A DNA stretch of 64,000 nucleotides, from positions 10,682-74,681 of the forward strand of contig JAPONS010000008.1 of the NCBI GenBank assembly GCA_026713825.1. The letters are read 5' to 3'. This stretch comes from Chloroflexota bacterium (GTDB taxonomy: Bacteria > Chloroflexota > Dehalococcoidia > Lucifugimonadales > UBA1127). Position numbers and translations under genes: made by a program. Below are positions 1-64,000 of the stretch, piece by piece. Every line of letters starts with the position of its first letter. Positions within the stretch are counted from its first letter, which is position 1. The notes beneath the pieces are model-generated. The model was not told where the DNA came from. It searched no databases and worked only from the letters and a program-made list of their open reading frames with translations.

Positions 1-503
1 ATCACCGCCAGCGTGTCCGATATGCGGACCAGCATCTCGCCCACCGCCACGTCCGGGCCGCCCTTGGCCATCTCTCCCAGCTGCTCCCGGTAGGTCTCAA
101 GAGCCTGTTCATAGGGCACCGGCACCTCTGCGTGCTCCTTGGGAGCCATCGTGGACACCGACGCCGCAATGACCACCGAGTCCTCTGCGCCCGCGTTCCT
201 CCGTGCCTGAACCGCCGCGTCGATTCCCAGCTTATTGGCCTCGGCCACCTTGTCCCCGAGACCGCCCTCTTCGAACAAGTCACGCCCCGTGGCAAAGGTG
301 TTCGTGATGATGATCTCCGCGCCCGCTTCTATGTATTCCTGGTGAATATCCCTCACCAGCTCGGCATGCGAGAGCATCGGACCTCCCGACCACGTTGTGG
401 GGCTCACATACCCCCGAAACTGGAGCTCCGACCCCATGCCCCCGTCCATCAGGATCGTCTCCCCCGCCGCCAACCGGCCCTGCATTTTCTCAAAGTTGCT
501 CAT
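1..503 (-). CDS. Homocysteine S-methyltransferase family protein (Hcy-binding domain); C-terminal part cut by window edge
   Basis: Own minus-strand translation from ATG (cat at 501-503): MSNFEKMQGRLAAGETILMDGGMGSELQFRGY...AEIIITNTFATGRDLFEE. The DGGMG and TNTF motifs are typical of Hcy-binding methyltransferase domains. Not in the ORF track because it runs off the window. Confidence 0.75.
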   Translation of the reverse strand, partial: MSNFEKMQGRLAAGETILMDGGMGSELQFRGYVSPTTWSGGPMLSHAELVRDIHQEYIEAGAEIIITNTFATGRDLFEEGGLGDKVAEANKLGIDAAVQARRNAGAEDSVVIAASVSTMAPKEHAEVPVPYEQALETYREQLGEMAKGGPDVAVGEMLVRISDTLAV

Positions 504-925
504 GCCTCTCTCCTGGTGAAACCCGAATTCGCCCTTCCATCCGGACGATGGACATGGATCCCATAGGCTTGGTGCACGGGCTTATGAAATCCCGGCCTCC
601 GATGCCGCTGACCCTCACCACAATGATACCCCGGAGTGCATCGGCCTGCCTCGGGGCTGGCAGCAGACCCGCAAATGTCAGAGTGATTGGGCGAAGTGTG
701 TGTGCGTCCGCATTCAGGCGGGCGCGTCGTCATACCGATGTTCGTGCGAGACCTCACAGGAGCTTTAACGCTGGACCCTTCAACGTGCACCAGGTTTTGG
801 TGGCAGGTCATTCGCCCCGTGATCGCGAGATTGAGAGCATGACTGACCTCAGATTGTTGAGCCACGAATCAACGTTCCAAATATGCAATAGACACCAAAG
901 ACTCCGGTGCTCGTGGGCAGCGGAA

Positions 926-954
926 TTGAGTCCCCCTTACCTGCCTACTACAAT
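926..954 (+). promoter_or_regulatory. Sigma70-type promoter TTGAGT-17-TACAAT, 6 nt before the ATG (leaderless mRNA predicted)
   Basis: TTGAGT at 926-931, 17-nt spacer, TACAAT at 949-954, ATGATG at 961. No Shine-Dalgarno in between. Confidence 0.45.
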
Positions 955-960
955 CCCCGC

Positions 961-1500
961 ATGATGAACGCAGATGATGTCATCCAAGTCGTCAACGCCC
1001 TTGAAACGGCAGGGATTGACGTTTGGCTCCAGGGCGGTTGGGGAGTAGACGCGCTGCTGGGGGAACAGACGCGCCCGCACGATGACCTGGATGTGATCAT
1101 TAAGGCAGACGATATCCCACAAACAATGCAGGTAACTCGTGACTTGGGGTTCTCCTTGATGACAGATGAACTGCCGCAGGGATTTGTGGTCCGTGATGAA
1201 ACAGACCGAAGGATCGATTTCCATCCCGTCCGCTTCGGAAGCGACGGCAGCGCCGCTCAGCCGAGCATTCGCGGCGGTGAGTGGGTGTTCTCGGGACGTG
1301 GATTGCGAGGCATTGGGTCAATCAATGGCAGGAGCGTCCGATGCCTCACGCCTGATGAACAAGCTGTACGGGCAACTGACCAGCCGGGTGAAGAAGGCTA
1401 TGAGCCTGACGAGACCGACAGAAAAGATATGCAGTTGCTTCGTGAGCGATTCGGTATACAACTCCCATACCCGTTCGACAACGGTGACGCACAGAGCTGA
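961..1500 (+). CDS. Nucleotidyltransferase of the aminoglycoside-2''-adenylyltransferase / lincosamide nucleotidyltransferase type
   Basis: ORF 907..1500 trimmed to ATGATG at 961. VWLQGGWGVDALLGEQTRPHDDLDVII parallels the LWIGGGWAIDARLGRVTRKHDDIDL core of ANT(2'')-Ia. Lower GC than the surroundings. Confidence 0.7.
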   Translation: MMNADDVIQVVNALETAGIDVWLQGGWGVDALLGEQTRPHDDLDVIIKADDIPQTMQVTRDLGFSLMTDELPQGFVVRDETDRRIDFHPVRFGSDGSAAQPSIRGGEWVFSGRGLRGIGSINGRSVRCLTPDEQAVRATDQPGEEGYEPDETDRKDMQLLRERFGIQLPYPFDNGDAQS

Positions 1501-1522
1501 GGGCGACGACGTATCTTGACGT

Positions 1523-1598
1523 TGGTGGAGATAGGGGGATTCGAACCCCCGACCCCTTGCATGCCATGCAAGTGCTCTTCCAGCTGAGCTATATCCCC
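1523..1598 (-). tRNA. tRNA-Ala (anticodon GGC), CCA encoded
   Basis: Reverse complement GGGGATATAGCTCAGCTGGAAGAGCACTTGCATGGCATGCAAGGGGTCGGGGGTTCGAATCCCCCTATCTCCACCA folds as a cloverleaf. It has the G3:U70 Ala identity pair and an anticodon loop ATGGCAT. Confidence 0.95.
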
Positions 1599-1623
1599 AC
1601 GTGCGCAACAAGAGAGGGATTCC

Positions 1624-1652
1624 ACTATAGCAAAGGCCCCTTTCCCGCACAA
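1624..1652 (-). promoter_or_regulatory. Promoter for tRNA-Ala: TTGTGC-17-TGCTATAGT (extended -10)
   Basis: Minus strand reads TTGTGC (1652-1647), 17-nt spacer, TATAGT (1629-1624) preceded by TGC. It lies 25 nt upstream of the tRNA 5' end. Confidence 0.5.
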
Positions 1653-1821
1653 GTTGCGCCTGACCCCTCTACCATTTCCCTTGCGCGCGGGTTTATACTG
1701 TTGTCACGAACTACACATCCTCAAGTGCGGAAGCCCAACATCCATTGAACACCCCCTGAGCCGCCAGGGGTCGAACTTATCTGCCAGAGTGTCCAGGGGG
1801 ACCCTGGGGAATGGGCAGACT

Positions 1822-3339
1822 ATGCAGATACCGGTTTCGGAAGACACTCGCAAACAGGAACTCTTTTCCCTCTGCGCCTCTCTCCTTGAAGGCCGTCCCC
1901 TCATTGTCGCCAGCAACCGCGGCCCCCTCGAGTTCCACATCAGCCCAGAGGGCAAGCCCCAGCCCCGCAGGGGCTCCGGCGCCGTCGTCACCGCTCTGAA
2001 CTCCCTCGTCCAGCACTTCGAGTTCAGTTGGGTCGCCAACGCCATGGGCGAGGGCGACCGCCGCGCCCAGCAGGCCGCCGAGTCCTCCAACATCCCCTCC
2101 CCGCTGCCCAACCAGAAGGTGTCGGCCCGCTACGTCATCACTCCCCGCCGCGCCTACCACAAGTTCTACAACGTCTTCTGCAACCCCCTCCTCTGGTTCC
2201 TCCAGCACTCCATGTGGAGCCCCGCCTACACGCCCAACCTCGACAGCACCGTCCACGACACCTGGGCCACCGGCTACACCCCCGTCAACCAGGCCTTCGC
2301 CGACGCCATCATCGCCGAGGCCGCCGGCGGCCCGCCGCCCATCGTCATGCTCCACGACTACCACCTCTACCTGACGCCCGGCATGGTCCGCCAGGAACTC
2401 CCGGAAGCCCTCATCACCCACTACCTCCACATCCCTTGGCCGTCGCTGCGCACGTGGCAGCTCCTTCCCGGCTACATCCGCACCGCCATCTGCTCCAGCC
2501 TCTGCGCCTGCGACATCGTCGGCTTCCAGTCCCGCTGGGACGCCCGTGCCTTCCTCGAGTGCTGCGAGGCCTTCATCCCCGGCTCCGTCGTCGACTACAC
2601 CGAGGGCACCGTCGAGGCCAACGGTCGCTGCACCTACGTCCGCGCCTACCCCATGTCCATTGCCGTCGACGAGGTCCGCGCCATCGCCGAGTCCCAGCGC
2701 GCCACCGAGTTCCACGGCAAGATCTCTGAGTACACCGCCAATCACACCATCGTCCGCGTCGACCGCGCGGAACCCAACAAGAACATCACCCGCGGCTTCC
2801 GCGCCTACCAGACCATGCTGGAGTCCCACCCGGACATCAAGGAAGAGGTCACCTTCCTCGCCTTCCTCGTCCCCTCCCGCACCCACACCAAGCAGTACGA
2901 ACGCTACATGGAGGAGATTGAGGCCCTCGTGCGCCAGATCAACAACCTCCACGGCAGCCCCAACTGGCAGCCCATCCACGTCTTCACGGAGAACAATTAC
3001 ACCCAGGCCATCGCCGGCCTGCGCCTCTACGACACCCTCCTCGTCAACCCCGTCGTCGACGGCATGAACCCCGTCGCCAAGGAGGGCCCTGTCGTCAACA
3101 ACCGCCACGGCGTCCTCGTCCTCTCCGAGGGCTCCAGCGCCTATGAGCAGCTTCGCGACGGCGTCCTCGCCATCTCCCCCGCTGACATCGAGGGCACCGC
3201 CGAGGCCCTCTACCAGTCCGTTGTCATGCCCGCCGAGGAGCGCGTCCGCCGCTCGGAGTTTCTCACCGCCGCCATAGAGCGCGAGGACTCCGTCCACTGG
3301 CTCCTCTCCCAACTCCGGGACATCGCCTCCCTCACGTAG
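1822..3339 (+). CDS. otsA: Alpha,alpha-trehalose-phosphate synthase-like glycosyltransferase (GT20)
   Basis: ORF 1654..3339 trimmed to ATG 1822 (MQIPVSEDTRK). Contains LIVASNRGPLEF, FCNPLLWFLQH and MLHDYHLYLTPGMVR motifs typical of OtsA. Confidence 0.8.
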   Translation: MQIPVSEDTRKQELFSLCASLLEGRPLIVASNRGPLEFHISPEGKPQPRRGSGAVVTALNSLVQHFEFSWVANAMGEGDRRAQQAAESSNIPSPLPNQKVSARYVITPRRAYHKFYNVFCNPLLWFLQHSMWSPAYTPNLDSTVHDTWATGYTPVNQAFADAIIAEAAGGPPPIVMLHDYHLYLTPGMVRQELPEALITHYLHIPWPSLRTWQLLPGYIRTAICSSLCACDIVGFQSRWDARAFLECCEAFIPGSVVDYTEGTVEANGRCTYVRAYPMSIAVDEVRAIAESQRATEFHGKISEYTANHTIVRVDRAEPNKNITRGFRAYQTMLESHPDIKEEVTFLAFLVPSRTHTKQYERYMEEIEALVRQINNLHGSPNWQPIHVFTENNYTQAIAGLRLYDTLLVNPVVDGMNPVAKEGPVVNNRHGVLVLSEGSSAYEQLRDGVLAISPADIEGTAEALYQSVVMPAEERVRRSEFLTAAIEREDSVHWLLSQLRDIASLT

Positions 3340-3371
3340 ACCCGGACGGTTTGGCGCCCGGCCGCCATATC

Positions 3372-3400
3372 TTGCACGCGCCCTAAGTCTGGTTTAGACT
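3372..3400 (+). promoter_or_regulatory. Promoter TTGCAC-17-TAGACT upstream of sodB
   Basis: TTGCAC at 3372-3377 and TAGACT at 3395-3400 with a 17-nt spacer. This predicts a leader of roughly 80 nt ending in the AGAGGAGGAA SD at 3471-3480. Confidence 0.45.
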
Positions 3401-3483
3401 ACCCCCGTCCTAGCGGTTTGCGCCGTCGTCGTCTGCGTCATCTGGCGTCCGCCGCCAACGGAAACAGTCCAGAGGAGGAAACT

Positions 3484-4065
3484 GTGAAGCACGAGCTGCC
3501 CGATCTGCCATATGCGATGAACGCCCTGGCCCCACACATCTCCGCCGAGACCCTGGAGTTCCACTACGGCAAGCACCACCAGGCCTACGTCAACAACCTG
3601 AACAACCTCATCCCCGGAACCGAGTTCGAGGAGTCCTCCCTTGAGGACATCATCGTCAAGGCCCCGGCCGGCACCATCTTCAACAACGCCGCCCAGGTCT
3701 GGAACCACACCCTTTACTGGAACAGCATGAGCCCCCAGGGCGGTGGCGACCCCTCCGGCGACGTCGCTGCGGCCATCAACGCCTCCTTCGAGTCCTTTGA
3801 GGAGTTCAAGAAGCAGTTCACCCAGCGCGCCGCAACCAACTTCGGCTCCGGCTGGACCTGGCTCGTCAAGAACGCCGACGGCTCCCTCGCCATTGAGAAC
3901 ACCAGCAACGCCGGCAACCCCCTCACCAACGGCCAGACCCCCATCATCACCTGCGACGTCTGGGAGCACGCCTACTACATCGACTACCGCAATGTCCGCG
4001 CCGAGTACCTTGAGGCGTGGTGGCGCCTCGTCAACTGGGAGCTCGTCGCCAAGGGCATCGCCTAA
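3484..4065 (+). CDS. sodB: Fe-type superoxide dismutase
   Basis: GTG 3484 lies after the GGAGGA SD. Protein reads KHELPDLPYAMNALAPHISAETLEFHYGKHHQAYV...NNAAQVWNHTLYWNSM...DVWEHAYYIDYRN, with the AAQVWNH motif of Fe-SODs. Confidence 0.93.
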   Translation: MKHELPDLPYAMNALAPHISAETLEFHYGKHHQAYVNNLNNLIPGTEFEESSLEDIIVKAPAGTIFNNAAQVWNHTLYWNSMSPQGGGDPSGDVAAAINASFESFEEFKKQFTQRAATNFGSGWTWLVKNADGSLAIENTSNAGNPLTNGQTPIITCDVWEHAYYIDYRNVRAEYLEAWWRLVNWELVAKGIA

Positions 4066-4087
4066 CCGCGACCTCTTTCGCAACAAG

Positions 4088-4123
4088 AAGGGCTCCAACC
4101 CCGATCATGGGGTTGGAGCCCTT
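4088..4123. terminator. Bidirectional intrinsic terminator between convergent sodB and hemL
   Basis: AAGGGCTCCAACCCC-gatcat-GGGGTTGGAGCCCTT forms a perfect 15-bp stem with T/A-containing flanks. Confidence 0.65.
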
Positions 4124-4144
4124 TGCATTCCATTGAGTCTGCCG

Positions 4145-5437
4145 CTACCCCGCCGCGGCCTTCCCCATCGCGACGTCTGCCGCCTCCAGCGTCAGCTCCA
4201 GGTCCGACGGCGTGTGCACCGTCGACACGAACGCAGCCTCAAACGCCGACGGCGCGAAGTACACCCCCTGCTCCAGCATCGAGTGGAAGAACCGCGAGTA
4301 CGCCCCCGCGTCCGACTGCGTCACCGCCTCCCAGCCGTCCACCGGCCCCGGGTTGAAGAACATGCTGAACAGCGACCCCACACGGTTGATCGTCACCGAG
4401 ACCTCGTGCGCCGCAGCAGCCGCCTGCAGCCCATCCGTCAGCTCGAGCGCCGTCTCCTCCAGCCCCTCGTACACCCCCGGCCTCTCCACCGACTTCAGCG
4501 TCGCGATCCCCGCCGCAACGGCCACCGGGTTCCCCGAGAGCGTGCCCGCCTGATACGCCGGCCCCAGCGGCGCCACCTGCTCCATGACCTCGCGCCGCCC
4601 GCCGTACGCGCCGATGGGCATCCCGCCCCCGATGATCTTCCCCAGCGTCGTCAGGTCCGGCGTGACCCCGTACAGCCCCTGCGCCCCCCCGTGCGCGACC
4701 CGGAACCCCGTGATCACCTCGTCGAAGATCAGCAGCGCCCCGTGCTCCGTCGTTATGTCCCGCAGCCCCTGCAGGAACCCCTCCCCCGGCGGCACGACGC
4801 CCATGTTGCCCGCCACCGGCTCCACGATCACCGCCGCGATGTCCCCGCCGTTCGCCGCGAACTGCGCCCGGACGCTCTCCATGTCGTTGTAGTCCGCCAG
4901 CAGCGTCTCGCCCGCGTAGCTTGCGGGAACCCCCGCGCTGTCCGGCACGCTCAGCGTCGCCGCCCCCGAGCCCGCCTTCACCAGCAGCCCGTCCGAGTGC
5001 CCGTGGTAGCACCCTACGAACTTCACCACCTTCGACCGCCCCGTGTGCGCCCGCGCCATCCGGATCGCGCTCATGCACGCCTCCGTGCCCGAGTTCACCA
5101 GCCGCACCAGCTCGACCGACGGCAGCGCCGCGCAGATCAACCGAGCCAGCTCCACCTCGCCCGGCGTCGGCGCCCCAAAACTCGTTCCACGCTTCGCCGA
5201 TTCCTGCACCGCCAGCACCACCGACGGGTGCGCGTGCCCCAGCACCAGCGGCCCCCACGACGCCAGGTAGTCGATGTACTCGTTGTTGTCCGCGTCCCAC
5301 ACCCGCGACCCGCGCCCGCGAAGGATGAACGGCGGCTCGCCGCCCACGCCCCGGAACGACCGCACGGGGCTGTTCACCCCGCCGGGAATGACCTTCTGCG
5401 CTTCCTCGAACAGCCGCTTGGACAGGTTGTTGTTCAT
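4145..5437 (-). CDS. hemL: Glutamate-1-semialdehyde 2,1-aminomutase
   Basis: MNNNLSKRLFEEAQKVIPGGVNSPVRSFRGVGGEPPF...; full-length HemL-like sequence of 430 aa. Confidence 0.95.
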   Translation of the reverse strand: MNNNLSKRLFEEAQKVIPGGVNSPVRSFRGVGGEPPFILRGRGSRVWDADNNEYIDYLASWGPLVLGHAHPSVVLAVQESAKRGTSFGAPTPGEVELARLICAALPSVELVRLVNSGTEACMSAIRMARAHTGRSKVVKFVGCYHGHSDGLLVKAGSGAATLSVPDSAGVPASYAGETLLADYNDMESVRAQFAANGGDIAAVIVEPVAGNMGVVPPGEGFLQGLRDITTEHGALLIFDEVITGFRVAHGGAQGLYGVTPDLTTLGKIIGGGMPIGAYGGRREVMEQVAPLGPAYQAGTLSGNPVAVAAGIATLKSVERPGVYEGLEETALELTDGLQAAAAAHEVSVTINRVGSLFSMFFNPGPVDGWEAVTQSDAGAYSRFFHSMLEQGVYFAPSAFEAAFVSTVHTPSDLELTLEAADVAMGKAAAG

Positions 5438-5476
5438 GGTGAGTCAGTCCTTGTAGAGGTTGATGTAGGTTCCGTG

Positions 5477-6262
5477 CTACGGCGTCTTCCGCCGCGTGAA
5501 GAGCAGCCCGCTCCACGTCTTGTCAATGGCCGCCACCTTGTAGTCGACCAGCCCCGCCGCGAGTCCCGCCTCGCGCACCGCCTGCTGCATCACGTCCGTC
5601 GCCACCCCCGAGGCCCGCTTAGGCCACGCCATCCACAGCCCGCCCCGTTCGGCGACGGCGTCGATAGCGCGGCCAAGGCCAGTCTCCAACTCGGCCAGCG
5701 AGCTGAGGAACCAGACGGCCAGCGGAGCGGGCCCGCTTGCGTCCCAGTCCAGCATGGCGCCCTCCGGCAGTGGCCCCAGCGTCCGTTCAAAGTCATCCGG
5801 AGCGCCCAGCAGCGTCACCGTCATCCCCGGCTTGACCCCCAGCTTCTTTGGCAGCGGCGTCCCCGAGTACCCCGCAAACAGCGACTCCGGCACCACCGGC
5901 GATTCCGGCGGGTTCGCAATCGCCTCCGCCAACGCCCCGCCGATGTCCTCCCAAGAGGCATACGCCGCGTCCGGCAGTACCTCCCGCAACCGCGCAACCT
6001 TCTCGGGGTCGCCCCCCGCGAAGACCATCGGCACCCGCCGCGTCGTCTTGCGCTCCCGCAGCGAGATCGCCAGCTCCCGCATGTGCGACGGCACCCGCGT
6101 GATGTCGAAGACGTAAGCGTCAGGCGGCGTCTGCCACACCCGCTTCAGCGCGTCCCGGTCGTCCAGCGGGTCGAACAGCACGTCGTACCCCAGCGCGTGC
6201 AGTGCCGCGATGCGCTCTGCCGCCTCCAGCGGCCGCAGGTGGAGCAGGCGCACCCTTGGCAT
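5477..6262 (-). CDS. Hypothetical protein: receiver-like N-terminal half plus DUF3052-like C-terminal half
   Basis: 261-aa ORF with coding-like composition, embedded in the heme operon. The C-terminal GYSGTPLPKKLGVKPGMTVTLLGAPDDF...LWMAWPKRASG resembles DUF3052 proteins (from memory, unverified). Confidence 0.55.
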   Translation of the reverse strand: MPRVRLLHLRPLEAAERIAALHALGYDVLFDPLDDRDALKRVWQTPPDAYVFDITRVPSHMRELAISLRERKTTRRVPMVFAGGDPEKVARLREVLPDAAYASWEDIGGALAEAIANPPESPVVPESLFAGYSGTPLPKKLGVKPGMTVTLLGAPDDFERTLGPLPEGAMLDWDASGPAPLAVWFLSSLAELETGLGRAIDAVAERGGLWMAWPKRASGVATDVMQQAVREAGLAAGLVDYKVAAIDKTWSGLLFTRRKTP

Positions 6263-6264
6263 CG

Positions 6265-7044
6265 CTAGCTGCTCACCTCAACGTCGATGCCCACCGGGCA
6301 GTGGTCGCTCCCCATGACCTCAGACAGAATGAACGCGCCCTTGATCTTGTCCGCCAGCCCCGTGCTCGCGTAAAAATAGTCGATGCGCCACCCCACGTTC
6401 CGGTCCCGCGCCCGCGAGATCATGTCCCAGTACGTGTAGTTGCCCGGCTCCTCGTTGAACATCCGGAACGTGTCCAGGTGCCCGTGCGCCAGCAGCTTGT
6501 CGATCCACTTCCGCTCGACCTCCAGGAACCCGGACACGTTCTCGTTCTCCTTCGGCCGCGCCAGGTCGATGGCCTTGTGCGCCGTGTTCACGTCGCCGCA
6601 GATGACCACATTGCGCCCCGACGCCGTCTGCCCGTCGATGTGCTCAAGGAAGGCGTCGTAGAAGCGCATCTTGTAGTCCAGCCGCACGTCGGAGCTCTTG
6701 CCGTTCGGGAAGTACACCGCGTACAGCAGGAACTCGCCGTAGTCCGCGATGAGCGTCCGCCCCTCGCTGTCGAACTCGTCCACCCCGAACCCTACCGTCA
6801 CCGACGCCGGCTCCCGCTTCGTGTAGATCGCGACGCCGCTGTACCCCTTCCGCTCCGCCGACGCGAAGTAAGCATGGTACCCGTCAACCTCTTTCAGCGC
6901 GGGCGGAAGCTGGTCCGGGTGCGCCTTCGTCTCCTGGACGCACAGCACGTCCGGGTCCGCCTCCGCCATCCATTCCAAGAACCCCTTCTTGAGCCCCGCG
7001 CGGATGCCGTTCACGTTCCACGAGAGCAGTCTCAGCGTCGCCAT
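6265..7044 (-). CDS. xth: Exodeoxyribonuclease III
   Basis: [40 protein letters not shown]...SDHCPV. The start ATG 7042-7044 overlaps the hemB stop (TAATG). Confidence 0.92.
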
Positions 7045-8027
7045 TACTCCCCCCTCTGCAGCCAACGCGCCACGTCCTTGGCGAAGTAGGTGATCAGGAT
7101 GTCCGCCCCCGCGCGCCGGATGGCGGTGAGCACCTCCATGGCAACCCGGCCCTCGTCGAGCCAGCCCATCTGCCCCGCCGCCTTGATCATGCTGTACTCG
7201 CCGCTCACGTTGTACGCCGCCAGCGGGTGCGGAAACGCCTCTCGCGCCTGCCGCAGCACGTCCAGGTACGCCAGCGCCGGCTTCACCATCAGGATGTCCG
7301 CGCCCTCAGCCGCGTCCTGCTCCAGCTCCCGCATCGCCATCCGCGCGTTGGCCGGGTCCATCTGGTACCCCCGCCGGTCGCCCACCTGCGGCGTCGAGTC
7401 CGCTGCCACCCGGAACGGCCCGTAGAACGCCGACGCATACTTCGAGGCGTATGCCATCACCGGCGTGTCGTCGAGCCCCGCCGCGTCCAGCGCCGCGCGT
7501 ATCGCCCCGACCTGCCCGTCCATCATCGCCGACGGCGCGACGATGTCCGCCCCCGCCTGCGCGTGCGACACCGCCGTCTTCGCTAGCAGATCCAGCGTCG
7601 CGTCGTTGTCCACCGTCGCACCGTCGAGGATGCCGCAGTGTCCGTGGTCCGTGTACTCGCACAGGCACACGTCCGTCACGACGGCCAGCTCCGGCACAGC
7701 CGCCTTGATGGCCCGCACCGCCTCCTGCACCACGCCCGTCGACGCGTACGCCTGCGACCCCACGCCGTCCTTGTCGTTCGGCAGCCCGAACAGCAGCACC
7801 GCCGGGATCCCCAGCGACGCCACCTCCCGCGCCTCGTCCGCCAGCGCCGAGATCGGCAGTTGGTAGCACCCCGGCATCGGCTCGATCGGCGTCGGCGCAC
7901 CCTCTGCCTCCGTCACGAAGAGCGGGTAAACGAACGACGCCGCCGACAACCGCGGCTCCTGCGCCCACCGCCGCACGGCCTCCGAGCCGCGCAGCCGCCG
8001 CAACCGGACCGTCGGAAACTCTGCCAT
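7044..8027 (-). CDS. hemB: Porphobilinogen synthase (delta-aminolevulinate dehydratase)
   Basis: ORF 7044..8066 trimmed to ATG 8027 behind a GGAGGGAG SD. Protein reads [21 protein letters not shown]...FVYPLFV... Confidence 0.94.
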
Positions 8028-8078
8028 GACTCCCTCCGAGACTCTCTCGTGCCGAGCTGTCCTCAACTCGGCCCATTG

Positions 8079-9620
8079 TTAGCCTGACTGCCGCGCGAAC
8101 CACCCCTCGAGCGCGTCCACCATGCCCGGGATCGTGTACTCCTCGCCCACGGCGTCCACGCGCACGCCGAGCCCCCGCGCCGTCTCCGCCGTGATCGGCC
8201 CGATGCACGCCACGGCGCACCCGTTCACCAACGTTGGGTCGCCGCCCAGCGCATCCACCAGCCCCCGCACCGTCGACGAGCTCGCGAACGTCGCCGCGTC
8301 CACGCCCTCGGCGAAGACGTCCTTGGCCCGCTCGGCCACATCCTCCCCCGGCCTAGCGCGGTACAGCAACACCTCGTCCACCGAGGCCCCTGCCCTCTGC
8401 AGCTCCTCGATGAGCACGCTCCGTCCCCCCTCGGCCCGCGGCAGCAGCACCCGGTCGCCCGAAGCGAGCATGGGCGCGAGCCCCGCGGCCAGCGCCTCGG
8501 CCACGTACGATTCCGGCATGAAGTCGGCCTTGATCCCGTGCTCCTGCAACGCCCGTGCCGTCCCCGGCCCGATGACCGCCAGCCGCACGCCGCCCAGCGC
8601 CCGCGCGTCGAGCCCCCGCGCCGCCAGCCGGTCGAAGAACAGCCCCACGCCGTTCGCGCTCGTGAACACCAGCCACTGATACGCCGAAATGTCAGCCAGC
8701 GCCTTATCGAGCGGCCCCGCCATGTTTGGCGGGGCTACCGCGCTGTCCAGCGGCTCCACCGCGATGACCGGCAGCTCCACCGGCACGGCCCCCCGCGACG
8801 CCAGCAGCGCGCTCAGCGCCGACGCCTGCTGCCGCGTCCGCGTCACCAGCACCCGCTTCCCGAAGAGCGGGCTCGTGTCGAACCACCGAAGCTGCTCGCG
8901 CAGCGCCGCCACCTGTCCGACGATCGTCACCGCTGGCGGCTTCAACGCCGCATCCTTTACGTGCTCCACCACGTTCGACAGATCGCCTGACACCGTCCGC
9001 TGCTGCTGCGTCGTGCCCCACTCGACCACGCACACCGGCGTGTCCGGCGGCTTGCCTGCCGCTGTGAGCGCCCCCACAACCGAGGGCAGCGTCTCGACGC
9101 CCATGAGCACCACCAGCGTGTCCACCCGCGCCATCGCCTCCCAGTCGACGCCCGACGCGGCCCGCGAGGGGTCCTCGCTCCCCGTCACCACGGCGAAGTT
9201 CGCCGCCACCTTGCGCTGCGTCACCGGTATCCCCGCGTACGCCGCCGCCGCAATGGCCGACGTGACCCCCGGCACCACCTCAAACGACACCGAGGCCGCC
9301 GCCAGCGCCAGAGCCTCTTCGCCCCCGCGCCCGAACACGAACGGGTCGCCGCCCTTGAGCCGCACCACCCGCTTCCCCGCCGTGCCGTGCTCCACCAGCA
9401 GCGCGCTGATCTCCTCCTGCGACATCAGGTGGTCGCCCCGCCGCTTGCCCGCGTTGATGACCAGCGCGTCTTCGCGCACGTGCGTTAGCAGTTGCTCCGC
9501 GATGAGCCGGTCATGCACCACGACGTCCGCCGCCTGCAGCAGCGCCAGCCCTTTGGCCGTGATGAGTCCCGGGTCCCCCGGACCCGCGCCCACCAGCGAG
9601 ACCATCCCCGGCCGGCTCAT
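8079..9620 (-). CDS. cobA-hemD: Fused uroporphyrinogen-III C-methyltransferase / uroporphyrinogen-III synthase
   Basis: ORF trimmed to ATG 9620 (ATGA overlap with the hemC stop). The N-terminal half has VSLVGAGPGDPGLITAKGL...GGDPFVFGRGGEE (SUMT). The C-terminal half is HemD-like. Confidence 0.9.
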   Translation of the reverse strand: MSRPGMVSLVGAGPGDPGLITAKGLALLQAADVVVHDRLIAEQLLTHVREDALVINAGKRRGDHLMSQEEISALLVEHGTAGKRVVRLKGGDPFVFGRGGEEALALAAASVSFEVVPGVTSAIAAAAYAGIPVTQRKVAANFAVVTGSEDPSRAASGVDWEAMARVDTLVVLMGVETLPSVVGALTAAGKPPDTPVCVVEWGTTQQQRTVSGDLSNVVEHVKDAALKPPAVTIVGQVAALREQLRWFDTSPLFGKRVLVTRTRQQASALSALLASRGAVPVELPVIAVEPLDSAVAPPNMAGPLDKALADISAYQWLVFTSANGVGLFFDRLAARGLDARALGGVRLAVIGPGTARALQEHGIKADFMPESYVAEALAAGLAPMLASGDRVLLPRAEGGRSVLIEELQRAGASVDEVLLYRARPGEDVAERAKDVFAEGVDAATFASSSTVRGLVDALGGDPTLVNGCAVACIGPITAETARGLGVRVDAVGEEYTIPGMVDALEGWFARQSG

Positions 9621-10561
9621 GCCCCGTCCTCCGCCAGCAGCGCCGCCGCGCCCTGCTCCAGCAGCTTCTGCGCCAGCTCGCCGCCGAGCGCCTCCGCATC
9701 CCGCGCCTCGCCCGCGACGTAGTCCCGGTACAGCGGCTCGCCGCCGACGCCGGCGACCATGCCGAAGACGCGGATGTACTCGTTCATCACGCTCCCGAAG
9801 CATCCCATCGGCGTGCGGCACCCGCCGCCCATCGCCCGCAGAAACGCCCGCTCCGCCGTGACTTCCCACCGCGTCGCCCGGTGCTCCAGCGCCGCCAGCA
9901 TCCCGAGCAGTTCCCCGTCGTCCGACCGCGTCTGCAGCGCGATGGCTCCCTGCCCGACTGCCGGGATGAACGTCAGCGGGTCCAGTCGCTCCGTCGCCTC
10001 GCCCTCGCGCCCCAGCCGCACAAGCCCGGCCGCCGCAAGCACCAGCGCGTCGTACTGCCCCTCCTGCATCTTCCGTATCCGCGTGCCCACGTTCCCCCGC
10101 ACGTCCTGCACCACCGCGTCAGGCCGCGCGGCCCGCACCAGCGCGGCCCGTCGAGGGCTGCTCGTCCCGACGACCGCCCCCAGCGGCAGCTCCGCCAGCG
10201 TCGCCCCCGAGCGGCTCACCACGACGTCGCACGGGTCCTCGCGCTCCAGCACCGCGGCGATCGCCAACCCCTCCGGCCCCGTCGCCGACATGTCCTTCAG
10301 GCTGTGCGCCGCCATGTCGATGCGCCCATCCAGCAGCGCCGCCTCCAGCTCCTTCGTGAACACACCAAGCCCAAGCTCAGACAGCGGGGTCTCTTGGGAA
10401 GCGTCTCCTGTGGTGGTCACAACCTGGACGTCAACGTCAAATTCGGGGTATTGGGCCCGTAGCGCGTCCACGGCCCGCTCCGCCTGTGCAAGCGCCAGCG
10501 GGCTCCCGCGCGTCCCCACGACGATGCGCTCCCGCGCCGAGGCGGTTTCGCCCGCTGTCAT
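9617..10561 (-). CDS. hemC: Hydroxymethylbilane synthase (porphobilinogen deaminase)
   Basis: IVVGTRGSPLALAQAERAVDALRAQYPEFDVDVQVVTTTGD... Confidence 0.95.
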   Translation of the reverse strand: MTAGETASARERIVVGTRGSPLALAQAERAVDALRAQYPEFDVDVQVVTTTGDASQETPLSELGLGVFTKELEAALLDGRIDMAAHSLKDMSATGPEGLAIAAVLEREDPCDVVVSRSGATLAELPLGAVVGTSSPRRAALVRAARPDAVVQDVRGNVGTRIRKMQEGQYDALVLAAAGLVRLGREGEATERLDPLTFIPAVGQGAIALQTRSDDGELLGMLAALEHRATRWEVTAERAFLRAMGGGCRTPMGCFGSVMNEYIRVFGMVAGVGGEPLYRDYVAGEARDAEALGGELAQKLLEQGAAALLAEDGA

Positions 10562-10563
10562 GG

Positions 10564-11883
10564 CTAGACCCGCTCTGCGGGGGCCCCGCTCGGGTCTTCC
10601 TCCCCGCCGGCGTCGACTGAAAAGTCGTCAGCCGGGGCCTCGTCCAGCCGGAAAAGCCACCGCAGCGTCTGGATGTCCTCCGGCCGGCCCTCGGCCTTCA
10701 CCCGCGTCACCGGGTGGTGCAGCAGCTTGTTCACCAGCGCCCGGCTCAGCGCCGCCACCGTCTCCTGGTCCGCCTCCGCCAAATGCGACAGCCGCCGCAG
10801 CGCCCGCTCCAGCTCCTGCTCCCGCAGCGTCTCCGCCTGCTCCCGCAGATCGACCAGCGTTGGCACCACCCGCAGCGAGTCCCACCACTCGTGGAACCGC
10901 GTCACCTCTTCCTCGACGATGGCCTCCACCCGCGCGGCCTCCTGCTGCCGCCGTTGCCGGTTCGTCTCCGCCACCCGGTCGAGGTCGCTCATGTCCGCCA
11001 GCGTCACCCCCGCAACGTCCCGCACCGCCGGGTCGATGTCCCTCGGCAGAGCGGCGTCCAGCAGCAGCAGCGGCTTGCCTCCGCGGCCCGCCGCCGCGCC
11101 CGACACGTCCGCGCCCGTCACCACGTAGTCCGGCGACCCCGTGGCAGAGATGACGACGTCGTACTCGCGCAGCGCCCCCTGCAGCCCGTCCAGCGGCAGC
11201 ACGTCCGCGCCGCCCAGCTCCTCCGCGAGCTCCGATGCGCGCACCTCCGTCCGGTTCATCACCGTCAGCCGCGAGATCCCCGCGTTCTGCAGCGCCTGCG
11301 CCGCCAGCCGCCCGGCCTCGCCCGCGCCGACGACGAGCCCGTGCGCGCCGTCCAGCTGCCCCAGCGTCCGCCGCGCCAGCTCCACGAACGCGTAGCTCAC
11401 CGACTGCGCGTTCCGACCGATGTCCGTGTCCCGCCGCGCCCGCTTGCCCACGCGCAATGCCTGGTGGAACGCATGCGTCATCGGCGAGTGCGCCGTCTTC
11501 GCCGCAACCGCCGCCCCAAACGCCTCGCGCACCTGCCCCAGCACCTCGGACTCGCCCAAAATCATCGAGTCTAGGCTGCACGTCACCCGGAACAGGTGCC
11601 GCGCCGCCGCGTCGTGGTGGTAGCCGTACACGTACGGCTCCACGCCCTCGTACCCAACGCCGTAAGCCTCGAACACCCCTGCCGCGGCTTCCCGCGCGTC
11701 CTCCAGGTCCTCCGCCAGCGTGTAGAACTCTGTCCGGTTGCACGTGTGCAGCACGACGCCCTGCCCGGCCCGCTCGGCGAGCATCCGGTTCGCCCCAGCC
11801 AGGTCGTGCCCCACGACGGCCAGCTGCTCCAGCGCCTCCAGCGGCGCCGTCCGGTGGTTGACGCCCACGACGGCCAGCTTCAC
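10564..11883 (-). CDS. hemA: Glutamyl-tRNA reductase
   Basis: VKLAVVGVNHRTAPLEALEQLAV...HTCNRTEFY. The GTG start at 11881-11883 overlaps the upstream stop (GTGA). Confidence 0.93.
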   Translation of the reverse strand: MKLAVVGVNHRTAPLEALEQLAVVGHDLAGANRMLAERAGQGVVLHTCNRTEFYTLAEDLEDAREAAAGVFEAYGVGYEGVEPYVYGYHHDAAARHLFRVTCSLDSMILGESEVLGQVREAFGAAVAAKTAHSPMTHAFHQALRVGKRARRDTDIGRNAQSVSYAFVELARRTLGQLDGAHGLVVGAGEAGRLAAQALQNAGISRLTVMNRTEVRASELAEELGGADVLPLDGLQGALREYDVVISATGSPDYVVTGADVSGAAAGRGGKPLLLLDAALPRDIDPAVRDVAGVTLADMSDLDRVAETNRQRRQQEAARVEAIVEEEVTRFHEWWDSLRVVPTLVDLREQAETLREQELERALRRLSHLAEADQETVAALSRALVNKLLHHPVTRVKAEGRPEDIQTLRWLFRLDEAPADDFSVDAGGEEDPSGAPAERV

Positions 11884-12554
11884 GACGCCACCGCCTTGAC
11901 CCAGTGCGGCCACGATTCGAGCAGCTCCGTCAGCCGCGCCTCCGCGCGCTCACGCTCGCCGTCTTGGTACAAGTCCAGCACCTCCGCGTTCAGCGACGCC
12001 TGCCATCCCTCCGGGTCCACCGTGACCGAGCGTCCCCGCAGGTCCGCCCGCACGCGCCCGACCATCTCCGCCAAGTCCGCGTACGCCAGCGCGTCGTTCG
12101 CCTCCAGCGATTCCCGCAGCTTCCGCGCCAGCGCCGGCGCCAGCCCGCCCGTCGACATCGCCAGCGTCACCGGCCCCCGCCGCACGATGCTCGGCGCGAT
12201 GAACGTGCACAGGTGCGTCACGTCCACGACGTTCAGCGGTACGTTCCGCTCCGTCGCCTCCCGCGACACCCCCTCGTTCACGTCCGAGTCGTCCGTCGCC
12301 GCAATCGAGATGAACGCCCCCGCCAGGTCCCCCGCCGCGTACGTGCGTTCGTACAGCGTCACGACACCAGCATCGGCCAGCGCGCGCACGCGCTCGGTGC
12401 TCTCCGGCGCCACGACGGTCACCTCCGCCCCCGCGTCCAGCAGCCCCTCCACCTTGCGCTCCGCGATCGTCCCCCCGCCTATGACGACGCATCGCCGCCC
12501 CTCGACGGTGAGGAACACCGGGTAGTGCTTGTGCGTAGCCGTCCGTTGCGCCAT
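11880..12554 (-). CDS. sirC: Precorrin-2 dehydrogenase / sirohydrochlorin ferrochelatase (SirC / CysG N-terminal type)
   Basis: ORF trimmed to ATG 12554. MAQRTATHKHYPVFLTVEGRRCVVIGGGTIAERKVEGLLDAGAEVTVVAP is an NAD-binding fold typical of siroheme synthase N-terminal domains. Confidence 0.82.
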   Translation of the reverse strand: MAQRTATHKHYPVFLTVEGRRCVVIGGGTIAERKVEGLLDAGAEVTVVAPESTERVRALADAGVVTLYERTYAAGDLAGAFISIAATDDSDVNEGVSREATERNVPLNVVDVTHLCTFIAPSIVRRGPVTLAMSTGGLAPALARKLRESLEANDALAYADLAEMVGRVRADLRGRSVTVDPEGWQASLNAEVLDLYQDGERERAEARLTELLESWPHWVKAVAS

Positions 12555-12583
12555 GCGAAAAATTCTCCGGTTGCCTCGCGCCC

Positions 12584-13615
12584 CTACACGAAGTAGCGGA
12601 CGCGCGTCTTTTTGTACTCGCGCGTGCTGTACAGCAGGATGTAGTCGTCGACGCCCGTCTCCTTGGCCAGCTCCTTCGCCACGTCCTCGCACCGGCTCCG
12701 GCTCGTCGCGTGGATCATCGCGAAGTGGCTGTACGGCCAGTCCGGGAACACCGGCCGCTCGTAGCAGTGGCTCACCCACCGAGAGTTCGCCAGCGCCTGC
12801 CCGACCTGCAGCTTCCGTTCCTCCGGCACCCGCCATACGCTCATCGCGTTCGAGCGGAACCCCGCCTTCCGGTGGTGCAGCACCGCGCTGTACCGCCGCA
12901 TGACGCCCCGCTCCTGGAAGCCGCGCATGATTGCGAACATCCCCTCGGGCGTCAGCCCCAGCCGCTCGGCCATCGCGTCGAACGGCCGCACGTCCAGCGA
13001 CAGGTCCTCCTGCACCTCGCGCACCACGTCGATCTCGTAGTCCGTCAGCTGCTCCACCTTGTTCCAGCTCTCGTTGTCCGGGCGGTAGTCAGCGGCGTTC
13101 CCCTCCTCGTTCACCATGTCGAAGTTCACGCCGATCTTGTAGAACCGTAGCGTCGGCAGCAGCCGCCACGATTCGACGTGCGTCTCCTCCGCCATCCGCG
13201 CCGCCGTCTCCTCCAGGCTCTCGTACGGCGGCACCGCCAGCGTGAACCACAGGTTGTACTCGTGCCCCACCCGCGCGTAGTTGTGGCTCACGCCCGGGTG
13301 CTTGTTGATCGCCAGCGCGCCCTTGTGCAGCAGTTCCTCCGGGTACCTGAACGCGATCAGCGACGTCTTGTACCCCAGCCGCCGCGTGTCGAAGATGCCG
13401 CTGATCTGCCGCACCACGTTCTCCCGCCGCAGCCGCCGGATCCGCTCGATGACGTCGTCCTCCTCCAGCCCCAGTTCCCGTCCGATGGCCAGGTACGGCC
13501 GCTCGTCCATCGGGAACTCCGTCTGGATGACGTTCAGCACCTGCCGGTCGAGCAGGTCCATCTCCGCCGCGCGGCCCTCCGACGCCGTGGTGTTAGGCGC
13601 CTGCCTTGTTGCCAT
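12584..13615 (-). CDS. ahbAB: Siroheme decarboxylase, fused AhbA/AhbB (NirD/NirL-like) two-domain protein
   Basis: Two tandem Lrp/AsnC-like halves: LDRQVLNVIQTEFPMDERPYLAIG...HPGVSHNYARVGHEYNLWFTL and DYEIDVVREVQEDLSLDVRPFDAMA...NSRWVSHCYERP. An AAAGGAG SD lies 5 nt before ATG 13615. Confidence 0.8.
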   Translation of the reverse strand: MATRQAPNTTASEGRAAEMDLLDRQVLNVIQTEFPMDERPYLAIGRELGLEEDDVIERIRRLRRENVVRQISGIFDTRRLGYKTSLIAFRYPEELLHKGALAINKHPGVSHNYARVGHEYNLWFTLAVPPYESLEETAARMAEETHVESWRLLPTLRFYKIGVNFDMVNEEGNAADYRPDNESWNKVEQLTDYEIDVVREVQEDLSLDVRPFDAMAERLGLTPEGMFAIMRGFQERGVMRRYSAVLHHRKAGFRSNAMSVWRVPEERKLQVGQALANSRWVSHCYERPVFPDWPYSHFAMIHATSRSRCEDVAKELAKETGVDDYILLYSTREYKKTRVRYFV

Positions 13616-14261
13616 TCCGGCTCCTTTCGTACGCGTCGACCATGGCGATCATGATCACGTCGGCAATCGTTTCAACGTGGTGCCACGCCTGCGCCAGCGT
13701 GTCGGCGTCCGACGACCCCCGCCGCGCCATCGAGCGCACCGATTCCGTCAGCGGCGTCCGGAAGAACACGAAGGCCTCCATCAGCTCCCGAAGGCTCAGC
13801 CCCCGCTGCGTCAGCGCCTCGCCGTACTCCTCGCCGATCACCCGCACCTCGTCCAGCGCCTGCGCCGACGGCCGCTTTCGCTCCATCAGGCTCTCTGTCA
13901 CGTCCAGCAGCCGCCGCCCGAAGAGCCGCAGCCGCCCTCGCGTGGCCTCGTCCATCTCCTCGTACCACGGGAAGCTCACCAGCCGGTCGCCGTGCAGCAG
14001 CCGCCGGATCCGCCGCGTCGTCACCGACGTGATCGTCTGCGACGGCATCACCCGGCCCGACGGCGACTCCGCCGCGCGCTGCATCGCCGCCAGCAGGTCC
14101 TCCCGCAAAAACCGGCGGTGCCCGCCCGGCGTCCGGAACGCGCGGATGACCCCGTTGTCGGCCCACATCCGCAGCGTCGTCTCGTTCACGCCCAGCATCC
14201 GGCAGGCCTCCCCCAGGGAAACCCACCGCCCGCTCGACTGCCGCCGTTCCGTCTGCTGCAT
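13593..14261 (-). CDS. HTH (MerR/excisionase-type) DNA-binding protein, first gene of the heme operon
   Basis: MQQTERRQSSGRWVSLGEACRMLGVNETTLRMWADNGVIRAFRTPGGHRRF is an HTH segment. ATG 14261 is preferred over TTG 14273. Its end overlaps the ahbAB start by 23 nt. Confidence 0.7.
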   Translation of the reverse strand: MQQTERRQSSGRWVSLGEACRMLGVNETTLRMWADNGVIRAFRTPGGHRRFLREDLLAAMQRAAESPSGRVMPSQTITSVTTRRIRRLLHGDRLVSFPWYEEMDEATRGRLRLFGRRLLDVTESLMERKRPSAQALDEVRVIGEEYGEALTQRGLSLRELMEAFVFFRTPLTESVRSMARRGSSDADTLAQAWHHVETIADVIMIAMVDAYERSRNGNKAGA

Positions 14262-14302
14262 CCCGCCCCACAAAAATCTAGGGAAATCTAAATAATCTCA
14301 AG

Positions 14303-14349
14303 GTTTGGCAAAACCAAACTAAGGTATCACGTACGCAAGTGACCGTCAA
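14303..14349 (-). promoter_or_regulatory. Promoter TTGACG-17-TACCTT followed by inverted repeat GTTTGG-N5-CCAAAC (candidate operator)
   Basis: Minus strand: TTGACG (14349-14344), 17-nt spacer, TACCTT (14326-14321). The perfect 6-bp inverted repeat sits at 14303-14319. The whole element lies in a locally AT-rich patch. Confidence 0.4.
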
Positions 14350-14370
14350 CACAATCGGAAGGTCCCAAAG

Positions 14371-14399
14371 AAAAAACCCCTTCCCCCTTTGGGGGAAGG
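14371..14399 (-). terminator. Intrinsic terminator of the CoA-transferase gene (also a member of hairpin-repeat family HP-C)
   Basis: Minus strand reads CCTTCCCCC-aaa-GGGGGAAGG followed by GGTTTTTTCTTT. Confidence 0.7.
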
Positions 14400-14434
14400 T
14401 TGGGATGGGGGAGTCTTGCGCCGCGGCGCACCCC

Positions 14435-15847
14435 CTACACCCCCCGCGCCGGCCACAACGCCGCGTGGTGCCCAAGCGGCACAGTCGGCCGCTCCCACCG
14501 CGCCGCCGTCTCCGACATCTGCACGACGGGCGCCAGGTGCCGCAGCCGACCCTGCGGCGTCTCGCTCTCCGTCGACCACCGCGCAATCTCGTCGTCTGAA
14601 AAATCCTCGGCAACGCCCGCCAGCTCCGACTCCGCCACCTGCCCGCGGTTCACCAGCCACCGCCCCGTCTGCGCCAGCGACGCCCGTACCAGCCAGCTCC
14701 CGCCCTCCGTCGCGCGCCGGTGCAGCGCCACCATCGTCCCGAACGCCATCAGGTACCCCGTCAGGTAGTCGATCGCCGACACCGGGTAGAACTGCGGCCC
14801 CGGCTCCGCGCCCGGGAACAGCTCCCCCTGCCGGTCCGTGATGCCGCTCACCGTCTGTATCACCGTGTCGAACCCCCGCCGCCCTGCCCACGGCCCCACG
14901 CGCCCAAACGCCGACAGCGACACGTACACCAGCCCCGGTCGAATCGCCGTCAGCTCCTCCGGAGAGAGCCCTCGCTCCGCCAGCGTCCCCGGCCGGTACC
15001 CCTGCGAGAACACGTCCGCCTCGCGCACCAACCCCTGCAGCGTCTCCCTGTCCCGAGCCTCCCGCAGGTCAAGGTGCGCCGACAGCTTGCCGTGCCCCGT
15101 GTCCATCTCCTGCCCCGGATGGCTTGGCAGGTGCGCGCCCGTGATCCGAAGCACGTCCGCCCCCTGCTCCGCCAGCGTCTGCGCGCAGCTCGGCCCCGCC
15201 AGCACCCGCGTCAGGTCCAACGCCCGAATGCCCGATAGCGGCCGCGATCCCTCCGGCAGCGGCTCCGGCGGGCTGTCCCCTATCTTGTCGATCTCGATCA
15301 GCGGCAGCGTCGCCACCGCCGCCGACTGCGGGTGCTCGGCCCACTCCGCCATCGACCGCACCATGCCGCCCGCGCCCTTCGCCGCGATGATCGCCTCCTC
15401 CAACTCCAGCCCCTTCCACGTCGCGACGGCCCGCTTTATCGCGTCCCGGTCCTCCTCGACCCCCAGCACGCCCAGCGCCGCCTCGCGGTGGTTGACGAAG
15501 TTGCAGTGCAGGTAGCTCCACCGCCCGTCCGCCGTCGGGAATACGCCGGACGCCGGCGCCCGCTCGCCCGGCACCCGCGCCCCGTCCAGCAGCATGTACC
15601 GGCTGCTCCGCAACGACGCCGTCGCATGCCGCGCGTCCACTCCCACACCCTGCCGCCGCCCCGTCCGCAGCTCCCACAACGCCGACGCCGCCAGCCCCAC
15701 CGCGCCCACCGCCGCCGCCGATGTCTCCCCGATGCGGAACGGCGTCGGCAGGGCCGGGTCCGTCCCGCCGGAGAACTCCACCCCGGCGGCCAACCCGGAG
15801 CTCCACCCCACGCTCATGAGAATGCCGGACAGCGTGTCGTACGACAT
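14435..15847 (-). CDS. Family III CoA-transferase (CaiB/BaiF type) with rearranged domain order
   Basis: ORF trimmed to ATG 15847 (MSYDTLSG). The canonical N-terminal motif PLSGIRALDLTRVLAGPSCAQTLAEQGADVLRI occurs only at about residue 255. Confidence 0.8.
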   Translation of the reverse strand: MSYDTLSGILMSVGWSSGLAAGVEFSGGTDPALPTPFRIGETSAAAVGAVGLAASALWELRTGRRQGVGVDARHATASLRSSRYMLLDGARVPGERAPASGVFPTADGRWSYLHCNFVNHREAALGVLGVEEDRDAIKRAVATWKGLELEEAIIAAKGAGGMVRSMAEWAEHPQSAAVATLPLIEIDKIGDSPPEPLPEGSRPLSGIRALDLTRVLAGPSCAQTLAEQGADVLRITGAHLPSHPGQEMDTGHGKLSAHLDLREARDRETLQGLVREADVFSQGYRPGTLAERGLSPEELTAIRPGLVYVSLSAFGRVGPWAGRRGFDTVIQTVSGITDRQGELFPGAEPGPQFYPVSAIDYLTGYLMAFGTMVALHRRATEGGSWLVRASLAQTGRWLVNRGQVAESELAGVAEDFSDDEIARWSTESETPQGRLRHLAPVVQMSETAARWERPTVPLGHHAALWPARGV

Positions 15848-15880
15848 AGGACGCGCTCCTGTAGTCCTTGGATGGCTCGG

Positions 15881-15886
15881 ATTATA
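15881..15886 (-). promoter_or_regulatory. Consensus -10 hexamer TATAAT upstream of the CoA-transferase gene
   Basis: Minus strand TATAAT lies 33 nt upstream of ATG 15847, with an AGGAG SD in the predicted leader. No convincing -35. Confidence 0.35.
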
Positions 15887-16064
15887 TGCGGACGCCATAC
15901 GCGGCGCCATTGCCCGCACGAGGGGTATAGCCTCCGGTAGTACAATGCCCTCATCACCCCAGCGGGCCAACGACTGACCGGCGCCGACCCGGCCCGGGGT
16001 GTGGGAGGCCTCGGTGCAAGGCCCATTCTGGTGGAGGACACCGCTGAAGCTCCCCGGCCGCAGC

Positions 16065-16718
16065 ATGCGGCAGGACCGCGAGCGCCTGCTGAAGCGCCTC
16101 GGCGGCCGCTACTCCGCCCGCGTCGTCGACGCCATCGCCCGCACTCCTCGCGAGGACATGGTCCCCCCGGAGCACAAGAAACTCGCCTACCGCGACGGCC
16201 CCCTGTACATCGGCCACGGCCAGACCATCTCCCAGCCCACCATGGTCGCCATCATGACCCAGGCCCTCGACCCCCAGCCGTGGGAGCGCGTCCTGGAGGT
16301 AGGCGCCGGCAGCGGCTACCAGGCCGTCGTCCTCGCACAGCTCGCCGCCCGCGTCGTCTCCGTCGAGCGCGTACCCGAGCTCGCCCACCGCACCGCCGCC
16401 CTCCTGCAGTCACTCGGCTACGACGACTGCGTCAGCGTCCGCCAGTCCGGCGACGCCCTCGGCTGCCCCGACGAGGCCCCCTTCGACGCCATCATGGTCT
16501 CCGCCGCCGCCCCGACCCCCCCGCTCGCCCTCCTCGACCAGCTCACCCCGCGCGGCCGCCTCCTCGTCCCCGTCGGCCCCCGCAAGGAGCAGCGCCTCCT
16601 CCTTCTGACCCGCACCGAGGCCGGCCACACCACCCGCGACTTCGGCGGCTGCCGCTTCGTCCCCCTGATAGGCCCCGGCGCCTACCCCCCCAACGACCCA
16701 GAATGGCAAGACCGCTGA
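16065..16718 (+). CDS. pcm: Protein-L-isoaspartate O-methyltransferase
   Basis: ORF trimmed to ATG 16065. ...GHGQTISQPTMVAIMTQAL...VLEVGAGSGYQAVVLAQLA... is the classic PIMT motif set. Confidence 0.92.
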   Translation: MRQDRERLLKRLGGRYSARVVDAIARTPREDMVPPEHKKLAYRDGPLYIGHGQTISQPTMVAIMTQALDPQPWERVLEVGAGSGYQAVVLAQLAARVVSVERVPELAHRTAALLQSLGYDDCVSVRQSGDALGCPDEAPFDAIMVSAAAPTPPLALLDQLTPRGRLLVPVGPRKEQRLLLLTRTEAGHTTRDFGGCRFVPLIGPGAYPPNDPEWQDR

Positions 16719-16786
16719 CAATCCCAATCGCCAACCGTAATTCTTTCACCTCTGATTTATCCAACCAATTGCGCAGCAAAGAGATC

Positions 16787-16846
16787 CCTTCCCCCTCGGG
16801 GGGGGGGAAGGTTAGAGCCTGCCCCGCACTCGATACGGGATGGGGG
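16787..16846. repeat. Hairpin repeat HP-C (CCTTCCCCC-loop-GGGGGAAGGTT...GGATGGGGGAG) carrying a 25-nt internal insert
   Basis: Same ends as the copy at 14379-14413, but AGAGCCTGCCCCGCACTCGATACGG is inserted between GGGGGAAGGTT and GGATGGGGGAG. Confidence 0.7.
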
Positions 16847-16899
16847 AGCTCTCTCACCTTACTCCCAGCACCCCCATTCACTCCTGCCCCACCCTACCT

Positions 16900-16922
16900 G
16901 TCGTTCCTGCGAAGGCAGGAAC
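16900..16922. repeat. Hairpin repeat HP-A, short form
   Basis: GTCGTTCCTGCGAAGGCAGGAAC has stem TTCCTGC/GCAGGAA and is related to the copies at 17079, 16984, 23664 and 28067. Confidence 0.7.
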
Positions 16923-16983
16923 CCCGACATACCCATCCCCCTCCGCGCCCGTCCCCTTCCGTCTCCCTCGCCCACCCGCTACC

Positions 16984-17034
16984 GTCATTCCCGCGAAGCT
17001 TGCCCCGTACCCCGATACGGGGGCGGGAATCCAG
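16984..17034. repeat. Hairpin repeat HP-A with a second hairpin nested in its loop
   Basis: GTCATTCCCGCGAAGC[TTGCCCCGTACCCCGATACGGGGG]CGGGAATCCAG. A near-identical composite lies at 28067-28117. Confidence 0.8.
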
Positions 17035-17078
17035 AATCCCCGCGTCCAACCACATCCGCCAAACCCTCCCACCTCACC

Positions 17079-17105
17079 GTCACTCCTGCGCAGGCAGGAA
17101 TCCAG
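17079..17105. repeat. Hairpin repeat HP-A, uninterrupted
   Basis: GTCACTCCTGCGCAGGCAGGAATCCAG followed by AGGGGCG, the same tail as at 23603 and 23713. Confidence 0.75.
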
Positions 17106-17170
17106 AGGGGCGGAAAGGCAGGGCACCCTCACCAAAGACAACCCTCGCCTTCCCCCTCCCAATTCGCCTC

Positions 17171-17195
17171 CATACCGGCGGAGGCCGGTATCCAG
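17171..17195. repeat. Hairpin repeat HP-B (CATMCCGG-loop-CCGGKATCCAG)
   Basis: CATACCGGCGGAGGCCGGTATCCAG; sister copies at 23579-23603 and 28175-28199. Confidence 0.75.
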
Positions 17196-17285
17196 GTGCG
17201 GCGACGCGGGGCGTCCCCTCCTCCAACCCACTCCCCACCCCCGCCACCCCGCACCGGCATCCAACATGGCGCACACCAATCCCCG

Positions 17286-17294
17286 TGCTATACT
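17286..17294 (+). promoter_or_regulatory. Extended -10 promoter TGCTATACT for argF (near-leaderless)
   Basis: TGCTATACT ends 9 nt before ATG 17304. No SD in between. Confidence 0.45.
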
Positions 17295-17303
17295 GTCATA
17301 GCT

Positions 17304-18233
17304 ATGTCAAGCTTGACCCTGCAATCGAAACACCTGCTTTCCGTGGCCGACCTGTCGCCGGCCGAGATCTGCGCCCTCGTGGAGCGCGCCCGCGACATCA
17401 AGCGCACCCCCGACGCGGCAAGACCCCTGCAGGGCAAGACGGTCGCCCTCCTCTTCGAAAAGCCGTCCCTCCGCACCCGCGTCAGCTTCGAGGTCGGCAC
17501 GGCCAACCTCGGCGGCAACTGCCTCTACCTCAGCCCGGCCGAGGTCGGCATCGGCGGCCGCGAGGCCGTCAGCGACGTCGCCCAGGTCCTCTCCCGCTAC
17601 GTCGATTGCATCGTCTACCGCTGCTACTCTCACGCGATGCTTGCGGAGCTCGCCCACTACGCCACCGTCCCCGTCATCAACGCCCTCTCCGACGACGAGC
17701 ACCCCTGCCAGACCCTCGCGGACCTGACAACGGTCCTCGAGCAGCGCGGCTCGTTGCCCGGCACGACCCTCGCCTACATCGGCGATGGCAACAACGTCGC
17801 CCGCAGCCTCGGTCTCGGCTGCGCCGCTGTCGGCATGCACTACCGCATCGCTTCCCCCGAGGGCTACGGCCTCTCGCCCGACGATGAGCGCGCCATCGAG
17901 GCCCTCGCCGCCGCCAACGGTGGCAGCGCCACCTTCCTCCGTGACCCCCGCGAGGCCGTCGCGGGCGCAAACGTCGTCTACACCGACGTATGGGCCAGCA
18001 TGGGCCAGGAGGACGAGGCCGCCGTCCGCAAGGAGGTCTTCCTCGGCTACCAGGTCAACCCTGAGCTCATGGCTCTCGCCGCCCCGGACGCCGTCTTCAT
18101 GCACGACCTGCCCGCCCACTACGGCGAGGAGGTCCCCCACGGCTTCTTGGACGGCCCCCAGTCCGTCGTGTTCGACCAGGCGGAGAACCGCCTGCACGCG
18201 CAGCAGGCCCTGTTGGAGGCCCTTCTTGGCTAG
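17304..18233 (+). CDS. argF: Ornithine carbamoyltransferase
   Basis: ORF trimmed to ATG 17304. ...GKTVALLFEKPSLRTRVSFEVG...HPCQTLADL... carries the SxRTR and HPxQ motifs. Confidence 0.94.
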   Translation: MSSLTLQSKHLLSVADLSPAEICALVERARDIKRTPDAARPLQGKTVALLFEKPSLRTRVSFEVGTANLGGNCLYLSPAEVGIGGREAVSDVAQVLSRYVDCIVYRCYSHAMLAELAHYATVPVINALSDDEHPCQTLADLTTVLEQRGSLPGTTLAYIGDGNNVARSLGLGCAAVGMHYRIASPEGYGLSPDDERAIEALAAANGGSATFLRDPREAVAGANVVYTDVWASMGQEDEAAVRKEVFLGYQVNPELMALAAPDAVFMHDLPAHYGEEVPHGFLDGPQSVVFDQAENRLHAQQALLEALLG

Positions 18234-18279
18234 GGCGGCATCGCCAGAGGAAGCGAATATCGGCCAGGACGCGGGCGTA

Positions 18280-19593
18280 ATGCCCGTGGTCGCCATCGTC
18301 GGCCGCCCAAACGTCGGCAAGTCCACCCTCTTCAACCGCCTGACCGGCCAGCGCCGCGCCGTCGTCGCAGATGAGGCCGGCACCACCCGCGATCGCGTCA
18401 TCACTCCCATGGAGGGCCCCAACCGCAACTTCTTCCTCGTCGACACCGGCGGCATCGACCTCGGCGCGGGCGGCCCCATCGGCTCCAAGGTCTCCCGCCA
18501 GGTCCGCGCCGCCCTCGAGGACGCCGACGTCATCGTCTTCCTGACCGACGCCGTCGACGGCCTCCAGCCCGCCGACACGGAGATCGCCGACTCCCTCCGC
18601 CGCCTCAACGTCCCCATCGTCACCGCCGTCAACAAGAGCGAGGGCACCCGCCGCCGCTTCAACGTCGCCGAGTTCTACGCCCTCGGCCTCAACGACCCCA
18701 TCGCCATCAGCGCCATCAAGGGCGAGGGCATGGCCGACCTCCTCGACGCCGTCGAGGACGAACTGCCCCCCGGCGCCGAGGCTGAGCTCGACGAGGGCTT
18801 CCTCCGCCTCGCCATCGTCGGCCGCCCCAACGTCGGCAAGTCCAGCATCATGAACGCCATCACCGGCGAGGAGCGCGCCATCGTCGACGAGGCCCCCGGC
18901 ACTACCCGCGACTCCCTCGACGCCTGGGTCAGCTACGACGGCAACCCCCTCCTCCTCATCGACACCGCCGGTATGCGCCGCCGCGGCCACATCGTTCCCG
19001 GCCCGGAGAAGTTCAGCGTCCTCCGCTCCCTCCAGTCCATAGAGCGCTGCAACGTCGCCGTCCTCGTCATGGACGCCACGGAGCTCGCCACGGCCCAGGA
19101 CGTCCACGTCGCCGGCTACGTCCTCGAGTCCTACCACGCCATGCTCGTCGCCGTGAACAAGTGGGACCTCGCCCGCGAGCACGAGACGGAGGTCATCCAG
19201 GAGATTCGCAAGAAGCTCCACTGGGCCCCCTACGTGCCCATCCACTTCGTCTCCGCCCTCACCGGCGAGGGCCTCGACGGCCTCCTCACCACCGCGCAGG
19301 AGCTCTACCGCGAGCAGGCCACCGAGGTCGGCGCCGCCGAGCTCAACACCACCATCGTCGAGGCCATGGCCAAGCACCCCCCGCGCTCGCAGGGCCGCCG
19401 TCAGCTCCGCCTCTACCGCGGCGAGCAGAGCCAGGTGCACCCCCTCGGCTTCACCCTCTACGTCAACAACCCGGAGATCGTGCACTTCTCCTACCGCCGC
19501 TACCTGCTGAACACCATCCGCAGCGCCTTCTCCATCCGCCGCGTCCCCATCCGCCTCGACATCCGCAAGGGCGCCAGGAGGCGGTCGCAGTGA
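18280..19593 (+). CDS. der: Ribosome-associated GTPase Der (EngA), two GTPase domains
   Basis: MPVVAIVGRPNVGKSTLFNRL... and a second P-loop LAIVGRPNVGKSSIMNAI. ORF trimmed to ATG 18280. Confidence 0.95.
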   Translation: MPVVAIVGRPNVGKSTLFNRLTGQRRAVVADEAGTTRDRVITPMEGPNRNFFLVDTGGIDLGAGGPIGSKVSRQVRAALEDADVIVFLTDAVDGLQPADTEIADSLRRLNVPIVTAVNKSEGTRRRFNVAEFYALGLNDPIAISAIKGEGMADLLDAVEDELPPGAEAELDEGFLRLAIVGRPNVGKSSIMNAITGEERAIVDEAPGTTRDSLDAWVSYDGNPLLLIDTAGMRRRGHIVPGPEKFSVLRSLQSIERCNVAVLVMDATELATAQDVHVAGYVLESYHAMLVAVNKWDLAREHETEVIQEIRKKLHWAPYVPIHFVSALTGEGLDGLLTTAQELYREQATEVGAAELNTTIVEAMAKHPPRSQGRRQLRLYRGEQSQVHPLGFTLYVNNPEIVHFSYRRYLLNTIRSAFSIRRVPIRLDIRKGARRRSQ

Positions 19594-20255
19594 ACGCGAT
19601 AGTCGTCTTCGTGCTCGTCATCGCGGCATCCTACCTGCTGGGCGCCGTCCCGTGGGGCCTGCTCATCGGCCGATGGAGCCGCGGCGTCGACGTCCGGCAG
19701 ACCGGCAGCGGCAACATCGGCAGCAGCAACGTCCTCCGCACCGCCGGCGCCAGGGCCGCCGTCCCGGCCCTCCTCCTCGACGTCGCCAAGGGCGCTGTCC
19801 CCGTCCTCGCCGCCCGCGCCATCGCCGACGCCGCCGGCTTCACCGATGCCCAGAGCGCCGGCCTGCAGGCGGGTGTCGCGTTGGCCGCTCTCGCCGGCCA
19901 TAGCTGGTCCGTCTACCTCAAGTTCAGCGGCGGCAAGGGCGTCGCGACGGGCGTCGGCGGCCTCTTCGTCCTCTTCCCATGGGGCGGATTGACCGCATTG
20001 GTCCTTGGCCTCGTGCTCATGCGCCTGACCCGCTACATCTCCCTCGGCAGCGTCATCGGCGTCACCATCGGAGCGGGCTCGCTCGTCGTCTTCTGGCTCC
20101 GCGGCGACTTCCACTGGGCCTACGCCCTCCACGGCTTCGTCGGCTGGGCCATCATCATCGGCCGCCACCACGGCAACATCCGCCGCCTCTTCTCCGGCAC
20201 CGAGGCCCGTCTCGGCGAATCCGCGGCCCCGCCGCAAGTGCAGCCGGAGGCGTAG
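19590..20255 (+). CDS. plsY: Glycerol-3-phosphate acyltransferase PlsY
   Basis: GTG 19590 overlaps the der stop (GTGA). Protein reads VNAIVVFVLVIAASYLLGAVPWGLLIGRW...GSGNIGSSNVLRTAG. Confidence 0.9.
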   Translation: MNAIVVFVLVIAASYLLGAVPWGLLIGRWSRGVDVRQTGSGNIGSSNVLRTAGARAAVPALLLDVAKGAVPVLAARAIADAAGFTDAQSAGLQAGVALAALAGHSWSVYLKFSGGKGVATGVGGLFVLFPWGGLTALVLGLVLMRLTRYISLGSVIGVTIGAGSLVVFWLRGDFHWAYALHGFVGWAIIIGRHHGNIRRLFSGTEARLGESAAPPQVQPEA

Positions 20256-20257
20256 CA

Positions 20258-21274
20258 ATGACCCATGCGACGGTCGTGGGCACCACGAGCTGGGGTACGA
20301 CCTTGGCCATCCTCCTCGCCCGCCGCGGCGCCCCCGTCCCCCTCCTCGCCCGCTCCGGCGACGAGGCCGGCATTCTCGCCCGCGATCGCGAGAATCATCG
20401 CCTGCTGCCCGGCGCGCTCTTCCCCGACTCTCTGTCCCCGTCCGCCGACGCCGGCGCCGCCCTGGACGGGGCTGACCTCGTCGTGCTCGGCATGCCGGCG
20501 CAGCGGCTGCGGGAGAACCTCTCCGCCCTGCGTGGCCATATCAACGACCAGACCGTACTTCTGAGCGCCATCAAGGGCCTCGAACACGACACCGGCTTGC
20601 CTATGACGCATGTGATTCAAGAGGAGCTGCCGGATGTCGCCGAGGGCCGCATCGCCGTCCTCTCCGGCCCTAATTTCGCTCGGGAAGTCGTCGAGGACAA
20701 GCCCTCCTCAACCGTCATCGCCTGCCAGGATCCCGCCGTCGCCGAGTGGGTTCAGGAGCTCTACAACTCCCCCACCTTCCGCGTCTACACAAACGATGAC
20801 GTTGTGGGAGTGGAGCTTGGCGGCGCCCTCAAGAACGCCATCGCCATAGCCGCGGGCATCAGCGACGGCCTCGGCTACGGCGCCAACGCCAAGGCTGCCC
20901 TCGTCACACGGGGGTTGGCGGAGATCACCCGCTTGGGCGTGGCCTGTGGCGCCAAGCCCCTGACGCTCGCCGGCCTCTCCGGGCTCGGTGACATGGCCGC
21001 CACCTGCTTTAGCAACCTCAGCCGCAACCGCTATGTCGGCGAGCAGGTGGGGGAAGGGGTGCCGTTGGCGGAAGTGCTGGAAGGCATGGTGCATGTCGCG
21101 GAGGGCGTGGACACCATCGCCGCTGCGCTTCTTCTCGCCCAGCGGCACGGCATAGAGATGCCCATCACAGAGATGACGGCCCGCATCCTTTTCGACGGCG
21201 TTGGCCCGCGCGAGGCGACGTCATACCTGCTCAACCGCGCTCCCGGCCAGGAGTGGCCCACCGAGCTCAGCTAG
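20258..21274 (+). CDS. gpsA: NAD(P)H-dependent glycerol-3-phosphate dehydrogenase
   Basis: MTHATVVGTTSWGTTLAILLARRG...GALKNAIAIAAGISDGLGYGANAKAAL... Confidence 0.93.
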   Translation: MTHATVVGTTSWGTTLAILLARRGAPVPLLARSGDEAGILARDRENHRLLPGALFPDSLSPSADAGAALDGADLVVLGMPAQRLRENLSALRGHINDQTVLLSAIKGLEHDTGLPMTHVIQEELPDVAEGRIAVLSGPNFAREVVEDKPSSTVIACQDPAVAEWVQELYNSPTFRVYTNDDVVGVELGGALKNAIAIAAGISDGLGYGANAKAALVTRGLAEITRLGVACGAKPLTLAGLSGLGDMAATCFSNLSRNRYVGEQVGEGVPLAEVLEGMVHVAEGVDTIAAALLLAQRHGIEMPITEMTARILFDGVGPREATSYLLNRAPGQEWPTELS

Positions 21275-22167
21275 CCGCGACGAAAGCACAGCGCCAGCCA
21301 GTCCTCCGTCTGCTGCGTCTCCAGCTCCTCGAACCCGGCGCCCAGGATCGCCTCCCGCACCTCGTCCCCCCGCTCCTCCAGCGCCCCGGACGCGATGAGC
21401 GTCCCGCCCGGCCTCAGCGTCTCGGCCAGAGCCCCCGCAAGCTCCACCAGCACCTTCGCCGAGATGTTCGCGACGGTCAGGTCCAGCCCCACCGCCTGCG
21501 GGTGCGGCAACGTTCCCCGTGCGATGCGCACCCGGCGCGACAGCCCCGCGGCCTTCAGGTTCCGCCGTGACGACCGGACAGCGTCCGCCTCCGTGTCCAG
21601 CGCCAGCGCCCACTCGGCGCCCAGCAGCAGCGCACCCTGCGCCAGCAGCCCGCTGCCCGTGCCCAGGTCCAGGATGCGCATCCCCGGCTCCACCCGCCGC
21701 TCCAGCTGCTCCAGGCACATGCGCGTCGTCGGGTGGTGCCCCGTCCCGAAGGCCAGCCCTGGGTCCAGCGTCAGCACAATGTCGCCTTCCAACGCCTCGT
21801 GCTCATGCCACGTTGGGCGCACCACCAGCCGCTTCCCTACGCGCAGGGGCTGGAAGTGCGCCTTCCACGCCTCTTCCCACTCGAAGGGCGACACCGTCCG
21901 CACCTTCAACGGCGACAACGGCTTGATCAGCCCCATGAGCTGCACTCCCGCCTGAATGCGCGCGACACGGTCGGCCGAGCGCCTGTCCTGCGGAAAATAC
22001 GTCCGCACGAAGACCGGCCCTCCAACGGGCGGCGACTCTCCCTCGTCCGGGTTGACCCCGCCCGCCTCCTCCACCACAACCTGCCGGCGCCCGTAGCGCT
22101 GGAACAGCTCCACCAGCGGCTCCACCAGCTCGGGAGAGGCTTCCACGGAAAGCTCTAGCCAGTCCAC
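21271..22167 (-). CDS. prmA: Ribosomal protein L11 methyltransferase
   Basis: GTG start. ...LDPGLAFGTGHHPTTRMCLE...ILDLGTGSGLLA... Confidence 0.9.
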   Translation of the reverse strand: MDWLELSVEASPELVEPLVELFQRYGRRQVVVEEAGGVNPDEGESPPVGGPVFVRTYFPQDRRSADRVARIQAGVQLMGLIKPLSPLKVRTVSPFEWEEAWKAHFQPLRVGKRLVVRPTWHEHEALEGDIVLTLDPGLAFGTGHHPTTRMCLEQLERRVEPGMRILDLGTGSGLLAQGALLLGAEWALALDTEADAVRSSRRNLKAAGLSRRVRIARGTLPHPQAVGLDLTVANISAKVLVELAGALAETLRPGGTLIASGALEERGDEVREAILGAGFEELETQQTEDWLALCFRRG

Positions 22168-22263
22168 GCGGCACGCTCCATACGGATAGCTTGCGGAAAA
22201 TAGGGGAAGGCTTGTGGGAGAATCCGGTGACTCTGCAGGGTCAGAAGGACCGCCATTCAGCGA

Positions 22264-23412
22264 CTAGGTGCTCTCGCCGGTGAGGACGTCCTTCAGCTTC
22301 CGGAACCACGACTTCACACCGTTGGACGCGTAGGCCTCTTCGTCCTCGTCCAGCGACTCAGACAGTTCCTCGAAGAGCTCCCGCGTGCGTGGGCCCATCT
22401 TCTGCGGCGTCATCACCGTCACCAGGCCGATGAGATCGCCAGGTCGGCCGTTGTGCAGGTTGGGCACGCCCTTGCCCCGCTTGCGAAGGATGGCCCCGGA
22501 CTGCACCCCTGCGGGCACCTCAAATGTCTCCCGCTCGCCTTCCAGCATCGGGACCTCTATTGTCGTTCCAAGGGCAGCATGCGCCACGTTCAGGGGAAGA
22601 TCAAAGACCAGGTTCTCCTTATCGCGGCGAAAGTACAGGTGGGGCTTCACCGACAGGCTCACGAAGACGTCGCCCGGCCTCCCGCCGTTGACGCCCGCGT
22701 CCCCTTCTCCCGCAAGCCGGACGCGCATGCCGTCCTCCACGCCCGCGGGCACGTTCACCATCACCTTGCGCGTCGACTTCTCCCGGCCCGTGCCTCTGCA
22801 GCCCGTGCACGGCGACAGGATCGTCTGTCCCAGCCCCCGGCATGCAGAGCATGCCACCACCTGCATAAACTGCCCAAACACGCTGCTCTGCGTCCTGCGC
22901 ACCTGCCCGGAGCCGCCGCAGTTGGCGCACTGCTCCTTCTGCGTCCCGGGCTCAGCCAGGTCGCCGTGACACGTCCCGCAGATCTCCTGCCGTGTGATCT
23001 GCACCTCGCGCTCCACGCCCAGCGCCGCTTCCTCAAACGTGATGGTCATCGAATACTGCAGGTCCCGGCCCTTGGCCGACGTGTTGGCCTGGCCCCGGAA
23101 CCCGCCGAAGAAAGCGTCAAAGATGTCACCCACGCCGCCCGGAAAGTCGAACCCGTCGAAACCGCGCCCCGGCCAGCCGCTGTTCGGGTCCACGTCCGCC
23201 CGCCCGAACCGGTCGTACATCCGCCGCTTCTCCGGGTCGATGAGCACTTGGTACGCCTCGTTGATCTCCTTGAAGCGCTCGGCGGCGTCCTTTGCCTTGT
23301 TCCTGTCCGGATGCCACTCCATGGCCAACCCACGGAACGCACGGCGGATCTGCTCCTCCGTCGCGTCCCGGGGCACACCTAGGAGATTGTAGTAGTCCTT
23401 CTGTGTTGCCAT
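22264..23412 (-). CDS. dnaJ: Chaperone DnaJ (J domain, G/F region, four CxxCxGxG zinc motifs)
   Basis: ORF trimmed to ATG 23412. MATQKDYYNLLGVPRDATEEQIRRAFRGLAMEWHPDRN..., plus CGTCHG, CANCGGSG, CSACRGLG and CTGCRGTG. Confidence 0.95.
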   Translation of the reverse strand: MATQKDYYNLLGVPRDATEEQIRRAFRGLAMEWHPDRNKAKDAAERFKEINEAYQVLIDPEKRRMYDRFGRADVDPNSGWPGRGFDGFDFPGGVGDIFDAFFGGFRGQANTSAKGRDLQYSMTITFEEAALGVEREVQITRQEICGTCHGDLAEPGTQKEQCANCGGSGQVRRTQSSVFGQFMQVVACSACRGLGQTILSPCTGCRGTGREKSTRKVMVNVPAGVEDGMRVRLAGEGDAGVNGGRPGDVFVSLSVKPHLYFRRDKENLVFDLPLNVAHAALGTTIEVPMLEGERETFEVPAGVQSGAILRKRGKGVPNLHNGRPGDLIGLVTVMTPQKMGPRTRELFEELSESLDEDEEAYASNGVKSWFRKLKDVLTGEST

Positions 23413-23468
23413 AGGCTCGTGCGGCTTCCTGTTCTCAAATACCAGGGCTGGCGCAAACACGCCGCTTC

Positions 23469-23477
23469 ATTGTAACA
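23469..23477 (-). promoter_or_regulatory. Extended -10 promoter TGTTACAAT upstream of dnaJ
   Basis: Minus strand TGTTACAAT lies about 57 nt upstream of ATG 23412. Confidence 0.4.
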
Positions 23478-23578
23478 CGAGGCAAAGCTGCACAGGGACA
23501 ATTATCGGCTGTCCACTACCCGTCGTCCCCACTACCTCCGCCCCCGCCAGCACACGCCGACCCACACAACCCAGCCTC

Positions 23579-23603
23579 CATCCCGGCGGAGGCCGGGATC
23601 CAG
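23579..23603. repeat. Hairpin repeat HP-B
   Basis: CATCCCGGCGGAGGCCGGGATCCAG followed by AGGGGCG. Confidence 0.75.
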
Positions 23604-23663
23604 AGGGGCGCCGCGTGGGGCAACTCTGCCACGGCCCACCTCCGATACTCCACCCCCATTCGC

Positions 23664-23713
23664 GTCATTCTTGCGCAGGAAGAGCCTGCCCCCGCGAAAG
23701 CGGGGGAATCCAG
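23664..23713. repeat. Composite hairpin repeat (HP-A 5' half + GAGCCTGCCCC module + CCCCCGC-GAAA-GCGGGGG hairpin + AATCCAG tail)
   Basis: GTCATTCTTGCGCAGGAAGAGCCTGCCCCCGCGAAAGCGGGGGAATCCAG followed by TGGGGCG. Confidence 0.7.
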
Positions 23714-23840
23714 TGGGGCGGGGAAGGGGCCAGCGTCGCGCCACAAGGATGGCGGAGAAGAGCGACCGGTCCTCATAGACGACATAGGAAGCCCAGAAGA
23801 AATGGGGACTTGCCGGAAGGACAGGTGGAGGGGGGAAAAC

Positions 23841-24527
23841 CTAGTTGGCGGAATCCGTCTGCGGATCGGGGGTCTCACCCTCCCCGTCCCCCTCTGGGGC
23901 CGGAGGGGAGTCCGTGTCGCCTGCATCCTCGCCGCCTCCCTCCGCCACCACGCTCCCGTTGCCCACCGTCACAAGCGCCGGCCTCAGCAGCCTGCCGCCC
24001 ACCGTGTACCCGCGCTGCACGACCTCCACCACGGCGCCCGCAACGCCGTCCACCTCGGTGACCGCCTGGTGCAGGTTCGGGTCAAAGGTCTGGCCCGCCT
24101 GCACCTCAAGCGCCTCGAGGCCGCGGGCCACCAGCATCGCCTCCAGCTTCTTGTACATCAGCCACACGCCTTCGATCCAGGTGAGCGATATCAGGTTCGC
24201 CGGCACGGTGTTGAACGCCCGCTCCAGGTCGTCCAGCACGCTCAGCGTCTGCTGCATCAGCGCCGCGGACGCCCACTGCGCCATCTCCTCCTGGTCGCGC
24301 TCCACCTGCCTGCGGAAGTTCTGCAGGTCGGCTTGCGCGCGCTGCCAGTTGGCCAAGTACCGCTGCGAACGCTCCTCCAGCTCCTGCACCCGCGCCGACA
24401 GCTCATCTGCGTCGCCCCCGGCCGCGTCGGCCGACTCGCCCGCTGGCGCCTGCTGCTCGTCCGGAGAATGGTTTGGGGCCTCCGGTGCGCCGCCCGTGGC
24501 CCCATGCTCTGGGTTCTGCTGTTCCAT
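23841..24527 (-). CDS. grpE: Nucleotide exchange factor GrpE
   Basis: ORF trimmed to ATG 24527. ...RYLANWQRAQADLQNFRRQVERDQ...FDPNLHQAV... Confidence 0.92.
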   Translation of the reverse strand: MEQQNPEHGATGGAPEAPNHSPDEQQAPAGESADAAGGDADELSARVQELEERSQRYLANWQRAQADLQNFRRQVERDQEEMAQWASAALMQQTLSVLDDLERAFNTVPANLISLTWIEGVWLMYKKLEAMLVARGLEALEVQAGQTFDPNLHQAVTEVDGVAGAVVEVVQRGYTVGGRLLRPALVTVGNGSVVAEGGGEDAGDTDSPPAPEGDGEGETPDPQTDSAN

Positions 24528-24534
24528 GCCGCTC

Positions 24535-25566
24535 CTAGGGCGCGATGCCCGCATCTTCCAGCATGCCGCTCATCAGCGAGGACACGTAGTGCACCCCCGC
24601 GATCGCGCGCTCGTAGTGCATGCGCATGGGCCCAACGATGCTCACCGTGCCGAACACCTGCCCCTCCACGCCGTAGCGCGTGATGACCAGGCTCATCGGC
24701 TTCAGCGCATCCTCCCGGTTCTCCTCGCCTATGACGATGCGCATCTCGCCCACGCCGGGCCGCTCGGTCAGCACCGCGCGCGCCAACCGCCGGTTCTCCA
24801 GCACCTCGATCAGGTCGCGCACCTGCGACGCCCCGCTGAACTCCGGCTGCTCCACCAGGTGCCGCAGCCCTTCGACGATGTAGTCCGCGAAGGCCGTGCT
24901 GTCCTCTTCCTCCAGGATGCGGAGCGTCGTGTCCAGCACGTCGCGCTCCAGCGCCGAGTCCGCAATTTCCCGCCCGCGCACGTCCCCGTACGAGAGCCCC
25001 CGCACGCGATGGTTCAGCCGGTTGGCCAGCGCCGTCAGCTCCTCCTCCGACACCGGCTCCGTCAGCGGCACCAGCTCCTTCCGCAGCCGCGCCTCCTGCA
25101 GCACCAGCACCTGCATCACCAGCAGCTCGTCGAGGTAGATGAGCTGCAGGTTGCGGATGCGCGTCTGCACCGTCCGCGGCATGCTCACCAGCGCCATGTT
25201 GTTCGCCAGCTGCGCCAGCAGCCGCGCCGACAGCCGCGCCCACACGTCCACGTCGCGCCCCGCGCCCGCGAGCTGCGTGCGAAGGTTGCGCTTGATCCCG
25301 CCCGGCAACTCCGGCGTCCCCGCCAGCGCCTCGACGTAGTAACGGTACCCCCGGTCCGTCGGCACGCCGCCGGCCGAGTGGTGCGGGCGGCTGATGTACC
25401 CCTCTTCCTCCAGCACCGCCATCTCATGCCGCACCGTCGCCGGGCTCACGTCCAGCCCAGAGTGCCGCGTCACCACCTCAGAGGGCACCGGCGCCGCGGT
25501 CCCCACATACTGCGAGAGGATGATGCGCAGGATCGTCTCCTGCCTTGTGGATAGGCGTTCCAGCAT
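24535..25566 (-). CDS. hrcA: Heat-inducible transcription repressor HrcA
   Basis: MLERLSTRQETILRIILSQYVGTAAPVPSEVV...SPATVRHEMAVLEEEGYISRPHHSAGGVPTDRGYRYYV. The start could also be GTG 25575. Confidence 0.92.
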   Translation of the reverse strand: MLERLSTRQETILRIILSQYVGTAAPVPSEVVTRHSGLDVSPATVRHEMAVLEEEGYISRPHHSAGGVPTDRGYRYYVEALAGTPELPGGIKRNLRTQLAGAGRDVDVWARLSARLLAQLANNMALVSMPRTVQTRIRNLQLIYLDELLVMQVLVLQEARLRKELVPLTEPVSEEELTALANRLNHRVRGLSYGDVRGREIADSALERDVLDTTLRILEEEDSTAFADYIVEGLRHLVEQPEFSGASQVRDLIEVLENRRLARAVLTERPGVGEMRIVIGEENREDALKPMSLVITRYGVEGQVFGTVSIVGPMRMHYERAIAGVHYVSSLMSGMLEDAGIAP

Positions 25567-25674
25567 GCTTGTCACACGACTTTGCTATCTGAGCGGATAA
25601 AGCAACGTAGCATCGCCCGGCGCGCGGTGTCAAGGCGGCTCAGCGGGCCTTCCAGGCCGTCTGCAAACGAGAAA

Positions 25675-25698
25675 GGGGGGCGGCTTGCGCCGCCCCCC
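25675..25698 (-). terminator. Intrinsic terminator of the collagen-like gene
   Basis: GGGGGGCGGC-ttgc-GCCGCCCCCC is a 10-bp GC stem. The minus strand continues CTTTCTCGTTTGC. Confidence 0.65.
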
Positions 25699-25730
25699 TC
25701 ATATGCTTCGTCTTGCGTGTCGCTTCCGGG

Positions 25731-26855
25731 CTAGCCCACCACGGTCGCGCAGATGACGTAGACCTCCAGCGTCCAACTGCCGCTCTGCTCCGACGTCTCT
25801 GCCGCGCTCGCCGTCCAGCCCAGCGGCTTGTCGCCGGGCACGCCCGTCCGCGCCGACGCCGGCAGGCTCACGCCTGCGCTTGCGCCCGTGATGCTCGCGC
25901 CGCCCGCGACCGCGAACAGGTCGCTGCCCGCGTCCGCGCACATCGCCGAGGCGGACTTGTCGTCGCTCGTGGAATCCGAGCTGACCTTCACAAGGGTCAG
26001 GTTGCTGATGCCGGGTTCACCCTGGACGCCCTGCGGGCCGTGCGGGCCCCCAGCGCCCGTGAGGCCGGGAGCGCCGCGTTCGCCGGCCTCACCCTGCGGG
26101 CCGCGCTCGCCCTGCGGGCCCTGCGGGCCAATCGCTCCGGGCGGGCCCATGACGCCCTCGTCACCCTTGATGCCCTGCGGGCCGGTCGGGCCTTGCGTCC
26201 CGGTCTCGCCCTGCGGCCCCTGCGGGCCAACCTCGCCCTGCGGGCCGCGCTGCCCGGGCGGGCCCTGCTCGCCCTGCTCGCCCTGGATCCCCTGGGGGCC
26301 CTGGATCCCCTGCGCGCCGACCAGACCCTGCGGACCCGGAGCACCAATCAGGCCCTGCGGGCCGGTCGGGCCTTGCGGTCCTATCGGGCCTGGCGGACCG
26401 CCGGCCGGGCCTCTCGGACCCTCCGGGCCTGCGGGACCTATCGGGCCCTCGGGACCTATCGGGCCGCGCTCACCCTGGGGACCCTCCGGCCCGGGCGGGC
26501 CGCCCTCCGGGCCGCGCTCACCCACCGGGCCTTGCGGTCCCTCCGCGCCAGTCGCGCCCTGCGGCCCGCGATCGCCCTCCGCCCCCTGCGGACCCTGCGA
26601 CCCCTGCGGGCCTGCCGGACCCCGAAGTCCAGGCGACCCAATCGGCCCCTGGGCTCCGTCCTGCCCCGCCGCTCCCGTCGGACCCTGCGGGCCCGTCGCC
26701 CCTTGCGGGCCCGCGACCCCTTGCGGGCCCGTCGGACCCTGATCGCCCGTGCACGCCGGGAGCAACAGGAGGCCCATCAGGAGGAGAAGTGGGATCCAAA
26801 GACTGCGCCGCCAGACGCTGGAAGACTTCAGGTGCTTCGTATCGACTACCCTCAT
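25731..26855 (-). CDS. Collagen triple-helix-repeat lipoprotein with ~95-aa C-terminal globular domain
   Basis: ORF trimmed to ATG 26855 behind an AAGGAAGG SD. It has a signal plus lipobox (LLLLPAC), then roughly 85 Gly-X-Y triplets ([19 protein letters not shown]...), then a non-repetitive tail ending [14 protein letters not shown]. Confidence 0.85.
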
Positions 26856-26893
26856 GGTGAGCGTACCTTCCTTAAGGAGTTTTTCCGTTTGCA

Positions 26894-26922
26894 AGACTAC
26901 TATAGCCGCCTACCTGTGTCAA
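26894..26922 (-). promoter_or_regulatory. Promoter TTGACA-17-TAGTCT for the collagen-like gene
   Basis: Minus strand: consensus TTGACA (26922-26917), 17-nt spacer, TAGTCT (26899-26894). Confidence 0.5.
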
Positions 26923-27055
26923 GGAACCTGACAAGCAATTTTTGCCATCCCTGCAACATCTCCCGCGGCCCCAAACCTGCGCCCTCGCGCGCCCCCATCG
27001 ACCGCGCCGCCAAACCCCCGCGACGCCCCCATCGACGCCCCGCGCCCGCGAGCCG

Positions 27056-27895
27056 CTAGCTCGCACGCCGACGCCGCGCCCACACCAGCCCCAGCAGCCC
27101 CAGCCCCGCCAGCAGCACGTACCCGTCCGCCCGCGACCCCTGCCCGCACGTCCCCGGCTCGTCCGGCTCCGGCGTCGGCGTCGCCTCCACCTCCGGTGTC
27201 GCCGTCGGCGTCGCCGTCACGATGATCGGCGGCAACGGCGTCGGCGTCGGCGCCGGCGTCGCCGTCGGCTCCGGCGTCGGCACAGCCGTCGCCGTCGGCA
27301 CTGCCGTCGGCGATGGCGTCGGTGTCTCCGTCGCCACAGCCGTAGCCGTCGGCGATGGCACAGGCGTCGCCGGGACCGCCGTCGGCGTGGCCGTTGCCGC
27401 CGGTGTCGGCGTCGCTGTCGGATCCGGCGCCGGCGGCAGCGCCGGGAACGTCAGGTTGAACCCGTCCACGACGTTCGGTCCCGGAATGAACGTCGCCACC
27501 TCCGCCGCCGTCAGCCCCTCCGGCCCCAGGTGCGCCGTGATCGTGTTCTCCACCGCGATGATGTGGAAGCTGATGTTGCGGAAGTTGAACACCACGTTGG
27601 TGGGCCCGACGATGAGGTTCTGGTACTCGCCGTTCCTGGTGGCCCGCGGCCGCGACTCGTAGCCGTCGATGACGGGGCTGGGGCTCTCTATCCGCGCGAC
27701 GACCATCAGCCCTTGTGGCGCGGCCTCTCCCCCGACCGTCACCGTGCCCGAGTACGTGACCGGGCCCGGCGGCGGCTGTCCTCCTATCTGGGCCTGGACG
27801 TCCCGCCCGCCAGCCAGCGCAAACGCCAGCAGCGCGGCAAAGACGGCAAACGTCAGGATGAGGGCAACCCTGGTGCGGTGTGCTGCAAGTAGCAT
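27056..27895 (-). CDS. Secreted protein: signal peptide, ~125-aa domain, Pro/Thr-rich linker, Cys-containing C-terminal TM + Arg-rich tail
   Basis: ORF trimmed to ATG 27895. Signal MLLAAHRTRVALILTFAVFAALLAFALAGGRDVQAQ, linker ...PTATPTPAATATPTAVPATPVPSPTA..., and C-terminus ...PEPDEPGTCGQGSRADGYVLLAGLGLLGLVWARRRRAS. Confidence 0.75.
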   Translation of the reverse strand: MLLAAHRTRVALILTFAVFAALLAFALAGGRDVQAQIGGQPPPGPVTYSGTVTVGGEAAPQGLMVVARIESPSPVIDGYESRPRATRNGEYQNLIVGPTNVVFNFRNISFHIIAVENTITAHLGPEGLTAAEVATFIPGPNVVDGFNLTFPALPPAPDPTATPTPAATATPTAVPATPVPSPTATAVATETPTPSPTAVPTATAVPTPEPTATPAPTPTPLPPIIVTATPTATPEVEATPTPEPDEPGTCGQGSRADGYVLLAGLGLLGLVWARRRRAS

Positions 27896-28001
27896 GGTCT
27901 TCTCCCGTATCTGAAAGCTCACCAACAGTGAGCCATATTCGTGGCCTTCCCGGGTGGACGCCGCTCAAAACACAACGGCCCGGTCAGCCGACCTGTACAG
28001 G

Positions 28002-28030
28002 ATTATCCCCGCTCACCGCGCATTGGTCAA
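28002..28030 (-). promoter_or_regulatory. Promoter TTGACC-17-GATAAT for the Pro/Thr-rich protein gene
   Basis: Minus strand: TTGACC (28030-28025), 17-nt spacer, GATAAT (28007-28002). This predicts a ~100-nt leader. Confidence 0.5.
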
Positions 28031-28066
28031 GAGGCGGGAGTCGTCTACCCCTCATACCCCTTCTGC

Positions 28067-28117
28067 GTCATTCCTGCGAAGCATGCCCCGTACCCCGATA
28101 CGGGGGCAGGAATCCAG
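28067..28117. repeat. Hairpin repeat HP-A with nested hairpin (twin of 16984-17034)
   Basis: GTCATTCCTGCGAAGC[ATGCCCCGTACCCCGATACGGGGG]CAGGAATCCAG. Confidence 0.8.
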
Positions 28118-28174
28118 GGCCCTCACCCCCAACCCCCATCGAAGCCCCTCAGCACCCCCACACCCCCTACCCCT

Positions 28175-28199
28175 CATACCGGTGCATACCGGTATCCAG
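28175..28199. repeat. Hairpin repeat HP-B variant
   Basis: CATACCGGTGCATACCGGTATCCAG. Confidence 0.7.
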
Positions 28200-28280
28200 A
28201 AACCCCGCACCCCAACCCCCTCCGCATCACCCAGCTCCCCCCCACACACAACGCCAAGCCCGCCCCCCAGGCAAATCGAA

Positions 28281-28312
28281 GGGGGCCTCCCCCCGCGAGG
28301 AGGGAGGCCCCC
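28281..28312 (-). terminator. Hairpin terminator downstream of the giant surface-protein gene
   Basis: GGGGGCCTCCC...GGGAGGCCCCC has 11-bp arms. The minus strand continues TTCGATTTGCC. Confidence 0.5.
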
Positions 28313-28344
28313 AATTGGCCTTGCCTTGGCGATGCTACGGGGCG

Positions 28345-31300
28345 TTACGGGATGAGCACCCCGTCCGCGGTGGCGTAGAGCCAGTAGCCCTTGCCCACCG
28401 TTACCGGCGCCTTCAGGACGACCCGGTCGTTGTCGTCGAACTTGTTGGGGTCGTTCTCGTCCGCGCCGACGGGGTCGGCCTCAACCACAGGATCTGCAGT
28501 CGAATCGGCCTTCACTGCGTCACCGGTGTCGCGTTCCGTGTATGCGCCCATCTGGCACGGCTCGGTCCCGTCCAGCACCTTCTCCGCGTCAGGCTTCTTG
28601 CCGGTGCATGGGTTGGTGTCATCCACGCCCACGGTCACCGTGTCGCCGGGGGTCACGGAGCTCCAGACCCTGGACAGGGTTTCAAAGGTCAGGGCCTTCA
28701 ACCAGCCCGCGTTGGAGCCGGACCTGAGGGTGCCGAAGTAGTCGTCCGCTGCGACGCCCTCAGGGGCGGGCACGGAAATTGTGATCACGGGCACCAGGTT
28801 CCAGCCTTCCACCACTGTGACGGCGGGCGGCTGAATGTTCGCTGAGGCAGAGGTCGTCAGCGCCGGCCGCAACATCTTCAACGGCTGGAAGTTCTCCGTC
28901 CGTACGAAGTAGGCCGTACTGGCCGTCATCGCGACGATGTCGCCCACAAAGTTCCCCGTCTCCGTGTCCCGGCGGGAGAACAACCACGTCTGGTTGACGT
29001 TGTCAAAGGTCATGACAATGCTCACCGGGTGCGTGGGCGGTATCACGCTGTTGATGGCCGGGTTGGCTGGCTGGAAGGGCAGCGAGATCAGGTTCCAGCC
29101 GGGAGACAAGTCGATCTCCACCGGCTTGGGCTTGACCACGTCCCAGGATGCCTTCAGGTCCGCGGATCCGTCGATCTGTGTGTTCCCCGCCTGGTCCACG
29201 GCCTGCACCGTCAGCGTGTAAGCGCCGATCTTGGGGTTCAGCAGCGGAATGGTGAACTTCACGTTGTCCGGCGTGGTGACGCCCGTGGTCAGGTCTATGG
29301 TGCTGGGCTCCGTGGTGCCGTCCGGAAGCCGGATGCTCAGCTTGGCGGAGGTCAGCGTCACCGTCTTGTAGCTGTCCCGCGCGTACTCATCCCCTTCCAT
29401 CGTAAAGTCCACCGTCACGATGAGAGGGTCAACCTGCTCCACGTTGTCGGCGGTGCCGGACTTGTTTGCCACGTCCTTAACGCTGGCAACGTCGAATTGC
29501 GGAGGCACGCCCTTGTTCAGCTTCTTGTCCAACTCAAAGGTGAAGGAGCCGGGGTCGGCCGCGGAATCACTGTCGCCCGCCGTGCTCTCGACCTCACTGG
29601 TGTCCGCGGCCTTCACGTAGACGCTGAACTCTCCGCCGTCGGAGTTCTCATGCGTGTAGGTGTAGCTCATGGAACCCGTCTGCCTCACCGGACTCCTTGC
29701 AGTCGCGCCCTCGGCTTCGGCTTCGGCGTCGCCATTGGCGGCGGCCTCGGTGACGTACACCGTCGGCGTCGCGTTCAGTTGCTCGTCCGTGGTGATCGTG
29801 ACCGTCACCTTGTCGTTGCTCAGGTCCGCGCTCTTGGACAGGTTGAGGTTCGGCCCCAGCTTGTCAACGGCCCTTGTCCGCACGGCGGTCACGGCGTTGC
29901 CGGCCTTGTCCCGGATCTGGGAACCGGCGATGTCCACCCACGGCCTCTCCGTGGAACCCAGGTTGTCCGCCAGAGTCAAGTAGACTCTGTTGCCGACCGT
30001 CCGCACGGACTCCACCGTGTGGCCGCTGACGCTGAAGGCGGCTTCCGTCACGGTGTCGGCGTCGATGCCGCTGCCGGGGGCGGTGCTGTCGGTCTTGCCC
30101 TCGTCCGCGAAGGTGACCTTGATGGAGTTCTTCTGGGCCTTGTCCGCCTTCGTGGTAGCGTTGTAGCCAATGCCCGTCACCACCGGGTTGCCGCTGGCCA
30201 GCGCCGGATTGACGCTGTCTATGGTGATGAGGTTGGTGCCAAGGATCTCATAGGTGTCCTTGGGCGCAGGTTGGCAGGCGGTAAGCTGGTCGGCTGCGAC
30301 CTCGTCATCTTCACCATTCTCCTTGGTTCGGGTTGCAGTAGTAACCGTGGCGGGGGCGGTAGGAGCAGTGCGCGTATAGTCGTCTCTAGCATCAACCGGG
30401 CACTGATAACCGCCCGTTCCGATTAGAGGGGTGGAATCGGCGGCAGCGGAGTCGCTAGGGACATCCTTCACCGCATCGTCAAAGAGCGGGTCGTACGTCT
30501 CTCCCGCCGTTATTTCGTTCGCGACCACGAAAGTGCCGTTTGACCCCGTAAAGGTTACGGACTGGTTGTTGCTCACAAACGTGTTGGTCCCAACCTTCTT
30601 GCTCACTCTGACGCGGCTGCCCAGGAAGGTGTTATCGCTGAGGTTGCCGCTGAATTTGCTGTCGACTATCGTTCCCGCCGCGCTCCCCACGCCGGCAGTG
30701 CCGGAGACGGAGCCGCTGGTCCGCTGCGAGTTGTTGGCCTCGTCTCGCACCTCGAAGTACCACGGCACGTTGGTGGCGATGGCCTGCAGGGCGGTGGAGT
30801 TGAGGGTCTTGCTGACCCGCCAGCCGTCGTCGATCTTGGTGAAGTCGCCCTCGACGAGGTTCACCACGTTGCCCGCGACCACCAGGCGCACGCCGCCCTC
30901 CCTGGTCAAGCTATTGTTTGCGGGAGGATCGCCGTCCGAGGTCAGGATGCCTGCGTCAGACAGGTTCGCACCGAGCCCGTTGTCGCCCGTGAACTTGGCG
31001 GCGAAGCCGGAGACGCTGTCCGTGATGTCCGCGCTGAAGGTGATGTTGGCGTTCCCCTTGACTATGAGGCCGGGAGCAGGGGAACTGGACACCAGGGACG
31101 GCCTTCCGTTGTCCACCCTCACCGTCTTGACGGAGCCGAAGGTGTTGTCGTCGGGTGTGTAGCTCACCTGGATCCGGTTGCCGTTGAAGGCCTTCACCTG
31201 GTAGGCGTTACCGGTGGTGCATTCGCCCTCGTCATAGGCACTGTCGGTGGTGCCGTCACCCGATTCACCGTTGATGTCGCACCTTGCGTCCACCAAGCCG

Positions 31301-31719
31301 CTGCTCTTGTGAACGGCCTCAATGGTTACAAGAGCGGCAATGGGGATGGTCTTCGGGTTCGCGTCCGGCCCGTCTAGCGCTGTGCCGTCCGCGACAGCAA
31401 CCTTTTGCGTCACCCGCGGCAGGTCCAGGTTCTGGATCGTCACCTCGCCATCGGTTACGGCCGCGATTGTAAACAGGTTGTCGCCAGTGGAATTCTCGTC
31501 GGGGGCGCCGGTAGTAGGTTCTTCAGCGTCCGCCGCATTGTCCCCTGACCGGTCATACAGGGTGCAGCCGGCTAGGCTGTTGGAGCAGACAAACGACTGG
31601 GATGGCTCTCCCGGTCCCGGCGTCTGCGCCTGCACCGTCGGCTGCGTGCTCAGGCCCATGACCACCAGCAGCAGCGCAAACGCTGCCAGGGCCGCCGTCA
31701 TCTTGAAGTATCTGTTCAT
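28345..31719 (-). CDS. 1125-aa secreted surface protein, S-layer-like (Ig-like repeats of the SbsA/Big type)
   Basis: ORF trimmed to ATG 31719 behind an AAGGGAAGGA SD. Signal peptide MNRYFKMTAALAAFALLLVVMGLSTQPTVQAQ. Motifs IRDKAGNAV and AVDQAGNTQ in beta-rich repeats, plus GWNLISLP and GWNLVPV near the C-terminus. No TM anchor. Confidence 0.8.
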   Translation of the reverse strand: MNRYFKMTAALAAFALLLVVMGLSTQPTVQAQTPGPGEPSQSFVCSNSLAGCTLYDRSGDNAADAEEPTTGAPDENSTGDNLFTIAAVTDGEVTIQNLDLPRVTQKVAVADGTALDGPDANPKTIPIAALVTIEAVHKSSGLVDARCDINGESGDGTTDSAYDEGECTTGNAYQVKAFNGNRIQVSYTPDDNTFGSVKTVRVDNGRPSLVSSSPAPGLIVKGNANITFSADITDSVSGFAAKFTGDNGLGANLSDAGILTSDGDPPANNSLTREGGVRLVVAGNVVNLVEGDFTKIDDGWRVSKTLNSTALQAIATNVPWYFEVRDEANNSQRTSGSVSGTAGVGSAAGTIVDSKFSGNLSDNTFLGSRVRVSKKVGTNTFVSNNQSVTFTGSNGTFVVANEITAGETYDPLFDDAVKDVPSDSAAADSTPLIGTGGYQCPVDARDDYTRTAPTAPATVTTATRTKENGEDDEVAADQLTACQPAPKDTYEILGTNLITIDSVNPALASGNPVVTGIGYNATTKADKAQKNSIKVTFADEGKTDSTAPGSGIDADTVTEAAFSVSGHTVESVRTVGNRVYLTLADNLGSTERPWVDIAGSQIRDKAGNAVTAVRTRAVDKLGPNLNLSKSADLSNDKVTVTITTDEQLNATPTVYVTEAAANGDAEAEAEGATARSPVRQTGSMSYTYTHENSDGGEFSVYVKAADTSEVESTAGDSDSAADPGSFTFELDKKLNKGVPPQFDVASVKDVANKSGTADNVEQVDPLIVTVDFTMEGDEYARDSYKTVTLTSAKLSIRLPDGTTEPSTIDLTTGVTTPDNVKFTIPLLNPKIGAYTLTVQAVDQAGNTQIDGSADLKASWDVVKPKPVEIDLSPGWNLISLPFQPANPAINSVIPPTHPVSIVMTFDNVNQTWLFSRRDTETGNFVGDIVAMTASTAYFVRTENFQPLKMLRPALTTSASANIQPPAVTVVEGWNLVPVITISVPAPEGVAADDYFGTLRSGSNAGWLKALTFETLSRVWSSVTPGDTVTVGVDDTNPCTGKKPDAEKVLDGTEPCQMGAYTERDTGDAVKADSTADPVVEADPVGADENDPNKFDDNDRVVLKAPVTVGKGYWLYATADGVLIP

Positions 31720-31864
31720 TGTCCTTCCCTTTCGTGGGTGTTTGGGATGTCCCCTCGGCCCCGCCGGGGGAGTGTTCATCTCGGCCTCCCCGCATTCCCT
31801 GCGGGGTCAGCCGTCACGGTCCGGCTCTGGAGCGGGTCCCGCATCGGCTCGCCCAAGTGCGCCT

Positions 31865-31932
31865 CCGTTCGCCCCAAGGCTCTCGTGGGAGCCTGTCCTG
31901 AGGCTCTCGCCTGTCCTGAGGCTCTCGAAGGA
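31865..31932. repeat. Three tandem copies of repeat family R-D (variant CCTGTCCTGAGGCTCTCGAAGG)
   Basis: CCGTTCGCCCCAAGGCTCTCGTGGGA + GCCTGTCCTGAGGCTCTCG + CCTGTCCTGAGGCTCTCGAAGGA. Confidence 0.75.
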
Positions 31933-32060
31933 CGCGGGCGGACGCCAACGCGGGATAGCCACCTCCTTTCGGCGGCTCACCGGCGCCCCGCCCCCCCAGG
32001 GGCAGACGCGATGCAGCGCTCGCCAGTCTGTACTCCGTCACCTGGACCTTCTTTCTTAGC

Positions 32061-32083
32061 CCTGTCCTGAGGCTCTCGAAGGG
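32061..32083. repeat. Repeat R-D variant
   Basis: CCTGTCCTGAGGCTCTCGAAGGG. Confidence 0.75.
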
Positions 32084-32123
32084 CCCATCGGCCATAGCCA
32101 ACAACACGGCACAGCCCAAAGGG

Positions 32124-32146
32124 CCTGTCCTGAGGCTCTCGAAGGG
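32124..32146. repeat. Repeat R-D variant
   Basis: CCTGTCCTGAGGCTCTCGAAGGG, identical to 32061-32083. Confidence 0.75.
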
Positions 32147-32199
32147 CTCCTCAACCCTATAACGGAACCCCGCCAATGTTTGTTCCACCACCCCGGCGG

Positions 32200-32427
32200 C
32201 TAGCCCTGGAAGGCGGCAAACCCCCCAATGATGGCGGCGGCAAGGACCACCGCCCCGCCTAACACCGCCAGCGTCAGCCGGTCGATGCGGGCGTTGACGG
32301 CGGCGATAGCCGCCGTGTGGACGCGCTGCTGCTCTATCACCATCTCCAACAACCCCTCCAGCCGCCCAACACGAAGGGCAAGCTCCTGGGCCTGCTCGGT
32401 CTGCGGTGGCTGCTGCTGCGTCGTCAT
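32200..32427 (-). CDS. Small tail-anchored coiled-coil membrane protein, paralog 1 (75 aa)
   Basis: MTTQQQPPQTEQAQELALRVGRLEGLLEMVIEQQRVHTAAIAAVNARIDRLTLAVLGGAVVLAAAIIGGFAAFQG. A GGAGG SD precedes it, and it has its own extended -10 promoter. Confidence 0.65.
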   Translation of the reverse strand: MTTQQQPPQTEQAQELALRVGRLEGLLEMVIEQQRVHTAAIAAVNARIDRLTLAVLGGAVVLAAAIIGGFAAFQG

Positions 32428-32450
32428 CGCCGGTCACGCCTCCGTGGGGA

Positions 32451-32459
32451 AGTATACCA
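32451..32459 (-). promoter_or_regulatory. Extended -10 promoter TGGTATACT (paralog 1)
   Basis: Minus strand GTGGTATACTTCCCCACGGAGGCGTGACCGGCG-ATG. Confidence 0.5.
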
Positions 32460-32491
32460 CAAGCAGGCGGGGGAGCCGGGCGGGAACGGAG

Positions 32492-32740
32492 CTAGCCCTG
32501 GAAGGCCGCAAACCCCCCGATGATGGCGGCGGCAAGGACCACGGCCCCGCCCATCACAGCAAGCGTCATCCGATCAATGCGCTCGCTCAGCCGGTCGATG
32601 CGGGCTTCCAAACGGTCCATGCGATCGCTCAGCCCCCGCTGCTGCTCTATCACCGCCTCCATCAACCCCTCCAGCCGCCCAACACGAAGGGCAAGCTCCT
32701 GGGGCTGCTCAGTCTGCGGCTGGTCCTGCTGCGTCGTCAT
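32492..32740 (-). CDS. Small tail-anchored coiled-coil membrane protein, paralog 2 (82 aa)
   Basis: MTTQQDQPQTEQPQELALRVGRLEGLMEAVIEQQRGLSDRMDRLEARIDRLSERIDRMTLAVMGGAVVLAAAIIGGFAAFQG. The ends are near-identical to paralog 1 and the centre differs by one heptad. Confidence 0.65.
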   Translation of the reverse strand: MTTQQDQPQTEQPQELALRVGRLEGLMEAVIEQQRGLSDRMDRLEARIDRLSERIDRMTLAVMGGAVVLAAAIIGGFAAFQG

Positions 32741-32763
32741 CGCCCCTCACGCCTCCGTGGGGA

Positions 32764-32772
32764 AGTATACCA
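32764..32772 (-). promoter_or_regulatory. Extended -10 promoter TGGTATACT (paralog 2)
   Basis: Minus strand GTGGTATACTTCCCCACGGAGGCGTGAGGGGCG-ATG, the same leader as paralog 1. Confidence 0.5.
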
Positions 32773-32789
32773 CACCCCCCACCCCCAAC

Positions 32790-32816
32790 CCGTTCGCCCT
32801 GAGGGAAATCGAAGGG
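32790..32816. repeat. Repeat R-D (CCGTTCGCCCTGAGGGAAATCGAAGGG)
   Basis: Exact 27-mer shared with 33069 and 33162. Confidence 0.8.
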
Positions 32817-33068
32817 CCCACCCTGACACAACCCCCTTGCGACTACACCCCCAACCCCGCTACCCTCCCCCCATGTCGACTAAAGCCCCAACCACCAACG
32901 CCGCCGCCATCACAACAGGCGCCCCCGAAAACCCCCAACCAGAGGCCAAAATGCAAAAAAAATTGGACTCCAACCTAAAATCCGACACATCCCCTACAAA
33001 ACAAACCAGAAACAACCTCCCCCCCACCTACGGCGTTCCGACGCACAAATACCAAACCAATCCCCCTC

Positions 33069-33097
33069 CCGTTCGCCCTGAGGGAAATCGAAGGGGG
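33069..33097. repeat. Repeat R-D
   Basis: CCGTTCGCCCTGAGGGAAATCGAAGGGGG. Confidence 0.8.
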
Positions 33098-33134
33098 AAC
33101 CGGGGCCCGCAGGCCCGCCGGCGTCGGGGTTGGG

Positions 33135-33190
33135 CCGTTCGCCCTGAGGGAAATCGTTGGGCCGTTCGCCCTGAGGGAAATCGAAGGGGG
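33135..33190. repeat. Two tandem R-D copies (first truncated)
   Basis: CCGTTCGCCCTGAGGGAAATCG-ttggg-CCGTTCGCCCTGAGGGAAATCGAAGGGGG. Confidence 0.8.
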
Positions 33191-33214
33191 AACCTGACCC
33201 CCCGCACCCCAGCC

Positions 33215-34537
33215 CTAAAACCGCCCCCGCAACTCCTTGAACACCAACGCCACCACAATGAACAGCACAAGCGCGCACACCCCGCCGAACAGGAACCCTG
33301 CCGAAATCCCGTACGCCCGCACAATCCCGCCCGCCATCGCCGCCCCCAGGCTCGTCAGCGCGAAGTCCAGCATGAACAGGCTCAGCACCCGCCCCCGCAG
33401 CGTGTCCGGCACAATCGTCTGGATCAGCGTATTGTTGGTGGCCATATAGAACATATGCATCGCCCCCATCACCACCATCACCAGCATCGACACCATCAGC
33501 GTCGTCGTCATCGCGAACGCGATCGTCGACACCGCCGCCCCCATCGCCGCCGCCAGCAGCATCAGCCCCTTACGACGCGCGCTCCCCAGGCTCGCCAGCG
33601 CCATCGTCCCAATCAGCGCCCCCACCCCGAAGGCGCTCAGCAGGAACCCCAGCCCGCGGTCCGGATTCTCCAGCACCTCCGCCGCGAACACCGGCATCAC
33701 CCCGTTCACAAAAGACATCAGAAACAGCGACGGAATCATCCCCAGCAAAATCAGCGCCAGGATCACCGGCGTCCGCACCGCGTACGCCACCCCCTCGCGG
33801 AAGTTCGTCAGGAAAGACTGCCGCGCGCTCCGGGACCAGTCCTCCTGCGGGATCCGAAGCGGCCACACCAGCAGCGCCACCATCGTGAACGCCACCGCCT
33901 GAATGAAGAAGTTCGTCGAAGGCCCCACCACCGCAATCAGCACCCCGCCGATCGCCGGCCCAATGATCCGCGTGACCTGGAACGCCGCGCTGTTCAGCGC
34001 AATCGCGTTCATCATCTCTTCCCGCGGCACAGAGTTCGCCACCATCGCCTGCCGCAGCGGATTGTTCATCGCCCACCCCGCGCCGAACAGGAACGTGAAC
34101 GCGTACAAGTGCCAGATCTCAAGAAAGTCCGACCACACCAGCAGCGCGAAGACCAGCCCCAGCAGCGCCAGATACACCTGCGTCGCCATCAGCAGCTTCC
34201 GCCGGTCCATCCGGTCCGTCAGCACCCCGCCCAGCGGCCCCGCAATCAGGAACGGCACCCCCCGCAGCCCCAGCACCGTCCCCGTCAGCAGCGCGTCCCC
34301 CGTCAAATGGAACGCCAGCCACCCAATCGTCACCTGCTGCACCCAATTCCCCGCGCTCGCCATCAACGTACTGGCCCACAGCAGCCGGTAGTTCGGATAC
34401 CGGAACGACGTGAACGTCCGAAGCTGCGTCAGCCCTCGATACGACAGCCGCCCCCGCAGCCCCCGCGACGAGCCCTCGCCCGCCGCCGCCTCCACGGGCG
34501 CCTCGGACCTCCCGCGCTGCTCCAACGTCCCGGCCAC
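33215..34537 (-). CDS. MFS transporter (EntS/MFS_3-like)
   Basis: 440 aa, GTG start, about 12 hydrophobic segments. Contains ...FRYPNYRLLWASTLMASAGNWVQQVTIGWL...GGVLTDRMDRRKLL... Confidence 0.85.
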   Translation of the reverse strand: MAGTLEQRGRSEAPVEAAAGEGSSRGLRGRLSYRGLTQLRTFTSFRYPNYRLLWASTLMASAGNWVQQVTIGWLAFHLTGDALLTGTVLGLRGVPFLIAGPLGGVLTDRMDRRKLLMATQVYLALLGLVFALLVWSDFLEIWHLYAFTFLFGAGWAMNNPLRQAMVANSVPREEMMNAIALNSAAFQVTRIIGPAIGGVLIAVVGPSTNFFIQAVAFTMVALLVWPLRIPQEDWSRSARQSFLTNFREGVAYAVRTPVILALILLGMIPSLFLMSFVNGVMPVFAAEVLENPDRGLGFLLSAFGVGALIGTMALASLGSARRKGLMLLAAAMGAAVSTIAFAMTTTLMVSMLVMVVMGAMHMFYMATNNTLIQTIVPDTLRGRVLSLFMLDFALTSLGAAMAGGIVRAYGISAGFLFGGVCALVLFIVVALVFKELRGRF

Positions 34538-34566
34538 CCCTTCACATCCAGTTCAACAACCCGCCA

Positions 34567-34575
34567 AGTATACCA
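34567..34575 (-). promoter_or_regulatory. Extended -10 promoter TGGTATACT for the MFS gene
   Basis: Minus strand GGTGGTATACTTGGCGGG... lies 29 nt before GTG 34537. Third occurrence of the same 9-mer. Confidence 0.45.
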
Positions 34576-34725
34576 CCCGCACCCTGACACCAAGACCTTG
34601 CCCCATCCTCGACCCAGTGCGTACCATGCGCGCAGACCCGCCGCCCGCCCACCCCCGGCCGCTGGGCGAAAGAAAATTCTTGGAATAGAGCCAGGCAACT
34701 CAATTGCACCGAAGCCGCTCCAAAC

Positions 34726-34755
34726 TTGACGCTACATACACCCCGTACCTACAAT
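34726..34755 (+). promoter_or_regulatory. Promoter TTGACG-18-TACAAT for rex
   Basis: TTGACG at 34726-34731 and TACAAT at 34750-34755, with a GGGAGG SD before ATG 34797. Confidence 0.5.
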
Positions 34756-34796
34756 GAGCCGTCCCGGAGCCCACTCCCAGGGAGGCTCACCAACCC

Positions 34797-35426
34797 ATGG
34801 AAGTCCCCGAGGTCGTTGTAAACAGGCTCCCCCAGTACGTGCGAGCCCTGCGCCACCTCCAGGCCCAGGGCAACGACGTCGTCAGTTCCCAGCTCCTCGG
34901 CCGCACCCTCCAGATGACCCCGGCCCAGATACGAAAGGACCTCAGCTACTTCGGCCGCTTCGGCAAGCAGGGCCGCGGCTACACCATCGCCTACCTCCTC
35001 GCGGAGCTCCAGGACATCCTCCAGCTGGACCACGAGTGGAACATGGCAGTAGTAGGCGTAGGCCGCCTCGGCCGCGCCATCATCAGCTACCCCGGCTTCG
35101 CCCCCGAGGGCTTCAAAGTAGTGGCAGCCTTTGACGCCGACGAACGCCAGGTAGGCCAAAGCATAGGCGGCCTCATAGTCCAGCCCATGACGGACCTCCC
35201 GGACACCGTCCGCCAGAAGAGCATCCAGATAGGCATCGTAGCCGTGCCCGCCGCCCAGGCCGCAGACGTCGTTGACCAGATCACCCTCTGCGGCATCCGC
35301 GCCATCCTCAACTACGCCCCCGTCAACACCCACACCCCCCAGGAGGTGAAGGTCCGCAACATAGACCCCGTCCTCTCCCTCCAGTCCATGACCTACTACC
35401 TCCGCTCCAACGACACCGGCAGCTAG
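34797..35426 (+). CDS. rex: Redox-sensing transcriptional repressor Rex
   Basis: MEVPEVVVNRLPQYVRALRHLQAQG...QIRKDLSYFGRFGKQGRGYTI...VVGVGRLGRAI... Confidence 0.93.
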   Translation: MEVPEVVVNRLPQYVRALRHLQAQGNDVVSSQLLGRTLQMTPAQIRKDLSYFGRFGKQGRGYTIAYLLAELQDILQLDHEWNMAVVGVGRLGRAIISYPGFAPEGFKVVAAFDADERQVGQSIGGLIVQPMTDLPDTVRQKSIQIGIVAVPAAQAADVVDQITLCGIRAILNYAPVNTHTPQEVKVRNIDPVLSLQSMTYYLRSNDTGS

Positions 35427-35428
35427 CC

Positions 35429-35460
35429 AAAAGAAAGAGGCGGCCCCACAGGACCGCCCC
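35429..35460 (-). terminator. Intrinsic terminator of the atp operon (between convergent rex and atpC)
   Basis: Minus strand GGGGCGGTCCTGTGGGGCCGCCTC followed by TTTCTTTTGG. Confidence 0.55.
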
Positions 35461-35500
35461 CTGTCTCCCTTAGTCAGCGCTCCAAGCGCTCGCCCAGCGC

Positions 35501-35947
35501 CTACTCTGCCGCCCCCGGCTGTGGTCCCCCGCCGGGAACGCGGCTCCGACGCCTCCGCGCCACCAAGACGCGAACCTGCGCCCGCCGCAGCGCCGCCACC
35601 GCCTGCTGCAAGTCCATGTCTGACTCCCGCGTCGCGATGCGCTCCTCCGCCCGGCGCATCGCCTCCTCTGCGCGCTCCAGCACAATCTCATCGGCCTGCT
35701 CCGCAGCATCGGCCAGGATAGTCACACGGTTATCCAGCACCTCCAGGAACCCGCCAGTGACCGCTATGGACTGCTCCTGCCCACCCTGCCTGATGCGCAG
35801 CTCGCCGGGGTTCAGTGTTGTCAGCAGCGGCGCGTGGTGCGGAAGGATGCCCAGCTCCCCGGCGGCGCCGGGTGCCACCACGGACTCCACCTCGCCGGAG
35901 AAGAGCAACCGCTCCGCCGTCACCATCTCGAACTGCATGGTCGCCAT
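35501..35947 (-). CDS. atpC: F1 ATP synthase epsilon subunit
   Basis: MATMQFEMVTAERLLFSGEVESVVAPGAAGELGILPHHAPLLT... Confidence 0.92.
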   Translation of the reverse strand: MATMQFEMVTAERLLFSGEVESVVAPGAAGELGILPHHAPLLTTLNPGELRIRQGGQEQSIAVTGGFLEVLDNRVTILADAAEQADEIVLERAEEAMRRAEERIATRESDMDLQQAVAALRRAQVRVLVARRRRSRVPGGGPQPGAAE

Positions 35948-35955
35948 GACTGCTC

Positions 35956-37380
<1,425 letters not shown>

Positions 37381-38241
37381 TTATTGGAAGGTCAGGTTGC
37401 CGCCGATGATGTCAAGTAGCTCGTTGGTAATGGCTTCCTGCCGCACCTTGTTGGCCGCCAGCGTCAGGTCCTTCACCAAGTCTTGCGCGTTTTCTGTCGC
37501 GTTGCGCATGGCCACCATGCGGGCCGATTGCTCGCTTGCGATGCCTTCCAGCACCGCGTGGTAGAGCTCCATCTCTACGTAGCGCGGGAGCAGAGCGTCG
37601 AGCACCTCGGCCGGTATGGGTTCATAGATGTAGCCCACGGCGTTGTCTGCTGCCAGCTCCGCCGGCGCCACAGGTAGAAGCTGCTGCAACGTCGGCCGCT
37701 GCACGATTGTGTTCACGAATTGACCGTACGAGATGAACACCGCGTCGGTCTCGCCCGACGTGAAGGAGTCCATGATGAGCCGGGCCAGCGGGACGATTTC
37801 CATCAGCGTCGGCCGGTCGCCAAGGCCGTCAAAGACCGCCTGAACTTCGCGGTTGGCACGGATCATGAAATCGCGCCCCTTTCGTCCGACGGTGACAACA
37901 GACACCGGGGTGCCGGCGTTATCCTCCAGGATGAACGAGCCAGCACGGCGATTCAGGTTGCCGGGAAGCGCCCCACACAGGCCCCGGTCCGGGGTCACGT
38001 GCACAAGCGTGGCTCGCTCAATGGACCGGGTCTGCAGGAGCGGGTGCGAGTCCTCGTTGCTGGGCATGCCGGCAAGGTGGGAGAGCAACTCAGCCATCTT
38101 CTCCGCGTAGGGCCGAGCAGCCATCGTTGCCTGCTGTGCGCGGCGCATCTTCACTGCCGCCACCATCTCCATGGCGCGCGTGATCTTACCCGTGTTCTGC
38201 ACCGTGCGGATGCGCCGACGTATCTGTCGTAGACTTGGCAT
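37381..38241 (-). CDS. atpG: F1 ATP synthase gamma subunit
   Basis: MPSLRQIRRRIRTVQNTGKITRAMEMVAAVKMRRAQ... Confidence 0.95.
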   Translation of the reverse strand: MPSLRQIRRRIRTVQNTGKITRAMEMVAAVKMRRAQQATMAARPYAEKMAELLSHLAGMPSNEDSHPLLQTRSIERATLVHVTPDRGLCGALPGNLNRRAGSFILEDNAGTPVSVVTVGRKGRDFMIRANREVQAVFDGLGDRPTLMEIVPLARLIMDSFTSGETDAVFISYGQFVNTIVQRPTLQQLLPVAPAELAADNAVGYIYEPIPAEVLDALLPRYVEMELYHAVLEGIASEQSARMVAMRNATENAQDLVKDLTLAANKVRQEAITNELLDIIGGNLTFQ

Positions 38242-38245
38242 TGCG

Positions 38246-39760
38246 TTACGCCGCCGCGAAGCCCTTCTGGAACTCCTCTATTGCAGAGCGAAGGGCCGCG
38301 GTGTTCTCCTCCGTAATGTCGTTGGTCTCAACGATGCTTCGGCCAACCTCTGGGTGGGCCGTGTCCATGTACTGCGTGAACTCGGACTCCCAGCGCTGAA
38401 CGTCTGCAATGGGTACCTCATCTACGAAGCCGTTGCCCACCGCGAAGAAGGTCATCACCTGGTGCTCGAGGTTCTGTGGTCGGTACTGGGCTTGCTTCAG
38501 GATCTCAGTGGTGCGCTGGCCACGCTCCAGTTGCTGCCGAGTCGCTGCGTCAAGGTCGGACGTTCCGAACTGCGCGAAGGAGGCCAACTCCCGATATTGG
38601 GCCAAGTCCAGGCGCATGCGGCCAGCGACCCGCCGCATGGCGCGCCGCTGGGCACTGCCGCCCACTCGGGAAACCGAAAGGCCCGCATTCACCGCCGGGC
38701 GGTTGCCGGCGTTAAACATGTCGGCCTCCAAGTAGATCTGGCCGTCCGTAATTGAAATCACGTTGGTCGGGATATAGGCGGACACGTCGCCTGCCTGCGT
38801 TTCGATGACTGGCAACGCGGTCATGGAACCGCCGCCCTCCTCATCGCTCAGCTTGGCGGCGCGCTCCAGTAGCCGGCTGTGCAGGTAGAAGACGTCGCCG
38901 GGATAGGCCTCGCGGCCCGCAGGTCGACGTAGGAGCAGCGAAAGCTGGCGGTATGCCCATGCGTGCTTCGAGAGGTCGTCGTAGATGACGAGGGCGTCCC
39001 GTCCAGACTCCATGATCTCCTCTGCGATGGCGCAACCGGCGTAGGGGGCGAGGAATTGCAGCGCTGCCGAGTCAGCGGCGTTGGCGGCCACGATGATGGT
39101 GTGTTCCATCGCACCGGCCTGCTCCAGCGTTCCGAGCACGCCCGCGACCTTGCCCGCCTTCTGTCCGACGGCCACGTAGACGCACAACAGGTCCTTGCCT
39201 TTCTGGTTGATGATGGCGTCGATGCAAATGGCGGTCTTGCCGATGGAACGGTCGCCGATGATGAGCTCACGTTGGCCGCGGCCGATGGGGATCATGGCGT
39301 CAATCGCCTTGATGCCTGTCTGCACTGGCGTGTCCACCGACTTCCGCTTGGTCACGTCCGGCGCGACACGCTCCACGGGGCGGTTCTTAGTGCTGGCCAC
39401 GGGACCCTTGCCATCAAGGGGACGTCCCAGCGGGTCGACAACGCGGCCCAGCAGGCCGTCGCCAACAGGGACCTCGACCATGCGCCCAGTTGTGCGCACT
39501 TGGTCGCCCTCCCGGACGGTATTCTCCTCGCCCAGGATGACGGCACCCACGCTGTCCTCTTCCAGGTTCAGCGCCATGCCGAACACGTTGTTGGGGAACT
39601 CCAACAACTCCGTGGACTTGCAGCCCGCTAGCCCGTGGATGCGGGCGATGCCGTCGCCGACGTCCATCACCACACCCACATCCACCATGGACACGCGGCT
39701 CTCAAATCCTTCTATTTGCTGCTTGATGACTGATACGATGTCTTCGCCACGAATGGCCAT
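38246..39760 (-). CDS. atpA: F1 ATP synthase alpha subunit
   Basis: [19 protein letters not shown]...[18 protein letters not shown]... ATG 39760 is preferred over ATG 39772. Confidence 0.96.
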
Positions 39761-39820
39761 GCCTACCTCCATCCCGCACCGCGGGACCCTGCTTGTATCG
39801 CCACCTCGAGGGGTGGCGCG

Positions 39821-40366
39821 TTAGACCATACCCCGTGCAAGCGCACCCCGCAGTGAGTTGAGCCGCTGGCGTGCGCTGCCGTCTATGACGCGGTCGCCCA
39901 CCCGAATGACCAAACCGCCCAACAACTCCGAGTCCACAGACGCGGTCACACGCACGTCGCCGCCCAGCACCGTCGAGAGCTGCTCAGCTATGCGCTTCGT
40001 GTCGTCCTCCGACAATTCCACGGCGGAGGCAACCTCCACGCGGACGACGCCCTGCGACGCATCGACGAGCTCCCTGAAGCGCTCGTGCACCTGCGGAAAC
40101 GCCTGCACCGCTCGTGCCCGAGCAAGCAGATGCAACAAGTTGCCGGCGCCGTCGGTCATGTCCGGAAGGACGTGCCCCAACGCCCGCGCGCGCTCGTCCG
40201 CAGTTATCTCCGGTGCCTCCATCAGGGAGACAAACTCTGGCGTGCCAGCCGCTGCGGCAAGCGTTGCCAACTGCTCGTCCCATTCGGTAACGGCACCTGA
40301 CTCCTGAGCAAGCTCAAAGAGCGCTTGCGCGTACCGCTTGGACGATGGCTGTCTTCGCCCCGCCAT
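39821..40366 (-). CDS. atpH: F1 ATP synthase delta subunit
   Basis: ...SSKRYAQALFELAQESG...; operon position between atpF and atpA. Confidence 0.9.
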   Translation of the reverse strand: MAGRRQPSSKRYAQALFELAQESGAVTEWDEQLATLAAAAGTPEFVSLMEAPEITADERARALGHVLPDMTDGAGNLLHLLARARAVQAFPQVHERFRELVDASQGVVRVEVASAVELSEDDTKRIAEQLSTVLGGDVRVTASVDSELLGGLVIRVGDRVIDGSARQRLNSLRGALARGMV

Positions 40367-40369
40367 GTA

Positions 40370-40888
40370 CTAGTTCCGCTGCGCCTCAGCGCTCTCGCTG
40401 AGTGCCCTTTCGATAAGGTCCCGGTGAGCATCGCGGTCCAGGGAGCGGTCGATGACGCGTTCCGCCGCGGTGATGGCCAAGTCGGCAAAGTGCTCGCGCA
40501 CCTGCTCGATAGCTTGGTTGCGCTCCTGCTCGATCTGCGTACGCGCACGCCGGAGAAAGTCCTCCGCTTCCGCGCGTGCCCGCGCTTGCTCCCCCTCGCG
40601 GTAGCGCTCGGCGGCCTGTCGGGCCTCTTCCAGCACCTGCTGGCCGGCACGACGGGCCTCGCCCAACTGGGCCTCGAGCTCCTCGCGGGCTTGGGTCGAC
40701 TCCTGCCGAACCCGGTCCGCCTCAGACAGCGAGTCCCGGATGCGCTCCGAGCGCTGGTCCAGCATGGCCAGGATGCGCTTGTACCCAAAGGCGTACAGCA
40801 CCGCCAAGAGGATAGCGAAGTTTACGAGAAAGACTATCAGGCTGGGTATGTGAAACCCCAGCTTCTCCAATCCGTCCAAAAGTGCCAC
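40370..40888 (-). CDS. atpF: Fo ATP synthase subunit b
   Basis: GTG start after a GAGGAGG SD. N-terminal TM helix then a long charged helix. Confidence 0.88.
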   Translation of the reverse strand: MALLDGLEKLGFHIPSLIVFLVNFAILLAVLYAFGYKRILAMLDQRSERIRDSLSEADRVRQESTQAREELEAQLGEARRAGQQVLEEARQAAERYREGEQARARAEAEDFLRRARTQIEQERNQAIEQVREHFADLAITAAERVIDRSLDRDAHRDLIERALSESAEAQRN

Positions 40889-40914
40889 GGGAACCTCCTC
40901 CCGCGCCGGGCGTT

Positions 40915-41205
<291 letters not shown>

Positions 41206-41304
41206 CTAGTCCTGCCGGCTGGCATACAGCGCAAAGACGCCGCCTAAGGCGGCCGCGGCCAGACCTATCGCGACTACCACCAACGCCAGGATGACTACGT
41301 CCAT
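41206..41304 (-). CDS. Candidate 32-aa single-TM peptide between atpB and atpE
   Basis: MDVVILALVVVAIGLAAAALGGVFALYASRQD, with a GAAAGAGGGGA SD 6 nt upstream of ATG 41304. It sits in an otherwise unexplained 235-nt atpB-atpE gap. Confidence 0.4.
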   Translation of the reverse strand: MDVVILALVVVAIGLAAAALGGVFALYASRQD

Positions 41305-41383
41305 GTCGTCCCCTCTTTCCGGGCGGCCCTCACACCGATGCCGATGCGAGGCCTGGATCCTCCTGAGTTGTGCTGCCTCGCCG

Positions 41384-42310
41384 CTAGTGCTCCCCCTCCG
41401 CTTCATGGGGCGCAACGGCAATCGCGGCAAAGACTACTGTCAGGGCCGCGAAAATCACTCCCTGTATCAGGCCAACCATCAGCTCCAGCCCGTAGAAAGG
41501 CACGGAGAAGATGAAGGTCACCAGGAACGAGGTCACCAAGAGCAGGATCTCTCCCGCCGTCATGTTGCCGAACAACCTGAAGGTGAAGCTGACCACGCGG
41601 ACCATGTGGCTGACCGCCTCCAACACGCCGACAAAGAGGTCTATCAGCCCCGTAAGGATGCGTCCTCGCAGGAGATTGCCGAAGCGGATGAACTCCCCCA
41701 AATACCCGACGCCGTGGGCGCGGAACCCCAGGTATTCCACAACGAAGAAGGAGATGAGGGCCAGCGCTAAGGGCATGTTCAGATCCGTGCCTGCGGGACG
41801 CAGGAAGGTGGCGTAGATCTTATCGTCCTTGATGACGCCAAAGGACTGGTAAATGGGGATGAGGGCGAGCCAAGAGTTGAAGGCAACGAAGAAGAAGATG
41901 GTGGCCGCAAGGGGGAAAATGCCCCTCCCCTTGCCCGCGCCCATGACGCTCTCAACGAAGCTCAGCAGCGCCTCGACAATGGACTCCAGAAGCCCCTGCA
42001 ACCGCCCCGGCACCAGCTTCATCCGACTGGTGCCCAGGACAAAGAGCAGGATGAGAACAACAGAAGTCACCAGCGATGAGAGGATGGTGTTGGTGACAAC
42101 AAAGTCGAACCCACCCTCTTTGAGCTCATGTCCGGGATTGTCGCCAAGGATTTCCTGCGGGGCCAAGTGCACACCCGGCGTAGGGAGAAAGCTCTCTCGG
42201 TCGAAAAAAGCGGCGCCAATGGCGCCGGTGATAAATCCCGCCAATGCCAACGCCAATAGGGCAAGTGCCGCAAAGACCAGTATTCCCTTGGCGCTTCCGG
42301 AAATGGCCAC
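41384..42310 (-). CDS. atpB: Fo ATP synthase subunit a
   Basis: GTG start. ...VSFTFRLFGNMTAGEILLLV... is the conserved Arg helix. Confidence 0.94.
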   Translation of the reverse strand: MAISGSAKGILVFAALALLALALAGFITGAIGAAFFDRESFLPTPGVHLAPQEILGDNPGHELKEGGFDFVVTNTILSSLVTSVVLILLFVLGTSRMKLVPGRLQGLLESIVEALLSFVESVMGAGKGRGIFPLAATIFFFVAFNSWLALIPIYQSFGVIKDDKIYATFLRPAGTDLNMPLALALISFFVVEYLGFRAHGVGYLGEFIRFGNLLRGRILTGLIDLFVGVLEAVSHMVRVVSFTFRLFGNMTAGEILLLVTSFLVTFIFSVPFYGLELMVGLIQGVIFAALTVVFAAIAVAPHEAEGEH

Positions 42311-42315
42311 GCCGA

Positions 42316-42543
42316 TTATTCCTCCCTGGATCCCCGTTCTTGGTCACCCATCAGCGGCTGAACCATCCGGTAGAGCCCGTAAAAAGCAACCGCCGTCCCC
42401 AGTATGACTCCCACGATTATGAACACAGGTGTGGTGCCCAGCCACCGGTCCACCAAGTATCCGCCTACAATACCTATGACCACGGACGCAGCGACATACC
42501 ACCCGACCCCCATGAGACGCAGAGCGAGAGCCCACGTTGGCAT
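42316..42543 (-). CDS. atpI: AtpZ/AtpI-family small membrane protein
   Basis: MPTWALALRLMGVGWYVAASVVIGIVGGYLVDRWLGTTPVFIIVGVILGTAVAFYGLYRMV. ATG 42543 behind a GAGGTGG SD is preferred over TTG 42555. Confidence 0.8.
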   Translation of the reverse strand: MPTWALALRLMGVGWYVAASVVIGIVGGYLVDRWLGTTPVFIIVGVILGTAVAFYGLYRMVQPLMGDQERGSREE

Positions 42544-42562
42544 ATACCACCTCAAAGAAGTC

Positions 42563-42598
42563 TGGTGAATCTTATCACTACCGTTTACGGCGCGTCAA
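42563..42598 (-). promoter_or_regulatory. atp operon promoter (TTGACG-18-TAAGAT with TG) overlapped by a Rex-operator-like inverted repeat
   Basis: Minus strand: TTGACG (42598-42593), TAAGAT (42574-42569). TGGTGAATCTTATCACTA at 42563-42580 matches 11 of 14 defined positions of TTGTGAA-N4-TTCACAA. Confidence 0.35.
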
Positions 42599-42680
42599 AC
42601 GTCCCCTTTGTCCTTTCTGTGGTGAATACCGCGCCTCTGAACATCGTTCCTGCATGGCATCGAGCGACTGAAAACGGGCA

Positions 42681-42719
42681 CCAAAGCAAGAGGCCCCTAC
42701 TAGGGGCCTCTTGCTTTGG
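42681..42719. terminator. Bidirectional terminator, perfect 17-bp stem
   Basis: CCAAAGCAAGAGGCCCC-tacta-GGGGCCTCTTGCTTTGG, downstream of the nuclease gene and upstream of the atp promoter. Confidence 0.7.
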
Positions 42720-42739
42720 TGGATTTGTTATCTCGGACG

Positions 42740-43294
42740 CTAGCTGTTTGGGCCCTTTCCGAGGTCTCCCAGGTCCAAGCCCTCCACAAAGTCCGCAAAA
42801 GCAGACATCCCGCGAAGTTCATCCTCGCCGGGCGTTGCACCCGGGGTCGGCTGGCCGCCTTCCACCGCCTTTTTGGCCTCTTCGTCAAGCTGTACGCCAG
42901 CTTTGCTTAGGACGCCCTCGTCCACAAAGATCGGCACGTTTGTGCGAACAGCAAGCGCGAGAGCGTCGCTGGGGCGCGAGTCGACCTCCTTGCTATGGCC
43001 GTTGGTGTTGTCTCCGTACTCAAGGATGATCTTGGCGTAGAAGGTGTCGTTCTGCAGATCACTTACCACCACTCTCTTCACCACCCCACCCATGGCATCG
43101 ATGACGTTGCCGAGCAGGTCATGAGTGAGAGGCCGGGGCACCTTCACCTCTTGCAGCTTCACGGCGATTGCATCTGCTTCAAACTGCCCAATCCAAATAG
43201 GCAGATACCGGTCCGCGTCCTTCTCCTTCAGGATGACCACGCGCTGATAGTTCATCGGGCTGAGGCGGATGCTGTCGATGTACATCTCTGGCAT
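42740..43294 (-). CDS. Bifunctional nuclease family protein (DUF151/BFN domain)
   Basis: MPEMYIDSIRLSPMNYQRVVILKEKDADRYLPIWIGQFEADAIAVKLQEVKVPRPLTHDLL...SRPSDALALAVR... Confidence 0.8.
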   Translation of the reverse strand: MPEMYIDSIRLSPMNYQRVVILKEKDADRYLPIWIGQFEADAIAVKLQEVKVPRPLTHDLLGNVIDAMGGVVKRVVVSDLQNDTFYAKIILEYGDNTNGHSKEVDSRPSDALALAVRTNVPIFVDEGVLSKAGVQLDEEAKKAVEGGQPTPGATPGEDELRGMSAFADFVEGLDLGDLGKGPNS

Positions 43295-43346
43295 AGTTCC
43301 CACCCCTTTCCGCAAGCTAGCGTCCCCTAGAGGAGCTGATTGAGAG

Positions 43347-43376
43347 ATTGTATGTCTCAGCTATGAAAAGTGTCAA
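43347..43376 (-). promoter_or_regulatory. Promoter TTGACA-18-TACAAT for the nuclease gene
   Basis: Minus strand: consensus TTGACA (43376-43371), 18-nt spacer, TACAAT (43352-43347). Confidence 0.55.
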
Positions 43377-43448
43377 CGAATCCGGTTGTTGCGCCAAAGG
43401 GGAATGGTTACTCGTGAGTCCTCGCCGAGAGTGGGTGCGGAAGACAAT

Positions 43449-43489
43449 CAACCGCCCGTCTTGGCCCGAAGGTCATTGACGGGCGGTTG
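43449..43489 (-). terminator. Terminator after rpsI
   Basis: CAACCGCCCGTC...GACGGGCGGTTG has 12-bp arms. The minus strand continues ATTGTCTT. Confidence 0.55.
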
Positions 43490-43515
43490 CGCATCCTCAT
43501 GCTAGCGCTAGGGCG

Positions 43516-43935
43516 CTACCTCTTGGTGTACTGCGGCGCGCGACGGGCCCGTTTGAGACCGTACTTCTTGCGCTCCTTGATGCGGGCATCGCGGGTTAGC
43601 ATTCCGTGGCTCCGCAGCAGCTTCCGAAGGTTTGGATCAAACGCCAGCAGACCGCGCGCGATTCCGTGCCGCAATGCGTCGCCCCAAGCGGCCAAGCCAC
43701 CGCCGTGGCACTTGGCCACGACCGTAAACTTGCCGAGGTTGTCCGTCACTTGCAAAGGCTCCAAAGCCGCCGATTGCCATGTCACCCACGGCAACGCCTG
43801 CTCCAACGACCGGCCGTTTACCACAACCTCGCCGCCACCGGGATATAGTCGTACCTGCGCAACTGCATTCTTGCGCTTGCCCGTGCCATAGTAGTATTGC
43901 TGATCGCTGGATGCCTGTGCCGGCCGTGTCGTCAT
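43516..43935 (-). CDS. rpsI: 30S ribosomal protein S9
   Basis: ...YYYGTGKRKNAVAQVRLYPG...RRAPQYTKR. Confidence 0.96.
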   Translation of the reverse strand: MTTRPAQASSDQQYYYGTGKRKNAVAQVRLYPGGGEVVVNGRSLEQALPWVTWQSAALEPLQVTDNLGKFTVVAKCHGGGLAAWGDALRHGIARGLLAFDPNLRKLLRSHGMLTRDARIKERKKYGLKRARRAPQYTKR

Positions 43936-43956
43936 CTCGATTCCTTCCTTGCCGAC

Positions 43957-44430
43957 CTAGGCGCTCTCGCCGGTCGCCTGTCTCTCAGGGGCGTAGCCGG
44001 TGATCTGCGCCTGATGTGGATGGTCCGGACCGGGGTAGACCTTCATGCGCTTGAGCATGTGCCGGCCCATCGTGGTCTTTGGCAGCATCCCCCAGACAGC
44101 CTGCTCAATGATTTTGTTGGGCCTGCGTTCCAGCATCTTGTCCATCGTGACACTGCGCAAGCCGCCCTGATACCCGCTGTGCCAGTTGTAGACCTTCTGC
44201 TCGCGCTTCTTGCCCGTTGTGTGCACCTTGGCCGAGTTCACTACCACCACAAAGTCGCCCGTGTTGATGTTCGACGTGTAGATGGGCCGGTGCTTGCCTT
44301 GCAATATCGTCGCAATCTGCACGGCCAAGCGGCCAAGCGGCATTTGGGACGCATCGAACAAGTGCCACCGCGGGCTTAGTTCCGCCGGTTTCGCGACGTA
44401 TGTGCGTGTCCGTTTTATGTTTGTTGCCAT
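43957..44430 (-). CDS. rplM: 50S ribosomal protein L13
   Basis: ORF trimmed to ATG 44430. MATNIKRTRTYVAKPAELSPRWHLFDASQMPLGRLA... Confidence 0.95.
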   Translation of the reverse strand: MATNIKRTRTYVAKPAELSPRWHLFDASQMPLGRLAVQIATILQGKHRPIYTSNINTGDFVVVVNSAKVHTTGKKREQKVYNWHSGYQGGLRSVTMDKMLERRPNKIIEQAVWGMLPKTTMGRHMLKRMKVYPGPDHPHQAQITGYAPERQATGESA

Positions 44431-45275
44431 GACGGTTCCCCTTGCCCCGGATCCAACAGCCCGGGCCAGGGCTCTCCTCTCTCCTGCAGCCCTCGGGGGC
44501 CGCTGATGTCCAAGATTCCCTCCGGATAGACCACGTACATCAGGTAAAGGCCACATGCCGGCAGCGCCGGCCCCCCGCTTACCTCCACCGTTCCTTCCAG
44601 CAGTGGCAACACTGCCGACCCGCTCAATCGCCCTTGCCCGACGCGAACCAGCGTCCCGGCAATGCGTCTCGCCTGTTGCGGCAGGAAGGCGTTGGCGGTC
44701 ATGTCGACGGCCACCACCTGCCCTTGCCGCCAGACCTTCACACTGAAGACCTCGCGGACCGTATCCCGGCGCCTCAATGAGGACGCTCTACAAAAAGCAC
44801 GGTAGTCGCGGACGCCTCGAAAGGCCTCTGCCGCGCCGGCCATCGCCGCCAGATCCAGCTCCGCCCACACATGGTACGCGAACCGTCCCCATAGTGCCGA
44901 TGGCGCAGGTTGGTTCAGCACGAGGTAGCGGTAGAGCCGCCGCCTTGCGCTTCGCCGCGGGTCAAAGTCCAAACCCACTTCCGCCGCTGCCGTAACCCGG
45001 ATGTCTGGTGGAAGCACGCCATTCAGCGCCCTGGGGTACATGGCTGCGGGATAGCCCGCATTGGTCGTAAGGGCGACCACCTGTCCCCAAGCGTGCGCCC
45101 CGGCGTCTGTCCGGCCTGCGCCGTGTGTCTTAACGTACTTGCCCAAGAGATCCTGGAGCCCACGCTCCAACTCCCCTTGGACTGTTGGCCTCTTTGACTG
45201 TGTCTGAAATCCCCGGTATCCCGTACCGTCGTACTCAACAATCAGCGCGATGCGGCGCCGGGTTTCCAGGGTCAC
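44415..45275 (-). CDS. truA: tRNA pseudouridine(38-40) synthase TruA
   Basis: ...RIALIVEYDGTGYRGFQTQ...GAGRTDAGAHAWGQV... GTG 45275 behind a GGAGGTG SD; start uncertain. Confidence 0.9.
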   Translation of the reverse strand: MTLETRRRIALIVEYDGTGYRGFQTQSKRPTVQGELERGLQDLLGKYVKTHGAGRTDAGAHAWGQVVALTTNAGYPAAMYPRALNGVLPPDIRVTAAAEVGLDFDPRRSARRRLYRYLVLNQPAPSALWGRFAYHVWAELDLAAMAGAAEAFRGVRDYRAFCRASSLRRRDTVREVFSVKVWRQGQVVAVDMTANAFLPQQARRIAGTLVRVGQGRLSGSAVLPLLEGTVEVSGGPALPACGLYLMYVVYPEGILDISGPRGLQERGEPWPGLLDPGQGEPSWQQT

Positions 45276-45294
45276 CCCTGCACCTCCGATCCGC

Positions 45295-45690
45295 CTATAC
45301 CAACTCAATGAGTGCGATCGGTGCAGCATCCCCTTTGCGGAAGCCCAGTTTCATAATCCGGGTGTAGCCGCCGGGACGCTCCTTGTACTTAGGCGCCAAC
45401 TCATCGAAGAGCTTGCGGATGACCTGATTGTCCTGCACAAAGGCGTAGGCCATCCGGCGGCAGTGCACGGCACGCGCCCGATTCTCCGGAGTGTCGCCGC
45501 CATCCATGGCCCGTGCCGCACGGCAACCCCACGAGATAAACCGTTCCGCGACCGGGCGCAGCGCTTTGGCCCGAGCCTCGGTAGTCTTGATTCGACCGTG
45601 CAGGATGAGCGACCGCGCCAACCCCTTGTAGAGCGCCCTGCGCTGTCCGCTGGTCCTGCCCAGCTTGTGGATGCCGATATTGTGACGCAT
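45295..45690 (-). CDS. rplQ: 50S ribosomal protein L17
   Basis: MRHNIGIHKLGRTSGQRRALYKGLARSLILHGRIKTTEARAKALR... Confidence 0.96.
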   Translation of the reverse strand: MRHNIGIHKLGRTSGQRRALYKGLARSLILHGRIKTTEARAKALRPVAERFISWGCRAARAMDGGDTPENRARAVHCRRMAYAFVQDNQVIRKLFDELAPKYKERPGGYTRIMKLGFRKGDAAPIALIELV

Positions 45691-45695
45691 GGCCC

Positions 45696-46784
45696 TTAGG
45701 TCTCCTTGGGAGATTCGTCCTGATCGTTGTCGTCTTCGTCCTCTGACAGTTCCTCGTCCGCTTCGTCCTCTGCCTCCATGTCTTCCACAATGGAGGCGAT
45801 GGGCGCTGGAGGTTCAGCGTTCTTGCCCCAGAAGCTGTCCGGTACAGGCAGGTTGTTCTCCTCAAGCCGGGCTCGTAGTTCCTCCAGCGACTTCTCGCCG
45901 AAGTTGCGAATCTTGAGGAGTTCCTCCGCGGTGCGCTCCAGCACCTCGCCGACTTTGTTGATGCCGGCGCGCTTCAGGCAATTCAGCGTGCGCGAAGAGA
46001 GCTCCAGCTTCTCGACGGTAATGTTGTAAATCTCCGCCGGTATGCCGGCTCCGGGTCCGGACTCTCCACCAGTGTCCTTGCCTGCGCCGATGAGCAGCGC
46101 GCTGTGTTCCATGAGCACTTTGGCAGCCGTATGGACGGCGTCGAGAGGAGAGATGGTCCGGTCAGTCCAGACCTCTAGTACCAATCGCTCATAGTCAGTG
46201 ACTTGTCCGACGCGGGTGTACTCCACACCGAAGTTCACCTTGCGAACAGGGCTGAAGATAGCGTCAACCGGCAGCGTGCCGATGGAGTAGCCGACCGCCT
46301 GTTGCGCCGGTACGTATCCGGTGCCGCGCTCCACGTTGAACTCCATGTTGAGGGTGCCTTCGTCTGAGTCCAGCGTCGCGAGATGTAGGTCGGGGTTTAC
46401 AATCTCAAAGTCGGCCGGAGCGACGATGTCGCCGGCATAGACCTCGCCGGGGCCTCGGGCCTCGAGACGCAAGCGGCCGGGACGCTCCGTGTGGGCGCGC
46501 AGCCGGATGGTCTTCACCCGCTGAATGACCTCCATCACCTCCTCCTTCATGTGGGGAAGGGTGGAGTATTCGTGCAGCACGCCATCAATGCGGACCCACG
46601 TGACAGCGGCACCCGGAATGGAGCTCAACAACACGCGGCGCAGGGGGTTGCCCAGCGTCGTGGCGAAGCCGCGCTCCAGTGGCTCCAGCGTAAACTTGCC
46701 GTAGGTCTCGTCCAGTTCAATGGTCTTGACCTCTGGTTTGGGAACTGCCGGCCCAGGTTGTATGTCCTGGGCTGGCCCAATCAT
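45696..46784 (-). CDS. rpoA: DNA-directed RNA polymerase alpha subunit (with acidic C-terminal tail)
   Basis: ATG 46784 behind a GGAG SD. ...FTLEPLERGFATTLGNPLRRVLLSSIPGAAV... The tail reads EDMEAEDEADEELSEDEDDNDQDESPKET. Confidence 0.96.
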   Translation of the reverse strand: MIGPAQDIQPGPAVPKPEVKTIELDETYGKFTLEPLERGFATTLGNPLRRVLLSSIPGAAVTWVRIDGVLHEYSTLPHMKEEVMEVIQRVKTIRLRAHTERPGRLRLEARGPGEVYAGDIVAPADFEIVNPDLHLATLDSDEGTLNMEFNVERGTGYVPAQQAVGYSIGTLPVDAIFSPVRKVNFGVEYTRVGQVTDYERLVLEVWTDRTISPLDAVHTAAKVLMEHSALLIGAGKDTGGESGPGAGIPAEIYNITVEKLELSSRTLNCLKRAGINKVGEVLERTAEELLKIRNFGEKSLEELRARLEENNLPVPDSFWGKNAEPPAPIASIVEDMEAEDEADEELSEDEDDNDQDESPKET

Positions 46785-46843
46785 GACGAATGACTCCAAT
46801 GTAACTGCTCCTCATTCGATACGGGTCCCGAAACTGACGGATG

Positions 46844-47470
46844 CTAGCGGGAGTAGAACTCCACGATAAGCCGCGTGTCCACTGCCGTGTCGACATCTCC
46901 CTCTTCCGGCAGGTCGGTAACGCGCCCTTTCATGTTGTCGGCATCAAGATCCAGCCAGCGGGGGATCGTCCGCTTGGGGATGCCTTCCTTGATTGTCAGG
47001 GCAAACTCTCGCTGCACGCTGGAGTCCTTCCAGCCGATTTCATCGCCTGCCTTCACCACGAAGGAGGGGATGTCCACCTTGCGGCCATTCACCGTGTAGT
47101 GGCCATGCAGAACCATCTGTCTGGCCTGTGCGCGGGAATCTGAGAAGTTCAACCTGTATATCACGTTGTCCAGCCGACGTTCCAAGAGCTGCAGCAGGTA
47201 CTGGCCCGTAATCCCGGGGCGCTTTTGCGCCTGCACCACATTGCGCAGGAACTGATGCTCCCGAAGGCCGTAGGTGTAACGCAGCTTCTGCTTCTCGCGC
47301 AGCCGCACGGCGTAGTCCGAAGGCCGGCGTCGGGAGGGACGCGACGCCCCGGGAGTGTTACGGCGCTTCTCAATAGCGCATCTGGGGGTGTAACACCGTT
47401 CCCCCTTCAGGTAGAGTTTCTCGCCCACTTGCCGACATTGTCGGCACACGGGGCCGGTATATCGTCCCAT
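46844..47470 (-). CDS. rpsD: 30S ribosomal protein S4
   Basis: ORF trimmed to ATG 47470. MGRYTGPVCRQCRQVGEKLYLKGERCYTPRCAIEKR... Confidence 0.96.
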   Translation of the reverse strand: MGRYTGPVCRQCRQVGEKLYLKGERCYTPRCAIEKRRNTPGASRPSRRRPSDYAVRLREKQKLRYTYGLREHQFLRNVVQAQKRPGITGQYLLQLLERRLDNVIYRLNFSDSRAQARQMVLHGHYTVNGRKVDIPSFVVKAGDEIGWKDSSVQREFALTIKEGIPKRTIPRWLDLDADNMKGRVTDLPEEGDVDTAVDTRLIVEFYSR

Positions 47471-47478
47471 ATGCTCTC

Positions 47479-47862
47479 CTACACCCGGCGCTTCTTCGGC
47501 GGACGGCACCCGTTGTGTGGAGTGGGCGTCACGTCTCGAATGCCAGAAATCATCAGTCCAGCTCCCTGCAGGGAACGAATAGCGGCCTCACGGCCGGGGC
47601 CGGGACCCTTGAGGTAGACCTCCACTCGACGGAGCCCGTGCTCCATGCTCTTGCGTGCAGCGATCTCGGCGGCGCGGCCCGCGGCAAAGGCTGTGCCCTT
47701 GCGTGAACCTTTGTAGCCGGCGGTGCCGGCCGTACCCCACGCCAGCACACCACCCTGCGTGTCCGTCAGGGTCACGAGCGTGTTGTTGAATGTTGCCTTG
47801 ATGTATGCCCGTCCGACGGGTACAGATTTTCGTTCCCTGCGGCGGACTCCCCTCCTGGCCAT
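47479..47862 (-). CDS. rpsK: 30S ribosomal protein S11
   Basis: ...[30 protein letters not shown]... Confidence 0.96.
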
Positions 47863-47913
47863 GGGCCTCCTTTGTCCATCGGCGCCCCGAACATCGCGGG
47901 CGCTTCTGCGTTA

Positions 47914-48297
47914 CTATTTCTTGGCACTCGCGCGGCGGCGTCCGGCCACCGTCTTCTTGGGGCCCTTACGCGTCCGGGCGTTGGTGCGCGACCGCTGGCC
48001 ATTCACAGGCAGGCCTCGCACATGGCGAATACCCTGGAAGCTCCGGATCTCAATCTTCCGGCGGATGTTCATCTGTACCTCGCGCCGCAGGTCACCCTCG
48101 ACCTTGTATTGGCGGTCGACCACCTCGCGGATGCGGGAGAGTTGGTCCTCCGCGAGGTCGCGGACGCGCGGGTTATCCTCAATGTTGGCCTCGGACGCAA
48201 TTTCCTTCGCCCTAGTAGCGCCGATGCCGTAGATGGCTCGCAACGCTATCTCAATTCGCTTGTGGTCCGGTATGTTGACGCCTGATACCAGTGCCAT
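47914..48297 (-). CDS. rpsM: 30S ribosomal protein S13
   Basis: [33 protein letters not shown]... Confidence 0.96.
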
Positions 48298-48318
48298 TGG
48301 TCCCTCCTGTTTCAGGCT

Positions 48319-48432
48319 CTAGCCCTGACGCTGCTTGTGCCGCTTGTTGATGCAAATAATCCGTACGACACCCTTGCGCTTGATGATCTTGCACTGCTCA
48401 CACCGCTTTTTTATGGATGGTTGGACCTGCAT
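48319..48432 (-). CDS. rpmJ: 50S ribosomal protein L36 (zinc-ribbon type)
   Basis: Own translation: [37 protein letters not shown]. Too short for the ORF track. Confidence 0.93.
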
Positions 48433-48456
48433 ATTGACTCCTTGCGCCCGCTCCAG

Positions 48457-48675
48457 CTACCGGAATCGGTAGGTTACACGACCTCGGCTCAGGTCGTACG
48501 GTGAGAGCTCCACCAGCACACGGTCTCCCGGCAGGATACGGATGTAGTGCATCCGTATCCTGCCGGAGGCATGGGCAAGCACTTCGTGTTCGTTTGCCAA
48601 CTTCACGCGGAACACCGCGTTGGGGAGCGCCTCCTCAACCGTACCTTCAACTTCAATAGACTCTTTCTTCGGCAT
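48457..48675 (-). CDS. infA: Translation initiation factor IF-1
   Basis: [53 protein letters not shown]... Confidence 0.97.
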
Positions 48676-48704
48676 GCAACCCCTTGCCGGTGGTACCGGC
48701 GCAC

Positions 48705-49481
48705 CTAATCCCGAAGCCGGGTCATTACCTCGGCTCCGTCCTCACCCACGGCCATGGTGTGCTCAAAGTGCGCCGAGAGGCGCCCATCGGCGGTCACCAC
48801 CGTCCAGCCGTCCTCCAGTGTCCGGGTCCGCCACGTACCCACGTTCAGCATGGGCTCAACAGCGATGGCCATGCCCGCGCGGAGCATCTGCCCCCGGCCC
48901 GCCACACCGTAGTTAGGCACCTGCGGCTCCTCATGGAGCCTGCGCCCGATGCCGTGTCCAACGTACTCCCGAACGACGCCATACCCGCGGACCTCGGCGT
49001 ACTTTTGCACCGCCTCGCCGATGTCGCCGAGGCGAGCGCCAGCCCTAACCTGCGCGATGGCCTCATTCAACGACTCGCGCGTTACCTCAATGAGCTGTAG
49101 CGCCTCCCCGGAGACTTCACCCACGGGCAGCGTCACCGCTGCGTCGCCGTGCATTCCGTCGACGATGGCGCCGACGTCGCACTTTACCAGGTCGCCTTCC
49201 TTCAGCACTCGCTTCCCCGGAATGCCGTGGACGATTTCCTCGTTCACCGACGTGCAGATCGTCGCCGGGAAGCCCAAGTAGCCCAAGAACGCCGGCTTGG
49301 CATCATGCCGTTGCAGCTCCTGCACGGCTACGTCGTCAAGGTCTTGCGTTGTCATCCCTGGCTCTACGGCGCGCGTGATAGCGGCGATCATCCTCGCCAC
49401 CACTTGGCCCGCTTCCCGCATCGCCTCGAGCTCACGGGGCGACTTGATGGACGGACGCCGTGCCGCTTCCGGTGATTCCAC
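48705..49481 (-). CDS. map: Type I methionine aminopeptidase
   Basis: GTG start behind a GGGAGAGGTGAG SD. ...[16 protein letters not shown]...HGIP...DVGA...GHGIG... Confidence 0.94.
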
Positions 49482-49559
49482 AGGCTCACCTCTCCCGAAA
49501 GGCGCAAAATACCATTCTACCGATTTGGCGCGAATTTTGCACCTGCGGCGTTCCCGCCG

Positions 49560-50186
49560 CTAGGCCTCCAGCGCCTGCAGCACGTCTGTCGTCACAGCGT
49601 CGACGTCCTGCAAACCATTTACCTCGACAAGTTTGCCCCTGCCCTTGTAGTAATCGATCAGCGGGTAAGTCTGGGCGGAGAACACCTGCAGGCGGTTGCG
49701 AACCGCCTCCGGCATGTCGTCTTCCCGCTGGTAGAGTTCGCCGCCGCAAGACTCGCAGGCTGTGCCCACGGCCTCGGCGGTGTACGGTCGTGAGCAACCG
49801 CGGCAGATGTAGCGATTGCTCAGCCGCCGCACCAACTCGTCTTCGGGTACCACTACATGCAACACCTTGTCGATACCCTTGCCTCCCAGCGCTTCGTCCA
49901 ACGCCTCCGCCTGCGGAGCTGTGCGCGGGAAACCGTCGAGCACTACGCCTGGACCCTCTGTTTCCTCCGACAGCTTGTCCAATACCATGCGGATTACCAG
50001 GTCGTCGGGCACCAAGTCGCCCCGGTCCATGTACGACTGCGCCAGTTGCCCCAACTCCGTCTTCTGCTGACGGTGTGTGCGCAGCAGATCGCCTGAGGAC
50101 ACGTGAGCCAGTCCCTTCTTGTCTGTCAGGATATCTGCCTGCGTGCCCTTTCCTGCGCCCGGCGCCCCTAGTAACACTAGAAGCAT
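49560..50186 (-). CDS. adk: Adenylate kinase (zinc-lid type: CRGC...CESCGG)
   Basis: MLLVLLGAPGAGKGTQADIL... Confidence 0.96.
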   Translation of the reverse strand: MLLVLLGAPGAGKGTQADILTDKKGLAHVSSGDLLRTHRQQKTELGQLAQSYMDRGDLVPDDLVIRMVLDKLSEETEGPGVVLDGFPRTAPQAEALDEALGGKGIDKVLHVVVPEDELVRRLSNRYICRGCSRPYTAEAVGTACESCGGELYQREDDMPEAVRNRLQVFSAQTYPLIDYYKGRGKLVEVNGLQDVDAVTTDVLQALEA

Positions 50187-50220
50187 GGCGTCGACTCCCG
50201 GCTGAAGCCGAGCATGACCG

Positions 50221-51567
50221 TCATCTTATGAATCCCTCGTAGCGGCGCATCAGAAGCTGCGCCTCCAGTTGTCGCATAGTATCGAGGCCCACTCCCACAA
50301 GGATCAGAAGCGCGGTGCTACTCAGCCTCAGCGCCTGCACGTCAGTGAGCAGTGTCGCAAAGTACGGGATAATGGCCACGAAGCCCAGAAAGAGGGCTCC
50401 ACCCCAGCTGACGCGGATGAGCGTACGTTGCAGGTACTCCTCCGTCGGCCGGCCGGGTCGGATACCCGGGATGAAGCCGCCCTGTTTCTGCAGATTCTCT
50501 GCCAGGTTCATTTGGGAGAAGGTGATCATGGTATAGAAGAGGGCGAAGATCACCACCAATACAAAGAGGATTACCCAGTAAATGAAACTGGTTCCGTCAA
50601 AGACACCGACCATGCCCTGGGCAAATCGCGAGACAAAGCTGGGATCGGACGGGTTGGCGAAGTAACTCGCCACGGTGCCCGGAAGAATGATGATGGCGAA
50701 GGCGAAGATGAGCGGGATCATGCCAGCTGAGTTGATTCGCAGCGGGATATACGACGTTCCTTGCGCACGTCTAACAGACCCTCCGCGGAACACCGTCCGC
50801 CCGTACTGCACAGGGATACGCCGTTGGGCTTCCGTAAACACCACGATGAGGTAGATGATCGCCAGTGTGATCACCGCGAGTGTGATGAGCCCCGTCGGGT
50901 CGACGCGGCTGATGAAACCTTGCTGTACAATTTGCGGCAACCCCGCAACGATGCCGGCAAAAATGATGATGGAGATACCATTGCCAATGCCCCGCTCCGT
51001 GATTTGCTCGCCGAGCCAGACTAGGAAGACGGTGCCCGCCGCCATCGAGATTACCATCGGGATGATGGCCGGGAACGCGCCGCCTGTAATGTCAACGCCT
51101 GCGAAGATTCCAGCCCGCTGCAGCAGGATGATCTGCCCATAACCCTGCGCCAGCGCGATAGGCACAGTGAAGTAGTGGGTCATCTGGTTGATCTTCTGAC
51201 GCCCGTAGTCGCCCTCCTTGGAGAGTGCCTTCAGTTGCGGGATTACGGGCACCAACAACTGCATGATGATGGACGACGTAATGTAGGGATAGACACCCAA
51301 TGCGGCTACGCTAAGGTTGCGCAGCGCACCGCCGCTGAACAGGTCCAGGAACCCGAGAATGTCACCGAACTGACCGCCGCTGAAAACAGCGGCCAAGGCG
51401 TCGCGGTCCACCCCCGGCACTGGCACGTGCGCCACAAATCTGAACACGACGAGCATGGCCAGGGTGAAGAGCAACTTCATCCGCAGGTCGGGGATCTTGA
51501 AAGCGTCTATGAGGGCCTGCAGCAGCTGGGGCCGCCCGGACGCAGGCCTAGCTGACGTCGCCTGCAT
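50221..51567 (-). CDS. secY: Preprotein translocase subunit SecY
   Basis: ORF trimmed to ATG 51567, which overlaps the rplO end by 20 nt. ...IPDLRMKLLFTLAMLVVFRFVAHVPVPGV... Confidence 0.95.
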   Translation of the reverse strand: MQATSARPASGRPQLLQALIDAFKIPDLRMKLLFTLAMLVVFRFVAHVPVPGVDRDALAAVFSGGQFGDILGFLDLFSGGALRNLSVAALGVYPYITSSIIMQLLVPVIPQLKALSKEGDYGRQKINQMTHYFTVPIALAQGYGQIILLQRAGIFAGVDITGGAFPAIIPMVISMAAGTVFLVWLGEQITERGIGNGISIIIFAGIVAGLPQIVQQGFISRVDPTGLITLAVITLAIIYLIVVFTEAQRRIPVQYGRTVFRGGSVRRAQGTSYIPLRINSAGMIPLIFAFAIIILPGTVASYFANPSDPSFVSRFAQGMVGVFDGTSFIYWVILFVLVVIFALFYTMITFSQMNLAENLQKQGGFIPGIRPGRPTEEYLQRTLIRVSWGGALFLGFVAIIPYFATLLTDVQALRLSSTALLILVGVGLDTMRQLEAQLLMRRYEGFIR

Positions 51568-52033
51568 TGTCCTTCTCCCGCTTCTTGCCCGGCAGTTGCT
51601 CCGCCGAGCCACCTGCTGCAACGAGTTGCTCGCGCGCCTGCGCCGAGAACCGGTGTGCTGTCACCGAGAGAGGCTTGGTGACCTCGCCCTTGGCCAGCAC
51701 CTTGACCGGTTGCTTCAGGTTGCGCAGCAGGCCCACTTGCACCATGGCCTCTGGCGTAACCTGAGCGCCGCTCTCGAATCGCTCGTCCAGCGCGCCCAGA
51801 TTCACTACGGCATAGTCCGTACGGAAGATGTTGGTGAAACCGCGTCGAGTTGGTAGCTTCAATACCAACGGCAGCTGACCGCCTTCAAACCCCGGACGCG
51901 GCCCGGGGCCGGAACGGGACCTCTGCCCCTTCATGCCTCTCCCTGAGTAATTGCCCTTGCTTCCGTTGCCGCGCCCCACGCGAGTACGCGACCGACGTGC
52001 GCCTTTGGGCGAGGGAATCTCGTGTTGCTTCAC
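51548..52033 (-). CDS. rplO: 50S ribosomal protein L15
   Basis: GTG start. ...PKGARRSRTRVGRGNGSKGNYSGRGMKGQRSRSG... Confidence 0.95.
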   Translation of the reverse strand: MKQHEIPSPKGARRSRTRVGRGNGSKGNYSGRGMKGQRSRSGPGPRPGFEGGQLPLVLKLPTRRGFTNIFRTDYAVVNLGALDERFESGAQVTPEAMVQVGLLRNLKQPVKVLAKGEVTKPLSVTAHRFSAQAREQLVAAGGSAEQLPGKKREKDNAGDVS

Positions 52034-52048
52034 TGCCTGTCTCCTGCC

Positions 52049-52234
52049 TTAATCCTCTACTTCGTCAACCTGCACCATGTGGCGCACCTTGTGAAGCATG
52101 CCACGCACCACAGGGGTGTCCTCGCGTTCCACCGTCTGGTTGAGCCGGCGCAGACCAAGGGACCGGATGGTCGCCTGCTGGTTGCGTTCAAAGCCAATAC
52201 CGCTCTTCTTCCACGTTATACGCAGCCGTGCCAT
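52049..52234 (-). CDS. rpmD: 50S ribosomal protein L30
   Basis: MARLRITWKKSGIGFERNQQATIRSLGLRRLNQTVERED... Confidence 0.94.
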   Translation of the reverse strand: MARLRITWKKSGIGFERNQQATIRSLGLRRLNQTVEREDTPVVRGMLHKVRHMVQVDEVED

Positions 52235-52243
52235 TGAGCTCCC

Positions 52244-52795
52244 CTAACTCCCTTGCTGCTGTTGTTGCGCAGGCTGCGGCGTCCGCCGGGCCCGGCGTCG
52301 CTCGACCTCGACCTGCGGATCACGCAATGAGGCCAGCGCGTCCATCGTCGCCTTTGACAGGTTGATTGGGTTTGTGTTGCCCACGGCCTTGGTCAGGATG
52401 TCCTTGATGCCCGCCAAGTCCACCACCGCGCGCACCGTAGCGCCTGCCACGACCCCCGTGCCGTCCACCGCGGGCCTTAGCACCACCTGCGACGATCGAT
52501 ACTTCGTGACAATGTCGTGGGGGATAGTCGTCCCACGCAGGGGCACCTCAATGAGGTTGCGCCGAGCGATAGCCACGCCTTTGCGGACCGCGTCTGGCAC
52601 AGCCGCTGCCTTTCCCAAGCCAATCCCGACTATGTTGCGGCCGTCGCCAACAGCAACCATGGCGTTGAAGCGCATATTCTTGCCACCAGCCGTCACCTTG
52701 GCGATTCGGCGGATCATCAGCACCCGCTCCGTCAGGTTACCGGCATGCTCCGGCGGCACACGAGGGGCCAGGTCGTAGGGAGTTAACTTTGGCAT
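52244..52795 (-). CDS. rpsE: 30S ribosomal protein S5
   Basis: ...ERVLMIRRIAKVTAGGKNMRFNAMVAVGD... The ATG overlaps the rplR stop (TAATG). Confidence 0.96.
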   Translation of the reverse strand: MPKLTPYDLAPRVPPEHAGNLTERVLMIRRIAKVTAGGKNMRFNAMVAVGDGRNIVGIGLGKAAAVPDAVRKGVAIARRNLIEVPLRGTTIPHDIVTKYRSSQVVLRPAVDGTGVVAGATVRAVVDLAGIKDILTKAVGNTNPINLSKATMDALASLRDPQVEVERRRARRTPQPAQQQQQGS

Positions 52796-53199
52796 TAAAA
52801 CTCCAACCCTCCTTCACGCGCCGCTTCCGCCAGCGCTTGAACGCGGCCGTGGTAGGCGTAACCGCCGCGATCGAACACAACTCTCGTCACGCCGGAGGCC
52901 TTGCTGCGGCTCGCCGCCACCGCGCCAACCAAGCGAGCAACCTCAGTCTTCGGTTTGCCCTGACACTCGGCCCTAAGCTCAGCGTCCATGTCGGACGCTG
53001 AGGCTAGGGTGTGGCCGACGCTGTCGTCAATGACTTGCACGGAGATATGCCGGCTGCTGCGGAAGACCGCCATGCGCGGACGCTCGGTCACACCTTGCAC
53101 CTTCCTACGCACTCGGATATGGCGAACCACGCGTTTCGCGCGAGCCGTCTTGGCCTTCCCCTTGAACCGCAATGCCTGCAATCGTACTGCTTTAACCAC
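52795..53199 (-). CDS. rplR: 50S ribosomal protein L18
   Basis: ORF trimmed to GTG 53199 behind a GAGGAAG SD. ...[20 protein letters not shown]... Confidence 0.93.
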
Positions 53200-53215
53200 A
53201 ATATCTTCCTCGGGC

Positions 53216-53791
53216 CTAGCGTCCAGCGCTCTTGCCGGGCTTGAGCCGAACAATTTCGCCACTGTAGCGGATACCTTTGCCCTTATAGGCGTCAGGCTTG
53301 CGCACTGCGCGGATAGAGGCGGCGATCTGCCCCACCATCTGCTTATCACACCCTGCGACTGACAGTCGCGTTGGTCCCTCGACGGTCAAAGTGATCCCCT
53401 CTGGCGCCTCAATGTCCACCGGATGGCTGTAGCCGACTTGGAGGATAATGTTTGCCCCTGACTGCTGTACGCGGTAACCGGTGCCTACCAGTTCCAGGTT
53501 CTTCTGGAACCCCTCGGTCACACCGACCACCATGTTGTTCAATAACGCCCGCGTTAGCCCTTGAAGCGCCCGGACACGCTGATGGTCGGACGGACGGTCG
53601 ATGATAATGACCCCGTCCTGCTGGTCAATGGTCACGTCTGGGTGGAACTGCTGTTGCAGGGTGCCTCGCGGGCCCTTCACCGTCACGTCGTTGGCCGACC
53701 CAAGGGTCACGTCAACGCCCCTCGGAACCACGATGGGCATGGACCCAATTCGAGCGACGATGCGCCGCTTTTCCTTCGTCTTCTCAACCAT
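53216..53791 (-). CDS. rplF: 50S ribosomal protein L6
   Basis: ORF trimmed to ATG 53791. ...[20 protein letters not shown]... Confidence 0.94.
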
Positions 53792-53804
53792 AGCACACCG
53801 TCCT

Positions 53805-54206
53805 CTACCAAACGTAGCAGAGGACTTCTCCTCCAATGCCCCGGTTCCTGGCCTCGTGCCCGGTCATCACCCCCTGTGACGTCGAGAGGATGGCGACGCC
53901 AAGCCCGCCGTACACGCGAGGAATCTCACCACGGCCCACGTAGACTCGCAGGCCCGGGCGACTCACACGCTTCAGCCCACGGATGGCTGTCTGAGCACGG
54001 CCTGTGTACAGCAGCCGCAGCCGTAGCATGCGCCACGGCCCGCTTCGAACGGTGTCCACATCACGGATGAATCCTTCATCCTTGAGGATGTCGGCGACCG
54101 CCTGCTTTGCTTTGGAAAGTGGGACAAGCACCGAGTCGTGCCGCGCCATGCCGGCGTTGCGCACCCGGGTCAGCATGTCCGCAATGGGGTCGGTTACTCC
54201 GCTCAC
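53805..54206 (-). CDS. rpsH: 30S ribosomal protein S8
   Basis: ...TDPIADMLTRVRNAGMARHDSV... Start is GTG 54206 or TTG 54221 (uncertain). Confidence 0.93.
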   Translation of the reverse strand: MSGVTDPIADMLTRVRNAGMARHDSVLVPLSKAKQAVADILKDEGFIRDVDTVRSGPWRMLRLRLLYTGRAQTAIRGLKRVSRPGLRVYVGRGEIPRVYGGLGVAILSTSQGVMTGHEARNRGIGGEVLCYVW

Positions 54207-54214
54207 GGGTCCTC

Positions 54215-54400
54215 CTACCAACTAGCCTTACGGACTCCGGGGATCTCGCCCCGAAGCGCCAGCGTGCGGAAGCAGATGCGGCAGAGGCCGAACTGGCGGA
54301 TATACGCCCGCGGGCGCCCACACAACTGGCACCGATTTTGCTGCCGCGTGGAAAACTTTACCGGCAACCGCCACTTGGCTATCTTGCTGGTCTTGGCCAA
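54215..54400 (-). CDS. rpsZ: 30S ribosomal protein S14, short zinc-binding type Z
   Basis: [61 protein letters not shown]. Confidence 0.95.
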
Positions 54401-54434
54401 TTCTCCGCTCCTATCCTTCTCGTCCCGCGCCGCC

Positions 54435-55130
54435 CTACACCTCGACGGCCGTGCGCTCCTGCACCCGGGCGAAGGGCATCCCCATCAAGTCGAGGAGCCG
54501 CAGCGCCTCCTGGTCCGTCTTGGCAGTGGTGATAATGTTGACCTGCATTCCGCGAAGCCGGTCTATTTGGTTGTAGTCGATCTCTGGAAACACAATCTGC
54601 TCGCGCAAGCCAAGCGCGTAGTTCCCACGTCCATCGAAGGCCGATCGGGACACCCCGCGGAAGTCGCGGATACGGGGCAGCGCGGTGTTAAACAGCTTGT
54701 CGAGGAACGTGTACATCCGGTCGCCGCGCAGCGTGACCATGACACCAACTGCCTGGCCCTCACGCAGTTTGAAGCCCGCCACGGAGCGGCGCGCCTTCCG
54801 TGAGATGGGCCGTTGGCCCGTGATCGCCGCGATGTCTCCCATGGTGGCGTCCATGGCGCGCCCATTGGTCAAGGCCTCACCCAGTCCGACGTTGATGACA
54901 ACTTTCTCGACCTTCGGAATCTCCATAGCGTTGGCGTAGGAAAACTCCTGCTGCATCTGCGGGGCCAGCTCCTCACGGTAGCGCGCCAGCAGCCTGGGCA
55001 GCACTCGGCCCTGCGCAGAGGGCTTCGCAGTGGCCTGCGTCTGGGCGCGGTTGCGCCCCCGGGCCCTGCCGCCTCCGCTGGAGGACTCTTGCGGTTCTTC
55101 TATTCGATCGGTTGGTTGCACTTCTTGCAT
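54435..55130 (-). CDS. rplE: 50S ribosomal protein L5 (start uncertain: ATG 55130 with a 42-aa N-terminal extension, or GTG 55004)
   Basis: The core [43 protein letters not shown]... is canonical L5. The only upstream ATG overlaps rplX by 31 nt. Confidence 0.9.
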
Positions 55131-55417
55131 AGCCGTACTTTCTTGCCATCGTTCAGAAACGTGAATCCCATCCGGGCGGCTGTGTTGCAAAGCGGACACA
55201 CCACCTTGACGTTGGAGAGCGCTAGCGGCGCTTCCATGGTAATGATTCCTGCTTGGCTGATGCCGGGCTGGGCCCTGCGGTGGCGCTTCACCATGTTGAG
55301 GCCTTCCACATAGAGCTTACCCTCACTGGGGAAAACACGCTGCACAATACTCTGCTTGCCGCGGTCCTTGCCCTTTGTGACGACCACCGTGTCGCCCCTT
55401 CTGATCTTCTGCGCCAT
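55100..55417 (-). CDS. rplX: 50S ribosomal protein L24
   Basis: MAQKIRRGDTVVVTKGKDRGKQSIVQRVFPSEGKLYVEGLNMVKRH... Confidence 0.95.
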   Translation of the reverse strand: MAQKIRRGDTVVVTKGKDRGKQSIVQRVFPSEGKLYVEGLNMVKRHRRAQPGISQAGIITMEAPLALSNVKVVCPLCNTAARMGFTFLNDGKKVRLCKKCNQPIE

Positions 55418-55447
55418 GACCTCTTCCTTCTCTCCCGCCTGGATACC

Positions 55448-55822
55448 CTAAAAGACTTCCGGCGCCAGGGAAACGATGCGCATGAACCCCTTCTCCCGCA
55501 GCTCGCGGGCCACCGGCCCGAAAATGCGCGTGCCTATGGGGTTCAGCGCGTCCGTCAGCATGACTGCCGCGTTCTCGTCAAAGCGGATGTGGGTGCCGTC
55601 GGGCCGACGTGTGTTCTTCACAACCCGGACAATGACGGCCTTGACGACCTTCCCCGCCCGCACCGCGTCGGGCGCGTTGGGGATGGCGTCCTTGATCGAG
55701 CACGTGATGATGTCGCCGAGCCCTGCGTAGCGTCTGCGGCTCGAACCGGGGATACCAATGCACATCACCTGCTTGGCCCCGGAGTTGTCCGCAACAGCCA
55801 ACCGTGACATATGCTGAATCAT
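55448..55822 (-). CDS. rplN: 50S ribosomal protein L14
   Basis: [27 protein letters not shown]... Confidence 0.97.
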
Positions 55823-56661
55823 GCGTCCTCCTTCCGGGGAGCTTCCCCGTCCTTTGAGGACGCCTCTTCCGTCTCAGTCACGGGCTCCTCCGCGGCTGCC
55901 TCAACTTCAGCGCTCTCAGGCTCAGATTCTGTGACTCCTGCCTCAGCTTCTATGTTTTCAGGCTCCACTTCCGCGACCTCAGCATCAATGCTTTCGGGCT
56001 CCGCGTCCGCGACCTCTGCCTCAGTCTCTGCAGTTGCACTCTCAGCTTCGACTGGTTCGTCTGCGTCCAGTTCGGCTACAGGTTCCTCGCTGGGTTCTTC
56101 ACTCACCAATTCCTGCGCGTCCTCAGAACTGGGGCTTTCTGGCTGCTCGTCCAGGGCTTCATCGCGGATGGACTCTGGATCTTCGACCTCGTCTACCTCA
56201 TCTGCTACGACGGGTGCGTCATCATCGACCTCGGCCTCAGCGGTCACGGCCTCGTCTTCGCCCTCCGCCTCGTGGGTGGCCACCACGGTCTCGACGTCAG
56301 CCGCGGGATCGGGCGATTTCTCAGTGTCGGCCACCGCAACCGGCGCCTCGATTACCTCAACGGCCTCTGCCATCACGGCCTCTGCCTCCGCGACTTCCTC
56401 CGGGCGCAGCATTTCATGTCGCTGTAGTACAGCCTGCAGGCGGAACCGCTTGGTCTTGGACACCGGGCGGCACTCGATCACCCGCACTAGGTCGCCGTAC
56501 TGCGACTCGCCCAGCGGATCGTGGACGTAGAGCATTGTCTTGCGGCGCAGCGCCTTTCCGTACACGGCGTGGTGGCGCACGCGGTCTACGGCCACCACCA
56601 AGGTGTTCTGCATCTTGGCGCTGATTACCCGCCCGACGTAGCTTCTCCGATTCATTGCCAT
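55819..56661 (-). CDS. rpsQ: 30S ribosomal protein S17 with ~195-aa acidic C-terminal extension
   Basis: The N-terminal ~88 aa are canonical S17 ([45 protein letters not shown]...[17 protein letters not shown]). The same frame continues through a Glu/Asp/Ala/Val-rich tail to a TGA overlapping the rplN ATG (ATGA). Confidence 0.9.
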
Positions 56662-56859
56662 CTAGTGAATCCCCAACTCCCGCTCACGCATCACCGTCTT
56701 GATGCGCGCGATGGTCTTCTTGACTCGCTTCATCTCGCTCACGCTGGGCAACTGATGCGTCATCCACCGGAACCGAAGGTTCATCAGTTCCCGGTAGGAC
56801 TCATCCAGCTCCTCTTGGAGATCGTCCGTGCTCTTCTCTCGAACTTCGTCTACGCGCAT
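56662..56859 (-). CDS. rpmC: 50S ribosomal protein L29
   Basis: MRVDEVREKSTDDLQEELDESYRELMNLRFRWMTHQL... Confidence 0.94.
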   Translation of the reverse strand: MRVDEVREKSTDDLQEELDESYRELMNLRFRWMTHQLPSVSEMKRVKKTIARIKTVMRERELGIH

Positions 56860-56874
56860 GGGCCTGCTCGATTC

Positions 56875-57306
56875 CTAGTTCACCGTATGGAGGAAGTAGT
56901 CCTCCCGGGTTACGATCTTGGTCTGCACCGGAAGCTTGGCCGCGGCCAGCCTCAGTCCTTCCTTCGCCTGCTCCTCAGACACGCCGGAAAGCTCGAAGAG
57001 CATCCGACCGCGTTTGGCGACGGCCACGTAGTGGTCGACGCCGCCCTTGCCCTTGCCCATCCGGGTCTCCAAAGGTTTCTTGGTCACGGGCTTGTCTGCA
57101 AATACACGAATCCACAGCTGGCCACCGCGGCGGAGATAGCGCACGACAGCGCGGCGCGCCGCCTCTATCTGTCGAGCCGTGAGCCAAGCTGTGTCTAAGG
57201 TCTTGAGGCCGTAGTCGCCAAAGTGCAGGGTTGCACCGGAGGTTGCCGCACCCTTACGGCGTCCCCGGTGCACCTTGCGGTACTTGAGCCGCTTAGGTTG
57301 CTGCAT
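56875..57306 (-). CDS. rplP: 50S ribosomal protein L16
   Basis: [24 protein letters not shown]... Confidence 0.96.
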
Positions 57307-58057
57307 CGGGCTCTCCTTCTGCGGCGGCCTCCGCTCGGTCGATAACCTTCTGGTCTGCAGCCTCGTCCTCAGCTCGCATCGTTACTTCTATAGGGCCAAG
57401 GTCCTCAGCCGCCTCCTGCTCGCGCAACGGAACTATGTCGCCCTTGTAGACCCACACTTTTACTCCGATGCGGCCCATCGTCGTGCTTGCCTCGCTGATG
57501 GCGAAGTCGACGTCCGCGCGGATGGTGTGGAGGGGCACCCGCCCCATCATGACCTTCTCCCGTCGAGCGATGTCAGCGCCACCCAACCGTCCGCTCACGA
57601 TGATCTTGACGCCCTGAACGCCCGCTTGCATGGATCGCGTCGCCGTCTGCTGCATGGCGCGGCGGTGCGCCACGCGGCGCTCGAGCTGCTCGGCGCAGCT
57701 GCGGGCCACCAGAGCAGCCACTGTTTCCGGCTGCCGGACCTCCTGCACGGAAATCCGGACACGCCGCTCCGTCAGGGCCTCCAGCGCCTGCCGCATCTCC
57801 TCCACCCGCTGACCCTGGCGGCCAATGACGATGCCGGGACGGGCGGTCCAGATGACTACTGAAACGTCCTGGGGCCCCCGCTCAATCTCCACCTGCGGGA
57901 TGCCGGCCTCCGGGTAGCGGGTCAGGATCGCGTTGCGCAGCCGCAGGTCTTCCTGCAGCGTGTTGCGATAGTCCTGCTTTTTGGCGGCGAACCACCGGCT
58001 GTCCCAGTCCTTGATTATGCCGAGACGGAAACCAATAGGGTGCGTCTTATGTCCCAC
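57293..58057 (-). CDS. rpsC: 30S ribosomal protein S3
   Basis: GTG start. [23 protein letters not shown]... Acidic C-terminal tail. Confidence 0.96.
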
Positions 58058-58060
58058 AGC

Positions 58061-58396
58061 CTAACTCCCCCGGTCCACGACAACGGTGATGTGGCAGGAC
58101 CTTCGTTTGATGGGACTAATGCGCCCTCGGGACTGCGGCCGGTAGCGGCGCAGCCGGGGGGCGTCGTCCGCGTAGGCCGCCACCACCTTCAGCGTTTCCG
58201 GAATCATGAATCTGTTGTTCTCCGCGTTTGCCACGGCGGACCGGATTACCTTCGACACCGCGACGGCAGTAGGGCTGGGCACGTACTGGAGCGCGGCCAA
58301 CGCCTGGTAGACCGGTTTACCTCGCACCATGCCCAACACTCGCCGCACCTTCTGCGGCGACATGCCGAAGTTCCTGTGTGTTGCCTGTACCGCCAC
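58061..58396 (-). CDS. rplV: 50S ribosomal protein L22
   Basis: GTG start. ...ATHRNFGMSPQKVRRVLGMVRGKPVYQALAALQY... Confidence 0.95.
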   Translation of the reverse strand: MAVQATHRNFGMSPQKVRRVLGMVRGKPVYQALAALQYVPSPTAVAVSKVIRSAVANAENNRFMIPETLKVVAAYADDAPRLRRYRPQSRGRISPIKRRSCHITVVVDRGS

Positions 58397-58407
58397 GGAT
58401 CCTCCCC

Positions 58408-58695
58408 CTAGCCCCGCGGCCTGGTGGTCCGCTCGCTGCGGCCCGCATGGCCTCTGAATGTCCTAGTGGGCGCGAACTCGCCAAGACGGTGCCCTACCAT
58501 GTTCTCCGTCATATATACCGGCACGTGCCGGCGCCCGTCGTGTACAGCGATGGTGAGGCCCACCATGTCCGGCATGATCATGGAAGCCCTTGACCATGTG
58601 CGGATGACCACCTTCTCTTGTGTTCGCTGGGCCGCGTCCACCTTCCGTTGTAGCTTGGGGTGGACGTAAGGCCCCTTCTTAACGGACCTGCCCAT
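58408..58695 (-). CDS. rpsS: 30S ribosomal protein S19
   Basis: [19 protein letters not shown]...[32 protein letters not shown]. Confidence 0.97.
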
Positions 58696-59527
58696 AACCT
58701 ATCCTTCTTCGTCGCACGATAAACCGGCTGGTTTCCTTGTTGCGGCGTGTCTTCACACCCAGGGCTGGCTTGCCCCACTTGGTCTTGGCATATCGCAATC
58801 CGATGGGGTTACGGCCCTCACCGCCGCCGTGGGGATGGTCGCGCGGGTTCATCACCTTGCCGCGCACCTCGGGCCGCTTGCCCAGCCACCGGTTGCGCCC
58901 GGCCTTCCCAATCGACGTTGCGGCGTGCTCCGAATTGCCCACCTGCCCGATCGTCGCGTAGTTCTCGCTCAGTACGCGCCGGATCTCGCCGGAGGGGAGC
59001 CGGAGCTGCGTGTAACGCTCCTCGCGAGCCATCACCTGGGCACTGCCTCCAGCGCTGCGCACCATCTGTGCGCCTCGCCCGGGCTGCAGTTCAATATTGT
59101 GGACGACCGTACCCAGCGGCATGGACCTCAGGGACATCGCATTGCCGGCACGGATTTCGGCGTTTGACCCCGACATGATGGGGTCTCCCACCTTCACACC
59201 CACCGGCCACAAAATGTAGCGCTTGTCGCCATCGCGGTAGTGGATGAGCGCAATGCGCGCCGAGCGGTTCGGATCGTACTCGATGCTGTGCACCACGCCG
59301 GGGACGCCCGCCTTGTCGCGCCGTTTGAAGTCGATGACGCGGTACATGCGCTTGTGGCCACCGCCGCGGTGGCGAACCGTGAGACGCCCCTGCCGGTTTC
59401 GGCCGCCGTGCTTTCGCAAAGGCCGCAGCAGCGAGCGCTCCGGCTTGCTCTTCGTAATCTCGCTAAAGTCGGGCCGCACCAGCTGGCGCATGCCCGGCGT
59501 GATCGGCTTGAATTGCTTGAGACCCAT
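58679..59527 (-). CDS. rplB: 50S ribosomal protein L2
   Basis: [25 protein letters not shown]... Confidence 0.97.
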
Positions 59528-59529
59528 GC

Positions 59530-59823
59530 CTACACGCCCTCAAACACTGTGATGCGATCGCCCTGCCGCAGCGTCACGATGGCCTTCTTCTTGTCCGGCC
59601 CCTTGCTCATACGTGGGCCGAACCGCTTCATCTTGCCCGGCAGGCGCACCACAGTCACCTTCTCGACCTTCACTCCAAATAACGTCTCCACCGCCTGCTT
59701 GACGATGGTCTTGTTGGCGTGGAGTGCCACTCGGAAGGTGTATTTGTTCTCGTCTTGCAGACGTGTGCTCTTTTCCGTAACCACGGGGCCGATGAGCACA
59801 CCCGTCAACTGTGCCATGGTCAT
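59530..59823 (-). CDS. rplW: 50S ribosomal protein L23
   Basis: ...[37 protein letters not shown]... Confidence 0.95.
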
Positions 59824-60533
59824 GACGACTGCTCCTCACCGGTCTCTCCCAGACCGACGTCTGCCTCTCCCTCGGCGTTCGCTGACAGCGCAGGACGCCG
59901 AGACGTCTCCTGCGCCCACAGCTCCTCAATTCGCCGTACGGCCGCCACGCTGAGAACCAAGTGGGTGAAGTTCAGGAGGTCCACCGTGTTGAGCGTCGAG
60001 GCCGGGACGGACTTCACACGCTTCAAGTTGTGGCAGGCTTGCCAAAGCCCCTTCTGGGAAACGGCCTCGTTCACCACCAAGCACTTCGAGGAAATCTCCA
60101 GTCCCTGCAGCGCCTGCAACACCTGGCGGGTCTTGGGCTCGGGCAGGCGGAAATCCTCAACCACTGTCACTTCGCCGTCACGCACCTTCTGCGACAACAG
60201 TGACCGGATGGCGAGTCGCCGCATCTTCTTGGGCGTTCGCTGCGTGTAGTCCCTTGGCTTGGGCCCGAAGGTAACACCGCCGTGCCGCCACTGTGGAGAC
60301 CGGGTGCTGCCATGCCTGGCGCGCCCCGTGCCCTTCTGCCGCCAAGGCTTGCGGCCGCCGCCGCTGACCTCGGCACGGGTCTTGGTGCTGTGGGTGCCTG
60401 CTCGCTTGTTGGCAAGCTGCCCCACCATCACCTGGTGTATTACTGCCGTGTTTAGGGGCGTGTCGAAGACAGTATCGCTCACTTCAATGCTGCCGACCGT
60501 CGCGCCCTGCATGTTCTTCAGTGGTAGTTCCAT
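59820..60533 (-). CDS. rplD: 50S ribosomal protein L4
   Basis: MELPLKNMQGATVGSIEVSDTVFDTPLNTAVIHQVMVGQLANKRAGTHSTKTR... C-terminal extension. Confidence 0.95.
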   Translation of the reverse strand: MELPLKNMQGATVGSIEVSDTVFDTPLNTAVIHQVMVGQLANKRAGTHSTKTRAEVSGGGRKPWRQKGTGRARHGSTRSPQWRHGGVTFGPKPRDYTQRTPKKMRRLAIRSLLSQKVRDGEVTVVEDFRLPEPKTRQVLQALQGLEISSKCLVVNEAVSQKGLWQACHNLKRVKSVPASTLNTVDLLNFTHLVLSVAAVRRIEELWAQETSRRPALSANAEGEADVGLGETGEEQSS

Positions 60534-60538
60534 ACCTG

Positions 60539-61168
60539 CTATCCAGCCTTGTTCGTTCGTCGCAGGATCACGAGGCCCTGCGACGGCCCGGGGATTGCTC
60601 CCCTTACAAACACAAGATTGCGCTCAGCATCCACCTTAACTATCTCCAAGTTGCGCACCGTGACGCGCTCGGCGCCGTAGTGGCCGGCCATCTTGGTCCC
60701 CTTCCAAATTCGGCCGGGGTACGTACCGGAGCCAATGGATCCCGGCGCGCGGTGGCGGTCTGACTGACCGTGCGTCTTGGGTCCACCCCCGAAGTTATGA
60801 CGCTTCACGCCACCGGTGAAACCGCGGCCCTTAGATTTCCCGATGGCGTCAACGTACTCGCCCTCGGTGAAGATCTCTGCGCCGACGGGGTCGCCTACCT
60901 CAATGCCTGTCAGGTCGCTGGCCGGCACCTCGCGCAGATGTCGGTAGAGACGACCGGCTCTGCGCAGATGGCCTCGTTCAGGGCTCCGAAGGTTCCGGAC
61001 TTCGTGAAAGCCCAGCTGCACGGCGGTGTATTCATCCTTCTCCGGCACCCGGATCTGCGTGATGGTGCATGGGCCGGCCTGCACGGCCGTCACGCCCACC
61101 AACCTTCCGTCTTCACGGAAGATCTGGGTCATGCCGATCTTCTTGCCCAAGATGCCGTCTACCGCCAT
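60539..61168 (-). CDS. rplC: 50S ribosomal protein L3
   Basis: MAVDGILGKKIGMTQIFREDGRLVGVTAVQAGPC... Confidence 0.97.
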   Translation of the reverse strand: MAVDGILGKKIGMTQIFREDGRLVGVTAVQAGPCTITQIRVPEKDEYTAVQLGFHEVRNLRSPERGHLRRAGRLYRHLREVPASDLTGIEVGDPVGAEIFTEGEYVDAIGKSKGRGFTGGVKRHNFGGGPKTHGQSDRHRAPGSIGSGTYPGRIWKGTKMAGHYGAERVTVRNLEIVKVDAERNLVFVRGAIPGPSQGLVILRRTNKAG

Positions 61169-61189
61169 GTTCTCCTATGCCCCTCAGTA

Positions 61190-61217
61190 GAAAACGGAGC
61201 CAGCGAATGGCTCCGTT
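61190..61217 (-). terminator. Intra-operon hairpin plus U-tract between rpsJ and rplC (attenuator/terminator-like)
   Basis: Minus strand AACGGAGCC-attcgct-GGCTCCGTT followed by TTCTACT: a perfect 9-bp stem running into UUUUCU. Confidence 0.35.
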
Positions 61218-61236
61218 ATTCGGGTTACTCTGCGAG

Positions 61237-61545
61237 CTATGTCTTGATAGTGATGTCGACGCCGGCTGCAACGTTCAGCCGGGAGAGCGCTTCCAAGGTG
61301 CGGCCCGTAGACTCCAGGATGTCCACCAGCCGCTTGTGAGTCCGAAGCTCAAAGTGCTCCCGCGAGTCTTTATCGATATGCGGTGATCGAATGACGCAGA
61401 AGCGCTGCTTGTGCGTCGGCAGCGGAACAGGCCCGGCAACGACTGCACCCGTGCGCTCCGCAGTCTCCACGATCTGCTGTGCGGACAGGTCCAGCGCCCG
61501 ATGGTCAAACGCCTTCAGGATGATGCGAATTTTCTGGCCGGGCAT
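61237..61545 (-). CDS. rpsJ: 30S ribosomal protein S10
   Basis: [34 protein letters not shown]... Confidence 0.97.
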
Positions 61546-61569
61546 GGCAAAAACCTACCTTACACCACG

Positions 61570-63618
61570 TTAGACACGGACAAGCATCTGCTGCGCCACG
61601 GAATCCGGCACCTCTTCGTAGTGGTGGAACTCCATGGAATGACTCGCTCTGCCCTGAGTAAGCGACCGGACGGTTGTGGCGTACCCGAACATCTCGGCCA
61701 GGGGAACCAGCGCGCGAATGGTCTGGACATCCCCAACACCTTCGATGTTCTGCACCCGCGCCCGCTTCCCGGAAAGGTCTCCAAGGACCTCGCCCAGAAA
61801 CTCACCCGGGGTGACGACTTCCGTCTGAATGTATGGCTCCATGAGGACGGGCTTTGCTTTCCGCAAGCCCTCCTTCACAGCCATAGAACCAGCAATCTTA
61901 AAAGCGATCTCGGAGGAATCGACGGGGTGATAACTGCCGTCTACCAAGGAGACCTTGATATCCACCACAGGATAGCCCGCTATCGCTCCGCTGTCCAGTG
62001 CTTCCTGTACACCCGCACGCACAGGGTTTATGTACTCCCTCGGCACGACGCCACCAACGATCTTGTCCTCGAAGACAAAACCGCCGCCGCTCTCCAACGG
62101 CTCGATCTCCAGCCACACGTGGCCGAATTGGCCGTGGCCACCAGTCTGACGCACGAAGCGGCCTTCGACACGTACATGCTGCCTGATGGCCTCGCGGTAG
62201 GACACTCGCGGACGGCCCACCTGCGCCTGAACGTTGAATTCGCGACGCAGCCGGTCGACTAGCACGTCCAAGTGAAGCTCACCCATGCCGGAGATGATGG
62301 TCTGTCCACTCTCCTTGTCGTAACGCACCACAAATGTGGGGTCCTCGTCCGCCAGCTTGCGGAGGGACTCCTCCAATCGCTCTTGGTCTGCCTGCGTCCG
62401 CGGCTCCACGGATACAGAGATGACCGGGTCCGGGAAGCTCGGGGGCTCCAGCACCACCGGCGCACTGCCGTCGCAGACAGTCTCGCCGGTAAAGGTGTTC
62501 TTCAGGCCCACCACCGCGCCAATCTGCCCAGCGTTCAGCGCGGGTACGTCCTCACGGTGGTTCGCGTGCATGAGTACAAGGCGTGCGATGCGCTCATCCG
62601 TCTCCTTGGACGCGTTGTAGACATAGGAGCCAGCCTTGAGCTGCCCCGAGTACACCCGCACGAAAACCAAGCGCCCGATGTACGGGTCCGCAGCGACCTT
62701 GAAGGCCAGCGCAGCCAGCGATTCCGACGGGTCCGTAGCCCGAATGATGGGCTCCTGAGTGCGCGGGTCCATGCCCTCTACCGACGGCACGTCCAACGGG
62801 GAAGGCAGATAGTCGATGACCGCGTCTAGTAGCGGGTGAATGCCTCGATTTCGGAGCGCTGTGCCGCAGAGGACTGGAACGAGGATGTTGCTCAAGGTGG
62901 CCCTGCGAAGCGCGGCGACCAATTCGTCCTCCGAGAAGTCCTCGCCTTCAAGGTACTTCTCTAGGAGTGCGTCGTCGGTCTCTGCCACACGCTCCATCAA
63001 CAGGTCACGATATTTGGCGGCCTCGTCCTGCAATTCGGCGGGAATGGGCGCCTCTGTAGGCGCGCCAACCTCGTCACTATAGAGCAGCGCCTTCTGCCGC
63101 ACCAAGTCGACCATTCCTCGGAAGGTGTTCTCCGCACCAATTGGCAACTGCACGGGAACCGGGCGAGCCGAGAGCCGATCACGGATCATGTCGACAGTTC
63201 GGGCAAAGTCAGCGCCCGGACGGTCCATCTTGTTCACAAGGCAGATACGAGGCACCTCGTACTTGTTGGCCTGTCGCCACACAGTCTCGGACTGCGGCTG
63301 CACGCCAGCCACCGCGTCGAAGATGACGACGCCGCCGTCGAGCACTCGCAGACTCCGCTCTACTTCTGCGGTGAAGTCCACGTGGCCGGGGGTGTCGATG
63401 ATATTGACGTCGTGTCCGTTCCACTCGCAGGCCGTGGCGGCCGCGGTGATGGTTATGCCGCGCTCGCGCTCCTGCGGCATCCAGTCCATGACGGTATTGC
63501 CGTCGTCGACGTTGCCGAGCCGGTGGGTCCGGCCCGCGAAAAAGAGCACACGTTCAGTGACCGTCGTCTTGCCAGCGTCGATATGCGCAATGAATCCTAT
63601 GTTGCGAATGCGATCCAA
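61570..63618 (-). CDS. fusA: Elongation factor G
   Basis: TTG start. ...[25 protein letters not shown]...[21 protein letters not shown]... 682 aa. Confidence 0.96.
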
Positions 63619-63676
63619 GGGGCCCTTTCCCGGCGCGCGGTTGCGCCGTCTCCGATACTGCGAAGTTACGCGATCA

Positions 63677-64000
63677 TCACCACCGGTAGTGTACGAAGGC
63701 GCGGTTGGCCTCCGCCATGCGGTGCAGGTCCTCGCGCCGCTTTACTGCAGCCCCGTCGCCCCGTGAAGCGTCCAAGAACTCCTGGGCCAGCTTCTGGTGC
63801 ATGGGACGGCCCTTGCGGCCACGAGCGCTGTTGATGATCCACCGCATTGCCAGTGCGCTTCCTCTCCGTGCTGGCACCTCAATGGGGATCTGATAGGTGG
63901 CGCCACCGACACGGCGGGCCTTGACCTGCAATAGTGGCGTCGCGTTGCGCAACGCCTCCTGGAAGATTTCCAGCGGCGGTCGATGCGCCTGTTGTTCCAC
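63677..64000 (-). CDS. rpsG: 30S ribosomal protein S7 (N-terminus beyond window)
   Basis: ...[46 protein letters not shown]...NRAFVHYRW. Confidence 0.95.

Follow-up and report, generated by a model that had tools for sequence, protein, structure and literature searches.

Two small genes in tandem and their promoter-leader cassettes

Two small open reading frames lie in tandem on the minus strand of the window, the whole 64-kb stretch of Dehalococcoidia (Chloroflexota) DNA that was analysed. Gene B (32492..32740, 82 aa) and gene A (32200..32427, 75 aa) encode proteins identical to the NCBI MAG proteins OXC99_00685 and OXC99_00680, respectively. The original prediction had reported both ORFs at these positions and left the strand unstated. 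In the gene B protein, a disordered tip (MTTQQDQPQTEQPQ) is followed by a conserved head (ELALRVGRLEGLMEAVIEQQR), a centre (GLSDRMDRLEARIDRLSERIDRM) containing a 14-aa repeat (42 nt at the DNA level), and a C-terminal transmembrane (TM) segment (TLAVMGGAVVLAAAIIGGFAAFQG). The gene A protein has the same tip, head and TM segment, with a centre (VHTAAIAAVNARIDRL) that belongs to another subtype and has one heptad fewer. BLASTP aligned the two proteins at 72% identity with a single 7-residue gap (E=3e-27); five mismatches fell in the first 35 residues and one in the last 24, bearing out the predicted tandem paralogy, near-identical N-termini and near-identical TM segments. The 7-aa length difference between the centres is heptad-phased, as had been proposed, and the a/d register is kept in both proteins.

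Synonymous and nonsynonymous changes indicate that these are coding genes. Ten pairwise comparisons gave dN/dS values of 0.12–0.52 (0.12–0.43 for gene B versus its orthologs), as expected for coding genes under purifying selection, and the codons for MTTQQ, the invariant start of these proteins, vary synonymously among family genes. Both ORFs are thus, judging from their substitution pattern, real genes under purifying selection.

Each gene is preceded by the same cassette, in agreement with the original prediction. A 27-nt block (GTGGTATACTTCCCCACGGAGGCGTGA) has exactly two occurrences within the 64 kb, both on the minus strand (32747-32773 and 32434-32460). The identity extends by one base on the 5′ side (TGTGGTATACT); on the 3′ side, two differing bases are followed by a shared GGCGATG. 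The block can be read as two elements, a putative extended -10 promoter (TGTGGTATACT) and a ribosome-binding site, GGAGG. For gene B, the motif match to the putative promoter lies at 32764..32774 (minus strand) and the Shine-Dalgarno GGAGG at 32752..32756 (minus strand), 11 nt ahead of the ATG, for a predicted 5′ UTR of about 18 nt from the presumed transcription start. For gene A, the corresponding motif match and GGAGG lie at 32451..32461 and 32439..32443 (both minus strand), the promoter-like element beginning just 30 nt past the gene B stop codon. The pattern TGTGNTAYAMT had two matches in the 64-kb window, both at genes A and B, against a chance expectation of 0.07. Own cassettes are also the rule elsewhere: an extended -10 element lay 24–40 nt upstream in 20/20 family genes at loci in other assemblies, TGTGnTAnAnT plus GGAGG preceded every paralog at eight loci, and (A)GGAGG was kept upstream of all paralogs. 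No conserved -35 was found at the cassettes, and a scan for the sigma-70 -35/-10 consensus had no match, as would be expected of an extended -10 promoter that lacks a -35. An element of similar, ordinary extended -10 type lies upstream of the MFS transporter gene.

We also considered the cassette as an RNA motif and dropped this in favour of promoter plus Shine-Dalgarno, since folding z-scores for the leaders and the downstream intergenic region were not significant (-1.6 to +0.7) and point to a cassette without a structured RNA element. Rfam matched only a tRNA across the whole window, and a terminator scan did no better than on shuffled sequences. Short repeats flank the pair on both sides: four copies of GTTCGCCCTGAGGGAAATCGAAGG between the MFS gene and gene B (32792..33187, plus strand), found nowhere in the remainder of the window, and four copies of CCTGTCCTGAGGCTCTCGAAGG between gene A and a large neighbouring gene (31892..32145, plus strand), partly inserted in the conserved leader of the latter.

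Homogenised ends and swapped centres

A repeat finder reported two direct repeats between genes A and B, one of 138 nt at 92% identity spanning promoter, leader and N-terminal codons, and one of 91 nt at 89% identity spanning C-terminal codons, with an unalignable centre. Between A and B the centres are saturated at both site classes (pS 0.68, pN 0.66) and the ends are nearly identical, and each centre resembles a distinct subtype present in other genomes. Taken together, saturated centres, near-identical ends and subtypes shared with foreign genomes form a mosaic pattern, the pair evidently combining old centre types with ends homogenised within the genome. Upstream regions of family genes were likewise 0.89–0.97 identical within genomes versus 0.43 between them. 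The earlier suggestion of selection on coiled-coil length or partner specificity needs revising here, since gradual divergence of the centre under selection on length does not fit this saturation, which indicates a wholesale swap. Gene conversion would homogenise promoter, leader, N-terminus and TM segment within each genome while old centre subtypes persist, and the family would evolve by birth and death of genes, with NARID-type repeats of 7 and 11 residues being gained and lost.

An unannotated, locally expanded family

The two paralogs are as predicted, but they are not merely a pair: they belong to a multigene family, here named MTTQQ, whose members range from 65 to 185 aa. All assemblies in which the family was found are Chloroflexi/Dehalococcoidia metagenomes, few in number, and the richest of them has at least 11 paralogs. 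Close members number 16–29, several to a contig; one sample carried seven paralogs on one contig and four on another. Members share a plan consisting of their own TGTGnTAnAnT promoter, a Q/P-rich tip, the LALRVGRLEGL head, a variable number of NARID-type repeats of 7 or 11 residues, and a C-terminal TM segment with almost no tail. Distances from head to TM segment form a series (18, 22, 25, 29, 32, 33, 36, 40, 43, 44 residues and upward) with steps of 3, 4, 7 and 11.

A profile search placed the family within a much larger, unannotated superfamily of the same architecture, comprising 4373 cluster representatives at E<=1e-3 (clusters at 50% identity); profile E-values were as low as 1e-21. What MTTQQ shares with this "RLEG-(NARID)n-IDRL-TM" superfamily is the order of elements, namely an M-T-rich start, (E)R(I/V)xRLEG, NAR(I/F)D heptads, IDRL and a TM segment, whereas the MTTQQ start, the Q/P-rich tip and the LALRVGRLEGLxExVIEQQR head are restricted to the Chloroflexi clade. 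The superfamily includes Actinomycetota relatives (P0030 and P0032) that carry a precomputed Pfam tag, PF27276.

Scans of the pair and its paralogs against Pfam, NCBIfam, PHROG and PADLOC returned only sub-threshold coiled-coil noise, and 100 scanned superfamily members matched scattered coiled-coil families, none of them dominant. The names of cluster members were uninformative, and our search of the literature on ssr2422 and on bacterial tail-anchored coiled-coil families returned nothing specific. No relatives came up in two scans of viral contigs or in JGI metagenome contigs, and the GTDB representative genomes held a single locus. By these sequence comparisons, the pair belongs to an unannotated, locally expanded, accessory gene family.

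Architecture and predicted topology

AlphaFold2 (AF2) modelled the gene B protein as a single helix over residues 13–81 (pLDDT 83). In both proteins the a/d hydrophobic register runs continuously from L16 into the TM helix (L16, V20, L23, M/L27, V30, Q34, L/H37, M/I41, L/V44, I48, L51, I/V55 and onward), the continuous heptad pattern in a long helix that a parallel coiled coil would be expected to show. Both also have the features of C-tail-anchored proteins, with a single TM segment in the last ~30 residues, a minimal tail and no signal sequence; the uncharged hydrophobic stretch reaches the final residue in each. Lysine plus arginine counts flanking the TM segment are 4 on the N-side versus 0 on the C-side in the 82-aa protein and 2 versus 0 in the 75-aa protein. 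The tail-anchored coiled-coil architecture of the original prediction is therefore upheld by the AF2 helix, the single TM segment at the extreme C-terminus and the positive charge on its N-side.

The same features recur across 192 family and superfamily proteins, 187 of which have at least one C-terminal TM segment and 182 exactly one. The tail after the TM segment is five residues or fewer in 167/187 relatives, and mean lysine plus arginine is 3.0 on the N-flank versus 0.73 on the C-flank, with N exceeding C in 179. The TM segment is flanked by arginines on its N-side, its C-side is bare, and the proteins lack a signal peptide; the N-terminal domain should therefore be cytoplasmic (N-in) and the protein inserted post-translationally. 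A hydrophobic N-terminus is present in 7/192 relatives, and a few superfamily members have signal peptides, so the coiled coil may be extracytoplasmic in some relatives.

These features give each protein the layout of one long helix. A disordered, Q/P/T-rich tip of ~12 residues, always starting MTTQQ, leads into a conserved 20-residue head (LALRVGRLEGLxExVIEQQR) and then into a canonical heptad coiled coil that varies in length and passes unbroken into the TM helix that ends the protein. With that helix inserted post-translationally, the coiled coil would lie in the cytoplasm. Isoleucine or methionine at a, leucine or valine at d, and glycine or alanine on the same face within the TM segment suggest that the proteins should associate as parallel homo- or hetero-oligomers.

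A loose association with large surface-protein genes

Neighbouring genes in the window encode an F-ATP synthase, Rex, an MFS transporter, a secreted protein of 1124/1144 aa, a collagen-repeat protein, HrcA, GrpE and DnaJ. The large secreted protein (28345..31719, minus strand, 1124 aa with its start at MNRYFKMTAALAAF) is the usual neighbour of MTTQQ genes and a candidate S-layer protein of all-beta, multi-Ig type. Its orthologs (~1100 aa) adjoin MTTQQ genes in three different outer contexts; in a fourth, MTTQQ genes adjoin fn3-rich secreted proteins, and the setting of one distant relative is unrelated to these. None of its 48 homologs carries a Pfam domain, and a sequence search of the PDB gave no match. 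The AF2 model is all-beta (pLDDT 79), and Foldseek returned generic multi-Ig and S-layer matches with TM-scores of ~0.1, which leaves "S-layer" as a candidate label only.

An obligate partnership with the large protein is ruled out by three orthologous loci (L013-L015) that retain the large gene in the same synteny and have neither an MTTQQ gene nor the promoter motif, which also makes the pair accessory. MTTQQ genes are thus only loosely and facultatively associated with those for large secreted surface proteins, and co-location could be the mere product of a long, repeat-rich, insertion-tolerant intergenic region.

Weighing other readings of the pair

This neighbourhood raises the question of whether the proteins are instead N-out stalks that anchor or space an S-layer-like protein above the membrane, in the manner of archaeal SlaB or the Lpp ruler, a reading we regard as improbable. 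Adjacency to the secreted multi-Ig gene in three independent outer contexts speaks for it, as does the absence of any membrane anchor in the large protein; variation in coiled-coil length would suit a spacer, and signal peptides are present in a few superfamily members. S-layers are present in Dehalococcoidia (PMC10284905). Against it, the pair lacks a signal peptide, an N-in orientation is strongly favoured by the positive-inside rule, the orthologous large genes without any MTTQQ gene keep their conserved C-terminal domains, and better anchors exist in synteny (a signal-peptide/PT-rich/C-terminal-TM protein and a collagen-repeat lipoprotein). N-terminus-first export of a highly charged helix of 50–160 residues is, moreover, unlikely. 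SlaB itself is exported by a signal peptide and has an obligate S-layer partner. It resembles the pair in combining a coiled coil with a C-terminal TM segment beside the gene for a large surface-layer-like protein; it differs in that the pair has no secretory signal, is predicted to be N-in and, as L013-L015 demonstrate, co-occurs with the large gene only facultatively.

The original prediction had likened the architecture to XhlA-type phage or lysis-associated proteins. On that account the genes would encode XhlA-type holin partners or membrane-permeabilising lysis factors, and would come from a prophage in decay or from a lysis system that has been domesticated. XhlA and SPP1 gp24.1 have an N-terminal coiled coil and a single C-terminal TM segment (PMC6316719), and an XhlA-type gene would be expected in a phage or prophage, within a lysis cassette that also encodes an endolysin and a two-TM holin of XhlB type. 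The pair shares their size (~80–90 aa), coiled coil, C-terminal TM segment and lack of a signal peptide. Profile similarity is weak: PF10779 scored 10.5 bits for the 82-aa protein (E=0.75) and 18.7–23 bits for longer paralogs, with no match for the 75-aa protein, against a gathering score of 34.7 bits; phrog_937 ("hemolysin") was matched below threshold (E=0.005 and 4e-5); and 16/100 superfamily members matched XhlA at E<=1e-3. With hhalign, a profile of five XhlA sequences, including SPP1 gp24.1 and XpaF1/XhlA of Bacillus phages, gave a probability of 56% (E=1.1e-4) over 58 columns with a 7-residue gap, but gp24.1 alone gave 2.3%. The juxtamembrane motif L-x-K-I-x-x-N-T-x-W-I-x-R, whose N-T-x-W-I-x-R is invariant in XhlA, is missing, and MTTQQ proteins have RIDR(L/M)TLAV in its place. 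Bona fide members directly adjoin an endolysin, and 2/4 phage loci also have an annotated holin (PMC6316719), whereas the neighbourhood of the pair holds no two-TM holin, endolysin or phage gene, as the original prediction had itself noted, and viral contigs gave no relatives. A set of as many as 11 paralogs in one assembly, each with its own promoter and variable in repeat number, is also unlike a lysis gene. The pair is probably no lysis cassette, and by sequence its members are not demonstrably phage-lysis (XhlA) proteins; the resemblance is chiefly one of architecture, and descent from a lysis system is unlikely.

We hold it similarly unlikely that the genes encode stress or stationary-phase tail-anchored proteins that tether ribosomes or protect the membrane, like E. 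coli ElaB/YqjD/YgaM. The E. coli proteins are small, sit in the inner membrane by a tail anchor, expose a helical domain to the cytoplasm and occur as several paralogs in one genome (PMC6389858), and the pair falls in the same class (PMC6389858, PMC10746276). Although the heat-shock genes hrcA-grpE-dnaJ are nearby, hrcA is equally close in loci without the small genes, and the promoter is of the ordinary extended -10 type, as for the MFS gene. No sequence match links the families, DUF883 being absent from the Pfam matches even at E<=10. To our knowledge, repeat-number variation is not known for DUF883.

Further coiled-coil families with a C-terminal TM segment, as in the pair, are CCDC90/MCUR1-like (DUF1640, PF07798), DUF7310 and DUF1664, which had weak matches to 6, 41 and 20 of the 100 superfamily members, respectively. 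For the window proteins, however, DUF1640 gave no match and DUF7310 reached 16.2 bits against a threshold of 40; the pair also lacks a DUF1640-type head domain.

Small membrane toxins, exclusion factors or defence factors in a variable, repeat-rich hotspot would account for the patchy presence among related genomes, the multiple copies, the short flanking repeats, the small GIY-YIG genes that flank the family in other genomes, and the adjacent surface protein, likely exposed to phage. This is very unlikely, as PADLOC had no match, neither an antitoxin-like partner nor an antisense feature turned up, and type I toxins are shorter and less hydrophilic than these proteins, which have a long soluble head under purifying selection. 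That the ORFs are spurious products of GC-rich repeat DNA, in a GC-rich region crowded with overlapping mechanical ORFs, is effectively already refuted by dN/dS far under 1, synonymous variation at invariant residues, conserved start, Shine-Dalgarno and promoter, and homologs intact across many assemblies.

Probable membrane tethers in a concertedly evolving family

The reading we favour as probable is that the pair represents separately promoted, C-tail-anchored coiled-coil proteins that act as N-in membrane tethers or scaffolds, within an accessory family evolving in concert. Such tethers would display the conserved head at defined distances from the membrane's inner surface, with an estimated reach of ~4–20 nm across the family (18–141 helical residues at ~0.15 nm each). 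The tether function is put forward from this layout; no Pfam, NCBIfam, PHROG or PADLOC family was matched at threshold.

A bolder, and in our view improbable, extension is that MTTQQ proteins are length-graded, membrane-anchored coiled-coil "rulers" serving an S-layer-like envelope module, either as scaffolds on the cytoplasmic face that mark the sites of export and assembly of the giant surface protein or, if N-out, as stalks that fix the distance from membrane to S-layer. If this were true, repeat gain and loss together with gene conversion would tune envelope geometry, and bacteria would have in this family of interchangeable stalks a counterpart to SlaB- or Lpp-type spacing.

Small tail-anchored proteins are routinely missed or left "hypothetical". 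Here, two of them are assigned to a coherent family with an invariant start, a conserved head, a coil that varies in repeat number and an anchor that continues its register. If the length series is functional, the family would constitute a natural experiment on the setting of distances at bacterial membranes, and the link to a putative S-layer locus would offer a way into envelope assembly in uncultivated Dehalococcoidia. Otherwise, the family would be a clean case of concerted evolution, in which promoter and gene ends are kept alike around swapped centres.

Two coding paralogs with a mosaic history

The two ORFs of the original prediction lie on the minus strand at 32492..32740 (gene B, 82 aa) and 32200..32427 (gene A, 75 aa). 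Their proteins are 72% identical with one 7-residue gap, and their DNA shares a 138-nt block (92%), spanning the upstream promoter-leader cassette and the first ~35 codons, and a 91-nt block (89%), spanning the last ~30 codons; the centre between the blocks could not be aligned. The near-identical ends, differing centre and 7-aa length difference claimed for the pair were thus confirmed, as was the cassette said to precede each ORF, a 27-nt sequence (GTGGTATACTTCCCCACGGAGGCGTGA) found exactly in both copies and nowhere else within the 64-kb window. Identical proteins are entered at NCBI from the MAG as ‘hypothetical protein, Chloroflexi bacterium’ (OXC99_00685 for gene B, OXC99_00680 for gene A), and a check for homologs in related genomes found them in other metagenome assemblies. 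We refer to these small coiled-coil proteins with a C-terminal transmembrane (TM) segment as the MTTQQ family, to homologous loci elsewhere as L001–L015 and to individual relatives' proteins as P00xx. dN/dS was 0.12–0.52 (Nei-Gojobori, ten pairs), and synonymous codons alternate at the invariant M-T-T-Q-Q residues (ACG/ACC, CAG/CAA), indicating constraint on the protein and not on an RNA or DNA element. Genes A and B are protein-coding and under purifying selection; that they are spurious ORFs is contradicted by these ratios, the synonymous variation and the homologs elsewhere.

Divergence between the two genes is distributed unevenly. Across the first 35 codons pS is 0.125 and pN 0.086, across the last 30 codons 0.31 and 0.06, and in the centre both measures are at saturation (pS 0.68, pN 0.66). 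The centre of gene B resembles those of L001:8001, P0011 and L002 (..LS.RMDRLE.R..), and that of gene A those of L004:13281 and P0010 (VHTEALAATNARID..). Being saturated, and with each copy matching a different subtype elsewhere, the centre did not diverge by point mutation; the original prediction's pattern of conserved ends around a differing, heptad-phased centre stands. The 36 nt upstream of the genes show 0.89–0.97 identity within a genome (window, L001, L006, L008) versus 0.43 between genomes, and the Q/P-rich tip of the proteins is genome-specific. The family has evolved in a mosaic and concerted manner, and the simplest reading of these sequences would be that old centre subtypes persist, with flanks homogenised by gene conversion or copied recently.

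Paralog arrays with individual promoter-like elements

Genes A and B are tandem paralogs, as predicted, but a pair is not the whole of the family. Fetching the homologs' contigs and translating neighbouring small genes yielded multigene arrays: four paralogs in a row on L001 (88, 77, 65 and 96 aa), seven on L004 (three before and four after the large gene, which encodes a secreted protein) and at least four more on L008, a second contig from the same sample as L004. A second array (L008 8001-9754 and 9865-10404 (+); L009 1363-3134), from the samples of L004 and L007, encodes paralogs of 138–185 aa and adjoins genes for fn3-rich secreted proteins. One paralog there, of ~180 aa, is uncalled because an overlapping minus-strand histidine-kinase/response-regulator gene call covers it.

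All paralogs begin MTTQQ. A tip rich in Q/P/E/T, whose length varies, leads into the head (D/E)LALRVGRLEGLxExVIEQQR, and after it come (T/V)NAR(I/F)DA (7 aa) or LRSEVNARIDA (11 aa) repeats in differing number, then DRL and the TM segment. Head-to-TM distances in 27 members (18, 22, 25, 29, 32, 33, 36, 40, 43, 44...) are supportive of steps of a helical turn, heptad or hendecad, read informally from related sequences. Three paralogs lack an intact anchor (L001 8311-8508, the 65-aa protein, which ends before the TM; L007 8001-8390; P0013). The last two of these have frameshifted C-termini, probably sequencing errors, since the same assembly also splits the large gene.

On the gene strand the cassette reads TGTGGTATACT (an extended -10, TGn plus TATACT), followed by a C-run, GGAGG, 11 nt and ATG. 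The motif TGTG(C/G)TA(T/C)A(C/A)T with C-run and (A)GGAGG lies upstream of 20/20 family genes examined, and no TGTGnTAnAnT-type motif occurs at related loci lacking MTTQQ genes; each family gene has its own promoter-like element. Within 64 kb, TGTGNTAYAMT occurs only at genes A and B (0.07 expected). The shorter TGNTAYAMT, placed by a pattern scan at 34567-34575 (-), 23469-23477 (-) and 17286-17294 (+), also precedes the MFS gene start by ~30 nt and the dnaJ ORF start by ~9 nt. Such spacing suggests that this organism often makes transcripts with short leaders or none, and the cassette looks like one of its usual promoters, with a short leader, and not like a dedicated regulatory site. Folding gave no significant secondary structure in the cassette leader, the cassette had no Rfam match, and no conserved -35 element was seen upstream of either gene. 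The gene A -10 begins 30 nt past the gene B stop, and that interval holds no terminator-like hairpin, so transcription of B probably continues into A.

Predicted topology and relation to XhlA

AlphaFold2 (37-sequence alignment, pLDDT 83) predicted a disordered tip (1-12) and one unbroken helix (13-81). In both proteins the 4-3 hydrophobic spacing runs from L16 into the TM segment, with I/M at a, L/V at d and G/A on the same face within the TM; the 7-residue indel preserves the heptad register, and the hydrophobic stretch reaches the last residue. Each protein forms one helix, heptad-patterned without interruption and ending in a TM, and joins a conserved head to a spacer of variable length. 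Of 192 proteins from the family and superfamily, 187 carry one or more TMs at the C-terminus (exactly one in 182), followed in 167/187 by at most 5 residues, and only 7 have a hydrophobic N-terminus. Mean K+R is 3.0 on the N-flank of the TM versus 0.73 on the C-flank (N>C in 179), which by the positive-inside rule predicts tail-anchored proteins with a cytoplasmic coiled coil. An N-out S-layer stalk is the rival to this predicted orientation.

The likeness to XhlA (PF10779), a phage holin-partner family, held for architecture; membership is not demonstrable. The literature describes SPP1 gp24.1 as the XhlA homolog, which carries a C-terminal TM and works together with an endolysin and a holin of two TMs (PMC6316719; also PMC5589764). 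Gene B protein scored 10.5 bits against PF10779 (cutoff 34.7 bits) and gene A protein had no match; the phage profile phrog_937 ‘hemolysin’ gave E=0.005. In the sensitive profile comparison that had been proposed, hhalign gave 2.3% for the MTTQQ family against gp24.1 alone, and 56% (E=1e-4, 58 columns) against a profile of gp24.1 plus four Bacillus phage proteins annotated XhlA/XpaF1. XhlA proteins carry an invariant NTxWIxR motif, exactly where the MTTQQ family is gapped in that alignment. The two families share an architecture and possibly a very distant kinship. As to a lysis partner, the phage genes lie directly beside an endolysin, with an annotated holin too in 2/4 loci, whereas no endolysin or holin lies near genes A and B, which are not a lysis cassette; the predicted lack of a holin, endolysin or phage gene among the window neighbours was correct. 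Scans of viral contigs found no relatives.

A large secreted neighbour and its intergenic DNA

Along the minus strand the window reads atpA-G-D-(C), Rex (opposite strand), an MFS transporter, repeats, gene B, gene A, repeats, a 1124-aa secreted protein, a 289-aa protein, a 387-aa protein and hrcA-grpE-dnaJ. The 1124-aa protein (28345-31719, -) has no Pfam domain and is predicted to be a chain of Ig-like beta-sandwich domains (AF2, pLDDT 79). Its ~48 homologs (830-1200 aa, 36-72% identity) also lack Pfam domains; it evolves fast, keeping the signal peptide and two C-terminal GWNL(I/V)(S/P)LP domains. Foldseek returned generic multi-Ig proteins and several S-layer proteins (N. maritimus 8c8m, SbsB, SbsC, H. 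volcanii 7ptp) at TM-scores near 0.1. A single GTDB match names the lineage as Dehalococcoidia, whose cultivated members have documented S-layers (PMC10284905). Together, the structural matches and these S-layers make ‘S-layer candidate’ a reasonable but unproven label. The 289-aa protein (27056-27925, -; signal peptide, P/T-rich linker, C-terminal TM then RRRR) and the 387-aa protein (25731-26894, -; lipobox-like signal, collagen triple-helix repeats, PF01391, 4.6e-37) are encoded in synteny with the large gene, and each makes a likelier anchor or spacer for its product than the small genes do.

MTTQQ genes flank the large gene in three outer contexts (ATP synthase/MFS, glycosyltransferase/SOD, Hom/ThrC) and fn3-rich secreted proteins in a fourth; the context of a distant superfamily member is unrelated. 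Neither an MTTQQ gene nor the promoter motif is present at three orthologous loci that share the ATP synthase-Rex-MFS-large gene order, and, judging from contig sizes in the hit tables, several multi-megabase contigs with the large gene have no detected family member. The small genes are therefore accessory. Their position beside the large gene may have a functional basis, or it may follow from an intergenic region that is long, rich in repeats and tolerant of insertions.

Upstream of the large gene, ~200-240 nt at 31720-31985 (-) are conserved as DNA across assemblies, also in L002, L003, L010 and L013-L015 and including assemblies without MTTQQ genes (blocks GCCGAAAGGAGGTGGC.., GGGCGAGCCGATGCGGGACCCGCTCCAGAGCCGGACCGTGAGGGC and AAACACCCATGAAAGGGAAGGACAATG). 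RNAalifold proposed 31 pairs, 5 with compensatory changes, with a covariation term of only +0.2; the region may be a long 5' leader, or a regulatory RNA, belonging to the S-layer-like gene. Two short-repeat families (31892-32145; 32792-33187) share the core CCTGAG-N5/6-TCGAAGG, whose six copies in 64 kb all have the same orientation and lie in the two intergenic regions flanking the pair; the first is inserted within the large gene's conserved leader. Similar repeats (e.g. TTCGCCCTGAGCCCGTCGAAGGGCG) separate paralogs in other assemblies.

Stand-alone GIY-YIG genes (94-104 aa) occur in L003 (485-772), L005 (7474-7758), L007 (1878-2165), L014 (4774-5088) and L015 (4755-5045). There they sit in the same variable intergenic stretch, with the MFS or ThrC gene on one side and the small genes or the large gene on the other; the window has none. 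Other small genes accompany arrays (L004 7399-7946; L007 2605-3127; L001 13162-13344), of two types: proteins of 114-118 aa starting MTPYRWRDP with two hydrophobic segments, and proteins of 50-60 aa that contain EGRKEG/EEGR repeats and share a conserved tail, ..ISEEQR.QIE... One such companion has TGTGnTAnAnT upstream (L007 2571).

Proposed role and wider relatives

We propose that MTTQQ proteins would be inserted post-translationally, N-in, and form parallel oligomers, held together by the coiled coil and by the TM face that carries small residues. The functional end would be the conserved head, and the number of repeats would set how far away it is held; the proteins might act at the inner membrane face, possibly in connection with how large surface proteins are exported or organised. 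As a description of what these proteins are, we consider this package somewhat probable; any specific cellular role is considerably less so. Besides the lysis partner and the N-out stalk, the rival roles are an ElaB-like stress protein and a toxin or exclusion factor. A role as stalks or tethers of graded length, linked to an S-layer module, seems improbable.

When a 37-sequence profile was run against 1.84 billion representatives, 4373 proteins matched at E<=1e-3, of which 143 reached E<=1e-10. The best 150 of the 4373 are almost all 70-200 aa and align through to the C-terminal end; those read among them share an M-T-rich start, (E)R(I/V)xRLEG, NARID-type heptads, IDRL and a TM. Names are almost absent. 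Pfam hits in 100 superfamily members were scattered (DUF7310 41, HSBP1 28, DUF1664 20, XhlA 16 with best 1.8e-10, CCDC90-like 6), NCBIfam was similarly unspecific, and some Actinomycetota relatives carry a precomputed PF27276 tag. The architecture is of a known kind, and the MTTQQ family itself is unannotated and restricted to few assemblies. What is unusual is its combination of individually promoted paralog arrays, in-register variation in repeat number and homogenised ends around exchanged centres, together with frequent adjacency to a putative S-layer locus.

Follow-up and report, generated by a model that had tools for sequence, protein, structure and literature searches.

The uS17 proteins of E. 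coli and B. subtilis (80–88 amino acid residues) are built as an OB fold, end about 2–5 residues past its last strand, and are encoded between the genes for L29 and L14. The protein analyzed here has the same fold, family and gene position, but it goes on for 195 residues, and the pI moves from ∼11 to ∼4. As a rule, extensions of ribosomal proteins are basic and are threaded into the rRNA. In the uS17 of Thermus thermophilus (105 aa) a helix comes right after the OB core, as here, and a helix also follows the core of mitochondrial uS17; the Thermus extension is short, basic and free of any acidic low-complexity stretch. Solved bacterial S17 chains comprise 76–105 residues, or 135 in M. tuberculosis with its N-terminal extension, and the S17 described here is far longer than any S17 of solved structure. 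In the Actinomycetota (M. smegmatis, M. tuberculosis and C. acnes), uS17 likewise carries a lineage-specific extension, but it is N-terminal and includes a basic segment, which binds h7/h9 of the 16S rRNA in solved ribosomes (PMC10085706). The present extension, unlike the actinomycetotal type, is C-terminal and has no basic segment (six Lys and Arg residues in total). No solved S17 was found to carry an acidic C-terminal tail, and no solved Chloroflexota ribosome was found in the searches made; L2 was about equidistant from its Firmicutes, Thermus, Deinococcus and Mycobacterium counterparts in the PDB.

Flexible negative C-terminal appendages, as predicted here, are known from the C-terminus of SSB, the stalk proteins and the RimK poly-Glu tail of bS6. 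Those tails are either much shorter or have a tip that is a proven protein-binding motif, whereas the tip of the present S17 is better explained at the RNA level. There, the closest counterparts are the Shine–Dalgarno (SD)-occluding coupling hairpins of ribosomal operons, with which this junction shares the stop/start overlap (ATGA) and an SD sequence inside the preceding ORF, and whose SD-pairing stem is predicted here as well. Ribosomal proteins with lineage-specific extensions are already known, and database pipelines name the proteins considered below “S17”; the present C-terminal tail stands out as large, strongly negative and widespread, and no description of acidic C-terminal tails of bacterial S17 was found in full-text searches of the literature.

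The window analyzed here is a 64,000-nt stretch of a Chloroflexota bacterium MAG, and all coordinates refer to it. The rpsQ gene (55819–56661, minus strand) is a single ORF of 280 codons plus stop, with zero internal stops, and encodes the ribosomal protein uS17. It is located between rpmC (56662–56859) and rplN (55448–55822) in the S10/spc cluster order, the rpmC–rpsQ–rplN order being also found in the contigs of relatives examined, and its ORF starts immediately after the L29 stop codon. Next on the same strand is rplN, the translation of which is probably coupled to that of rpsQ; it encodes an L14 protein of 124 amino acid residues (PF00238, 164.6 bits). In E. coli, rpsQ is the last gene of the S10 operon, and rplN is the first of the spc operon, which has its own promoter. 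Given the possibility of such a separate spc promoter, the coding strand in and around the tail, including the rpsQ–rplN junction, was scanned for promoter-like and terminator-like sites, and none were found; unlike in E. coli, the two genes overlap. An antisense ORF (55811–56530, plus strand; 239 aa, Ser/Ala-rich) was rejected as the mirror image of GAR/GCN codons, and the GC pattern across codon positions favored the minus-strand frame over it.

The N-terminal part of the ORF was identified by profile searches. Pfam PF00366 (Ribosomal_S17) spanned aa 10–75 with 81 bits against a cut-off of 25.9, and NCBIfam NF004123 scored 86 against a cut-off of 74, while TIGR03635 reached 87.1, slightly below its cut-off of 88.7. 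In the AlphaFold (AF2) model, built on an alignment of 118 sequences, the OB-fold core occupied aa 1–85 (56407–56661, minus strand), with strands at residues 7–14, 20–30, 37–47, 58–63 and 73–80 and a pLDDT of 87–98. According to Foldseek, this core matched solved bacterial uS17 chains with an RMSD of 0.7–1.2 Å over ∼80 residues. The core begins at residue 5–10, no N-terminal extension being present; its calculated pI is 10.9, its mass 9.9 kDa and its net charge ∼+11. Thus defined, rpsQ is a genuine uS17 gene of a Chloroflexota bacterium. When the comparison with the Thermus protein included the helix, 98–102 columns were aligned at an overall RMSD of 9–10 Å, and the orientations of the Thermus helix and the helix of the free model disagree. 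No sequence similarity to the Thermus extension was detected, the phmmer alignments to T. thermophilus S17 ending at query residue ∼83.

Beyond the core, the frame continues for 195 residues (aa 86–280; 55819–56406 with the stop codon), among which are 55 Glu and 19 Asp (74 acidic residues), 38 Ala, 24 Val, 16 Pro and only six Lys and Arg residues, with a pI of 4.05. A sequence-only reading of this DNA had described a hyper-acidic C-terminal extension of ∼195 residues that roughly triples the mass of the protein, and both statements agree with our results: the full-length protein has 30.4 kDa, compared with 9.9 kDa for the core, and the arm accounts for ∼20 kDa and a net charge of ∼−68. The loose internal repeats mentioned in the same reading correspond to a 36-nt (12-aa) tandem repeat of 2.3 copies (55941–56023, minus strand; Tandem Repeats Finder: period 36, 82% matches, score 110), and the peptide quoted there is present. 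That reading had, however, described a single Glu/Asp/Ala/Val/Pro-rich tail; acidic low complexity is true of aa 105–280 but not of the first ∼18 residues.

Four parts of the S17 protein were deduced, namely the basic OB-fold core, a conserved helix, a polyanionic disordered stretch of ∼160 residues and a short conserved end. The helix (aa 87–104; 56350–56403, minus strand) was modeled with confidence, the block means of pLDDT being 83–89 for aa 81–100 and 68 for aa 101–110, and it was kept throughout the alignment of the close clade (ω 0.02–0.03). Behind the core of many S17s that are less closely related, including some of merely 98–118 residues, there is a related motif, E-h-x-E-h-x-P-x-E-h. 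Within the hyper-acidic tail proper (aa 105–280, 176 residues; 55822–56349, minus strand), charged residues make up a fraction of 0.415, the net charge amounts to −0.358 per residue and aromatic residues are absent. Here the AF2 model had a pLDDT of 45–54 and no secondary structure, and the distal tail is therefore probably intrinsically disordered, as had been supposed for a large negative arm. Its last ∼16 residues form the conserved end, EEASS(E/K)DGExPRKEDA in the close-clade alignment. Neither a second Pfam domain nor an internal start signal was found in the 280-aa ORF.

To distinguish a real gene from an artefact, relatives whose cores are 87–96% identical to that of the window S17 were collected by protein search. 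The in-frame members of this close clade (P0001–P0005, P0011, P0014 and P0019) have 165–291 amino acid residues, and all of them carry an acidic tail. Their contigs were derived from different samples and assemblers, one being circular (2.54 Mb), and P0005 and P0011 were each recovered from two separate samples. The 4-nt overlap in which the rpsQ stop TGA (55819–55821) and the rplN start ATG (55820–55822) share the sequence ATGA (55819–55822, minus strand) occurs in all seven relatives that have rplN on the contig, in line with the coupling geometry proposed for this junction in the sequence-only reading. Moreover, a 1412-nt contig of another assembly, GCA_001753035.1, matches the window with 100% identity through the rpsQ end and the whole of rplN.

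Four database proteins with Arg-rich ends (P0006–P0009) were apparent counter-examples to the acidic tail, and the DNA of two of them, P0007 and P0009, was inspected. Both lie on long-read contigs with a coverage of just 8× and 17×. Beyond an apparent indel, the acidic sequence is resumed for over 100 codons in a different frame and ends with ...PRKEDA*, overlapping the L14 ATG, which speaks against these two as tail-less counter-examples; in all likelihood, the frame breaks are indels that arose in assembly. From the spans of 922 and 955 nt, S17 proteins of ∼306–318 aa with correspondingly longer tails are expected. S17 length thus ranges from 165 to ∼318 aa across the relatives, and the tail varies threefold in length. 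The tail is not unique to this genome. It can hardly be maintained that a sequencing or assembly error lost the true S17 stop or that S17 was fused to an unrelated downstream ORF. Acidic repeat regions are indeed prone to errors, short-read contigs frequently break within the tail, and the tails of the two low-coverage relatives are split by frameshifts. However, a stop right after the core was seen in no close relative, eight independent genes run in frame to ...KEDA* or its variant ...KDDA*, even the frameshifted contigs regain the acidic frame up to the rplN ATG, and the GCA_001753035.1 contig agrees at every position of the shared region. Because the relatives keep the layout and the ORF has no second domain, internal start signal or promoter- or terminator-like site, the artefact and fused-gene readings were rejected, which bears out the earlier contention that neither a frameshift nor a separate ORF is involved.

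The distribution of the tail was analyzed by an exhaustive HMMER search with the core only (aa 1–90) against 1.84 billion cluster representatives, which yielded 4091 S17s at E ≤ 0.001. Among the best 150 of these 4091, 74 were extended at the C-terminus by at least 40 aa, and about a third of the 150 (46) had such an extension with at least 25% Asp+Glu; N-terminal extensions of at least 40 aa were found in 17. In the 46 acidic-tailed representatives, the acidic fraction of the tail was 0.25–0.41 and the basic fraction mostly ≤0.05. With three proteins of 409–583 aa set aside as probable fusions or mis-calls, the window tail is among the longest of the best 150, beside those of P0001 and P0005 (198 and 208 residues beyond the core). 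The acidic tail is thus a lineage trait, of which the window copy lies near the long end. At the other terminus, in the Actinomycetota, the S17 of a Thermoleophilaceae MAG (L001, 242 aa) starts with an acidic arm rich in Ala, Pro and Glu, behind which lies a basic segment, and the N-terminal extensions of P0036 and P0043 likewise open with a long acidic Ala/Pro/Glu-rich low-complexity arm. Acidic low-complexity arms of S17 thus arose at both termini, in different phyla. A halophile-style acidic proteome was considered as the cause of the tail and is ruled out by the ordinary pI of the non-ribosomal proteins in the window (mostly ∼4.3–6.8).

The rates of evolution of core and tail were compared by Nei–Gojobori estimates. 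In the core, dN was 0.03–0.06 and ω was 0.04–0.09, whereas the dN of the tail was 0.39–0.52, ∼10-fold that of the core; in the two least saturated comparisons, the ω of the tail was 0.35 (window versus P0005) and 0.41 (P0001 versus P0004). Every length difference between intact genes is in frame. On contigs with an L14 protein identical to that of the window, the tails differ, yet they are equally acidic: in one such contig, the last ∼50 residues are acidic but unrelated in sequence, and another contig differs by a few substitutions. The GC3 of the tail is 0.63, as opposed to 0.75–0.83 in the neighboring genes. Duplications and deletions that keep the frame therefore lengthen and shorten the tail, whose sequence undergoes rapid turnover; the expansion is ascribed to slippage because of the 36-nt tandem repeat and the fourfold repeats of P0006. 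Almost free to change in sequence, the tail retains its open frame, its acidic content and the near-absence of basic residues. Since it stays open, acidic and nearly without basic residues despite this turnover, selection may act on the composition of the tail and not on its sequence, although an ω below 1 may mean only that harmful residues are purged. SD-like motifs (GGAGG, AGGAG, GAGG, GGAG and AGGA) were neither depleted nor enriched in the tail relative to synonymous-codon shuffles.

The conserved end was then considered together with the start of rplN. The rpsQ gene ends with AAG GAG GAC GCA TGA, and its last codons (Lys-Glu-Asp) contain the rplN SD sequence AAGGAGG (55827–55833, minus strand), which is conserved in the relatives. 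RNA folding predicted a hairpin whose 3′ arm, GAGGACGC (55823–55830, minus strand; codons Glu-Asp-Ala), covers most of this SD sequence and whose 5′ arm, GCGUCCUC (55856–55863, minus strand), is formed by the Ala-Ser-Ser codons of the ASS motif, a location also indicated by the alignment. Between the Ala-Ser-Ser codons (GCG UCC UC.) and GAG GAC GC, reverse complementarity is exact and gives a stem of 8 bp. The minimum free energy of the 75-nt segment was −29.9 kcal/mol (z = −3.6), and one of 200 shuffles folded as well. The perfect 8-bp stem was present in nine of the 12 sequences examined, and in an alignment of eight sequences 92% of the cells were paired. As four of the eight pairs are invariant and the stem is nearly so, there were zero compensatory changes, and the SD-pairing stem is accordingly predicted from its folding and its conservation, not from covariation. 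Third positions of the Ala, Ser, Glu and Asp codons pair with one another and are conserved, although these genes have otherwise diverged strongly at synonymous sites (core pS 0.45–0.77). In the subclade of the window, the conserved Gly...Pro-Arg codons form an inner GGGG/CCCC stem; the loop residues between the stems vary freely. To the ATGA geometry described earlier, these data add an RNA hairpin over the rplN SD sequence.

This arrangement bears on whether the tip acts as a peptide. It has to be considered that the tail is an acidic tether whose end peptide, EEASSxDGExPRKEDA, serves as a short linear motif and brings to the 30S subunit a partner, for instance a kinase, helicase, protease or hibernation factor, in the manner of the SSB tip or the stalk tails. 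The last ∼16 residues are the sole conserved part of the distal tail, and their ω, 0–0.27 in the pairs in which all 17 codons could be compared, lies under the 0.35–0.41 of the two least saturated tail comparisons. Nevertheless, the conserved residues map exactly on the RNA, with Ala-Ser-Ser and Glu-Asp-Ala in the stem arms, Gly and Pro-Arg in the inner stem and Lys-Glu in the SD sequence; conservation extends to the paired third-codon positions but not to the loop residues; and the peptide is absent from the more distant acidic-tailed S17s, which have only a K, R or G close to the C-terminus, as would be needed for an SD sequence. Because the RNA constraints explain the conserved tip, the docking model is weak, and we consider it quite improbable. 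The conserved end ASSxDGExPRKEDA is probably kept as an RNA motif rather than a peptide motif, to judge by its codons, and it is best read as a translational-coupling hairpin, the ATGA being one element of a more extensive coupling arrangement. On reaching the end of S17, a ribosome would melt the stem and free the SD sequence of L14, and L14 would be translated only once S17 has been completed. Such a dual-coded end, in which peptide, SD sequence and hairpin coincide, would be an RNA-level constraint that mimics a conserved peptide motif.

The best explanation of the locus, to which we assign a probability of roughly 0.55 on the basis of modeling and sequence comparison, is a uS17 with a composition-selected acidic tail that would act as a charge shield or entropic bristle, together with the coupling hairpin. 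In the small subunit, uS17 is located on the solvent face of the body, across from uS12 and beside h21 and uS8 (PMC11711686). The helix at aa 87–104 would anchor the C-terminus near the S17 core on this side, and the acidic chain, with a net charge of ∼−63 over 176 residues, would have a likely reach of ∼10 nm. Before assembly, the tail would mask the very basic RNA-binding core and thereby limit aggregation and stray binding to other RNA or DNA; in the finished subunit, it would be a negative cloud repelling other polyanions and other ribosomes. The persistence of acidic tails across many lineages, an ω below 1 and the convergent arm at the other terminus in another phylum are consistent with a shield. 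On the other side, the charge of the tail is far above that needed to neutralize a core of ∼+11, and its threefold length variation in close relatives fits a weak, dosage-insensitive or absent role. The low GC3 and the fast turnover would be equally expected of a tolerated spacer, and in a low-complexity sequence an ω below 1 may reflect just selection against harmful residues.

A tolerated spacer is the main rival to the charge shield. On that account, the tail has no function of its own and arose by slippage in GAR/GCN-rich codons at a C-terminus exposed to solvent. It could not be cut short by a stop or frameshift, since synthesis of L14 would depend on ribosomes that reach the ATGA and melt the hairpin, and the acidic Ala/Pro/Val-containing composition would be the one least harmful beside rRNA. 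Several properties of the clade suit it, namely the hypervariable length (165–291 aa in called genes and ∼306–318 aa implied by the two split ones), the difference of tails between strains with identical L14, tandem duplication, relaxed codon usage, and the strict stop/start overlap with its SD-occluding stem. Yet the deletion bias of bacteria should purge a useless insert of ∼500 nt from a highly expressed operon, 46 of the best 150 S17 representatives have retained an acidic tail of 40 aa or more, a similar acidic arm occurs at the other terminus in Thermoleophilaceae, and the ω of 0.35–0.41 is below neutral. We regard the spacer as rather unlikely, and the charge shield with the coupling hairpin is preferred. 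A more far-reaching version of the charge shield is put forward only tentatively, at less than an even chance: the tail may be a ribosome-tethered polyanion module that has a function and is characteristic of Chloroflexota, the N-terminal arm of some Actinomycetota being its convergent counterpart. It would serve either as a built-in chaperone and specificity filter for S17 in 30S assembly or as a surface-charge tuner for ribosome–ribosome, ribosome–nucleoid and cation interactions. If so, it would be a rare bacterial case of a strongly negative ribosomal-protein extension.

A disordered negative arm on a primary 16S-binding protein is the opposite of the usual basic design, and the trait recurs across the large, mostly uncultured Chloroflexota. 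If functional, it would mean built-in handling of a very basic assembly protein or a setting of the surface charge of the small subunit. The tails also break short-read assemblies and attract long-read frameshift errors, and S17 is therefore often truncated or mis-called in MAGs for which it is used as a marker.

With respect to database entries, neither the 280-aa S17 nor its three alternative starts gave a match in an exact look-up in a protein collection, and a contig pattern scan with this exact protein returned only distant Actinomycetota and archaeal S17s. The L14 protein of the window, which begins with MIQHM, is identical to NCBI MCY4623549.1, named Chloroflexota bacterium. Exact counterparts in NCBI nr, within the range MCY4623534–MCY4623560 and all named Chloroflexi or Chloroflexota bacterium, exist for nine proteins encoded nearby (IF1, S10, L14, S19, L29, S14, L16, S13 and S3). 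The neighbors of the S17 gene correspond to MCY4623546–MCY4623560, and from the numbering MCY4623550 would be the S17 described here. The 90% cluster of the S10 protein also includes a protein of a “SAR202 cluster bacterium.”

S17 is prone to truncation or mis-annotation in the MAGs of the window's lineage, because short-read contigs break within the tail of the protein and long-read contigs carry frameshifts in it. The short-read contigs that encode the same L14 protein as the window (L015 1-208, L016 1-45 and L017 1-101) were found to end within the S17 tail. In two low-coverage long-read contigs of S17 relatives (L018 552-1473 and L019 1201-2155), frameshifts split the tail, producing a false, Arg-rich C-terminus as well as a small "hypothetical" ORF.

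Extended S17 proteins were also observed elsewhere. The S17 of a Thermoleophilaceae MAG contig (242 amino acid residues; L001 2497-3225, forward strand) carries an N-terminal extension of ∼165 residues, made up of an acidic, Ala/Pro/Glu-rich part followed by a basic one; this arrangement mirrors the C-terminal tail of the Chloroflexota S17. The same layout is common to five database S17 proteins (P0036, P0043, P0049, P0084 and P0099).

Acidic C-termini were also noted on two other proteins encoded on the reverse strand of the window. S3 carries an acidic tail of ∼40 residues (residues ∼212-254; 57293-57430), with Asp and Glu making up 35% of its most acidic 40-residue stretch; this tail is similar in kind to that of S17 but far smaller, and the S3 length of 254 residues was also found in relatives. 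All three Pfam domains of the RNA polymerase alpha subunit (RpoA) are present, with the C-terminal domain ending at residue ∼314. Beyond it, an acidic tail of ∼50 residues was observed (residues ∼315-367; 45696-45860), and Asp and Glu account for 47% of the last 40 residues.

L5 (rplE; 54435-55130, reverse strand) is a candidate for an N-terminal extension, which seems to span ∼50-65 residues with a high content of Gly, Ser, Arg and Gln. In the 231-residue form, which is present in public data as a called gene, residue 67 marks the start of the Pfam L5 domain, and the ATG of this ORF lies 31 nt within the 3' end of the L24 gene (rplX; overlap at 55100-55130). The L5 calls in relatives range from 188 to 246 residues, varying with the choice of start.

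The rpsJ (S10) gene directly follows fusA (EF-G) in the window (61237-63618, reverse strand) and in the related circular genome (L005 1-1424), with no tuf between them in either. Given the overlap of rpsQ and rplN, the S10 and spc clusters are apparently transcribed as a single unit.

The ORF of the GTPase Der/EngA (17785-19593, forward strand; 602 residues) matches the GTPase from residue 167 onward; its 5' part could be a genuine N-terminal extension of ∼160 residues, or the ORF could have been called too long. An ORF of 1144 residues (28345-31779, reverse strand; pI 4.4) showed no match in Pfam or NCBIfam, and its codon-position GC resembles that of coding sequence (GC3 0.84). The GC3 of predicted genes was ∼0.85-0.95 in positions 1-35000 (haem biosynthesis, DnaJ and other genes) and ∼0.70-0.83 in positions 35000-64000, the half containing the ATP synthase and ribosomal protein genes.
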